Shown: piece by piece, positions 1 through 32,000 of the stretch
How the letters are laid out: every line of letters begins with the position of its first letter
Position numbering within the stretch: position 1 is the stretch's first letter
Assembly (NCBI GenBank): GCA_027460535.1
Contig: JAPZAR010000010.1
Coordinates: forward strand, 120,001 to 152,000
DNA: 32,000 nt
Direction of reading: 5' to 3'
DNA from: Candidatus Methanoperedens sp.
GTDB taxonomy: Archaea; Halobacteriota; Methanosarcinia; Methanosarcinales; Methanoperedenaceae
Notes under the pieces: model-generated
Told to the model about the DNA's origin: nothing
Database searches by the model: none
What the model saw: only the letters and a program-made list of their open reading frames with translations
Program-made: the position numbers and the translations under genes

Positions 1-1106
1 AGCTGTGTATTTTTGTCGTTAAGCTCATTTGAGAGCGTTTCAATTCTTAGGTTTTCTTCATTCAATTTGGTGTCATGTTCTGCTACCCTTCCCTGGGTTG
101 AATCTACTTCCAGGAAGGATTTTCTTCGCTGGGATTCGATATCATTTATTTCGTTTTCCGCAAGTTCTATGGTGCCGAAGCAGCGGGATATCTCACCCTT
201 GATGGATTCGATGTCTTTCCTGAGGGCGATCTGTTCGCCTTCACCTTTCTGCATTATAGCGGAATTCAGGTTAGCGAGTTTTTCTTCGATCCCACTGAGC
301 TCGTTCCTGCGCTCTTCCACCAGTTTTACAAGTTCCTCTCTCCTCGTCTCCTTATCACGCATCTCTCCCGTGATTTTCTCCTGTTCGTTCCTTGCATCTT
401 TGAGCTTCGCCAGCAGAACGTATCCCTCATATTTTCGTTTCTCGTCCCTGAGAGATTGGTATTTCAAAGCCTGGTCGCGTTCCTGCTGGAGCCTGGCCAG
501 CTGGTCATACACTTCTGCCAGTATGATATCCACGCGTTCTATGCGCTCCCTGACGATCTCAAGCTCGTTCATGGCCTGGTCTTTTTTCTCATCAAATTCT
601 GCCACACCTGCTATCTCATCGATTATCTTCCGTCTCTCTGTGGCGGTCATCTCTATGATCCGTGTGACATCCCCCTGCATCACAACGTTGTAACCTTCAG
701 GCGTTATTTTGGCCCGGGAGAGATGGTTATGAATATCCGTCAGGCTGACTGGCGTATCATTAAAATAATAGTAACTGTAATATCCAGTTTCGGTCTGCCT
801 CACTTTGCGCGTAATTACGATCTCATCAGAATCCACCGGCATCTCGCGGTCGGTATTATCAAAACGGATCGTGACCTGGGCATAATCTTTTCTCCCCTTA
901 TCGGCATTGTATATAAGGTCTGTGAGTTTCTCGGCCCTCATCACCCTTGAATTTGAAAGACCGAGGGCGAAAAGGATACCGTCGATAATATTGGATTTGC
1001 CGCTTCCGTTTGGTCCTGAAATAGTGGTGAAATCATCAAAAAAAGGGATTTTTACTTTTTTACCGAAGGATTTGAAGTTTTGAAGTTCTATCTCTTTGAT
1101 ATGCAA
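1..1106 (-). CDS. smc: SMC chromosome-segregation ATPase, N-terminal head plus coiled coil (partial; continues beyond the left edge)
   Basis: Absent from the ORF track because it has no stop in the window. My reverse-strand translation from TTG 1106-1104 reads (M)HIKEIELQNFKSFGKKVKIPFFDDFTTISGPNGSGKSNIIDGILFALGLSNSRVMRAEKLTDLIYN, followed by ~300 aa of coiled coil, and stays open to position 3. It has the Walker A GPNGSGKS and the FKSF head signature. GAGGT lies at 1116-1112, 5 nt upstream of the TTG. Confidence 0.9.
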   Translation of the reverse strand, partial: MHIKEIELQNFKSFGKKVKIPFFDDFTTISGPNGSGKSNIIDGILFALGLSNSRVMRAEKLTDLIYNADKGRKDYAQVTIRFDNTDREMPVDSDEIVITRKVRQTETGYYSYYYFNDTPVSLTDIHNHLSRAKITPEGYNVVMQGDVTRIIEMTATERRKIIDEIAGVAEFDEKKDQAMNELEIVRERIERVDIILAEVYDQLARLQQERDQALKYQSLRDEKRKYEGYVLLAKLKDARNEQEKITGEMRDKETRREELVKLVEERRNELSGIEEKLANLNSAIMQKGEGEQIALRKDIESIKGEISRCFGTIELAENEINDIESQRRKSFLEVDSTQGRVAEHDTKLNEENLRIETLSNELNDKNTQ

Positions 1107-1109
1107 TAT

Positions 1110-1790
1110 TTACCTCTTTTTAGGAGTTTCAAATATTACCACACCTTCCTTCACGCTTTCACTTTTCCTGACCTCTTGCCTTTTTAAAGGTTTTTCTTCC
1201 GGCTTATTCTCCGATCTGGCCGGTACGTCATCTGCTTCTATGATAGCCTGCTGTTTTCTCTTATCTTTGGGCACGTAATTCTCAGCGATTATGTACTCGC
1301 CTTTTGGCCTTGGCTTCTCCAGAGGCTTTACCTCTTCCCTGGGTTTTGTCTCTTTGGGCTTCGGCTCTTCCCTAACCGCGGGCGGTTTTTTGGGCTTGAG
1401 TTCCTGGAGTATGGATTTCTGGTCAAGAAGCTCTTTCATGACACCATCATAAGAGCTGTTAAGTTCCATGAGACGCCTTTCTATCCGTTCCATCCTTTTT
1501 TCAGCTTCCCGGAGAACATCTGTCTCGGACTTTCGCTGTTCAAGCACTGAGTCCCTGAGGGATTTATTCATCTCTATGATCTCACTCGCCTTTTCACCAA
1601 ATTTTTGCCTGAGATCATCCAGAGTGGATTCCCGAAGCTTGATCTTATCAGTGAACCTTTTTTCCATTTCAGCGATGATGGATTCCCGCCAGGATTCCTG
1701 CATCTTTTCTATCTCCAAGTCCCGGGCCGCCAGTTTTTGCTCAAGCCTCTCAATTATAATATCCCTTTCAGTGCTCATCTTTTCCCTCAT
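1110..1790 (-). CDS. Coiled-coil protein of unknown function with a Lys/Pro/Glu-rich linker, directly upstream of smc
   Basis: 226-aa ORF with heptad-rich charged sequence (EKMQESWRESIIAEMEKRF..., ERRLMELNSS...) followed by KPKKPPAVREEPKPKETKPREEVKPLEKPRPKG. The stop TAA (1112-1110) lies 3 nt before the smc TTG. A second in-frame ATG at 1778 has GAGGG 5 nt upstream and may be the true start. Confidence 0.7.
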   Translation of the reverse strand: MREKMSTERDIIIERLEQKLAARDLEIEKMQESWRESIIAEMEKRFTDKIKLRESTLDDLRQKFGEKASEIIEMNKSLRDSVLEQRKSETDVLREAEKRMERIERRLMELNSSYDGVMKELLDQKSILQELKPKKPPAVREEPKPKETKPREEVKPLEKPRPKGEYIIAENYVPKDKRKQQAIIEADDVPARSENKPEEKPLKRQEVRKSESVKEGVVIFETPKKR

Positions 1791-1872
1791 TCTCTAAACA
1801 GTGGAAGCAGTCAAATAGATTTTGGTAGATCTGACTTTTTCATATTAGTCATATCCTATTAAGTTAAATATT

Positions 1873-3171
1873 TTATGGGGACAATCGTTTCCTGTCCCGC
1901 GGGAACAGCACGACCTCGCGGATATTCTCGATATCCAGCATTGTCATGAGAAGCCGTTCCGCTCCCAGGCCCCAGCCCGCATGCGGCGGCATGCCGAACT
2001 TGAATGCCTTGAGATAGAACTCGAACCCGTCGGGGTTCAGCCCCTGATCCGTTATCCTGCTGCGCAGCAGTTCGTACGAATGCACACGCTGTGCTCCCGA
2101 AGAGAGTTCCATGCGCGGATGCATCATATCGAACGCCCTGCAAATCTCAGGCTTATTCTCGTATGGCATTGCGTAGAAGGGCTTTATTTTTGTAGGCCAA
2201 TCTACGATGAAATAATGCTCTCCTATCGCCTTTCCGATGGAGTGCTCGGATTCTGTACTCAGGTCATCACCCCATTCTATTTGTTCACCATTCTCCCGGG
2301 CTATGTTTATTGCCTCTTCATATGTTATACGCCTGAATGGGGTTTTTGGGATTTTCAGCTCCACACCGAGTTTTTCCAGATAATTTGCACCGTTCTTTGC
2401 AACGCCGGTATAAACATAATTGACAAGGTTTTCAAGTATGACCATCACATCCTCGTTATCAAGAAAACTCGCCTCGATATCGATCGAGGTGGCCTCATTC
2501 AAATGCTTTCGCGTATCGTGTTCTTCAGCCCTGAATATGGGGCCAATCTCGAATACGCGGTCAAGTCCGCCGGACATCATAAGCTGCTTGAACAACTGCG
2601 GGCTCTGGTTCAGAAAAGCCTCGCGTTCAAAATACGTTATCGGAAAAAGGGCGGTCCCTCCCTCGGTAGCGGTGGCAACCACCTTGGGGGTCGTAATCTC
2701 AACAAATCCTTCCCGTTCAAGGAACTCCCTTATGCTCTTCAGAATAAGGTGCCTTATCCTGAAGATCGCCTGGGTAGACGCACGCCGCATATCCATGAAC
2801 CTCGCATCCAGCCTTGTATCAAGATCGGCATCCACTTTACCCGTGGTGTCCATGGGCAGCGGTGAATCCGCTTTACCAAGTACCTTCACATCGGTCGGGA
2901 CAAGTTCATACCCATTAGGTGCCTTTGCCTCTTTTTTGACATTTCCAGTGACAGCAACCACCGACTCGCGGGAGATGTTCCGTACGATTTCTAAAACGTT
3001 CTTGTCTATGGTTTTCTTGAATAATGTGACCTGTACAAGCCCTTCCCTGTCCCTTACTACCAGAAAAGTGATCCCGCCAAGATCGCGTATCTCATGCGCC
3101 CAGCCGCAAATAGTGACTGTTCTTCCGTTCATTTCTGGTGTTATCTGAGTTGAGTAATGAGTTCTTATCAT
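1873..3171 (-). CDS. aspS: Aspartyl-tRNA synthetase, archaeal type (class IIb)
   Basis: 432 aa with an ATG start. [44 protein letters not shown] forms the OB anticodon-binding fold. Class II motifs are present: [34 protein letters not shown] and the [11 protein letters not shown] end. It is colinear with known archaeal AspRS. Confidence 0.95.
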
Positions 3172-3290
3172 GACTATCTTCGCTCTTAATTGAGTAATTC
3201 TATTATTAATCTATTGTATGAAGATTGCAATCCATATTCAGAAGCTCCAGAACAGTATGACTTTGAATATTCCAAATGCTGGATCAATTT

Positions 3291-3297
3291 AAAAAAA
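3291..3297 (-). terminator. Oligo-T tract (T7 on the minus strand) 12 nt after the SIMPL gene stop
   Basis: A7 on the plus strand at 3291-3297 equals T7 on the coding strand just downstream of the stop at 3309-3311. Archaeal termination commonly uses oligo-T. Confidence 0.3.
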
Positions 3298-3308
3298 GTG
3301 AATTACCT

Positions 3309-4061
3309 CTACTCGATTATATATTCCACCTGAACTGACAGCGTCACCATGGACTCACCTGGCAGGACCGGAGTTGCTGCTTTTTCTGCTAATACCGTCG
3401 TCTGGAATAATGGTTGCGGAAATCCACCCTCGCTTATCGAAGTGGCCCTGACGCTGACAATCCTGACATTCAGGCTCTCTGCAAGTTTTTTGGCCTTATC
3501 TCCAGCATCCTTTACCGCATTGACCAGCAGGTCATCCCGGGCTTGTTTCTGCTTTTCTTCTGATACCATAAAAGATATCCCGCTGACCTGGTTAGCCCCG
3601 GAATTCACCGATTTATCCACTATATCCCCAAGTTTATCAAGCATCTGGGTGGTTACCTGGACATTATTTGAGGCAGTATATCCCACAATCCCTTGTGTAA
3701 TGCCATCCCTGCTATAGTTGTATACAGGCTGGACCGAAAGAAACGTTGTTCTGATCTCCTTATCCGCCAGCCCCAGATTTTTCAGCGCGCTTATTACGGC
3801 ATTCATCAGAACAGCATTTTTTTCTGAAGCTTCACTTGCATCTTTTCCCTGGGTCTGGACGCCGATACTTAGGGAAGCCGTATCGGGAATTACAAATGTG
3901 GATGCCGAGCCAGAAACGGAAAGAGTATGATCTTCCTTCTGCGATACGGACGATTTTCCCCCGCCTGCCATAAAGGCGTACAAGCTAGCCGCTGTTAGCA
4001 CAAGGGCTATTGAGAGTATAACTATGAATAAATAGATTCTATTATCGGATATTTCTTTCAT
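3309..4061 (-). CDS. SIMPL / DUF541 family protein (YggE-like), N-terminally membrane anchored
   Basis: MKEISDNRIYLFIVILSIALVLTAASLYAF is the TM anchor. The rest is typical SIMPL layout (SVSGSASTFVIPDTASLSIGVQTQGKDASEA...NAVKDAGDKAKKLAESLN...). The track start at 4088 is a TTG extension; ATG 4061 is preferred. Confidence 0.8.
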   Translation of the reverse strand: MKEISDNRIYLFIVILSIALVLTAASLYAFMAGGGKSSVSQKEDHTLSVSGSASTFVIPDTASLSIGVQTQGKDASEASEKNAVLMNAVISALKNLGLADKEIRTTFLSVQPVYNYSRDGITQGIVGYTASNNVQVTTQMLDKLGDIVDKSVNSGANQVSGISFMVSEEKQKQARDDLLVNAVKDAGDKAKKLAESLNVRIVSVRATSISEGGFPQPLFQTTVLAEKAATPVLPGESMVTLSVQVEYIIE

Positions 4062-4149
4062 ATGAACCAACCCTGCTCCAGGGAGCAAAGTAATGTTGGT
4101 TCTTATAGGAGATAAACTTTATTTTCCAAATATCTCGTTTTTTCCTTTA

Positions 4150-5430
4150 TCATTTATCTTCATTTTTTCCAAGGTTCTCGGGCGTCTCACCGATCTCAAC
4201 CAGAACTTCTGCCGCCCTCTTCCTTACTGCAACGTCTCCTCCCTTCAGAGCCTTGATCAAGGGCCCAACCACCGGTTCTCCTATTTTCACCAGGGCTGCG
4301 GCTGCTTCCTCCCTCACATATTCATTCCTGTCTTTCAGGGCCAATATCAATGCTTCAACTGCTGGTTCTCCTATCTTTACCAGAGCCGAAGCCGCATCCT
4401 CCCGTACATATTCATTCCCATCCTTCAAAGCCGCTATCAAAGGTTCTACGGCAGGTTCGCCTATCTTTACAAGAGCTCCTGTCGATCTCCATCTGACATC
4501 CCAGTCCTCATCCTTCAGGGCGGAAATCAAAGGTTCTACCGCAGGTTCTCCTATCCTTACAAGCGCCTCGGCCGCTTCCTCCCGGATATCCGGGAAAATA
4601 TCCCTTAAACAGAGAATGAGCGGTTCCACACTCTTTTTATCTCCAATCTTCCCGAGAGCTTCTACTGCTTTCTTCCGAACTTCAAGGTCACCATCCTTCA
4701 ATGAATGAACAAGAGGTTCTATTGCCCTTTTATTGCCTATTTCCCCAAGAGCTTCTGCTGCTCTCTTTCTGACATACTCATTCCCATCCTTCAAAGCCAT
4801 AATAAGAGATCCCACTGTTCTCTTATCTTCAATTTTTACTAGCGCATCTCCTGCCAAATCCCTTACATACTCGCTCCCATCTCTCAGGGCAGATATCAGG
4901 GGTTCCAACGCCCGTTTATCCCCTATCTTTCCAAGGGCTTCGGCCGCTTCCTCCCTTACATACTCGCTCCCATCCTTTAAGACAGATATCAGGGGCTCTA
5001 CTGCTCTTTTATCCCCTATCTTCCCGAGAGCTTTTGACGCTTCCTCCCTGACATACTCGCTTTCATCTTTCAGGGCTGCGATCAGAGGTTCAACTGCTCT
5101 TTTATCACCTATGCTTCCAAGGGCCTCTACCGCTCTCCATCGAACATGTTTACTCGTATCTTTTAAAGCCGCAATGAGGGGTTCTACCGCCCTTCTATCC
5201 CCTATCTCCCCCAGAACTTCTGAAGTTCTTTTTCGAATATGGCAATTTTTATCCTTTAATGCCTGACTTAGGGATTCCACTGCTCTTTTGTCGCCAATAT
5301 TGCCCAGAGCCCCAACCGCTTTCATTCGAACTTGCTCGTTCTTATTCTTCAGCGCCTCCATAAGTCCTTTTACATCACTTTTGGCCTCCATTCTTTCCAC
5401 ATCATGCTTAAAAAAATCAAGTAATCCCAT
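4150..5430 (-). CDS. HEAT-repeat protein (PBS-lyase HEAT-like repeats), 13 tandem units
   Basis: 426 aa made almost entirely of 30-31-aa units with consensus AVEPLIAALKDxxEYVREEAAEALGKIGDKR. ATG at 5430 has AGGGGTG upstream. Confidence 0.9.
   Translation of the reverse strand: MGLLDFFKHDVERMEAKSDVKGLMEALKNKNEQVRMKAVGALGNIGDKRAVESLSQALKDKNCHIRKRTSEVLGEIGDRRAVEPLIAALKDTSKHVRWRAVEALGSIGDKRAVEPLIAALKDESEYVREEASKALGKIGDKRAVEPLISVLKDGSEYVREEAAEALGKIGDKRALEPLISALRDGSEYVRDLAGDALVKIEDKRTVGSLIMALKDGNEYVRKRAAEALGEIGNKRAIEPLVHSLKDGDLEVRKKAVEALGKIGDKKSVEPLILCLRDIFPDIREEAAEALVRIGEPAVEPLISALKDEDWDVRWRSTGALVKIGEPAVEPLIAALKDGNEYVREDAASALVKIGEPAVEALILALKDRNEYVREEAAAALVKIGEPVVGPLIKALKGGDVAVRKRAAEVLVEIGETPENLGKNEDK
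4185..5373. repeat. Coding tandem repeat, 93-nt then 90-nt period (HEAT units)
   Basis: Thirteen consecutive protein units counted by hand. Units 1-8 end in GDKR/GDRR/GNKR/GDKK (31 aa). Units 9-12 end in GEP (30 aa). Confidence 0.85.
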
Positions 5431-5753
5431 TTATACGCACCCCTGAACAACCATCTTTTTTAAAATAACCACATATCATATACATTGATAACATCCCATA
5501 TCTAACGACCTACTTCCTACGAGCGACCTCTTAAATTTAAGTATAACTTCTTGCTATATAAATTAATCAGTTTTCAAAAATAAAAATTAATATAATAATA
5601 ATTATTATGAAACAAATTATAGTAAGAATTTCAATTGCGGTCTGGCCTTGATTCAAGCCTGGTTCCTGAGAGGATCTTTGAAATCCGATAGACGCTTGGG
5701 TAGAAATGTATATAACTCATTAAAGAATTTATTGTAGCCTGAGGGAAATGATT

Positions 5754-6299
5754 ATGGATCCGAAAATTAAAAGCTATCTTCCTTTAATTATCATATTCTT
5801 TGTACTTGGAGTGGTAGCAGGATATTTATTGCATCAACCGGCAACAATAGAAAAACCCATTTATATAAACCAAACTATCGAAACAACAGTCGAAAAGACC
5901 GTAACTGCAACAGCCACACCTGCTTCAACGGCAATAATGACCCCAACACCAACGCTTACCGAAACACCTCAACCTGTTCCTGATTTTACTGTGAAGATCT
6001 GGAACCCGGATACGGATAATCCTACGTACACCATACAGCTGCGGAACCAGAAGGTTGACCCTAACACACTTTCCATAAACACGGGAGATACGGTTCTGAT
6101 CAGGATAACCGATTTTTCAGTGTTCTCTCCAATGGAACTTATCATAAATTCTTCATACACGCAGAACCTCGGCACGAGCGGCGCAGTGGTCGTGACTTTC
6201 AATAATAAGGGGCTATACAGTCTGGACGCGATCATTCCCTCAGGCGATCCTAACGTGTTTCCGCGAATATACGGGCATGGAATGATAACCGTAAATTAG
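5754..6299 (+). CDS. Small membrane-anchored protein with Thr/Pro linker and a possible cupredoxin-like beta domain
   Basis: TM helix SYLPLIIIFFVLGVVAGYLL, linker TATATPASTAIMTPTPTLTETPQP, then a beta-rich domain with SINTGDTVLIRITD ... YGHGMITVN. GAGGG (5741-5745) is better spaced for ATG 5754 than for ATG 5748. The fold assignment is weak. Confidence 0.55.
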   Translation: MDPKIKSYLPLIIIFFVLGVVAGYLLHQPATIEKPIYINQTIETTVEKTVTATATPASTAIMTPTPTLTETPQPVPDFTVKIWNPDTDNPTYTIQLRNQKVDPNTLSINTGDTVLIRITDFSVFSPMELIINSSYTQNLGTSGAVVVTFNNKGLYSLDAIIPSGDPNVFPRIYGHGMITVN

Positions 6300-6982
6300 G
6301 AAAAATATCTCAGTGCACCCAGCGCGTTCACGACCTGCGGTTCAACAGGGATCGTGATTTTTTTCCCGATGATCTCCCTCAGGGCCGAAACCATTCCTTT
6401 ATTTTTTACAGTTCCGCCAATCAGGACGATATGTTCGGTTTCAGGAACCATATATGAAATCCTCCGCGCGAACGCATAATGCATCCCTGCGATCACTTCT
6501 TCTTTTGAGTAGCCCGCTACAAGTTGCGAGATCATCTCTGAAATTGCGAAAACTCCGCACGTGTTATTAATATCAGGGATGCGCTCTGCTTGAAAGTGCA
6601 GCGAACCCAGGTCATCCAGCTCAATTTTAAAATAATTTGCCACGAATTCAAGGAATGCGCCCGTACCTGCGCTGCATTTGTCATTGATCACAAAGTTATT
6701 CCTTTTTATGTCTATGACTTTGGTATCCTGCCCGCCTATATCGACGATTACATCTGCTTCAGGATAATAATGGCGCACGCCGTAAATGGCGGCGGTTATT
6801 TCCGTCACCGATGCTCGATGCGGGACGGAGTTCCTGAAATAACCCGTTGAAACGATTTCGTCTTTATCCATCCCGCTCACAAGGTCCTTCCAGTTGTGCG
6901 TACCCGTTATGGCGTATTTGATATCGCCATTCTCTATCCGGACGATTTTTGCAGTCGTACTTCCCACATCAAGCCCTATCAT
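6296..6982 (-). CDS. BadF/BadG/BcrA/BcrD-type ATPase, HgdC-like activase ([4Fe-4S]-bridged electron-transfer ATPase)
   Basis: MIGLDVGSTTAKIV (phosphate-1), DIGGQDTKVI (phosphate-2), NDKCSAGTGAFLE and NNTCGVFAISE (the two cluster Cys positions of HgdC-type activators), LIGGTVKNKGM (adenosine motif). Confidence 0.85.
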   Translation of the reverse strand: MIGLDVGSTTAKIVRIENGDIKYAITGTHNWKDLVSGMDKDEIVSTGYFRNSVPHRASVTEITAAIYGVRHYYPEADVIVDIGGQDTKVIDIKRNNFVINDKCSAGTGAFLEFVANYFKIELDDLGSLHFQAERIPDINNTCGVFAISEMISQLVAGYSKEEVIAGMHYAFARRISYMVPETEHIVLIGGTVKNKGMVSALREIIGKKITIPVEPQVVNALGALRYFS

Positions 6983-7926
6983 AATTTCTCAAGCATCTCC
7001 CTGAATGCTTCAAGCCGCAGTCTTACCTGTTCCGGGGTATTACCCGGAAGGTCCCCCTGTATGGTCAATACGGGATAGTCCAGTTCTGCTCTTAAAATCT
7101 CATCCTCAAGCACATGATGGCATGCGAACTGGGTGTAATGTACAACTCCATCCACTTTTCTTTTTTCCAGTTCTTTTTGGAGAAAATCTATCCTGAAATC
7201 AAGCGGTCTTGCAAACGTATAATCGCAATAATCGAGCGCAATCTCACCAATATCATTTCCCCCATGCCTTACGAACTCATAGGGAAGTTCATCAAAAACG
7301 ATGGAAATACCAAGTGTTTCTGCAATTTCATGAAAATCATGGTATATCGGGGGCACTCCCAGCAGTGCCACCCGGTTATTTTGCTGGATTGTTGTTTTGT
7401 CCGCCGATTCGATAACTCTTCTAAACTTATTTAGATCACCTGAAAGGTCGCTAAAAGAAATCAAGATGTTAAAAGCGTCTTTTGATGCGATCTTTCCCCT
7501 GCATCTTTTCGAATCGATCTCTTTCCCCAGTTTCTTAAGTCCTGCAATATCTTTTAATTTTTCGGGAGACTCCATGCCTCCAAGAAACCCTGTAAGCCTG
7601 TTCAATTGCGATTCCATGAATACGGGATCACCGTCGAACGGGTAGAAGAAAAAGTGCGTCGGTATTCCGCTCATCGCCACTTTCTGACCGTCCACAAGGG
7701 CATTATGGCAGTCACCTCCTGCCACCACTATAAGGGAGTCAATAGCGGTCTCTCTATTGACCAGCATCTCTTTCCATATCGCTGTCCATGCGCACAACTT
7801 GTTTTTCGGGTGTTTTCTGGATTCTGGAATGACATTATTGACATCCAGCGGTTCGTTGCCGGATGCAAATATCAATTCAGGAGGAACAAGTGCGGTTATT
7901 CCGATTTTTGGCACATGCATCCCCAT
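6979..7926 (-). CDS. 2-hydroxyacyl-CoA dehydratase (HgdB/D-component) family protein, short form
   Basis: 315 aa with IGITALVPPELIFASG, VVAGGDCHNAL and YTQFACHHVLED, typical of the HGD-D family. The stop overlaps the activase ATG (ATGA at 6979-6982), indicating an operon. Confidence 0.75.
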   Translation of the reverse strand: MGMHVPKIGITALVPPELIFASGNEPLDVNNVIPESRKHPKNKLCAWTAIWKEMLVNRETAIDSLIVVAGGDCHNALVDGQKVAMSGIPTHFFFYPFDGDPVFMESQLNRLTGFLGGMESPEKLKDIAGLKKLGKEIDSKRCRGKIASKDAFNILISFSDLSGDLNKFRRVIESADKTTIQQNNRVALLGVPPIYHDFHEIAETLGISIVFDELPYEFVRHGGNDIGEIALDYCDYTFARPLDFRIDFLQKELEKRKVDGVVHYTQFACHHVLEDEILRAELDYPVLTIQGDLPGNTPEQVRLRLEAFREMLEKL

Positions 7927-8060
7927 TGTATACAGGTATTTATTCCTTTGTATTAAATATCTTTATAATGTGGCGAAAGATTTAGCGTGTGGCATTCTTT
8001 TTGACATATCGTGTGGGCAGACTCCATCCAGATATGATGTGCATGTATTTTTAAGATTTA

Positions 8061-8078
8061 TACATAAAATATATAATT
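8061..8078 (+). promoter_or_regulatory. TATA-like box (tacataaaatatataatt) about 29 nt upstream of ATG 8102
   Basis: AT-rich box at a spacing compatible with a leaderless or short-leader archaeal transcript. Confidence 0.3.
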
Positions 8079-8101
8079 ACTCTTGTACAATTAGTATTGC
8101 C

Positions 8102-8425
8102 ATGGAAGATCAGATATATTCAGACCCTGTCCATAATCTGAATTGCAGGCTGCGTTTTACCTGCGGTGCGATGCATTGCTCAGGAGGATTCTTAAACGCA
8201 GAATTTTCAAACCCGGATCATCCCTCGTGCTATATCGAGAAGTTCAAACGCTATCAGCCGGAGAATGAGCTATGGTACAATAAAAGCTGGGAGGAGGTCA
8301 ACAGGATCACCTGGAGAGAAGTCCTTGGTCTCCAAGAATCCTGGATATATGCTCTGCTTCTCATTATAATTATTGTTTTTATATTTATGGTAATGATATT
8401 AATAAAATTATTATTCAAGTTTTAA
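8102..8425 (+). CDS. Hypothetical small Cys-containing tail-anchored membrane protein (107 aa)
   Basis: [29 protein letters not shown]...C... followed by the C-terminal helix [25 protein letters not shown]. This is the ATG-initiated part of track ORF 7757..8425. A TATA-like box lies upstream. No family recognised. Confidence 0.3.
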
Positions 8426-9372
8426 CTAATATTATTGATTTCCTGCCTTAATTCCCCAAGTGTTGATTTGCGCTCAGCGAACGCATTATGCCGGTGGATA
8501 CTTTCCTCGTTGATCTGCTTTATGGTGATGATCGAATCGTCCGGTAAATTTTGGAATTCCATTACGACCTTTTGCGCCATCGTGCGCACGCAATCTTCCA
8601 CGAATTTGGGGTTCTTATGTGACCGTTCCACGATCGCGGCCTCATCTGACCTCTTTAATAGTTCAAACATCTGGGAACTCATTGAGTTCTCTATTATATT
8701 GATGATTTTTTCCAGGGAGACAAAGTTGCTGTCATGAACTTCGATTGAAATAATTCCCCGCCCTCTCTGGTTGTGCGTGGGCATGGGTACTCGGGCCAGA
8801 AACTTTTTGATGATCTCGCCTTCCACACCTAGAGACCTTAATTCATTCTTTGCTTTATCCCGCATGATTTCCTGGGCGCAGGGGCATGCAGTAATGCCAA
8901 GAACTTCGGCACCCACCAGTTTTCTTATAGTCAGGTTTTCGCCCCTGGTCGCTTTGGATTCCGCGAAAATATTCACCACTTCCTGACATTTTATTTTCGT
9001 GGCGGGGGTTTCTCTCTTTATGACATATTCACTTCTCATCCTGACCTCGGCGTTAAGTGCATATTCATGCCGGTCAATAAGCCTCTTTGCAACTTCGCCG
9101 CATAAGTCCTCTATCTCATAAACCGGCGCTGCGATCATTTCTTCAAGCACTGCATCTATCGCCTCAAAATTCCTGGATAGATTGGCGCCTTTGCGGTCGG
9201 AGGGTAAGTCAACAAAAATATCGAAGGTTGATACAAGCACGATAGGACGTTTATCCTTCCGTGCTACTTCAACGAGTTTCTTCACATCCGTTACCCCAAC
9301 CCTTGTCAGAGTGAGGGGGATCTCGGGCCGATTTGCCTGGATATCGGGAAGATGTATGACGGGAAGTTCCAT
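8422..9372 (-). CDS. mptA: GTP cyclohydrolase MptA (FolE2/type IB family; first step of methanopterin/folate-type pterin synthesis)
   Basis: 316 aa with [42 protein letters not shown] and HNQRGRG, colinear with the archaeal MptA/FolE2 family. Confidence 0.9.
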
Positions 9373-9590
9373 TTAATTAATTTCTCCAAAACAATTGTTC
9401 CAAACTCTCAATATTAAAGATGTTTTTTAATACCTGATTGTATTAAACTGTTGCTATTTGGTCTTAATAGAAATCTAATTGATATATCATTCTGCTCACA
9501 TCATTCCCCTGACGATTTATCATAATTTGAAAATAGCATAACATATAAGCACATCAAAATACATAATTATACTTAAGGGAGGAAATTAGC

Positions 9591-10145
9591 ATGGAAACCA
9601 GGATGCCGGTAAAAGAGATAATGACAAGAGACGTTGCTACGATAGAGATAAAAAGCGACGTACCAGTTTTGGCCGCAAAATTGCTTGAGCTTGACGTCGG
9701 CAGTCTTATCGTGACAGACAAAAATCGTCCTGTGGGAATAGTCACGGAGCGTGATATTGTAAGGAAGATCGTGTCCAGGAACATCAAACCAGGGGAAATT
9801 TCCATAAAGGAACTGATGACAACCCCGCTCATAACCATACCTGCTACTGAAGACGTCACAGAAGCCATGCGCAAGATGATGAAAATGCAGATCCGGCGGT
9901 TACCGGTGGTCGAAGGTGGAAAACTGGTGGGTATCGTGACGGACATAGATCTGATCGCGGTCTCAGCCGAAATGGGGGATATATTTTCAGACCTAATAAA
10001 GATGCACCGGGAAAAGATGTTTACAATGGAAACTCCTCAGACGGCTATTAAAGGCATCTGCGAGGAGTGCGGATACATTTTTGATAACCTGATGCTAGTG
10101 GATGGGAAAGTTCTCTGTGAAAGTTGCAGAGAAACTTTGGTTTAA
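9591..10145 (+). CDS. CBS-pair protein with C-terminal CxxC...CxxC zinc ribbon
   Basis: Two CBS motifs (VKEIMTRDVATI...GIVTERDIVRKI; IKELMTTPLITI...GIVTDIDLI) followed by CEECGYIFDNLMLVDGKVLCESC. GGGAGG RBS upstream. Confidence 0.9.
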   Translation: METRMPVKEIMTRDVATIEIKSDVPVLAAKLLELDVGSLIVTDKNRPVGIVTERDIVRKIVSRNIKPGEISIKELMTTPLITIPATEDVTEAMRKMMKMQIRRLPVVEGGKLVGIVTDIDLIAVSAEMGDIFSDLIKMHREKMFTMETPQTAIKGICEECGYIFDNLMLVDGKVLCESCRETLV

Positions 10146-10181
10146 ATAACATATATATACACGGTAAAAGGAGTAAGTTCT

Positions 10182-10970
10182 ATGAAAGTGGAAGAGGTAA
10201 TGACAAGGAACCCTGTTTTTCTGCGCGACTCCGATTTCATGACCCACGCCCGCCAGGTGATGAGGGACCAGCATAAACGGACAATACCTGTCGTGGACAG
10301 CAAGAATAGGGTGATCGGGATACTGACGGAAAAGGATCTCCTGAATATATATTCTACAAGATCCAACGTTACGGTGGAAGGTTTTGCATCTGAATTCCCT
10401 GATGTTTACCCTGGGATGGAAATGATGCAAGCTGCAAAACTCATGATAGACGCAGGATTGGGACGTGTTCCTGTGTTAAAATCAGGGCAGGAGAAGACCA
10501 TAGCAGGAATATTGAGTATTGTGGATATATTCAGGAACTTGAAACTGGATAAAATTCCGGCTAACAAGACCACAGAAAAAACGGTCATGGATATAATGGT
10601 CAAGGATGTGAAGACATGTTCTCCCAAAGACAGTATAGCTAAAGTATGGTTGAACATGAAAACATCGGGTTTCTCAGGATATCCGGTGGTAAGAGATGGT
10701 CAGGTGGTGGGAATGATAACAAGACGCAATATTATCAATGCAGGTTACGCAAGGATAGAGAGAGAAGATGACCACGGGACGAAATCAACCATGTCCCCGC
10801 CGGTTGAAAAAATCATGAGCACACCAGTGTATTCATTATCGCCAGAGACCACTTTAAAGGAAGCTATACAGGCATTCCTGAAGCTTGATGTTGGAAGGCT
10901 TTCAGTGGTGGATAATGGGAAACTGACCGGTATAATTGACAGAAGCGACATAATCAGAGCATTTATTTAA
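10182..10970 (+). CDS. Four-CBS (two Bateman modules) stand-alone protein
   Basis: Four CBS motifs identified by hand. AGGAG RBS upstream. Confidence 0.9.
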   Translation: MKVEEVMTRNPVFLRDSDFMTHARQVMRDQHKRTIPVVDSKNRVIGILTEKDLLNIYSTRSNVTVEGFASEFPDVYPGMEMMQAAKLMIDAGLGRVPVLKSGQEKTIAGILSIVDIFRNLKLDKIPANKTTEKTVMDIMVKDVKTCSPKDSIAKVWLNMKTSGFSGYPVVRDGQVVGMITRRNIINAGYARIEREDDHGTKSTMSPPVEKIMSTPVYSLSPETTLKEAIQAFLKLDVGRLSVVDNGKLTGIIDRSDIIRAFI

Positions 10971-10979
10971 TGGTGTTAT

Positions 10980-11912
10980 ATGAAAAATCAAAAGAGCACT
11001 GTAGCAAGAAAAGAGGTTCGAGATGGATATAACAAGAATATGAAACCTCTTGATTTCAAGTCCAGAATTTCCGAACATCCCGGAGATGTGATGTCCATCG
11101 CATCAAAGGACGTGGTGACCATTCCTCCAACAATGCCGATAATAGATGCGGTCAAATCCATGTCCGTTAACGGGTTCAGGAGGCTTCCAGTAGCGGATGC
11201 TGGTACGAATCGTCTCAAAGGGATCGTGACCTCCCAGGACATTGTGGATTTTCTTGGGGGTGGCCTGAGACACCTGATAGTAAAGAACAGGTTCAAAGGG
11301 AATCTCCTCGCAGCCATTAACGTAAGTATAAGTGAGATCATGGAAGAGAACGTTGTATGTCTGAATGAAAAGGATTCACTCAAGGATGCTTTCAATACCA
11401 TGTTGAAGAAGAATGTCGGCGGGATACCTATCACGGATGACGATAGCGTAGTGAAAGGCATAATCACAGAAAGGGATTTTGTCTTTCTGGCCTCCGATAT
11501 TATCACAGGAAAGTCGGTTGGAGAATATATGAGCAAGAATATCATCACAGCTCCACCCGACATGACCATTGCAACAGCAACAAAATCTATGATCAACAAT
11601 GGTTTCAGGAGGCTTCCTATTATTCGGGATAACGTCCTTATCGGCATAATAACCGCCTCCGATATTCTGCGTTTCCTTGGTAGCGGCGAGATTTTTGAGC
11701 GTCTCGTCACCGGGAACGCTGGAGAAGTCTTCGAAGTTCCTATCCGTACCCTAATAAGGAGAGATGTCATTTTCACACGATCGGATGTGGATATAGGGGA
11801 AGCTGCGAGCATGATGCTCGGGAAAAATGTTGGCTCGCTTCCAGTTCTTGAGGGAGGCGAATTGAAAGGGATCATAACAGAACGCGATATTGTCAGGGCA
11901 ATAGCGCAATAG
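10980..11912 (+). CDS. Four-CBS stand-alone protein (MJ1225-like layout)
   Basis: Four CBS motifs, two of them with the GFRRLPV/GFRRLPI signature. 9-nt gap to the previous gene. Confidence 0.9.
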   Translation: MKNQKSTVARKEVRDGYNKNMKPLDFKSRISEHPGDVMSIASKDVVTIPPTMPIIDAVKSMSVNGFRRLPVADAGTNRLKGIVTSQDIVDFLGGGLRHLIVKNRFKGNLLAAINVSISEIMEENVVCLNEKDSLKDAFNTMLKKNVGGIPITDDDSVVKGIITERDFVFLASDIITGKSVGEYMSKNIITAPPDMTIATATKSMINNGFRRLPIIRDNVLIGIITASDILRFLGSGEIFERLVTGNAGEVFEVPIRTLIRRDVIFTRSDVDIGEAASMMLGKNVGSLPVLEGGELKGIITERDIVRAIAQ

Positions 11913-11922
11913 AGGCACATTT

Positions 11923-12771
11923 ATGAAAATCAAAGAAATAATGAGTTCACCGGTATACGTGGTATCGCCTGAAGAGAATGTAGCCAGGGCAAGGAACCTG
12001 ATGCTTCGCCATAAGATCGGAAAACTGGTGATCGTCGAGGATAACAAGCCCATCGGGATCGTGACCAAGAAAGATATCAGTCGAAGGCTTGATCAGGCAG
12101 AACCGCAATGGCGCCGAAGACCCATAGACCACATTCCCATTCGAAAGGTCATGACAGAAAGCCTTATCACGATTTTTCCAGACGCCACGCCAAAGCAACT
12201 CGCTGAACTGATGATCGAGAATAATATCAGCGGATTGCCTGTGGTAAATGTCAGGAACGAAGTGATCGGGATCGTTACAAAATGGGATTTGATACGATAT
12301 TTTTCAGAACTGGAATTGGATTTAACGGTACAGGATTTGAAAATAGAACCTGCGATCACTGTTCACAGGCACCATACCATCAGCCATATACTTTACGAAC
12401 TTGATACAAATTCGACCGACAGGGCAGTAGTTCTTGAAGATAATGATAAGCCAGTGGGGATCATTACGAGTTCGAACCTGACGTTCACGGAAATGAAGGG
12501 AAAAACCGGCGACCTTCCCCATAAAGAAATAAAAATGACTCGCAAGGAAAGCTCCGCAGGAAGGAAACAGTACAGGTATGTTAAAGACATGCCTCTTGTC
12601 GCGGAAGACATAATGTCCTGCCCTCTACTGACCGTCAATATGGATGATCCGGCAACGCAGGCTGCGGGCATTATGGTAAAAGAAAGAATAAACGGTCTGC
12701 CTGTGCTAAATAACGGATTCATGGGGATACTGACCGGGGATAATATAATAAAGACAATAATGACGCTTTAA
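11923..12771 (+). CDS. Four-CBS stand-alone protein
   Basis: Four CBS motifs. 10-nt gap with GAGG RBS. Confidence 0.9.
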   Translation: MKIKEIMSSPVYVVSPEENVARARNLMLRHKIGKLVIVEDNKPIGIVTKKDISRRLDQAEPQWRRRPIDHIPIRKVMTESLITIFPDATPKQLAELMIENNISGLPVVNVRNEVIGIVTKWDLIRYFSELELDLTVQDLKIEPAITVHRHHTISHILYELDTNSTDRAVVLEDNDKPVGIITSSNLTFTEMKGKTGDLPHKEIKMTRKESSAGRKQYRYVKDMPLVAEDIMSCPLLTVNMDDPATQAAGIMVKERINGLPVLNNGFMGILTGDNIIKTIMTL

Positions 12772-12780
12772 GGTGAGAAC

Positions 12781-13566
12781 ATGAAAGTAAAAGACATAAT
12801 GACAGACCCTATTATTGTGCATAAAGCCGACACAATTTCGCATGCCATGGATTTGATGGAAAAACACGATACACGAAGGCTTCTTGTTGTCAATGGAAGC
12901 GATATCCTGGGTGTGATAACTATGCGAAGCATAGCCCGGAAGCTTGGAACATGGAAGAAGTCAAATCTTCCTGCCTCGTCCCTGCATGTCGCAACCGCTA
13001 CTACTGATCTATTCTCAAAGGTACTTCCCGATACCAGCATAGAGGATGCGATAGCATTGATGGACAGGAAAGGTGGGATTCTCATTGTTACAGACAATGG
13101 AAAGATCCAGGGGTGGGTAACGCCTCATGAGATCCTGAAAAATGCAAAAGCCGCCATAAAGGGTTATGCGGCCGAGATAATGAAGGACCCGATATCTGTA
13201 AGTCCGGCCGAAAGGGTAGCGCATGCACGGCGCCTGATGCTGGACAATGACATAGGAAGGGTTCCCGTTATTAAAAATAACGATGTTGTGGGAATTGTTA
13301 CGGAAAGGGATCTGGCAAGAGGAATGATGAGTTTCAGATCGCTTGTACCTGATAACCAGCAGGATGAGAGGATCCGGAACCTTATAGTGTCAGACATCAT
13401 GACACAGAATGTGAAATCAGTCCGTACAAATACGCCCATATCGGAGGTTATCACGTTGATCCTGAATGATAACATAGGTGGTGTCCCAGTTCTTAACCTG
13501 AAGGACGAGATGGTGGGCATCATAAGCAGGAGGGCGATTATCAGACATCTGGCGGTAAAAGGATGA
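12781..13566 (+). CDS. Four-CBS stand-alone protein
   Basis: Four CBS motifs. 9-nt gap with GGTGA RBS. Confidence 0.9.
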   Translation: MKVKDIMTDPIIVHKADTISHAMDLMEKHDTRRLLVVNGSDILGVITMRSIARKLGTWKKSNLPASSLHVATATTDLFSKVLPDTSIEDAIALMDRKGGILIVTDNGKIQGWVTPHEILKNAKAAIKGYAAEIMKDPISVSPAERVAHARRLMLDNDIGRVPVIKNNDVVGIVTERDLARGMMSFRSLVPDNQQDERIRNLIVSDIMTQNVKSVRTNTPISEVITLILNDNIGGVPVLNLKDEMVGIISRRAIIRHLAVKG

Positions 13567-14732
13567 GACGGGATGTCTCTTCAGAACTGATCAATAAACT
13601 GGATATCGCAAAAATCTCGAAGCTGACGGGTATACCCGAATACAGGATCACTGGCGCAATACAGAGAAAGACGTTACAGTATATTAAATCAAAGCTTGAG
13701 CTTTTCAGGTTCGATAAGCCTATCTCAACAGTCGAAGGTGGCACTTCCATATTCCTTGAGCCCTTTGATATAATCCGGGGTTTTCCTAAAATATCCCGCA
13801 CACTGATGCTGTATCCGGGTATTGCCAGGCATTTCTCTTCCTGCAAGAAGGTATTTGTGGAAGAGAAGATGAACGGCTACAATGTTCGCGTTGCCACGAT
13901 TGGGGATCATATTGTCGGGCTGACGCGAGGAGGTTTTGTATGTCCTTATACGACCGAGAAGGCACGGGAATTACTAAATCGGGAATTTTTTCTGGATAAT
14001 CCCGGTCTCGTGCTATGCGGAGAGATGGTAGGTCCGGACAGTCCATATGTTCCAAAATCATTCTACGATATAGAGTCACTCGAGTTTTTCGCATTCGATA
14101 TACGTGATAAGATATCGGGGAATCCCATGCCTGTATTGAAGCGCCGCAAGCTCCTGGAGGAATACGGTGTCCAATCTGTCAGGCTTTTCGGGGAATACGA
14201 TGTGGAAAATGCACATATCGATATAGCGAAGATCATTAAGGAATTTGGGAACTCGCTGCATGAAGGGGTTGTCATAAAAGACCCGGAAATGGCTCTGCCC
14301 GCTGTAAAATATACGAGTTCGCTCAGCAACTGTGCTGACCTGAAGTATGCTTTTGAATTTTACAACGACTATGGGAGGGACTTTTTCTTTGCAAGGGTAT
14401 GCAGGGAAGCCTTCCAGTCCCTGGAATGGGATGAGGATGAACAAAGAAGACAGGAACGGTGCCTGAGGCTTGGTGAAAGCATACTTTTACCCATGATCAA
14501 GACCATCAAAAATAAGAAAGAAGGCGAGAGGATTTATGAGACTGTCCAGATAAGAGTTAAAAACCTGGATATTGCTAGGGAATTTGAGGATCATCTGAGG
14601 CTGCTTGGGGTGGATGCTGTTTTTGAAAAGCCTGAAAAGATCGGCGATGAATATCTTATCAAGATAAGGAAGATGTATCCAAGCACCAATGATAAAACTG
14701 AATCAATTCTGAGCGGGCAGCTGTGGAGTTGA
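13563..14732 (+). CDS. ATP-dependent RNA ligase, archaeal Pab1020/MthRnl (Rnl3) family
   Basis: Nucleotidyltransferase motifs are present: motif I VEEKMNGYNVRV (KxNG), GEMVG, and motif V HEGVVIKDPE. 389 aa, similar in size to Pab1020. The ATG overlaps the stop of the last CBS gene (ATGA at 13563-13566). Confidence 0.85.
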   Translation: MRRDVSSELINKLDIAKISKLTGIPEYRITGAIQRKTLQYIKSKLELFRFDKPISTVEGGTSIFLEPFDIIRGFPKISRTLMLYPGIARHFSSCKKVFVEEKMNGYNVRVATIGDHIVGLTRGGFVCPYTTEKARELLNREFFLDNPGLVLCGEMVGPDSPYVPKSFYDIESLEFFAFDIRDKISGNPMPVLKRRKLLEEYGVQSVRLFGEYDVENAHIDIAKIIKEFGNSLHEGVVIKDPEMALPAVKYTSSLSNCADLKYAFEFYNDYGRDFFFARVCREAFQSLEWDEDEQRRQERCLRLGESILLPMIKTIKNKKEGERIYETVQIRVKNLDIAREFEDHLRLLGVDAVFEKPEKIGDEYLIKIRKMYPSTNDKTESILSGQLWS

Positions 14733-14758
14733 GGCTGCTAAAAACTGTCCGGACGCAC

Positions 14759-14770
14759 CAATATTTATAT
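14759..14770 (+). promoter_or_regulatory. TATA-like box (aatatttatatc) about 30 nt upstream of ATG 14796
   Basis: It sits in the 63-nt gap after the RNA ligase, which suggests the desulfurase has its own promoter. Confidence 0.3.
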
Positions 14771-14795
14771 CACTCCTCAATCACTCTGTTATCTC

Positions 14796-16028
14796 ATGGA
14801 CATCCAGAAAATCCGCCGCGATTTCCCGGCGCTTTCGAAAAAATGGAACGGGAAGTATCCCATTTATTTTGATAATGCCTGCATGACCATGAAGCCAGGG
14901 CAGGTCATGGATGCCATGAACGAATATTATAATGAGTATCCTGTTTGCGGTGGGCGCTCCCTTCACAGGATGGCAAAGAGAGTGGATGAGAAGGTTACCT
15001 GGGCGCGTGACAAGTTCCAGAAATTCCTTGGAGCAGAGCGCCCTGAAGAGATCATATTCACGAGAAACACCACTGAAGGCTTGAATCTTGTCGCAAATTG
15101 CCTCGATTTCAAAGAAGGTGATATTGTCATCACGACCGACAGGGAACACAATTCAAACCTCATTCCCTGGCAGGTCCAGACCCACAGGAAGGGAATAAGG
15201 CACATTGTGGTATACTCAAATCCGGATAATACCTTTGATCTTCGCGGGTTCGAAGAAACAATGAATAAAACCAGGAATGTCCGGCTGGTCAGCATGGTAC
15301 ATACTTCGAACCTGGACGGCTATACAATCCCGGCCAAGGAGATAATAAAGATCGCCCACGACCACGGGGCCATTGTGATGCTGGACGGCGCCCAGAGCGC
15401 ACCCCATAAACCGGTGGATGTCAGAGGGCTTGATGTTGATTTTTTTGCGCTTTCGGTACATAAAATGCTGGGGCCTTCTGGTATGGGCGTGCTGTACGGG
15501 AAATATGATTTGCTTGAAGAGATAGCGCCTTTCATTGTGGGTGGTGACACGGTGAGCGATACAACCTACGAAGGCGCTAAATTCTTGCCTCCTCCCGAAA
15601 AATTCGAAGCGGGACTTCAGAATTACGCAGGCATAATAGGCTCGGGAGCGGCTGTGGATTATCTTGCGAATGTCGGGCTTTCAAATATTGTAAAGCATGA
15701 GGAGGTATTGAACAGGATCATTACCGATGGGATAAAGGACATAGATGGATTGAAAATCATAGGCCCGCAGGACCCTCGACAGAGAAGCGGCATCATTTCG
15801 TTCACAGTGGAGTTCCCGAAAGGTGGGGATGCCCATGACATTGCAATAGTACTGGATGAGACGGAGAACATGGCTGTGAGGTCTGGAGCATTCTGCGTGC
15901 ATTCGTGGTTCAATTACAGGAAATGTGAGGCTGCGGTGCGAGCTTCGCTTTATTTGTATAATACGGAAGATGAGGCAAAAAAATTTGTCGACGCCCTTCG
16001 AAAGATAATAAGCTTATTCAATCCCTGA
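14796..16028 (+). CDS. Cysteine desulfurase (class V aminotransferase, SufS/CsdA-like)
   Basis: 410 aa with YFDNACMTMKP, the PLP lysine in SVHKMLGPSGMGVLYG, and a candidate catalytic Cys in VRSGAFCVHSW. Confidence 0.9.
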   Translation: MDIQKIRRDFPALSKKWNGKYPIYFDNACMTMKPGQVMDAMNEYYNEYPVCGGRSLHRMAKRVDEKVTWARDKFQKFLGAERPEEIIFTRNTTEGLNLVANCLDFKEGDIVITTDREHNSNLIPWQVQTHRKGIRHIVVYSNPDNTFDLRGFEETMNKTRNVRLVSMVHTSNLDGYTIPAKEIIKIAHDHGAIVMLDGAQSAPHKPVDVRGLDVDFFALSVHKMLGPSGMGVLYGKYDLLEEIAPFIVGGDTVSDTTYEGAKFLPPPEKFEAGLQNYAGIIGSGAAVDYLANVGLSNIVKHEEVLNRIITDGIKDIDGLKIIGPQDPRQRSGIISFTVEFPKGGDAHDIAIVLDETENMAVRSGAFCVHSWFNYRKCEAAVRASLYLYNTEDEAKKFVDALRKIISLFNP

Positions 16029-16100
16029 GATGGGTCGTATATCGGTGATGAAGGAAATAAAACAAAAAATCTATATACCATGAATTTATTTAAGGTTTCA

Positions 16101-16176
16101 GCCTTTGCAGCAAAAAAGATACCACCACTCCTCAACCCACCTTCTTTTTTCTTCCTGCAAGGGCTCACTTTTTTTT
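16101..16176 (+). terminator. Long-loop hairpin followed by T8, downstream of the cysteine desulfurase
   Basis: GCCTTTGCAG (16101-16110) pairs with CTGCAAGGGC (16155-16164) for 10 bp including one G-U in RNA. The loop is 44 nt and C-rich and contains a T6. A T8 run follows at 16169-16176. Confidence 0.35.
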
Positions 16177-16361
16177 ATGTGTTTAAATGGTTTTACCCAA
16201 ACTTCACCCAAAGCTTATTCAATGTCGACGGAAGGGCAATTTCCAATTCATTAAATTTTCGTATTAGATTTTACAGAAAGATCATAAATGCCATTTCAAA
16301 TCCATATGTTGTTGATTTGAAGCGAATTACTTATTTTAGCAGCAGCGAATAAAACCTACAA

Positions 16362-17210
16362 ATGGAACAAGAAAACGTCGGAGAAGCATTTGCGCCCTCC
16401 CATATTTCAGGCATTTTCGTTATCGACATTAAAAAAGATGCCGGGCATTCAGGTTCTACAGGCTGCGGTATCTGCCTTGAGGCCGGGGCAATAACGAAAG
16501 TATGCGCTTCGGAAAAAATGACATTGAGGATCAATGATGTTGTGAGCGAAGCACCCACCACATTTTCCGCGATCAGGCTCCTTACCTCGCAGCCTGTGCT
16601 TGTAGAAACCCGTCTAAATGTACCCATAGGCTGCGGCTTCGGGGCAAGCGGTTCAGGGGCATTGAGCACGGCACTGGCGTTAAATGAAGCATTGTCAATG
16701 AACCTGGCACTGAATGAGTTAGCCCGTGCAGCCCATATAGCCGAGGTCATGAACAGGACAGGTCTTGGTGACGTTACCGGGCAGACTTTCGGTGGAATCG
16801 TCATCAGGAAAAAGGCAGGGGCACCATCCAGCGCTAATATCGACAGGATCCCCTGCAAAGACATACCGATTTCCTGGGTGAGCTTTGGAGAGATCCCCAC
16901 CAAATCCATTCTATCCGATAAACTGAAAAAGAAGGCCATCAATAAAGCCGGGAAATCCAGGCTTAAGGAACTCTTGAAAAGACCCACGCTTGAGAATTTT
17001 TTCCAGCAGTCATGCGCCTTTGCAGAGGATATCGAACTCATGGGAGCTAAAGTGAAGGATGCCATAGAAGCCGTAAGAGCGGCAGGCGGGTTTGCAAGCC
17101 AGGCCATGCTTGGGAACATGGTTTTTGCCATCAACGACAAAGGCGCACTATCAGAATTCGGGGAAGTTCATGAAAGCAGGATAAGCCATGCGGGAGCGCA
17201 TCTTGTATGA
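16362..17210 (+). CDS. Pantoate kinase (archaeal CoA pathway, GHMP kinase superfamily)
   Basis: 282 aa with APSHISGIFVI and the GHMP motif PIGCGFGASGSGALS. It is coupled to the next gene by ATGA (17207-17210). Confidence 0.85.
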   Translation: MEQENVGEAFAPSHISGIFVIDIKKDAGHSGSTGCGICLEAGAITKVCASEKMTLRINDVVSEAPTTFSAIRLLTSQPVLVETRLNVPIGCGFGASGSGALSTALALNEALSMNLALNELARAAHIAEVMNRTGLGDVTGQTFGGIVIRKKAGAPSSANIDRIPCKDIPISWVSFGEIPTKSILSDKLKKKAINKAGKSRLKELLKRPTLENFFQQSCAFAEDIELMGAKVKDAIEAVRAAGGFASQAMLGNMVFAINDKGALSEFGEVHESRISHAGAHLV

Positions 17211-17962
17211 TCCCCAAAAGCCATCCAAGGTATGAATCCCTGATGACGCGGGAGTTGATAGTCGCGGGCGTTGAAAAAGGCATAACGAGCGTTCACGGGC
17301 TAATAGCGCAGGGGCGGGGGGAAGCTTTTGATTATCTCATCGGTGAAAGGACCGGAAGAAGTGCGCTGAAGGCTGAAAAAGCAGCAGCAGCAATGCTGCT
17401 TCTTGCAGAAAAACCCGTGATTTCAGTCAACGGGAATGTTGCTGCACTTGTTCCGGAAGACATCATAAAATTAAGCGGTTTCGTTAATGCTCCTCTTGAG
17501 GTGAATTTATTTCACCGCACTGAAGAAAGGGTGAATAAGATCATCGAACACCTGCGCTCCCTCGGGGCAAAAAGAATATGCACAAAAAGCGATGGTTTGA
17601 TACCAGGTCTTGAACATGAAAGGGCAAAGGTGGATCTCGATGGCATATTCAGTGCGGACGTCGTACTTGTACCCCTTGAGGACGGCGATAGATGCAAAGC
17701 CCTTGTGGATATGGGGAAATCAGTGATTGCCATAGACCTGAACCCGCTTTCAAGGACTGCACAGACGGCTCATATAACTATTGTGGATAACATAACCCGT
17801 GCGATACCGAACATATCAAAATTCGTGAAAGAGAACAGATCATCGGATAAAAATGAGCTGCATAAAATGGTCAATGAATTCGATAACAGGAAAAATCTGG
17901 CTCATTCAATAGATGAGATTATTGCTCATCTTCGTTCTCTTCAACAACCAAGTCTGAAATAA
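17207..17962 (+). CDS. Phosphopantothenate synthetase (4-phosphopantoate--beta-alanine ligase, archaeal CoA pathway)
   Basis: 251 aa. SHPRYESLMTRELIVAGVEKGITSVHGLIAQGRGEAFDYLIGE is typical of the COG1701/DUF137 family. Adjacency to pantoate kinase matches the known archaeal pair. Confidence 0.85.
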   Translation: MIPKSHPRYESLMTRELIVAGVEKGITSVHGLIAQGRGEAFDYLIGERTGRSALKAEKAAAAMLLLAEKPVISVNGNVAALVPEDIIKLSGFVNAPLEVNLFHRTEERVNKIIEHLRSLGAKRICTKSDGLIPGLEHERAKVDLDGIFSADVVLVPLEDGDRCKALVDMGKSVIAIDLNPLSRTAQTAHITIVDNITRAIPNISKFVKENRSSDKNELHKMVNEFDNRKNLAHSIDEIIAHLRSLQQPSLK

Positions 17963-19058
17963 TCTCTTCCAGCTCTTTCTTTCTCTTCTTGCTCGATGAC
18001 TCCACAGTCCCATCTGCTTCAACCACAGATACCATGACATTGAACCGTTCCCCTGCTGCGACATCGGCAGAGGACAGTATCGCAGTCGGCTCATTCGACG
18101 GCGGGATCCATGGATTCGCAAGGACCTCCCACTCCTGGAGGGTGGGTGTATATGAATGAATAACCTCAATTTTTCCTTCTTTTGTATGCTTATAGGCTCG
18201 GTAAAGTGACCTGTTCTGCCTGAAGCCCACATAAATCTCAAGTAGCGTGACACCAATCAGCGAATTTATGTGCTTTCCTACGACTAGGTCGCTGATTATC
18301 TTTTCCCCATTGTCGGTGTGGAGTACGAGGAACCCGCTCTCCTTGTTCTCGTTATTCGAGATCTCTATCATTCTTGCCAGGCATTCTGGAAGGGTCAAGT
18401 CTTTTGTCGGGATTATCCTGTCAAAATCCTTTATCGTCCTTGATATCTGGTCTTCATCATAATCAGCCACACCTTCACGGTTTATGATATCAGTAACTTT
18501 CGCTCCCTGGATACCCCACAGGTTCGATTCTATCCCATATTTCTTTTCTTTCTCCAAAAGTGACGACAAACGCTCTTTTGCGTCAAGGTGCCTCGCAAGT
18601 CTCCTTTTCACGAGCTCTTCGTCGCTGGCTACAAGCTCGATGGCTTTCGGGACAACGCCCAGTTCTTTTGTCAAAATCGTTATCTGCCTGATAAGTTCAG
18701 GCTCACCGAGTTCCATAACATCAAAAATGTTCTCAATAAGTAATCTCAACTGGTCGTAGACTGAGACCTCGACAAATATTGGCTCGTCGCCTTCGAATAT
18801 TGGAAGCTTCCTTTTTTCGTAGAGTTCGTTTTTCATCTTCCCCACAAAATCCTTCCTGATAAGCACGACTGGCTGGGCTGAACGCGCCCTCCCTTCAAAA
18901 TAAGCACCCACGTTCTCTGAAAGAAGCTTGATAGCAAGGGTGGTTTTTCCACCTCCCTGCGGCCCGGTCAATATTAGAATGGGATGTTTTTCCAATTCTT
19001 TTGAGAGGATCCTGACAGATTCTTCCTTTGTGTGGACCGAAGTATCCAGAATTTCCAT
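17919..19058 (-). CDS. Uncharacterised P-loop NTPase-like protein
   Basis: Walker A LILTGPQGGGKTTLAIKLL near the N-terminus, no clear Walker B, and an acidic tail EENEDEQ. The track start 19061 is TTG; the adjacent ATG 19058 has AGGA 8 nt upstream. Confidence 0.75.
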   Translation of the reverse strand: MEILDTSVHTKEESVRILSKELEKHPILILTGPQGGGKTTLAIKLLSENVGAYFEGRARSAQPVVLIRKDFVGKMKNELYEKRKLPIFEGDEPIFVEVSVYDQLRLLIENIFDVMELGEPELIRQITILTKELGVVPKAIELVASDEELVKRRLARHLDAKERLSSLLEKEKKYGIESNLWGIQGAKVTDIINREGVADYDEDQISRTIKDFDRIIPTKDLTLPECLARMIEISNNENKESGFLVLHTDNGEKIISDLVVGKHINSLIGVTLLEIYVGFRQNRSLYRAYKHTKEGKIEVIHSYTPTLQEWEVLANPWIPPSNEPTAILSSADVAAGERFNVMVSVVEADGTVESSSKKRKKELEEIISDLVVEENEDEQ

Positions 19059-19070
19059 CAATAATTTCCT

Positions 19071-19116
19071 AAAAAAGTTAGAACGGAATCCACGTATGCC
19101 CCGCAGGGCATACGTG
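19071..19116 (-). terminator. Perfect 11-bp hairpin plus T6, downstream of the thermosome gene
   Basis: CACGTATGCCC (19091-19101), loop CGCA, GGGCATACGTG (19106-19116). On the minus strand it is followed after 14 nt by TTTTTT (19076-19071). Confidence 0.5.
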
Positions 19117-19147
19117 TGTGCGCCCTCCAGAGGCGTGACTCTGGGCT

Positions 19148-20806
19148 TTAATCCATTCCTTCCATTCCGCCCATGCCTCCCATTCCACCTGGCATTCCTC
19201 CCGGTGGCATTCCTCCGCCCGGTGCTGACTTGCTTGACAGCACATCGTCTATGCGCAGGATCATGGTTGCTGCTTCTGTGGCCGAATCGATGGCCTGCGT
19301 CTTTACACGCAGCGGTTCAACGACCCCTTCCTTCATCATATCCACAACTTTGCCTGTGAACACATTAAGACCCGCTGTCTTATTGCCCTTCTCATGCTCG
19401 CTTCGCATCTCGGCGATCATATTGATCGGGTCAAGGCCGGCATTTTCTGCCAGGGACCGCGGGATAACTTCAAGCGCTTCGGCGAATTTTGTGACAGCAA
19501 GCTGTTCCCGTCCTGATAGCGTGGCTGCATATTCACGCAGTCTCAATGCGAGCTCAATCTCCGGAGAGCCTCCACCAGCTACTAGCTTCTCATCCTCGAT
19601 CGCTACACCTACAACGCGCAGCGCATCATGTAGTGCGCGCTCGGCTTCATCCACCACATGCTCAGTCCCGCCGTGCAGGATAATCGAAACCGATCTGGGA
19701 TTGTGGCATTCCGTGACAAAGGTCATTGCCTCATCGCCGATCTTCTTCTCTTCGACAACTCCTGCCTTTCCAAGGTCCGCCGGGTCTATTTCCTTGAGAC
19801 TTGTGAGAATCTTTGCGCCTGTTGCGCGGGCGAGTTTCTCCATATCGCTCTTCTTGACACGCCGTGCCGCATATATGCCTGCTTTTGCAAGATAATGCTG
19901 GGCTATGTCATCAATTCCTTTCTGGACAAAGACAACATTGGCCCCGCAATCAATGACTTTGGTGACCATGTCATGTATCATCTGCTCTTCCTGGTCAAGG
20001 AATAACTGGAGCTGGTCGGGTGACTTTATCTGGATCTCTGCATCAACTTCGGTCTTCTTGATCTCCAGCGCTTCATTGAGGAGGAGTATCTTTGCTTTGG
20101 TGATTTTCTTTGGCATGTTGGTGTGCACGCGCTCCTTGTCTATCACCATGCCTTTGATCAGTTCCGATGCCTCGATGCTGCCGCCAACTTTCTTCTCGAC
20201 TTTGATATCATCAACATCTACCGTGCGCTTACCGTTCTCGGTATTGACCACGGATAAAACTGCGCTAACGGTCAGGTTTGCGAACACGTCCTTGTGAGCT
20301 TCCGCCCCTTTCCCGGTTATTGCGGTGGCTGCTATCTTATATAACAGATCCTTCCTTTCAGCGCTCACCTTTACGGCAAGGGTCTGCAGGATCTCCTTTG
20401 CTTTTATTGATGCAAGCCTGTACCCGTTCGCAATCACCGTGGGATGAACGTTCTGCTCCAGCAGTTCTTCTGCGTTCTTCAGGAATTCGCCTGCAAGAAC
20501 CGCCGCCGTGGTCGTGCCGTCCCCGACCTCATCGTCCTGGGTCTTTGCGACCTCCACGATCATTTTGGCTGCCGGGTGTTCGATGTCCATCTCCTTGAGG
20601 ATGGTCGCACCGTCGTTCGTGATCACAATGTCCCCGAGAGAATCCACGAGCATCTTATCCATGCCCTTTGGTCCAAGGGTGGTCCTTACCGCTGCCGCTA
20701 CTGCTTTAGCGGCCATGATATTGTTGTTCTGAGCTTCTCTTCCTTTCGTTCTCTGACTGCCTTCTCTTAAAATAAAGATTGGCTGTCCTCCTAATTGTCC
20801 TGCCAT
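19148..20806 (-). CDS. ths: Thermosome subunit (group II chaperonin)
   Basis: [30 protein letters not shown]..., [23 protein letters not shown] and the C-terminal tail [25 protein letters not shown] 20806 has GGAGGT 5 nt upstream. The 16-codon extension in the track (to 20854) is rejected. Confidence 0.95.
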
Positions 20807-21005
20807 AGGTAACCTCCGATATGATTTATTTTTATTCTTTAATAGAATGTACAAATTTCGCTTGTACTGGGCGTTCTGATTGTTTGTGGTTCTATATAAG
20901 ATTTGCTGTAAGCAGAATATATAAAATTTTTTACATATAATACAAAAGTTAAATGGAAAGAGCGAATATTAAGGACCTGCAAAAAAGTTTGATGTTTGGC
21001 AAATC

Positions 21006-21062
21006 CTTTGCGTACTTTGCGCCCTCTGCGGTGAAAAATCCTGCACCGCAAAGCACGCAAAG
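21006..21062. repeat. Two-tier inverted repeat in the thermosome / tRNA-Cys intergenic region
   Basis: CTTTGCG occurs at 21006-12 and 21015-21, and CGCAAAG at 21056-62. An inner stem TGCGGTG (21027-33) / CACCGCA (21044-50) has a 10-nt loop. A symmetric 5x5 internal loop separates the tiers. Confidence 0.6.
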
Positions 21063-21130
21063 AGCCCAAAGTTACTTTATGCGAGATTTAACACTAAAAG
21101 ATTTTACACACACAATTTTACAAAAACCTT

Positions 21131-21142
21131 ATTATCTATAAT
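21131..21142 (+). promoter_or_regulatory. TATA-like box (attatctataat) about 25 nt upstream of tRNA-Cys
   Basis: Position and composition fit an archaeal tRNA promoter. Confidence 0.4.
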
Positions 21143-21161
21143 GTGTATGTAGCCGTTCAAC

Positions 21162-21233
21162 GCCAAGGTGGCGGAGAGGCTACGCAATCGCCTGCAGAGC
21201 GATTCCATTCCGGTTCGAGTCCGGACCTTGGCT
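21162..21233 (+). tRNA. tRNA-Cys (anticodon GCA), 72 nt, no intron, CCA not encoded
   Basis: Hand-folded cloverleaf. Acceptor GCCAAGG/CCTTGGC; D arm GCGG-AGAGGCT-ACGC; anticodon arm ATCGC-CTGCAGA-GCGAT; variable TCCAT; T arm TCCGG-TTCGAGT-CCGGA; discriminator T. A T5 run at 21245-21249 follows. Confidence 0.9.
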
Positions 21234-21258
21234 TACAGACAAATAGTTTTTCTGCCAT

Positions 21259-22077
21259 TTACAATTTCAATTCCTGTGCTTTCTCCCACATATCTTCGAA
21301 GTGCTCTTTCATTTCCGCAGCCAGTTTCTTGTCCCTCACATGCACGATGGCAAATAGTTCTTCTTTCTTTACAGGGCTGCTGATTTTCAGGTTTATCCTA
21401 TCGTCATCGATCACATCGAATAGGGTTGAGGTGAACGTTGTTGTTCTGCAGTGTAGGTTTTTGCCAAGATATTTGAATATCTTCTGTCCTGTTTCATCCC
21501 TGGACTCTTCTGCATAATTGACACTCCTATCTATCAGCATCCTGAACTTCACTCCTCTTTCCAGAGCTCTCAGCAGTGCTTTTTTAGTATCGCTTTTTTC
21601 CGGATTCATAGATGGAAGATACTTTGAGAACTCAGGGTAACCTACAGTCAGGCACATTTCTTCATTCACCTGGTTGATCTGCTCTATAATAATATCAATT
21701 GTTTCTTCGGAACCCAGGGCAGCCGTCCAAAACTGTTTGTTCTGCGGCGATTGCTTTATTCCCAGAAGTTCCTTTTCAAGTTCTTCCACCATCTCTCCAA
21801 TCTCCTGTGATGTCTGCTCAAGTTTAAAACGCTGGGCATCAAGAAGGTATTTTAATGAAGTTCCCGGCTCAACAGCTGCAAACTTGCGCGGTCTTGTTTC
21901 CTGGGAACGTACGATCCTTTTATCCTGAAGAGAGCTGAGAATTCCATATATCCGTCCCAGAGGAACACCAGAAGTTGAGGATATAAGATTGGCATCGGCA
22001 GAGCCCAGACGAAGAAGGGTTAGATAAACATCTGATTCGTATTTTGTGAGCCCGAAGCTTCTGAATTTTTCCAGCAT
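21259..22077 (-). CDS. TrmB-family transcriptional regulator (winged HTH plus C-terminal effector-type domain)
   Basis: MLEKFRSFGLTKYESDVYLTLLRLGSADANLISSTSGVPLGRIYGILSSLQDKRIV is a typical TrmB N-terminus. 272 aa. Confidence 0.85.
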   Translation of the reverse strand: MLEKFRSFGLTKYESDVYLTLLRLGSADANLISSTSGVPLGRIYGILSSLQDKRIVRSQETRPRKFAAVEPGTSLKYLLDAQRFKLEQTSQEIGEMVEELEKELLGIKQSPQNKQFWTAALGSEETIDIIIEQINQVNEEMCLTVGYPEFSKYLPSMNPEKSDTKKALLRALERGVKFRMLIDRSVNYAEESRDETGQKIFKYLGKNLHCRTTTFTSTLFDVIDDDRINLKISSPVKKEELFAIVHVRDKKLAAEMKEHFEDMWEKAQELKL

Positions 22078-22200
22078 CCAGATGGTCTTAGTCCGGCACT
22101 GTATATAAAATTATCTGAAATAAACCTATTATCCAGTTGTTTTCAGAGTGAAATCTTTATAAGAAGACAGGAGTAATTAGGTTAACTTTATAGAGATAAA

Positions 22201-23376
22201 ATGGACCCCCTGCAAAAAGGACTGGTAAGACTTGCTGAAATTCAGAGAAAACACGCAAAATTACTAGCTGTATTCGTAATTATTTTTACAATTGTATTGG
22301 GGATTGGACTTAAGGATCTTACAATCAACTCCGATTTCAGGACAGAGATGCCAAGACAACTTCCCATATTTGCGCTCAATGACCGCATTTCGGATAAATT
22401 CGGGGGGCAGGATACAGTAATCGTAGCTGTGCAGATCGACGATTCGGTTGATCTGAAAAGTGCGGTCCGTGACATCAGAGACCCCAGGGTGATACAATCC
22501 CTTATTTTCTTAGACGGGGAGCTAAGAAATGAGCCAACAGTAACCAGCGTTGCTTCGCCTGCAAGTTTTTTCAGGGGAAAAGGGACAGTTACACCGGAAG
22601 AGATTACGCAGACCCTTAGCAACCCGCAAACCAATGCTTTTTTCAGCCGGAATTACAGGATGACCCTCATGTCTGTCACTGCAGATATCGGCTCGGGTGA
22701 GGGACAGATACAGAATTTTGATGAGCTTATCCAGAAGCGCATCGATTATACGCCAAAGCCGCCAGGTGTGAAGTTTGGCATAACAGGCGGCCCGATTCTC
22801 AGAATGACCATTTTCGATCTCCTGAGAAGCGATGCTGTTTTTACGCTGATTGTTGCCGCAGTTATTATACTAATATTGCTTTTCGTAATGGAGCGATCAT
22901 ATACGCAGGGTATTCTGATATTTGCTCCATTGTCGCTTGGATTGATCTGGACTATGGGCACACTGGGCTGGCTCGGGATACCGCTTTCGGTGGCGACCGT
23001 TGGCTTAAGTTCGATGCTACTGGGTCTTGGTGTTGAATACGGCGTGTTCATGTTGAGCAGGTATAATGAAGAAAGGGCCAAAAGGAATAGCCAGCTCGAT
23101 TCCCTGAGAACCACTGTAAGGGGTATAGGCTCGGCCATAATCGGTTCAGGGCTTACTGTTATAGTGGGTTTCGGGGTGCTTGCACTCGCTACCGTGCCCA
23201 TGATGCAGCACCTTGGCGAGACCCTTGCGCTTGGTATAGCGTTCTGTCTTCTTGCCGCTCTTTTTGTCAGTCCAGTCTTCATACTGCTGGAAGAAGACTA
23301 TGAATACTGGAGCACGCACAGGAAACTTGAGAAACTGGCTGCCAAAAAAGAAGAACACGTCCTGAGGGGCAGGTAA
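22201..23376 (+). CDS. RND/MMPL-type exporter (COG1033), first half-transporter
   Basis: N-terminal TM, an extracytoplasmic loop with DIRDPRVIQSL, then a cluster of about 5 TM helices (LIVAAVIILILLFV..., GVEYGVFMLSRY...). Confidence 0.85.
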   Translation: MDPLQKGLVRLAEIQRKHAKLLAVFVIIFTIVLGIGLKDLTINSDFRTEMPRQLPIFALNDRISDKFGGQDTVIVAVQIDDSVDLKSAVRDIRDPRVIQSLIFLDGELRNEPTVTSVASPASFFRGKGTVTPEEITQTLSNPQTNAFFSRNYRMTLMSVTADIGSGEGQIQNFDELIQKRIDYTPKPPGVKFGITGGPILRMTIFDLLRSDAVFTLIVAAVIILILLFVMERSYTQGILIFAPLSLGLIWTMGTLGWLGIPLSVATVGLSSMLLGLGVEYGVFMLSRYNEERAKRNSQLDSLRTTVRGIGSAIIGSGLTVIVGFGVLALATVPMMQHLGETLALGIAFCLLAALFVSPVFILLEEDYEYWSTHRKLEKLAAKKEEHVLRGR

Positions 23377-23377
23377 C

Positions 23378-24568
23378 ATGACAAATAAAATAATCGAATC
23401 ATATTCGGGATTAATCACAAGATTCCCCGTCTTGGTTCTGATAATCATGCTTGTGGTATCGGTATTTGCTATCCATATGGCAGGCACAATCCAGACAAAG
23501 AAATCCGATACCAAGTCAATGATTCCGCAGAACGTGGAAGCCATAAGCACCCTGAACAGCATCGAGAACGAATTCGGAAGCACGAATATAGTCTCCTTTG
23601 CAATTGAAATTGACCCTTCATATAAAGGGTCGAATGAGGTGCGGGATGTTAGAGACCCGAGGGTGATACTGTATATGGATCAGCTCTCAATGCTGGCTCT
23701 CCATACTGATAACGTGATAGATGTCACAAGCTCTGCCTCGGTTCTGAGAGGCGTCAATGGCGGGCGGCTGCCTCAATCAACCAGGGATATACAGGAGCTT
23801 ACAAATAAGAACGGGCTTCTTGATAGGTATATCAGCAAGGATTATACCATGGCTCTAGTCACCATTCGCACCACTGATGATGTGGACCTTTCCAAACTCG
23901 AGCCCGAATTTGAGAAAATACTTATTGAAGTTCCCAAACCGCCCGGAATTACGGCAAGCCTCGGAGGGAGCGTGATGGAAAGCCAGAAAATGCAGCAGGC
24001 TATCGCGCCCGATATGGCAAAAACCTCGACCTATTCGCTTGTAGGTATCCTGATAATCGTGCTGGTTCTCTTCCGTTCGATAAAATACGGCTTCACTCCT
24101 ATGACCACCATAATATTCGGAACCCTGTGGACTATGGGCTATGTCGGGCTTATAGGAATGGGACTGAGTTCCACGACATCGGGTGTCACATCCATGATAA
24201 TGGGCATCGGTATAGATTTCGGGATACAGCTTGTTACAAGGTACAGGCTTGAACTGCAAAACCTGCCCACGTTGAAGGAGCATCACCCGCATCTCAAGCT
24301 TGGACACAGGGAAGCAATGGAAGTGACACTTAACAATGTGATAACCCCCATGTTGACCACGACGCTTGCAGCCCTGATAGGTTTCCAGGCTATGTCCCTG
24401 GGGAGATTGACTTTCCTGGGTGACATGGGAAAAATGATGAGCTATGGGGTTGCTGCAAGCATGATCGCAGCTATAACCATAGTGCCTGCAATTATTCTAA
24501 TAATCGATACAATGAATATAAAAAATACATATGAAAAATTAATGAACAAATTTGAGGTAAGAATATGA
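23378..24568 (+). CDS. RND/MMPL-type exporter (COG1033), second half-transporter
   Basis: Same architecture and a paralogous loop motif (DVRDPRVILYM). It starts 1 nt after the stop of the first half, with GAGGGGCAGG upstream. Confidence 0.85.
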   Translation: MTNKIIESYSGLITRFPVLVLIIMLVVSVFAIHMAGTIQTKKSDTKSMIPQNVEAISTLNSIENEFGSTNIVSFAIEIDPSYKGSNEVRDVRDPRVILYMDQLSMLALHTDNVIDVTSSASVLRGVNGGRLPQSTRDIQELTNKNGLLDRYISKDYTMALVTIRTTDDVDLSKLEPEFEKILIEVPKPPGITASLGGSVMESQKMQQAIAPDMAKTSTYSLVGILIIVLVLFRSIKYGFTPMTTIIFGTLWTMGYVGLIGMGLSSTTSGVTSMIMGIGIDFGIQLVTRYRLELQNLPTLKEHHPHLKLGHREAMEVTLNNVITPMLTTTLAALIGFQAMSLGRLTFLGDMGKMMSYGVAASMIAAITIVPAIILIIDTMNIKNTYEKLMNKFEVRI

Positions 24569-25818
24569 AAACCAAAATATTGGAGCAAAGTATAGGACTC
24601 ACTATATTGATAATCTTCCTGTCGATAATAATCGGCCCTGTTTTAGGGGCACCCATCATGGGAGCGCAGGGAAGCAAAATTCAGGCAAATTTCATGAGCC
24701 AGGATCCCGACCCTGCAGATGCCGGGAAGGATCTGGATTTAAGATGGCAGGTTGTCAATACCCTTACAAGTCCAGCGGAGAGTCTGAAATTCCATCTTGA
24801 TGCCAATTATCCTTTTTTATTTGAAGCAGGGGATAGTCCTGATCAGGACCTTGGAGCATCGGCAGGGACGAACGACAACCAAATTTTCTATGTTCTCCAC
24901 TACAAACTCAGGGTGGCTGATAATGCCATCAAGGGAACTTATAATGTAACGCTGAGCTGGGACACAGGACAAGGCTGGACTAAGAAGGATTTCCCGATAT
25001 ACATCGACCCTAAAAGGGCGGATTTCGTAGTCGGAGCGCTTGTCACATCCCCTGAGAAGCTCATAGCAGATACGATGCAGGCAAAGCTGTCGGTGGATAT
25101 TAACAACATCGGGAAAGGCAATGCCGAGAATGTAAAAGCAAAACTTTTCCTGCCTCCGGGTTTCAATTCCAGTTACAGTTATTCGGACGAGGATAGCCTT
25201 GGCATAATTACAGAAGGTGGGAGTAAAACGGCAACCTTCTACGCTGACGTTGATGAAAATATCAAGGAAGGGGACTATAATGCCAGACTTGAAGTCACAT
25301 ATAAGGATGAAAATGATGAGAACAATTCATACAGGACAAAGACCCTTGACCTTGACATACCCATCAAGCCAGCCCCGTATCTAATCGTGGAATCTGTGAA
25401 AACAGTTCCGGAAAACCTGACATCCGGAAATAAAGCCGAGGTTCATATCAGGGTCAAAAATACCGGGAATAAAAAAGCGGAATCAGTGTCTTTGCGTATA
25501 TTCCAGGATGCCTCCCAGCCCTTCGTATTCGAAGGAAAATCGGATTTCGTGGGAAAACTTGAGCCGGGTGAAAGCGGCGAAGCCGTGCTAAGATTCACCG
25601 TCGATGGAACTGCGGTGGCAAAGACGTATCTCGTTGATACGGAATTAAGAGGGATTGATGAAACAAACGAAGTGGTGATATTCAGCCGCACACTGCCGCT
25701 GACAGTTGTTCCTGGACCGAAAAGTTCACCGTTAAGCTCTGCTGGCATGCTGGTCGGTTTTGTGGTTATTGGTGCTGTAGTGGCGACTTATTATGTGAAA
25801 AGTAAAAAGAGTCTATAA
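24565..25818 (+). CDS. COG1361-type surface (S-layer-domain/CARDB-like) protein with C-terminal TM anchor
   Basis: N-terminal signal/anchor, repeated beta-sandwich-like segments ([48 protein letters not shown]) and the C-terminal helix [18 protein letters not shown] followed by KSKK. ATGA overlap with the exporter gene. Confidence 0.7.
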
Positions 25819-27411
25819 TCCCAGCTCAAATCCAATTATTGGATGTTCAAGCCCGAAGTTCGAGATCACTCCGGGGTGGATCTCCCCGAACACCCCGGCG
25901 TTCTTACCTTTTATAATTATATCTGCGCGTCTTCCCTCTATGAATGCCGGATCATTGGACTCCGCAACCTCATAATCGATGCGCCTTTCCCTCATCACAG
26001 CATCAACTGCCGCCTGGATCTCGGAAAAATTCGCCTGCGGGTGGATGGCAACGCCGCCGAGATGCTGCTCAGTCTTACAATGCACAACCACCTCGCCCAC
26101 CTCAAATATACGCTGCGGAAGTTCACGGTGTCTGTTTATTGAAAGTATCTCAAGAAGGTTGGGCAGGATAGTAGGGCGAACGATGGTATGATCCTCGCTT
26201 ATAGGATAGAGAATGTGCGTGATCCCCTCTGCCTTTCCCCTCCGCATCTTTTCGAACTGCATGTGCTCATTTGTAAGAGTGAAAGGCATGACCTCAAAAT
26301 AACCAAGCCCCACCATTATCTCACGTATCAGATCCTTGAGCCTTGAAACCGGATGGGCTTTGCCTGTTGTCGAAGTCAACGGGAGTTCCGGTTTGATCTT
26401 ATCAAAACCATAAGCTATCGCAATATCTTCAATCAGGTCCCAGTTATGCAGGATATCAGAGCGGTAAGCAGGAACGCGTACTTCGATCGACTTGCCCGAC
26501 GCTTCTGCCCCGTATCTCATCTTTTCAAGACATTGGATAATTTCTTCCTTTGTGAGTTTGAATCCAAGAAGTTCTTCGACTTCCGTACTATTTATTTTCA
26601 TGAGCTTTGTCTCAAGCCGGGGGGTCCGTACATTACCATCAATAAGCACGGATTCAATTCTCCCTCCGCGCTCCGCCAGCGATGCAACCACTATATTCAG
26701 TGCAATACTTACCGAAGGGTCAAGACCAGTGACTTCTATGAACAGGTCCGAAGTCCCTTCTGTCACCTTTGTGAGTTCCCCATTGATTATAGGTGGGAAA
26801 GATAAAACGTTGTCCTCTGCATCGAGGATAAGGGGATATTTGTCAAATTTTTCAAGGATGTTCGCGAATTTGATTCCTTTCGGGTGCTTTTCCAGGATCT
26901 CCCTCATTGTCATTGGGTCGCTAAAGTCAAGTGGTACGAAACTATAATGAGGGTCCTGCGCAATATACCTGAAAGGGGTTTTGATCTTTGCCAGGTCATG
27001 CACGCCTATGGAGACTTTTTTCCGGTTCCTGCCAACTGCCCAGTGGAGCGATTCCTGAAGCGCCATCAGGGATTCAATGCTCCTGGAGTTGAAGCGCATG
27101 CCCCGTACCACGGCGCAGGCGAGGTATGGGCGGATTTTTTCAATCTCTTTGTCTTTTGTTATCTTGATGTCAGACGGCATAACCTTGAATTCCCTGATCC
27201 CTGTCTCCATGCCAAGGAAACCTTTTAGTGCTCGCGCCACTCCTTCTGTACTGTAAAGGTCAGGTCTGTTCGGGAAGAACTCGATATCAACGTGGTCTTC
27301 CTCTATGCGCTCGATATCGCATCCCATCATGGGAATGCGTTCGATCAGGGTATCTTTATCCACTCCAGAAAGTTCTTCAAGGTCATCATAATACAGCGTA
27401 ATAACAGGCAT
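25813..27411 (-). CDS. pheT: Phenylalanyl-tRNA synthetase beta subunit, archaeal type
   Basis: 532 aa. [16 protein letters not shown]...[45 protein letters not shown] is colinear with archaeal PheT. Confidence 0.95.
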
Positions 27412-27521
27412 TGTAATCGCCTGAAAAAGGTGTGGAAGATATATTAATCATTCTGTTCGTCGAAATCCAACTGATGGCAGAGCTTTAGTTTAAAAACCAG
27501 ATTGTATAAGCGTTCAACTAC

Positions 27522-28688
27522 CTATTTTTTCTCTGCCTTCTCTTTATGTACTTTATTTCTCAGGCTTCTGTATACCGTTATAATCGTCACCAGAGACCCT
27601 ATTGTCGTCCCTATGATCACAAGAGGCTTGGCGTAGGTGTCAAGCCACTCGCTTACTGTTTTCTCTTTCACATAGATATTTAACGGCTCAGAATATTTCG
27701 TATAATTGTTAAAATTCACATCTTTGTAATCCGCTTTTGCGGCATCGAACGAGCATAAACCCGGCGAATTCAGGTTCACGATGTAGGTAATGACCTTTTG
27801 TTCATCGGGCTGCAGATCGCCACTCCAGTTGTTGTTACCCTGAGAAACTGCGGCGCATGCTGGTATCGGATCTGTCAGAGAAATGTTTATTGCCTCTGAT
27901 GAACCATCATTTTTCACTTTCAGGGTTATAACTGCACCTTCATCCACCTGGGCTGTAGATTTATCAACGTTCTTTTCTATGGTCAGGTGTGGTTCATGCA
28001 TGGGTTTTGAAGAAACAAGAACCCTGACCTCATCGGAAAACTTTGAAAACTTATTCCCCGCGGAATCAGCAAAGGTTATTCGGGAAGGGTTAAATATGCA
28101 TAATCCGGCTTTCGTAGCGCTGACCTCATAATCCAGTATCCTGCTCTCACTGCTTTCCAGTTCGCCGGACCATGACATTGTTCCATTCACGAGCACGGCA
28201 CAGTCAGGTAGAGAGTCATTCAGATTCACATTGAAAGCTTTGATAGTGCCGCTGTTTTTAATTTTGATTATGATATCTATTTTCTCGTCTGCTGCAATGG
28301 ATGAACTTGACACTTCTTTTGTGATGGTCACATCGGGAGGAGTAATTACGAAAGCTGTGTATCGAGCGATGATATTTGTTTGGTTGCCTGCTGATATACT
28401 TACTGTCTGGTTCTCAGGGCTTTCGTATCCTTCCACATTACCGAATGAGACCAGATACACGCCTACCGGATAAGATGCATTGTAGTAAAGGCCGCTTCCC
28501 ACTACCTGGTTATCTAAATAGATTGCTCCATCTACCGGTATGGTTATTATTTTCAAAAAGCCCGACGCATTGACCTGCGTTATAGGGAATGTGTTATTGT
28601 CTGTAACTGTTAAATTATTCTCGGCAGAAGCTATCGATAACACAGATAATAAAATCAAAAAAATCAGACTCGCCTTTAGGTAGACCAC
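27522..28688 (-). CDS. Secreted, C-terminally anchored surface protein: PEGA-like domain plus two DUF11/CARDB-like repeats
   Basis: GTG start. Signal peptide MVYLKASLIFLILLSVLSIASA, PEGA-like ITIPVDGAIYLDNQVVG...GVYLVSFGNVEGY, two paralogous ~105-aa repeats each with two Cys, about a dozen N-x-S/T sequons, and a terminal TM plus basic tail. Confidence 0.7.
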   Translation of the reverse strand: MVYLKASLIFLILLSVLSIASAENNLTVTDNNTFPITQVNASGFLKIITIPVDGAIYLDNQVVGSGLYYNASYPVGVYLVSFGNVEGYESPENQTVSISAGNQTNIIARYTAFVITPPDVTITKEVSSSSIAADEKIDIIIKIKNSGTIKAFNVNLNDSLPDCAVLVNGTMSWSGELESSESRILDYEVSATKAGLCIFNPSRITFADSAGNKFSKFSDEVRVLVSSKPMHEPHLTIEKNVDKSTAQVDEGAVITLKVKNDGSSEAINISLTDPIPACAAVSQGNNNWSGDLQPDEQKVITYIVNLNSPGLCSFDAAKADYKDVNFNNYTKYSEPLNIYVKEKTVSEWLDTYAKPLVIIGTTIGSLVTIITVYRSLRNKVHKEKAEKK

Positions 28689-28791
28689 TCTCCATATTAT
28701 ACATATAAATTTACATAAACTTATGGTATGATGGAAATTTGTACATGCTTCATGGCACAGTCTGATAAATGAGCATGGGATTTAGCTCATT

Positions 28792-28989
28792 TCACTTCAT
28801 ATCAAACTTTTCGAACCGCTCTTTCTTTGCCCTGCATATCGGACAAAGGTCAGGGGGCTCTTCCCGCGCGCAGAGATATCCGCATACGGTGCACCTGTAA
28901 ACTTCGGTCATTTCTTTTCCTCCTGCTCCTTTTTGTTCTAAAATGCTTGGATAACCTTTCTCATAATACTCCTGCGAGCGCCGCTCCAT
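28792..28989 (-). CDS. Free-standing rubredoxin-like small protein, a duplicate of the FDR C-terminal module (possibly a gene remnant)
   Basis: 65 aa, MERRSQEYYEKGYPSILEQKGAGGKEMTEVYRCTVCGYLCAREEPPDLCPICRAKKERFEKFDMK. 55 of 64 aligned residues are identical to the C-terminus of the 30408..30905 product. Both CxxC pairs are intact. AGGA lies 6 nt upstream of the ATG. Confidence 0.5.
   Translation of the reverse strand: MERRSQEYYEKGYPSILEQKGAGGKEMTEVYRCTVCGYLCAREEPPDLCPICRAKKERFEKFDMK
28795..28987. repeat. Direct repeat copy A (pairs with 30411-30603)
   Basis: Hand alignment at a constant offset of 1616 nt gives 19 mismatches in 193 positions, no indels, and a perfect 85-nt block at 28823-28907. 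Confidence 0.9.
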
Positions 28990-29042
28990 GACATATCCTT
29001 GCTTCCTGATAATGTATTCTTCTAACTCCTAAATCAAATCTT

Positions 29043-29474
29043 CTATGATGCCAATACAATTACATCAATTTCACTTTTCAAGCGTTCAAAAGCTGAATCT
29101 GTAGTTACTATCAGTGCTTCTTCTCGTTTTGCAATTGCTGCCAATAATAAATCAGCTGCCCCGAGTCCCCCGTATCTACTCCCAATTTCTATGGCTTGCC
29201 TGTGTATTTCTTCGTTTTCGTAGATTACCTGCCAGGATGATTTAAGAATCATTTCCAAAACATTAAAAGCCACTCCAATACCTTCATTCTTGGCAATCCA
29301 TACAAGATGCTCGGTCAGGATTACACGCGGAATCGATAGCTGCGTTCCAGCTTCGACGTCTGAAAAACATTTCTTAATTGTTTGGATGGTAGGATGATAT
29401 GAAATCTTCTGTATGGCAGGGTCGTTGATGTTCCGCCATATCTGATAGATATTGGTGTCAAAAGCGTACTTCAT
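29043..29474 (-). CDS. vapC: PIN-domain toxin VapC
   Basis: MKYAFDTNIY carries the N-terminal acidic DTN motif, and IVTTDSAFERL is the C-terminal PIN motif. 143 aa. The ATG overlaps the vapB stop (29471-29474). Confidence 0.85.
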   Translation of the reverse strand: MKYAFDTNIYQIWRNINDPAIQKISYHPTIQTIKKCFSDVEAGTQLSIPRVILTEHLVWIAKNEGIGVAFNVLEMILKSSWQVIYENEEIHRQAIEIGSRYGGLGAADLLLAAIAKREEALIVTTDSAFERLKSEIDVIVLAS

Positions 29475-29734
29475 TCCTCCCCCGGCATATCCTTTTTGCC
29501 TGCTTTGTCGATGTTCCGCTCAAATATCAGGGATTTTTTGAGCGTACCTTTTGTCACTTTTTCAAGCTGAAGATTGAAAACGCTTGTTTTTTGTTTGGTA
29601 AGTATAAGAGTGTGATTTTTTACCCCAAGGATTAACTTATCATGAGGATGTATGCCGATTTCTTCACGGATTTTCTCAGGTATTAATATCCTTCCATTGG
29701 CATCTACCTCGGCAATTTCGACTTCGGAACTCAT
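29471..29734 (-). CDS. vapB: AbrB/SpoVT-type antitoxin VapB
   Basis: EVDANGRILIPEKIREEIGIHPHDKLILGV is a swapped-hairpin AbrB-like motif. I prefer ATG 29734 (87 aa) because a TATA-like box lies inside the longer track ORF. Confidence 0.8.
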   Translation of the reverse strand: MSSEVEIAEVDANGRILIPEKIREEIGIHPHDKLILGVKNHTLILTKQKTSVFNLQLEKVTKGTLKKSLIFERNIDKAGKKDMPGEE

Positions 29735-29758
29735 ATTATGGATATTATGACTGGCGGG

Positions 29759-29772
29759 TATATAAATAAATG
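29759..29772 (-). promoter_or_regulatory. TATA-like box (minus strand TTTATTTATATA) about 30 nt upstream of vapB ATG 29734
   Basis: The spacing implies a leaderless or very short-leader vapBC transcript. Confidence 0.4.
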
Positions 29773-29921
29773 GTGCAGTCGGCATTATCTCTGGATAAGA
29801 TAATGCTGCTGAACATCGGCGCCGCCTGTGAGGTGATGGGAGGGTGGGTTTTAGAAGAGGTCTGTTGCAGGTTCTAATCTTTGGTTATAAGTCGCCAGAT
29901 TATCTTTTAAGATGATGGGAA

Positions 29922-30332
29922 TCAAGGCGGTGTGATATAAACAAAACCTCCACGTACTTTTTTAACTGGCGTTCCATCAAGTTTTTCGAAATCTCCAATC
30001 TCTCGAGGAGTTCTCAACCTTTCGAATTTAGATATTTTAATCCAGGTAGAACTTGGATCATGTTTCCCACCATCTGAAAAATATCCATTAAAGCACTGTT
30101 GCCTGAAAGGAGGAATAAATTGATGTTCATTTTTCATTTCTTTTAATCTATCCCTGCTTATCACCCACTCCACTTTGCACTTCCACTCGACATTCCCAGA
30201 AATGGTGGTATAAACATACCCATCAAAAGGTCCTTTCAACTCTGTTCTTTTTGCCGCAGAATCCCAATAAACAGCGCCCTTTTTTCTTAGGAACCTTAGA
30301 TTTTCTTCTACATCAGCCTCTTCACGAGGCAT
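29922..30332 (-). CDS. Hypothetical protein, 136 aa, no family recognised
   Basis: ATG-initiated ORF between the repeat copies. It contains P35-F-D37 ... E49-W-K51, a loosely PD-(D/E)xK-like spacing, and a basic C-terminal segment KVRGGFVYITPP. Confidence 0.55.
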   Translation of the reverse strand: MPREEADVEENLRFLRKKGAVYWDSAAKRTELKGPFDGYVYTTISGNVEWKCKVEWVISRDRLKEMKNEHQFIPPFRQQCFNGYFSDGGKHDPSSTWIKISKFERLRTPREIGDFEKLDGTPVKKVRGGFVYITPP

Positions 30333-30407
30333 ACCTGGCCCAGCCTCATTTAGATTGGCTGGCCATAAAATCGCATTTGTATATCTTCCCCCTTCAATTT
30401 ATGCACA

Positions 30408-30905
30408 TTACGTCATCTCAAACTTTTCGAACCTCTCCTTCTTTGCCCTGCATATCGGACAAAGGTCAGGGGGCTCTTCCCGCGCGCAGAGATATCCGCA
30501 TACGGTGCACCTGTAAACTTCGGCCATTTCATTTCCTCCTGCTCCTTCTTGTTCTGCCATAGCCGGATAGCCTTTCTCATAATATTCCTGCGGCCTCCGC
30601 TCCGGAATGGGATTGCGCGGCTTCTTACCTGCGATCCAGTCATCGCTCACATAAAGAACGCACAGGCAGCAGCCATACTCCACGATATCGGCATCGCGGT
30701 AGTTGCACGGGCAGACGATATCCATATCATCTGCAAGGACACCGCCTGCCATCCTGCAGGGACACGATGGGTATCCGTACCTGTGGATATTCTCCCACAG
30801 GCCATCGAGGACATCATCAAGTTCCTGCTGGACAGGGTTGAACTGGTAGCCCTCCTCTTCCGCGATCTTTTTCATTTCATCGAACATGTCATCAATATTT
30901 CTCAT
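30408..30905 (-). CDS. FTR-like ferredoxin:disulfide reductase (FTR catalytic-subunit domain fused to C-terminal rubredoxin), FDR type
   Basis: SCPCRMAGGV...VCPCNYRDADIVEYGCCLCVLYV matches the CPC...CPC...CxC FTRc pattern. The C-terminal YRCTVCGYLC...CPICRAKKE is rubredoxin-like. The architecture matches the FDR described in Methanosarcina acetivorans. Confidence 0.85.
   Translation of the reverse strand: MRNIDDMFDEMKKIAEEEGYQFNPVQQELDDVLDGLWENIHRYGYPSCPCRMAGGVLADDMDIVCPCNYRDADIVEYGCCLCVLYVSDDWIAGKKPRNPIPERRPQEYYEKGYPAMAEQEGAGGNEMAEVYRCTVCGYLCAREEPPDLCPICRAKKERFEKFEMT
30411..30603. repeat. Direct repeat copy B (pairs with 28795-28987)
   Basis: See copy A. The perfect block is 30439-30523. 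Confidence 0.9.
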
Positions 30906-31156
30906 AACCCGAGTGCCTCTTTCAATTCATCCTCGTAGAACCCCACGATCACTTTTTTCCCGATCACGATCGTAGGAAAACGCAAGCCACCGCTGAGTTT
31001 CATTACCTCTGCACGGATTTCATCCCTCTCTTTGCCATCCAATTTATCCACGTCCACATAGTCATAATCAATCCCGTGTTCTTTCAAAAATCGCTTTGTA
31101 GCCCTGCAATGCATGCAGGTGCTAAGCGTGTAGAGTTTTGCTTTTATCTTTTTCAT
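30902..31156 (-). CDS. Glutaredoxin-like / NrdH-like small thiol-disulfide oxidoreductase
   Basis: 84 aa. KLYTLSTCMHCRATKRFL carries the CxxC motif, followed by FPTIVIGKKVIVGF, giving a thioredoxin-fold layout. ATGA overlaps at both ends. Confidence 0.85.
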   Translation of the reverse strand: MKKIKAKLYTLSTCMHCRATKRFLKEHGIDYDYVDVDKLDGKERDEIRAEVMKLSGGLRFPTIVIGKKVIVGFYEDELKEALGL

Positions 31157-32000
31157 GGTCCGTGCATCTCCTTATGTTCCTCGGTAACAGCATGATGCTC
31201 TTCCGGCAATTCAATTTCGCATACTTCCGGTGCGCCTTTTTCATTATAGTGCAGGTTCCATTTCTTGCAGACCCACATCTGGAGCGTCTTTATGTCTTCC
31301 TCGCTCATGTGCCTGAACCTGCCCTGCATCATGATATAATCTTTAACTGATTTCATTTTCCCTGGTTTATAGGTGATCCTTTTCTCACCGTTCTCAACTT
31401 CGTACAAAGTCCACATCCCGCTCTCAACCGCGCGCTTTGTGACTTCCACGGTCTTGGAAGGGTCCATCTTCCATCCAGGAATGCATGGCGTGAACATGTG
31501 GAGGAAGCGGAAGCCTTTGATATCCTTAGCCTTCTCGACCTTCCTTATGAAATCAAGAGGATGGCCGATGGAAAGCGTTGCATAATATGGTATCTCATGT
31601 GCTACCACGATATCACCAAGGTTTTTCTTGAAACGCCTGTTCCCCTGGATCTTGCTGCCTACCGGGGTGGTCGTGGTCCACGCGCCGAACGGCGTCCCTC
31701 CGCTTCGCTGTATCCCTGTGTTCATGTACGCCTCGTTATCAAGACATATGTAAAGCACATCATCATTGCGCTCCGCCGCTCCTGACATACTCTGCAGGCC
31801 TATGTCATATGTCCCGCCGTCACCGGCAAACCCGACAGTAATGACTTTTTTTCCTTTTTGCTCAAATGCCGCCTGCATGCCCGTCAGGCATGCGCCTGTG
31901 TTCTCAAATGCCGTGTGGAAAAAAGGCACTTTCCATGCACCGTACGGGAATGTGGTACCGAACACAACTGCACAACTTGCGGGGACATACACAGATGTCT
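31153..32000 (-). CDS. 2-oxoacid:ferredoxin oxidoreductase beta (TPP-binding) subunit, PorB/VorB-like (partial; N-terminus beyond the right edge)
   Basis: TFPYGAWKVPFFHTAFENTGA, TPP motif GFAGDGGTYDIGLQSMSGAAERNDDVLYICLDNEAYMNTGIQRSG. The frame stays open upstream of the track start (GTG 31992) to the window edge. Confidence 0.9.
   Translation of the reverse strand, partial: TSVYVPASCAVVFGTTFPYGAWKVPFFHTAFENTGACLTGMQAAFEQKGKKVITVGFAGDGGTYDIGLQSMSGAAERNDDVLYICLDNEAYMNTGIQRSGGTPFGAWTTTTPVGSKIQGNRRFKKNLGDIVVAHEIPYYATLSIGHPLDFIRKVEKAKDIKGFRFLHMFTPCIPGWKMDPSKTVEVTKRAVESGMWTLYEVENGEKRITYKPGKMKSVKDYIMMQGRFRHMSEEDIKTLQMWVCKKWNLHYNEKGAPEVCEIELPEEHHAVTEEHKEMHGP

Follow-up and report, generated by a model that had tools for sequence, protein, structure and literature searches.

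Taken as a whole, the locus described here is probably the sri (ribosome-hibernation) cluster of an archaeon of the Methanoperedens type, with an Rnl3-family RNA ligase gene at its end, and the Sri and Rnl3 identities of its genes are close to certain. The array of CBS genes is itself already known, having been published in 2026 as sriABCD; the new part appears to be the presence of an RNA-circularising ligase as the conserved last gene of the sri cluster in several archaeal orders. We found no description of a CBS/sri–ligase link in the literature, and the ligase is unmentioned in the four papers on ribosome hibernation. A preliminary description of this DNA, in which the linkage, if confirmed, was to be conserved yet undescribed, was therefore right about the ligase but not about the CBS array.

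Results

Structure of the locus

The six genes lie on the + strand and span positions 9591–14732 of the window (the whole 32,000-nucleotide stretch of DNA analysed; Table 1), and the ORFs of the window lie exactly where the preliminary description had placed them. Its six-gene unit, the intergenic spacings of 36, 9, 10, and 9 nt, the ATGA overlap of the last pair, and the intact Rnl3 ligase were likewise confirmed, as were its 18 CBS motifs: PF00571 (Pfam CBS) marks 2 + 4 + 4 + 4 + 4 stretches across the five CBS genes, and a purpose-built CBS HMM recovers the same 18. An SD-like motif, which had been assigned to every gene, precedes the five CBS genes (GGGAGG, AAGGAG, GGTG, GAGG, and AGGTGA), whereas the ligase start has only AAAGG, directly abutting the ATG, which fits reinitiation via the ATGA overlap. 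Mutual identity among the CBS paralogues of the window is merely 25–37%, so that the array is not a recent duplication.

Table 1 Features of the sri–rnl3 locus (positions within the window)
Feature	Positions	Strand	Remarks
Dual-CBS protein with C-terminal 4-Cys zinc ribbon, 184 aa	9591–10145	+	2 CBS motifs; MA4647 counterpart; resembles Ta0289
TATA-like boxes TTTAAATA, TATATATA	10141–10159	+	30–41 nt ahead of sriA
sriA orthologue, 262 aa, 4 CBS	10182–10970	+	top PDB match 9znf_4
sriB orthologue, 310 aa, 4 CBS, long form, basic N-terminal extension	10980–11912	+	top PDB match 9znf_5, E 1e-92
sriC orthologue (= ARC-P), 282 aa, 4 CBS	11923–12771	+	top PDB match 9zni_6, E 2.4e-79
sriD orthologue (= ARC-A), 261 aa, 4 CBS	12781–13566	+	top PDB matches 9zng_7, 9zni_7, E 9e-93
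ATGA, sriD stop overlapping rnl3 start	13563–13566	+	seen in ORF coordinates
Rnl3-family ATP-dependent RNA ligase, MthRnl/Pab1020 type, 389 aa	13563–14732	+	nucleotidyltransferase domain and C-terminal dimerisation domain

The four 4-CBS genes

SriA–D of M. acetivorans (MA4648–4651; Nissley et al., Nat Commun 2026, PMC13454478; PDB 9ZNF, 9ZNG, and 9ZNI) are recently described hibernation factors of methanogens, named as single ribosomal subunit inhibitors, that plug the active centres of the ribosome and protect rRNA in long stationary phase; SriA and SriB block the large-subunit tRNA sites, peptidyl transferase centre, and exit tunnel, and SriC and SriD block the small-subunit P/E and A sites and hold the 16S 3′ end, with SriD occupying the A site and blocking the mRNA channel. 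Each 4-CBS protein of the window has its top match on a different one of these Sri chains (243–314 bits, against at most 83 bits for the other Sri chains), with orthologue-level similarity (E 4e-71 to 9e-93), the assignment of PDB chains to Sri proteins being taken from the data-availability statement of the Sri paper. The sriA product, for example, matches 9znf_4 over its full length (E 3.9e-71, 243 bits), the next Sri chain (9znf_5) reaching 61 bits. The gene order in the window, sriA, sriB, sriC, sriD, with a dual-CBS gene upstream, is that of M. acetivorans, whose operon is, however, reported as sriABCD only, whereas in the window the genes are packed at 9–10 nt and the ligase overlaps sriD.

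The window proteins also retain the N-terminal extension of M. acetivorans SriB and the basic loop of its SriC. The former (9 K/R among the N-terminal 36 residues of the sriB product), of which the motif (D/E)FKSRISEHPGD is kept from Methanocellales through to Methanothermobacter, penetrates the peptidyl transferase centre and exit tunnel in M. acetivorans (PMC13454478); the latter, between CBS3 and CBS4 (10 K/R in 40 residues, conserved motif K-IKM-RK-S-AG-K-YR), touches uS11 and holds the 16S rRNA 3′ end there. The SriC/SriD pair also has a counterpart in ARC-P/ARC-A of Methanolobus (bioRxiv 10.64898/2026.01.19.700304), described as a two-factor system, unlike the four-gene array of the window. 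The pocket pattern is the same, with two canonical sites in SriC (CBS1 and CBS2) and one in SriD (CBS3). In the sriC product, the ribose-binding Asp occurs in CBS1 and CBS2 only (D51 and D122), with Asn in CBS3 and CBS4 (N185 and N274), matching the two AMP sites reported for ARC-P; in the sriD product, the T-x-x-D pair is kept in CBS3 only (D177), with S50 at the corresponding CBS1 position, and ARC-A binds a single AMP via D176, with N50 at the CBS1 position (bioRxiv 10.64898/2026.01.19.700304). Judged by the distinct top PDB chains, the gene order, the SriB extension, the SriC loop, and the ARC-type AMP pockets, genes 2–5 are orthologues of M. acetivorans SriA–D.

The preliminary description had suggested that the CBS proteins may be hetero-oligomeric adenylate/SAM sensors; hetero-pairs of the 4-CBS proteins do exist, and orthologues of two of them have been shown to sense adenylates (PMC13454478; bioRxiv 10.64898/2026.01.19.700304), SriC/SriD orthologues being retained on the ribosome with AMP and released with ATP, but the demonstrated target is the ribosome. 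Other CBS-based hibernation factors, Dri (Pyrobaculum; PDB 9E6Q) and HibA/AHA (a CBS module fused to HPF/RaiA), are related to SriA and SriC, but each is a single fused protein and not part of a four-gene array; genomes with both hibA and sri are rare, and no ligase connection is reported for Dri or HibA/AHA. The AMPK-gamma-like 4-CBS protein MJ1225 of M. jannaschii (PDB 3KH5) matches window SriB best (219 bits versus 75–89 bits for the other paralogues). Since this alignment begins at SriB residue 37, MJ1225 has no N-terminal extension and resembles the type that the Sri paper calls SriB-short.

First gene and promoter-like elements

The first gene product ends in a ribbon, CEECG-x15-CESC (pattern CxxC-x15-CxxC), and the corresponding ribbon of Ta0289 binds iron. 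Ta0289-type proteins (PDB 1PVM, 2QH1, and 3GHD) have, like the first gene, two CBS motifs and a C-terminal 4-Cys ribbon, although the likeness is modest (Ta0289, 1PVM/2QH1, being among the PDB matches at E 6e-12 over residues 5–153), and no ribosome or sri connection is reported for these CBS/Zn-ribbon proteins. The dual-CBS/Zn-ribbon gene stands first in 80 of the 80 full arrays counted (see below), and also in the Methanothermobacter, Methanohalarchaeum, and P0126-lineage loci.

In M. acetivorans, the dual-CBS gene (MA4647) lies immediately 5′ of sriA and is transcribed separately from sriABCD (PMC13454478), which is fitted by the TATA-like boxes before sriA in the window; these may form an internal promoter. 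The scan used the pattern TTTATATA with at most one mismatch, a motif match being weak evidence, and co-transcription in this organism is judged from spacing and motif scans only. Between 10963 and 13563, the scan gave no TATA-like box. A further box at 14764, 32 nt ahead of the next gene (SufS-like), suggests that the unit ends after the ligase.

The RNA ligase

The ligase carries RNA_ligase (PF09414, E 1e-26) and Lig_C (PF18330, E 2e-44), scores 393 bits with TIGR01209, and aligns end to end with MthRnl (PDB 5D1O, E 3e-98), with 45% identity over 375 residues. Methanoperedens orthologues of 70–79% identity match from residue 1, supporting the start codon. In an alignment of 59 family sequences, the KMNG, GEMVG, and EGVVIKD motifs coincide with columns that are invariant or nearly so (such columns being E100, K102, G105, N107, E154, G157, E234, G235, K239, and K249). 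MthRnl (MTH1221; 5D1O), Pab1020 (2VUG), TkoRnl (TK1545), and Palaeococcus Rnl (8UCE) have the same architecture, catalytic motifs, and C-terminal dimerisation domain, and the window ligase is without differences from them in the protein itself; the operon context is undescribed in the literature for any family member. The known substrates are small single-stranded RNAs with ends held close together. In vitro, Rnl3 is mostly pre-adenylylated, and 1 mM ATP suppresses the sealing step and circle formation, AppRNA accumulating. Genetic data exist only for Thermococcales Rnl3, which are without sri context: the T. kodakarensis Rnl knockout has lost its circular C/D box sRNAs and builds up aberrant fragments of rRNA, but it grows normally in rich medium.

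Conservation of the linkage

The ordered array of dual-CBS/Zn-ribbon gene, sriA–D, and rnl3 recurs in Methanoperedenaceae, Methanosarcinaceae, Methanocellales, Methanothermobacter, and Methanohalarchaeum. Upstream sequence of 6 kb or more was available for 96 ligase loci, of which 94 have sri-type genes upstream and 80 the full array (genome scan: 41 full, 10 partial, and 2 without; metagenome scan: 39 full, 4 partial, and 0 without), whereas 629 kb 3′ of 90 ligase loci contains 1 CBS-only ORF, so that the linkage is not due to chance. It extends well beyond this genome, as had been anticipated, and the earlier statement that CBS genes sit beside the ligase in Methanothermobacter proved correct: five (187/269/313/281/272 aa) lie directly upstream of the MthRnl gene (MTH1221) and are 1:1 orthologues of those in the window (129–240 bits versus at most 92 bits for paralogues), indicating that the array is ancient. 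Partial arrays with overlapping stop/start codons occur in three further lineages, the ligase remains the last gene even where the sri set falls to two or three genes, and the flanking genes vary from lineage to lineage. The 4-nt sriD/rnl3 overlap recurs in most Methanoperedens loci and in Methanocellales, Methanococcoides, Methanomethylovorans, and the P0130 and P0126 lineages.

Where the cluster occurs in Methanosarcina, sriD and the ligase are set apart by a DUF124-like gene on the opposite strand, and in two Methanosarcinaceae loci the ligase is located elsewhere. Rnl3 has no sri neighbours in six sampled lineages and no CBS neighbours in Thermococcus and Pyrolobus; the Thermococcus gene follows that of uL16. 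Unlinked lineages (P0129 and P0124) fall among linked ones in the tree of the ligase, making the linkage patchy. In Methanolobus loci, the ligase starts 15–16 nt after the sriD/arcA orthologue, an adjacency not discussed in the ARC study (bioRxiv 10.64898/2026.01.19.700304); in the ARC deletion strain, this downstream ligase could suffer polar effects.

Discussion

The preliminary description proposed that the CBS proteins are adenylate/SAM sensors gating or scaffolding the ligase, circularisation then tracking energy charge. Although the adjacency is conserved and apparently accompanied by translational coupling, the CBS pockets include canonical T-x-x-D pairs, and Rnl3 is ATP-sensitive in vitro, we regard this proposal, unsupported as it is, as very improbable: SriB and SriC keep their ribosome-binding elements, orthologues have been seen on the ribosome by cryo-EM, recombinant MthRnl is fully active without CBS proteins (PMC2577357) though five CBS genes adjoin it in its genome, the Thermococcus and Pyrolobus enzymes have no CBS partner, and an intervening gene parts sriD from the ligase in Methanosarcina. 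Direct physical coupling, in which the ligase is recruited to Sri-bound ribosomes, e.g., via SriD or the dual-CBS/Zn-ribbon protein, and mends or joins rRNA ends there, would agree with the fragments that build up in the Rnl knockout, with the hold of SriC on the 16S 3′ end and the loss of parts of the 16S and 23S rRNA from Δsri cells, and with the sriD/rnl3 overlap in many lineages, which favours made-together stoichiometry. It is nonetheless quite unlikely, as the published 70S–Sri reconstructions list no ligase and nothing in 9ZNF, 9ZNG, or 9ZNI matches it (although Sri proteins were the only factors added when these complexes were assembled), gene separation is tolerated in Methanosarcina, and the known substrates are small single-stranded RNAs with closely held ends.

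The ligase might also have no functional link to the Sri proteins, its position being inherited with an ancestral gene order or with a block transferred as one piece, and simply retained by compact archaeal genomes. The patchiness on the ligase tree, the decay of the arrangement in Methanosarcina, and the absence of the ligase from hibernation studies speak for this explanation, which we consider unlikely in view of the order and strand shared by Methanobacteriales, Methanosarcinales, Methanocellales, and Methanonatronarchaeia despite the replacement of both flanks, of the terminal position of the ligase in shrunken sri sets, and of the maintained codon overlap.

That the ligase is functionally tied to hibernation or to the preservation of RNA is a real though tentative possibility, which we infer from context. 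The T. kodakarensis knockout (sRNA circles and rRNA fragments) and the uL16 adjacency provide an independent link of Rnl3 to the ribosome, and TATA-like boxes before sriA and the next gene, with none before the ligase, count for its sharing the sri transcript. Counting against the tie are the Methanosarcina separation, the two displaced loci, the six sri-less lineages, the normal growth of the T. kodakarensis knockout in rich medium, and the lag phenotype of M. acetivorans ΔsriABCD, which is improved by overexpressing sriAB alone and hence shows no need for the ligase there. As the best reading, we propose that the ligase is made from the sri transcript and serves the same dormancy programme, the CBS proteins not being its regulators. 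The ligase would act by sealing or circularising stable RNAs that bear 5′-phosphate and 3′-OH ends, candidate substrates being C/D box sRNAs, nicked or fragmented rRNA, and possibly other RNAs. Because the enzyme is mostly pre-adenylylated and its sealing step is suppressed by ATP in vitro, net ligation would be favoured at low ATP, that is, when the Sri proteins bind, and RNAs with sealed ends would escape exonucleases while the ribosomes are parked.

Results

The six plus-strand ORFs at 9591-14732 were recovered by our own ORF check at exactly the coordinates given in the preliminary description, together with the intergenic gaps of 36, 9, 10 and 9 nt and the ATGA overlap of genes 5 and 6. 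The 18 CBS motifs claimed for the first five genes are likewise borne out by Pfam, which places two stretches in gene 1 and four per polypeptide in each of genes 2-5 (2+4+4+4+4), and the same 18 stretches were found with an HMM profile built from the window itself.

Features of the operon, of the surrounding window and of the compared ligase loci (L-numbers)
Feature	Location	Strand	Best PDB chain (E) or context
Gene 1, dual CBS and zinc ribbon (CBS1)	window:9591-10145	+	
Gene 2, sriA		+	9znf_4 (4e-71)
Gene 3, sriB	window:10980-11912	+	9znf_5 (1e-92)
Gene 4, sriC		+	9zni_6 (2e-79)
Gene 5, sriD		+	9zng_7 (9e-93)
Gene 6, rnl3 ligase	window:13563-14732	+	
tRNA-Cys	window:21162		sole tRNA in the window
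PIN-domain gene (143 aa, PF01850) and 104-aa ORF	window:29043-29785	-	gene overlaps the ORF just upstream
Gene between sriD and ligase, Methanosarcina	L042:8887-9684; L065:7153-9328		250-285 aa, opposite strand
uL16 (PF00252) and Rnl3 genes, Thermococcus sp.	L089:7388-9143		same strand, 64-nt gap
PIN_5 (PF08745) genes	L092:9099-9710; L097:7301-7936; L091:3609-4196		predicted RNase
Fibrillarin and Nop5 genes, Methanothermobacter	L087:13419-15216		about 4-6 kb downstream of MthRnl, opposite strand
DUF1464 (PF07318) gene, P0126 lineage	L085:3511-4518		9 nt after CBS1/short SriB/ligase, same strand

In a PDB search, the best match of each four-CBS protein was a different chain of three entries of 2026, in which the 70S ribosome of Methanosarcina acetivorans is bound by SriA-SriB, by SriD or by SriC-SriD (Nissley et al., Nat Commun 2026, PMC13454478). 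The top Sri-chain scores for genes 2-5 were 243-314 bits and the remaining Sri chains reached at most 83 bits, so that each of the four genes is orthologous to one particular Sri subfamily; the Methanothermobacter CBS genes show the same one-to-one pattern with the window genes. The order A, B, C, D in the window is the syntenic sri order, sriA-sriB-sriC-sriD being the commonest arrangement (529 species), and in M. acetivorans the four four-CBS genes form the operon sriABCD (MA4648-4651) (PMC13454478). Alignments across six named lineages show that the SriB N-terminal extension with its conserved (D/E)FKSRISEHPGD motif is present in the window, as is the conserved basic loop through which SriC binds the small subunit; a charge count gives 9 K/R among the first 36 residues of the window SriB and 10 K/R over 40 residues of the SriC loop. 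Canonical Thr/Asp pairs occur only in CBS1 and CBS2 of the window SriC and only in CBS3 of the window SriD, the same nucleotide-pocket pattern as in the ARC proteins of Methanolobus. The AMPK-gamma-like four-CBS protein MJ1225 of M. jannaschii (PDB 3KH5) scored 219 bits against the window SriB and 75-89 bits against the other paralogues; its alignment begins at SriB residue 37, and thus it looks like an orthologue of a short SriB.

The zinc ribbon ascribed to gene 1 is present as a C-terminal CxxC-x15-CxxC tail following the two CBS motifs, and its cysteines are kept in the orthologues of Methanothermobacter and of the ligase-bearing lineage P0126. A PDB match assigns the protein the plan of Ta0289, a CBS pair with a zinc ribbon. 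The gene corresponds to the dual-CBS gene MA4647 of M. acetivorans, which lies directly upstream of sriABCD and has its own separate transcript (PMC13454478).

The sixth protein is, to judge from its sequence, a complete Rnl3 ligase of putative activity, whose closest relatives are from Candidatus Methanoperedens. An identical ligase stands in the same gene order on NCBI and ENA contigs, and the source of the window is a Methanoperedens-type archaeon. It matches PF09414 and TIGR01209 (393 bits), carries the Pab1020-type C-terminal dimerisation domain over the full model length (Lig_C PF18330, E 2.3e-44, residues 262-386) and aligns over its full length with MthRnl (PDB 5D1O, E 3e-98). The nucleotidyltransferase set, parts of which had been described as intact, is complete, comprising the catalytic lysine in KxNG (here KMNG), motif III GEMVG, motif IV EGVVIKD and the motif V lysine; K102, G105, N107, E154, G157, E234, G235, K239 and K249 occupy columns that are invariant or nearly so in an alignment of 59 members of the family, and also align with MthRnl. 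For the operon proteins, the sequences already make the folds clear.

A sigma-70 promoter and terminator scan gave promoter counts at chance level, its model not being applicable to archaea, and a simple TATA scan of the window was used instead. TATA-like boxes were found before gene 1, before sriA and before the next, SufS-like gene, and none was found before the ligase; this pattern would fit a single sriABCD-rnl3 transcript, as a weak indication and no proof. Pairwise identity among the five CBS proteins is only 25-37%, and a repeat search detected in the operon only short DNA repeats, which merely code for the CBS motif G-I-I-T-E-R-D, indicating that the paralogues are old and that the array did not arise by recent tandem duplication. 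A scan of the whole window with Rfam gave no RNA family above threshold, and the locus shows no evident partner RNA, whether C/D box sRNA or another kind. The PIN-domain gene and its overlapping upstream ORF are arranged as is usual for VapBC-type toxin-antitoxin pairs and are unrelated to the ligase-CBS locus.

Conservation of the linkage was surveyed by a genome scan of species-representative genomes with a diverse Rnl3 alignment, which listed the 80 loci nearest to its first query (in Methanoperedenaceae, Methanosarcinaceae, ANME-2 and Methanocellales), and by a metagenome scan centred on MthRnl, which listed a further 80 nearest to that query; those most similar to MthRnl (54-98% identity) were taken as Methanobacteriales-type. 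Since each scan returns the loci nearest its first query, Methanosarcinales/Methanocellales and Methanobacteriales-like lineages are densely sampled, and the rest of the ligase family was covered by ten single look-ups. Neighbourhoods were mapped with our own ORF calls and profiles, and counts were restricted to loci with at least 6 kb upstream. Among the matches listed, the full six-gene array was present at 41 of the 53 genomic loci (partial at 10, no sri genes at 2) and at 39 of the 43 metagenomic loci (partial at 4, no sri genes at 0); in all these full arrays every gene has as its best match the window paralogue of the same position, against a background of one CBS-only ORF in 629 kb of flank downstream of 90 ligase loci. 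The adjacency in Methanothermobacter, which the preliminary description had suggested, is real, with five CBS genes directly before MthRnl (MTH1221); a literature search on MTH1222-MTH1226 led to no paper but the one on MthRnl, in which MTH1221 is the sole member of the cluster named. Single look-ups further revealed a full array in Methanohalarchaeum and reduced arrays in three further lineages (sriBCD; two CBS genes; CBS1 with a short SriB), in which the ligase is still last and overlaps the preceding gene. As the flanking genes differ entirely between lineages, the conserved unit is the block and not the region, and the linkage of the ligase with the CBS array, supposed to extend beyond this genome, is real and widespread.

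The linkage also has exceptions. In Methanosarcina an opposite-strand gene, judged DUF124/AIM24-like from the start of its sequence only, lies between sriD and the ligase, where M. hadiensis additionally has a transposon-like ORF of 424 aa; the Methanosarcina operon is broken with its neighbourhood kept. In two Methanosarcinaceae genomes (L058, L066) the gene before the ligase encodes an unrelated membrane protein of 286 aa, and sri genes are absent within 10 kb; the Methanosarcinales MAG binchicken_co158_90 has Rnl3 genes on two contigs (L069, L075). In some genomes the ligase may be present as a second copy or have been relocated. Single look-ups found no sri neighbours at the Rnl3 loci of Thermococcus, Pyrolobus, three further archaeal lineages and one bacterial homologue. 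Taken together, the Methanosarcina insertion, the two Methanosarcinaceae ligases in another context and the sri-free lineages indicate that co-transcription is not universal. At the Methanolobus loci (L064, L076, L080, L082, L084) sriA, and sometimes sriB too, is missing, and a gap of 15-16 nt separates the sriD (arcA) orthologue from the start of the ligase.

Other neighbours of the ligase were observed at individual loci. At the one informative Thermococcus locus the ligase follows the uL16 gene; SriA touches a loop of uL16 on the ribosome, so the ligase may here have a second context related to ribosomes. A PIN_5 gene adjoins the ligase in two sri-free loci, convergent and immediately downstream, and lies 4 kb upstream in a third, which hints at a recurring nuclease-ligase pairing. 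The fibrillarin and Nop5 genes near MthRnl encode proteins of the C/D box sRNP, whose sRNAs are known Rnl3 substrates; this proximity may be coincidence.

Discussion

Most of the features that initially seemed strange are now explained. Both the CBS array, described as sriABCD and ARC, and the ligase family were known before; what appears to be new is a sri cluster with a translationally coupled RNA ligase and a conserved zinc-ribbon CBS gene. The linkage had been supposed to be conserved yet undescribed: it is conserved across lineages and its ligase part is apparently unreported, but the CBS array itself has been published. The hibernation and Rnl3 papers compared here do not mention the conserved operon link, and a literature search found no publication combining Rnl3 with Sri/CBS hibernation.

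In M. acetivorans, each Sri protein inhibits translation in vitro, and cells without the sri genes have a depleted small subunit and need a longer lag to resume growth from a long stationary phase. On the large subunit, SriA and the N-terminal extension of SriB occupy the A/P sites together with the peptidyl transferase centre and exit tunnel; on the small subunit, SriC and SriD occupy the P/E and A sites, respectively, SriC also holding the 16S 3' end (PMC13454478). The Methanolobus orthologues of SriC and SriD, ARC-P and ARC-A, are kept on the ribosome by AMP and released by ATP (bioRxiv 10.64898/2026.01.19.700304). Induction of sriA, sriC and sriD has been seen in MCR-limited M. acetivorans. 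By orthology with these proteins, ribosome binding, translation inhibition and rRNA protection may be ascribed to the window Sri proteins, which under energy limitation would attach to vacant ribosomes as two alternative pairs, obstruct their functional centres and shield the rRNA.

The preliminary description had proposed that the CBS proteins gate or scaffold the ligase encoded next to them. We found no support for such regulation, and both the activity of MthRnl alone (PMC2577357) and the occurrence of Rnl3 without CBS neighbours in six sampled lineages argue indirectly against it. We infer instead that the ligase would be a member of the same dormancy programme as Sri, for three reasons. 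In T. kodakarensis, knockout studies showed that Rnl3 circularises C/D box sRNAs and that its loss leaves aberrant rRNA fragments. MthRnl as purified is largely pre-adenylylated and circularises RNA without added ATP, and at 1 mM ATP its sealing is suppressed and AppRNA piles up; low ATP, at which Sri proteins bind, should therefore also favour net ligation. Finally, closed RNA ends would escape exonucleases, an argument also made by the Sri authors for circular 23S rRNA (PMC13454478), which is attributed to EndA and RtcB, not Rnl3. It is possible, if still doubtful, that the archaeal Sri system has a fifth and a sixth component so far overlooked, Rnl3 and the dual-CBS/zinc-ribbon protein, the ligase closing or repairing RNA ends of the translation apparatus in energy starvation and the zinc-ribbon CBS protein serving as an extra sensor or ribosome binder. 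Methanogens would then combine the protein plugs of the ribosome with a dedicated RNA ligase, whose targets would be nicks in rRNA and the guide RNAs of the C/D box type.

This leaves a lead on the physiological role of Rnl3 that is well supported and can be tested directly. The biochemistry of these ligases has been studied since 2008 and MthRnl is a commercial reagent, and archaeal ribosome hibernation factors came to light only in 2024-2026; the conserved operon that unites them suggests, as a concrete and testable idea, that the ligase serves RNA preservation in dormancy. It also points to hibernation components beyond the four (Sri) or two (ARC) described. Given the 15-16 nt spacing in Methanolobus, the published replacement of arcA/arcP with a puromycin cassette could affect ligase expression, a caution for genetics on these genes. 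Energy limitation is chronic for Methanoperedens, ANME-2 and methanogens, so their dormancy machinery bears on methane cycling.

Follow-up and report, generated by a model that had tools for sequence, protein, structure and literature searches.

A toxin–antitoxin cassette between two copies of a rubredoxin-coding gene end in Methanoperedens

The FDR gene and its second 3' end

The window, which is the whole 32-kb stretch of Candidatus Methanoperedens DNA that was analysed, contains a gene for a ferredoxin:thioredoxin-reductase catalytic domain with a rubredoxin (Rd) module fused at the C terminus, here called FDR (30408..30905, 165 aa; Pfam FeThRed_B 9.5e-19 and RUBY_RBDX 1.3e-13). The gene is encoded on the reverse strand, as are all the repeat, cassette and surface-protein features described below. 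CTVC and CPIC are the two CxxC pairs of its Rd module. Together with a glutaredoxin (Grx) gene located upstream, the domains of this predicted enzyme agree with the FDR architecture, which is shared by 3,854 homologues; one source gives the protein the name ferredoxin:glutaredoxin reductase. FDR closes a conserved block of genes for rubrerythrin, CMD, ferritin, 2-oxoacid:ferredoxin oxidoreductase, glutaredoxin and FDR itself, and the part of the block upstream is kept in relatives.

The 3' end of this gene is present twice. Copy B (30411..30603) is the Rd-coding end of FDR, followed by the stop codon TAA (30408-30410), and copy A (28795..28987) lies within a free 65-codon ORF (28792-28989, stop TGA) that also matches RUBY_RBDX and is preceded by AGGA 6 nt ahead of its ATG. 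Pfam matches and ORFs thus agree with a previous reading of this DNA, made from the sequence alone, in which copy B was the end of the FTR-rubredoxin fusion and copy A a free ORF. Translation of copy A into a mini-rubredoxin of 65 aa is possible, although nothing demands it. The same sequence-only reading had described a gap-free 193-nt repeat with a constant offset of 1616 and a perfect 85-nt block over both CxxC pairs, and both descriptions were reproduced. A direct count gave 19 mismatches in 193 positions and no indels, and a repeat-finding program reported 28794-28987 against 30410-30603 (194 nt, 90% identity, offset 1616). The longest perfect run covers 28823..28907 in copy A and 30439..30523 in copy B and includes both CxxC pairs. 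When 19 mismatches were placed at random, a run of at least 85 nt arose in only 33 of 200,000 permutations, so the clustering of identity in the repeat is real. The repeat has two copies in the window and no more, and the cassette between them is single there.

Outside the perfect core, the first 80 nt of copy B (30524-30603) are 81% identical to copy A and hold lineage-specific amino-acid changes (AMAEQEGAGGNEM). As proposed earlier, codon 1 of copy A is ATG and its counterpart in copy B is CCG; at the other end, the two stop codons differ. Upstream of copy A, the 9-mer CAGGAAGCA (29000-29008) keeps the register of the short-linker class of FDR alleles, while the resident FDR has the long linker.

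The cassette between the copies

The two copies enclose a cassette of about 1.4 kb that consists of a start-less orf136, vapB and vapC, with no other coding content. These three genes had all been recognized from the sequence, although vapB is more likely 87 aa than 104 aa long, according to gene calls in three assemblies. The antitoxin gene vapB (29471..29734) is of the AbrB/SpoVT-MazE type (MazE_antitoxin 1.2e-5 in Pfam, AbrB 6.6e-8 in NCBIfam) and overlaps by 4 nt (29471-29474) with vapC (29043..29474), which encodes a 143-aa toxin with a PIN domain (Pfam 6.5e-9). The two genes have the features of a putative type II VapBC pair. Upstream of vapB are found a TATA-like TTTATTTATATA at 29759-29770 and a hairpin with a 9-bp stem at 29782-29806.

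The cassette is the lowest-GC 1.4-kb stretch of the window, where 0.3% of the windows of the same size are equally low. The AT-richness inferred from earlier spot counts is therefore real, but smaller than they had indicated, with 40.2% GC in the cassette against 45.4% in the window and 52% in FDR. GC3 is 30-40% in the cassette genes and 53-64% in their neighbours.

The gene orf136 (29922..30332) was previously regarded as an orphan. It is instead a member of a conserved family whose proteins are about 157 aa long (17 homologues, mostly of 140-182 aa). A 9-nt deletion between 30385 and 30386 took away its native ATG-ATG start, while the frame is still open upstream. The fold is predicted to be PUA-like (ASCH/YTH/EVE-type), from an AF2 model with a pLDDT of 92.4 whose top Foldseek matches (AF2351, ASCH, YTH, McrB-N, VcaM4I) are all weak (TM 0.4-0.5). 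Searches of Pfam, NCBIfam and PADLOC gave no match for orf136, and PADLOC and NCBIfam gave none for vapC, the DUF433 partner, DUF8426 (weak PADLOC matches only), PRiA4 or p262. A 137-aa ORF between Grx and FDR in the lineages L053-L055 was considered as a further orf136 homologue and rejected on comparison.

The segment 29870..30385, which contains orf136, is 92-98% identical to lineages L064 and L065 in sliding comparison, whereas the core genes flanking it in these lineages show only about 78% identity to the window. Between the window and L064, orf136 and orf157 have a pS of 0.08, against 0.72-0.73 for OFOR-beta, Grx and the FTR domain, from which a recent exchange of orf136 follows. The homology between the window and L064 stops at a conserved junction motif (sense strand CATCACCTCACAGGCGGCGCCGATGTT, 29812..29838), identified by alignment with L061, L063, L064, L065 and L146 and single in the window. 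This motif marks the switch from an upstream module, of the orf157 type or PRiA4, to a downstream TA module, which is vapBC in the window and DUF433-DUF5615 elsewhere.

The same layout in other lineages

On its distal side, the insertion site is flanked by a gene for a DUF11/CARDB-type surface protein (27522..28688, Pfam), followed by pheT (25813-27411). One tRNA gene, tRNA-Cys, lies at 21162-21233, distant from the repeat. The search for an empty site had been envisaged with pheT as the anchor. A scan of 185,579 species genomes gave 48 other loci, about 40 of them in Methanoperedens or Methanoperedenaceae, and FDR was found within 10 kb of pheT at none of them; the surface gene adjoins pheT elsewhere only in L030. 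As no empty site for the exact junction could be obtained in this way, the comparison was anchored on FDR.

In four other Methanoperedens contig lineages, which have different TA cargo, FDR is followed by co-oriented TA cassettes and then by incomplete Rd copies extending as far as the stop codon. In L061 the order is FDR, an orf157 remnant, DUF433-DUF5615, an Rd copy and HicAB, with a C-terminal remnant of a close vapC homologue before the distal Rd copy. L063 holds FDR, DUF8426, MNT, PRiA4, DUF433-DUF5615 and an Rd copy, and L064 holds FDR, an MntA-like gene, an Rd copy, orf157, DUF433-DUF5615 and another Rd copy, while L150 simply has FDR, MNT-HEPN and an Rd copy. In the five arrays, including the window, every cassette gene named here is on the strand of FDR. 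The DUF433-DUF5615 cassettes that the arrays have in common are saturated at synonymous sites (pS 0.5-0.8).

All extra Rd copies end at the stop codon, and their 5' extents range from 126 to about 199 nt; at least one of the short extents, that of copy 2 in L064, arose by deletion from the L150 type. All of them keep the two CxxC pairs and a Met in frame, and the L150 copy carries a 5-nt frameshift and substitutions in the core (VLRC, ELPDI). At least 13 other FDR lineages have a single Rd copy, no remnants, and unrelated housekeeping genes downstream. Against these single-copy lineages, free Rd copies are found only behind cassettes and never alone. In L146, FDR is directly followed by orf157 without a second Rd copy.

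The recurrence of this layout with different cassettes in four other lineages suggests that the Rd-coding end of FDR is a recurrent, integrase-free landing site for TA cassettes in Methanoperedens. It had been stated beforehand that a free rubredoxin gene in relatives lacking vapBC would speak against an insertion. Such relatives do exist, but the free Rd fragment of each lies behind a different TA cassette, and the insertion model is therefore generalised rather than refuted. Literature searches found no description of a cassette locus at the end of FDR.

Two candidate markers within the arrays were abandoned. The stop codon is TAA in the proximal and TGA in the distal copy of four arrays, and TGA in most single-copy FDRs; however, both L150 copies and five single-copy lineages have TAA, which leaves the stop codon as a weak hint of position only. 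The 8-mer GCGGCGCC is present both at the codons for PERRP and in the junction motif, and the long-form repeats of unrelated cargos (vapBC, MNT-HEPN) start near these same codons. A fixed recombination site at GCGGCGCC was nevertheless set aside as unproven, given that copy A, and probably also L150, retains residual similarity beyond its upstream edge and that other copies begin elsewhere.

Mosaic ancestry of the repeat

The two parts of the repeat have different histories. In the 5' 80 nt, copies A and B have a pS of 0.31, within the 0.30-0.42 observed between genomes, and copy A is 86-89% identical to L146, L071, L066 and L061, with L146 and L071 closest at 89%. The core, on the other hand, is 100% identical between A and B and at most 86% identical to any of 17 other Methanoperedens FDR sequences, with a synonymous difference of 0.05 within the genome versus 0.45-0.91 between genomes. 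The window repeat is hence a mosaic, in which flanks of different ancestry surround a tract that is identical within the genome. In four genomes (L150 was outside the matrix), the nearest neighbour of 9 of 9 array copies is the other copy of the same genome, at 89-96%, and the mismatch maps vary between arrays, with identical tracts that are genome-specific. Amino-acid change between copy A and its orthologues is low (pN 0.05-0.09). These comparisons, cross-genome and internal, allow the 85-nt core to be read as a putative gene-conversion or crossover tract.

Two models had been offered for the locus, and each is partly right. The first, a cassette insertion at the 3' end of FDR, agrees with the four bracketed lineages, the at least 13 single-copy ones and the foreign-like 5' part of copy A; its description of the repeats as att-like in a site-specific sense is unsupported, because no integrase was found, a crossover core common to the copies is not apparent, and they differ in how far they reach in the 5' direction. 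From the second model, gene conversion is upheld by the core and by the within-genome nearest neighbours of the array copies, whereas a domain duplication in situ as the origin of the repeat is not.

Proposed mechanism of insertion

Taken together, the sequence comparisons favour a recombination event within the Rd-coding segment of about 190 nt, which probably inserted the 1.4-kb cassette together with a foreign gene-end fragment at a site that serves as a recurrent landing point. In this reading, the incoming DNA brought its own FDR 3'-end fragment from a different Methanoperedens lineage, which left FDR intact, followed by the cassette and, as copy A, by another gene end that is partial. 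The recombination would most likely be homologous, either a single crossover of Campbell type that took in a circular fragment or a comparable event anchored by homology, and would be carried out by host recombination proteins with no dedicated integrase. The identical core may derive from the crossover heteroduplex or from later gene conversion, and the shared homology would let cassettes swap between lineages, as in the case of the recently exchanged orf136. Against this, homologous recombination has low efficiency in the systems measured when it has under 200 nt of about 80-85% identity to act on. The stop-codon pattern is only suggestive for this mechanism, and the common start points near the PERRP codons, together with GCGGCGCC, could hint at a preferred site and, with it, at a site-specific enzyme. 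No same-strain excision product, circle or empty-site variant was seen among the assembled sequences. Alternatively, vapBC and copy A may have arrived together, with orf157 already in place upstream and the conserved junction motif as the point of entry. The arrangement of L146, with orf157 directly behind FDR and no second Rd copy, would fit this order of events, and either tail could be the native one.

Alternative origins

Site-specific integration is the alternative that survives best, though it is unlikely. The cassettes would then be integrase-less satellites or decayed CIME-like remnants that use the FDR end of about 190 nt as attP, with insertion and excision by a recombinase encoded elsewhere (on the chromosome, a plasmid, a Borg or a virus) and accretion in tandem to build up the arrays. 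The architecture resembles that of e14 at icd-icdC (PMC13626634) and of tycheposon arrays with partial tRNA copies (10.1101/2020.12.28.424599), and the common stop-codon end of every copy, the way in which long-form copies that follow unrelated cargos begin close to the PERRP codons in each case, and the conserved junction motif of 17-27 nt between modules all conform to it. Methanoperedens elements with tyrosine integrases exist as well; the documented one targets tRNA-Asp and has 14-bp repeats (PMC13444090).

Domain scans, on the other hand, found no integrase or transposase in any scanned ORF of the 32-kb window, as had been claimed for the cassette, and no recombinase is listed in the gene tables of L001, L061, L063, L064 and L150 or in the distal flanks of the arrays. 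With a genomic scope of 32 kb, a recombinase could still act in trans. The copies do not share a short core as their sole identical stretch; instead, mismatch patterns are array-specific and the identical tracts long and genome-specific, as conversion predicts, although conversion could also have erased a core, and the 5' edges do cluster near the PERRP codons. Neither the Rd segment nor the cargo has a viral or plasmid relative: IMG/VR gave none for the Rd copy, vapC or orf136, PLSDB none for vapC, and phages none for the cassette DNA, and a viral, phage or plasmid origin of the cassette was rejected after these searches. An attC-like fold was not found either, since the 193-nt repeat folds no better than shuffled sequences (z = +0.87 and +0.86 on the two strands), and scans for Rfam families, tRNAs and terminators around the repeat gave nothing relevant.

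A duplication in situ, in which the Rd module was copied locally into a selected mini-rubredoxin, TA genes entered the spacer later and conversion preserved the metal site, is considerably more doubtful. It would account for the start codon, AGGA and intact 65-codon frame of copy A, for the CxxC pairs and in-frame Met in all extra copies, and for the low pN against orthologues. Against it, copies A and B differ at the between-genome level in the 5' 80 nt, and A lies nearer to foreign FDRs and follows a 9-mer that fits the other FDR linker class; free copies are never seen without cassettes, in spite of the at least 13 single-copy lineages; the 5' extents are variable; and the frameshift, VLRC and ELPDI of the L150 copy look like decay. 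Conversion alone, moreover, would yield intact frames.

Lastly, the repeat structure is not an assembly artefact, because GCA_027460495.1 and two ENA assemblies from separate deposits (ERZ27247940, ERZ27247996) match the 3.8 kb that span it at 100% identity, and analogous structures occur in other genomes. A repeat-induced chimera of two strains or two loci in a metagenome bin is scarcely credible: the source is a MAG and synteny is broken, with FDR next to pheT here only, but the identical region comes from three deposited assemblies of different samples, the perfect block, at 85 nt, does not reach the k = 141 to which the 'k141' contig names point, the copy flanks are unique on both sides, and the layout recurs with other cargo in four unrelated assemblies.

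Comparison with known systems

The closest counterpart to insertion at the FDR end is found in Escherichia coli, where e14 or phage 21 lies between the functional icd gene and a partial copy of its 3' end, icdC; the copies differ at few positions, the gene remains functional, and a chimeric gene results when the two recombine (PMC13626634, citing Hill et al. 1989). As in e14/icd, the target gene of the window, and of the four other lineages, is intact and has a partial 3'-end copy at the far side of the insert. However, e14, a prophage of 15 kb, encodes an integrase of its own and has a defined att core, while the archaeal insert is a recombinase-free TA cassette of 1.4 kb, and the FDR site is reused by different cargos, with arrays of up to three gene ends and conversion tracts in the copies. 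By analogy, the FDR locus can be regarded as a variant of the e14/icd-type gene-end duplication.

In the tycheposons of Prochlorococcus, each new insertion at a target moves the earlier ones further out, partial target copies remain between the cargo, and degenerate, integrase-less remnants persist (10.1101/2020.12.28.424599). The FDR arrays, with their partial target copies between cargo blocks, resemble these and other tandem islands at tRNA genes. They differ in that tycheposons target tRNA genes and carry tyrosine recombinases, whereas FDR, a protein gene, is targeted in the coding sequence of its 3' end, and a recombinase was not found. CIMEs are att-flanked units without a recombination module of their own, stacked one after another where a housekeeping gene has its 3' end (ICESt1/3 at fda in Streptococcus thermophilus). 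The target of SGI1, in turn, lies 18 bp from the point where trmE ends at its 3' side (PMC6531882). These systems and the FDR arrays have in common that units devoid of a recombination module sit at a gene's 3' end, with TA genes that stabilise them; att sites of the CIME/SGI1 type are nevertheless short (18-27 bp) and their integrase is known, whereas the FDR repeat is a coding stretch of 126-199 nt in which no fixed core is apparent.

Cassette arrays of integrons have been reported in Archaea too (PMC9668308). Like them, the FDR arrays consist of small, co-oriented and TA-rich cassettes with a repeated, recombination-prone unit in between and a fixed platform adjacent, although co-orientation alone is not diagnostic. 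Unlike integrons, they have no IntI, the repeat is coding rather than an attC hairpin, and the TA modules carry their own TATA-like promoters. A more speculative possibility, put forward here tentatively, is that the FDR end works as an integrase-free cassette platform, where the segment of about 190 nt would be a homology handle by which circular or linear fragments with TA or defence genes are captured, stacked, swapped among Methanoperedens lineages and excised by host recombination and conversion, the junction motif GGCGGCGCCGATGTT would offer a second exchange point inside cassettes, and the displaced ends might be expressed as mini-rubredoxins. If true, the locus would do the work of an integron while having neither IntI nor attC.

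The FDR arrays also resemble the orphan C-terminal modules downstream of rhs and cdiA, which arise when homologous recombination in a conserved part of the gene imports downstream DNA, and the displaced ends accumulate as an array. In that case, however, the variable part is the C-terminal toxin domain of the gene plus an immunity gene, while in FDR the gene end is conserved and the cargo lies between the copies.

Methanoperedens genomes are noted for large extrachromosomal elements; to our knowledge, little is known about the movement of small accessory genes inside their chromosomes. The FDR locus provides a concrete and reused entry point: genomes show it before and after insertion, the exchange of orf136 is dated as recent, and conversion tracts can be seen. 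If purely homology-driven, it would imply that conserved gene ends may dock cassettes without a dedicated recombinase, which bears on the spread of TA and defence genes in polyploid archaea and on the annotation of 'orphan' gene fragments in MAGs. Short free rubredoxin ORFs near FDR, in particular, are probably displaced gene ends and not independent genes.

Architecture of the FDR locus

The coding end of FDR, the FTR-rubredoxin reductase gene, is apparently a recurrent and integrase-free landing site for cassettes at an archaeal housekeeping gene. In the window, FDR (30408-30905, minus strand) is a 165-aa ORF encoding an FTR catalytic domain fused to a rubredoxin module, and its rubredoxin-coding (Rd) 3' end (copy B, 30411-30603) is present a second time as copy A (28795-28987). 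Copy A is a free ORF of 65 codons, the first of which is an ATG where copy B has CCG. The sequence-only reading had described the two copies in these terms, which ORF and domain assignment bear out. The approximately 1.4 kb between them form an inserted cassette that holds orf136, vapB (AbrB/MazE type), and vapC (PIN).

A repeat search of the window returns a direct repeat, 28794-28987 versus 30410-30603, with 90% identity and an offset of 1616, and a base-by-base count gives 19 mismatches in 193 positions and no indels. The copies share a perfect run of 85 nt (28823-28907 = 30439-30523), a length reached in 33 of 200,000 permutations in which the 19 mismatches were placed randomly. Offset, mismatches, and perfect block are exactly as originally counted by hand. 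The window corresponds to contig JAPZAT010000035.1 of a Candidatus Methanoperedens MAG. An assembly artefact is ruled out, because the 3.8 kb spanning the structure are identical in two ENA assemblies from other samples (ERZ27247940 and ERZ27247996).

The cassette is the lowest-GC 1.4-kb stretch of the window (40.2% versus 45.4% for the window as a whole), and its GC3 is 30-40%, versus 53-64% in the neighboring genes. The compositional discontinuity first noticed by eye is real, but smaller than the spot counts had implied. The absence of an integrase, also read from the sequence, holds: none of the scanned ORFs of the window has an integrase or transposase domain. Elsewhere in the window, a single tRNA-Cys(GCA) gene is located between the Cpn60 and TrmB-like genes (21162-21233), with no partial tRNA copies or integrase found near it.

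Recurrence in other Methanoperedens lineages

Searches with copy A and orf136 as queries uncovered additional partial FDR 3' ends in four other contig lineages, every copy standing behind a small cassette. In L061, FDR is followed by remnants of orf157 (the full-length form of the orf136 family), DUF433 with a DUF5615-like partner, an Rd copy, and then HicAB. L063 carries FDR, DUF8426, MNT, PRiA4, DUF433-DUF5615, and an Rd copy, while L150 has FDR, MNT-HEPN, and an Rd copy. The array of L064, of which L065 is an independent copy, has three gene ends: FDR, MntA-like, Rd copy, orf157, DUF433-DUF5615, and Rd copy. All the cassette genes listed here lie on the FDR strand. At 13 or more other FDR loci of the Methanoperedens type, by contrast, there is only one Rd copy, without any remnant even in sensitive self-searches.

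All extra Rd copies reach the stop codon, with 5' extents of anywhere between 126 and approximately 199 nt. At least one short 5' extent is secondary, since the MntA-Rd junction in L064 derives by deletion from the MNT-HEPN-Rd arrangement of L150. A C-terminal remnant of vapC (VDLLLAAIAKRENAIIVT) immediately before the distal Rd copy of L061 indicates that a window-like vapC-Rd arrangement was once present there. At least some of the displaced gene ends are decaying pseudogenes, as the distal copy behind MNT-HEPN in L150 (4587-4773) has a frameshifting 5-nt deletion, and its metal-site region is altered by substitutions (VLRC, ELPDI).

Mosaic ancestry of the repeat

The window repeat is a mosaic. 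Over the 5' 80 nt, the two copies share 81% identity, and their synonymous difference (pS) of 0.31 is at the level found between genomes (0.30-0.42). Here the FDRs of other genomes are nearer to copy A (89% for L146 and L071, 88% for L066 and L068) than copy B is. At the protein level, this part of copy A (SILEQKGAGGKEM) matches the genus consensus, while lineage-specific changes (AMAEQEGAGGNEM) are seen in copy B. In addition, the 9-mer CAGGAAGCA (29000-29008), upstream of the copy A ATG, is in register with short-linker FDR alleles, and the resident FDR belongs to the long-linker class. The central 85 nt, on the other hand, are the same in both copies, whereas no other genome exceeds 86% identity to them, with between-genome synonymous differences of 0.45-0.91. 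The flank of copy A thus came from another lineage, and the core was homogenized within the genome.

This homogenization of Rd copies is general across the tested arrays: for 9/9 copies (window, L061, L063, and L064) the nearest relative is another copy of the same genome, at 89-96%. The DUF433-DUF5615 cassettes common to three of those genomes are synonymously saturated (pS 0.5-0.8).

Recent exchange of orf136

The cargo gene orf136 (29922-30395), initially taken for an orphan, is a member of a conserved family (about 157 aa) with representatives in Methanoperedens and in at least one Methanocomedens. Together with approximately 50 nt on each side (~29870-30385), it is 92-98% identical to L064 and L065. 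Between the window and L064, orf136 has a pS of 0.08, versus 0.72-0.73 for OFOR-beta, glutaredoxin, and the FTR domain in the same comparison, so the segment moved between the lineages long after their split. The window copy has lost the ATG-ATG start of the family to a 9-nt deletion (between 30385 and 30386), and its ORF now starts at the internal Met21. This loss, together with a dN/dS of ~0.7 against a near-identical relative, suggests that the gene may be decaying. The family is predicted to adopt a PUA-like fold (ASCH/YTH/EVE); the model has a pLDDT of 92.4, and its best, though weak, structural matches are the PUA-like readers AF2351, ASCH, YTH, the McrB N-terminal domain, and VcaM4I.

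Junction motif and putative vapBC control region

A conserved motif of 17-27 nt occurs once in the window, at 29812-29838 (minus-strand sense CATCACCTCACAGGCGGCGCCGATGTT), and again in L064 (~6490-6516), L065 (~640-665), L146 (~8535-8560), and L061 (~5215-5240), with a degenerate form in L063 (~5224). It marks the exact switch from an upstream module (orf157-type or PRiA4) to a differing toxin-antitoxin module, which is vapBC in the window and DUF433-DUF5615 elsewhere. The motif has GCGGCGCC in common with the PERRP codons, which stand at the 5' edge of the long Rd repeats. It might serve as a second exchange point or as a terminator or operator, or be what is left of a deleted Rd copy. Directly after it lies a hairpin with a perfect 9-bp stem (29782-29806), followed by the TATA-like TTTATTTATATA (29759-29770), some 25-36 nt before the vapB ATG at 29734. 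These positions suggest that vapBC may be expressed as a leaderless transcript from its own promoter, the hairpin being a possible VapB operator or orf136 terminator.

Proposed mechanism and comparison with known systems

The simplest process yielding all these features is recombination within the Rd-coding segment: an incoming DNA fragment, made up of part of an FDR 3' end with cargo downstream of it, would recombine with the chromosome. A single homologous crossover of a circularized fragment (Campbell type) would suffice. This would account for the intact FDR, the cargo, the second gene end, the variable 5' edges, the mosaic ancestry, and the conversion tract. The homology of the second gene end would stop at the stop codon because the downstream sequences are unrelated between lineages. 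The identical core would stem from heteroduplex repair or from later gene conversion, a process that is very active in polyploid euryarchaea.

The analysis shows the insertion architecture and its recurrence, the foreign flank of copy A, the conversion, and the recent exchange; that homologous recombination, rather than a dedicated recombinase, is responsible is our inference. Of the two earlier proposals, a cassette insertion leaving att-like repeats is supported as to the insertion, but not in its "att" wording. For a domain duplication maintained by gene conversion, the conversion is supported but an origin by duplication in situ is not. Room is left for a site preference, given that in L146 FDR is directly followed by orf157 with no second Rd copy, and that the junction motif shares GCGGCGCC with the long-repeat edge.

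The same architecture is found where e14 or phage 21 is inserted in icd, leaving the icdC fragment (PMC13626634), and the arrays resemble tycheposons, stacked islands with partial target copies (10.1101/2020.12.28.424599). Integrons, which also occur in Archaea (PMC9668308), are similar in cargo and co-orientation. However, they rely on IntI and attC; the FDR locus has no IntI and its repeat does not fold like attC (z = +0.87), so it is not an integron. Site-specific elements differ likewise in having an integrase. The one Methanoperedens integration documented in the literature searched involves a tRNA-Asp target and a tyrosine integrase (PMC13444090). Viral, phage, and plasmid collections yielded no relatives of either the repeat or its cargo, and the literature searched gave no description of the FDR cassette locus.

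Genomic surroundings of FDR

A block that ends with FDR is conserved throughout Methanoperedens and comprises rubrerythrin, CMD, ferritin, DUF2180, a three-gene 2-oxoacid:ferredoxin oxidoreductase, glutaredoxin, and FDR itself. An FDR is also present in Methanosarcina acetivorans. The 3' side is not conserved and varies by genome, with KaiC-like ATPases, a nucleotidyltransferase and LysE, purine or tRNA-synthetase genes, and others. FDR and pheT are neighbors only in the window genome, and in none of 48 other genome loci (~40 Methanoperedens or Methanoperedenaceae). The FDR stop codon is thus a genus-wide synteny break. Beyond pheT, the order CARDB-MMPL-MMPL-TrmB is syntenic with pheT in approximately 12 of the 48 loci. 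The DUF11 surface gene upstream of pheT (the two genes span 25813-28688) is otherwise present, among L005-L052, only in L030. The unique FDR-pheT adjacency, the DUF11 gene common only to L030, and the syntenic pheT block place a breakpoint of a larger rearrangement at the cassette site or next to it.

The genes for FolE2 (GTP cyclohydrolase), HGD-D, and BcrAD/BadFG have identical order and orientation 3' of FDR in the window (6296-9372, ~21 kb from FDR) and in L146 (13218-16474, ~5 kb from FDR). This arrangement hints that, compared with L146, a large insertion or translocation makes up the stretch from pheT to Cpn60 and beyond. On its 5' side, too, FDR is not fully fixed: in some relatives small ORFs have been inserted between it and glutaredoxin, one for a 137-aa winged-helix-like protein (L053-L055; 7531-7944 in L053) and another of 50 aa (L063, 2857-3009). 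Finally, an internally deleted FDR of 113 aa, in which FTR-domain residues 1-59 are fused to the rubredoxin part, occurs in L151 (2088-2429) and L152 (381-722), from Logan SRR30681578/80. It is located outside the glutaredoxin-FDR locus, adjoining an alcohol dehydrogenase gene, and is a further sign of FDR fragments being relocated.
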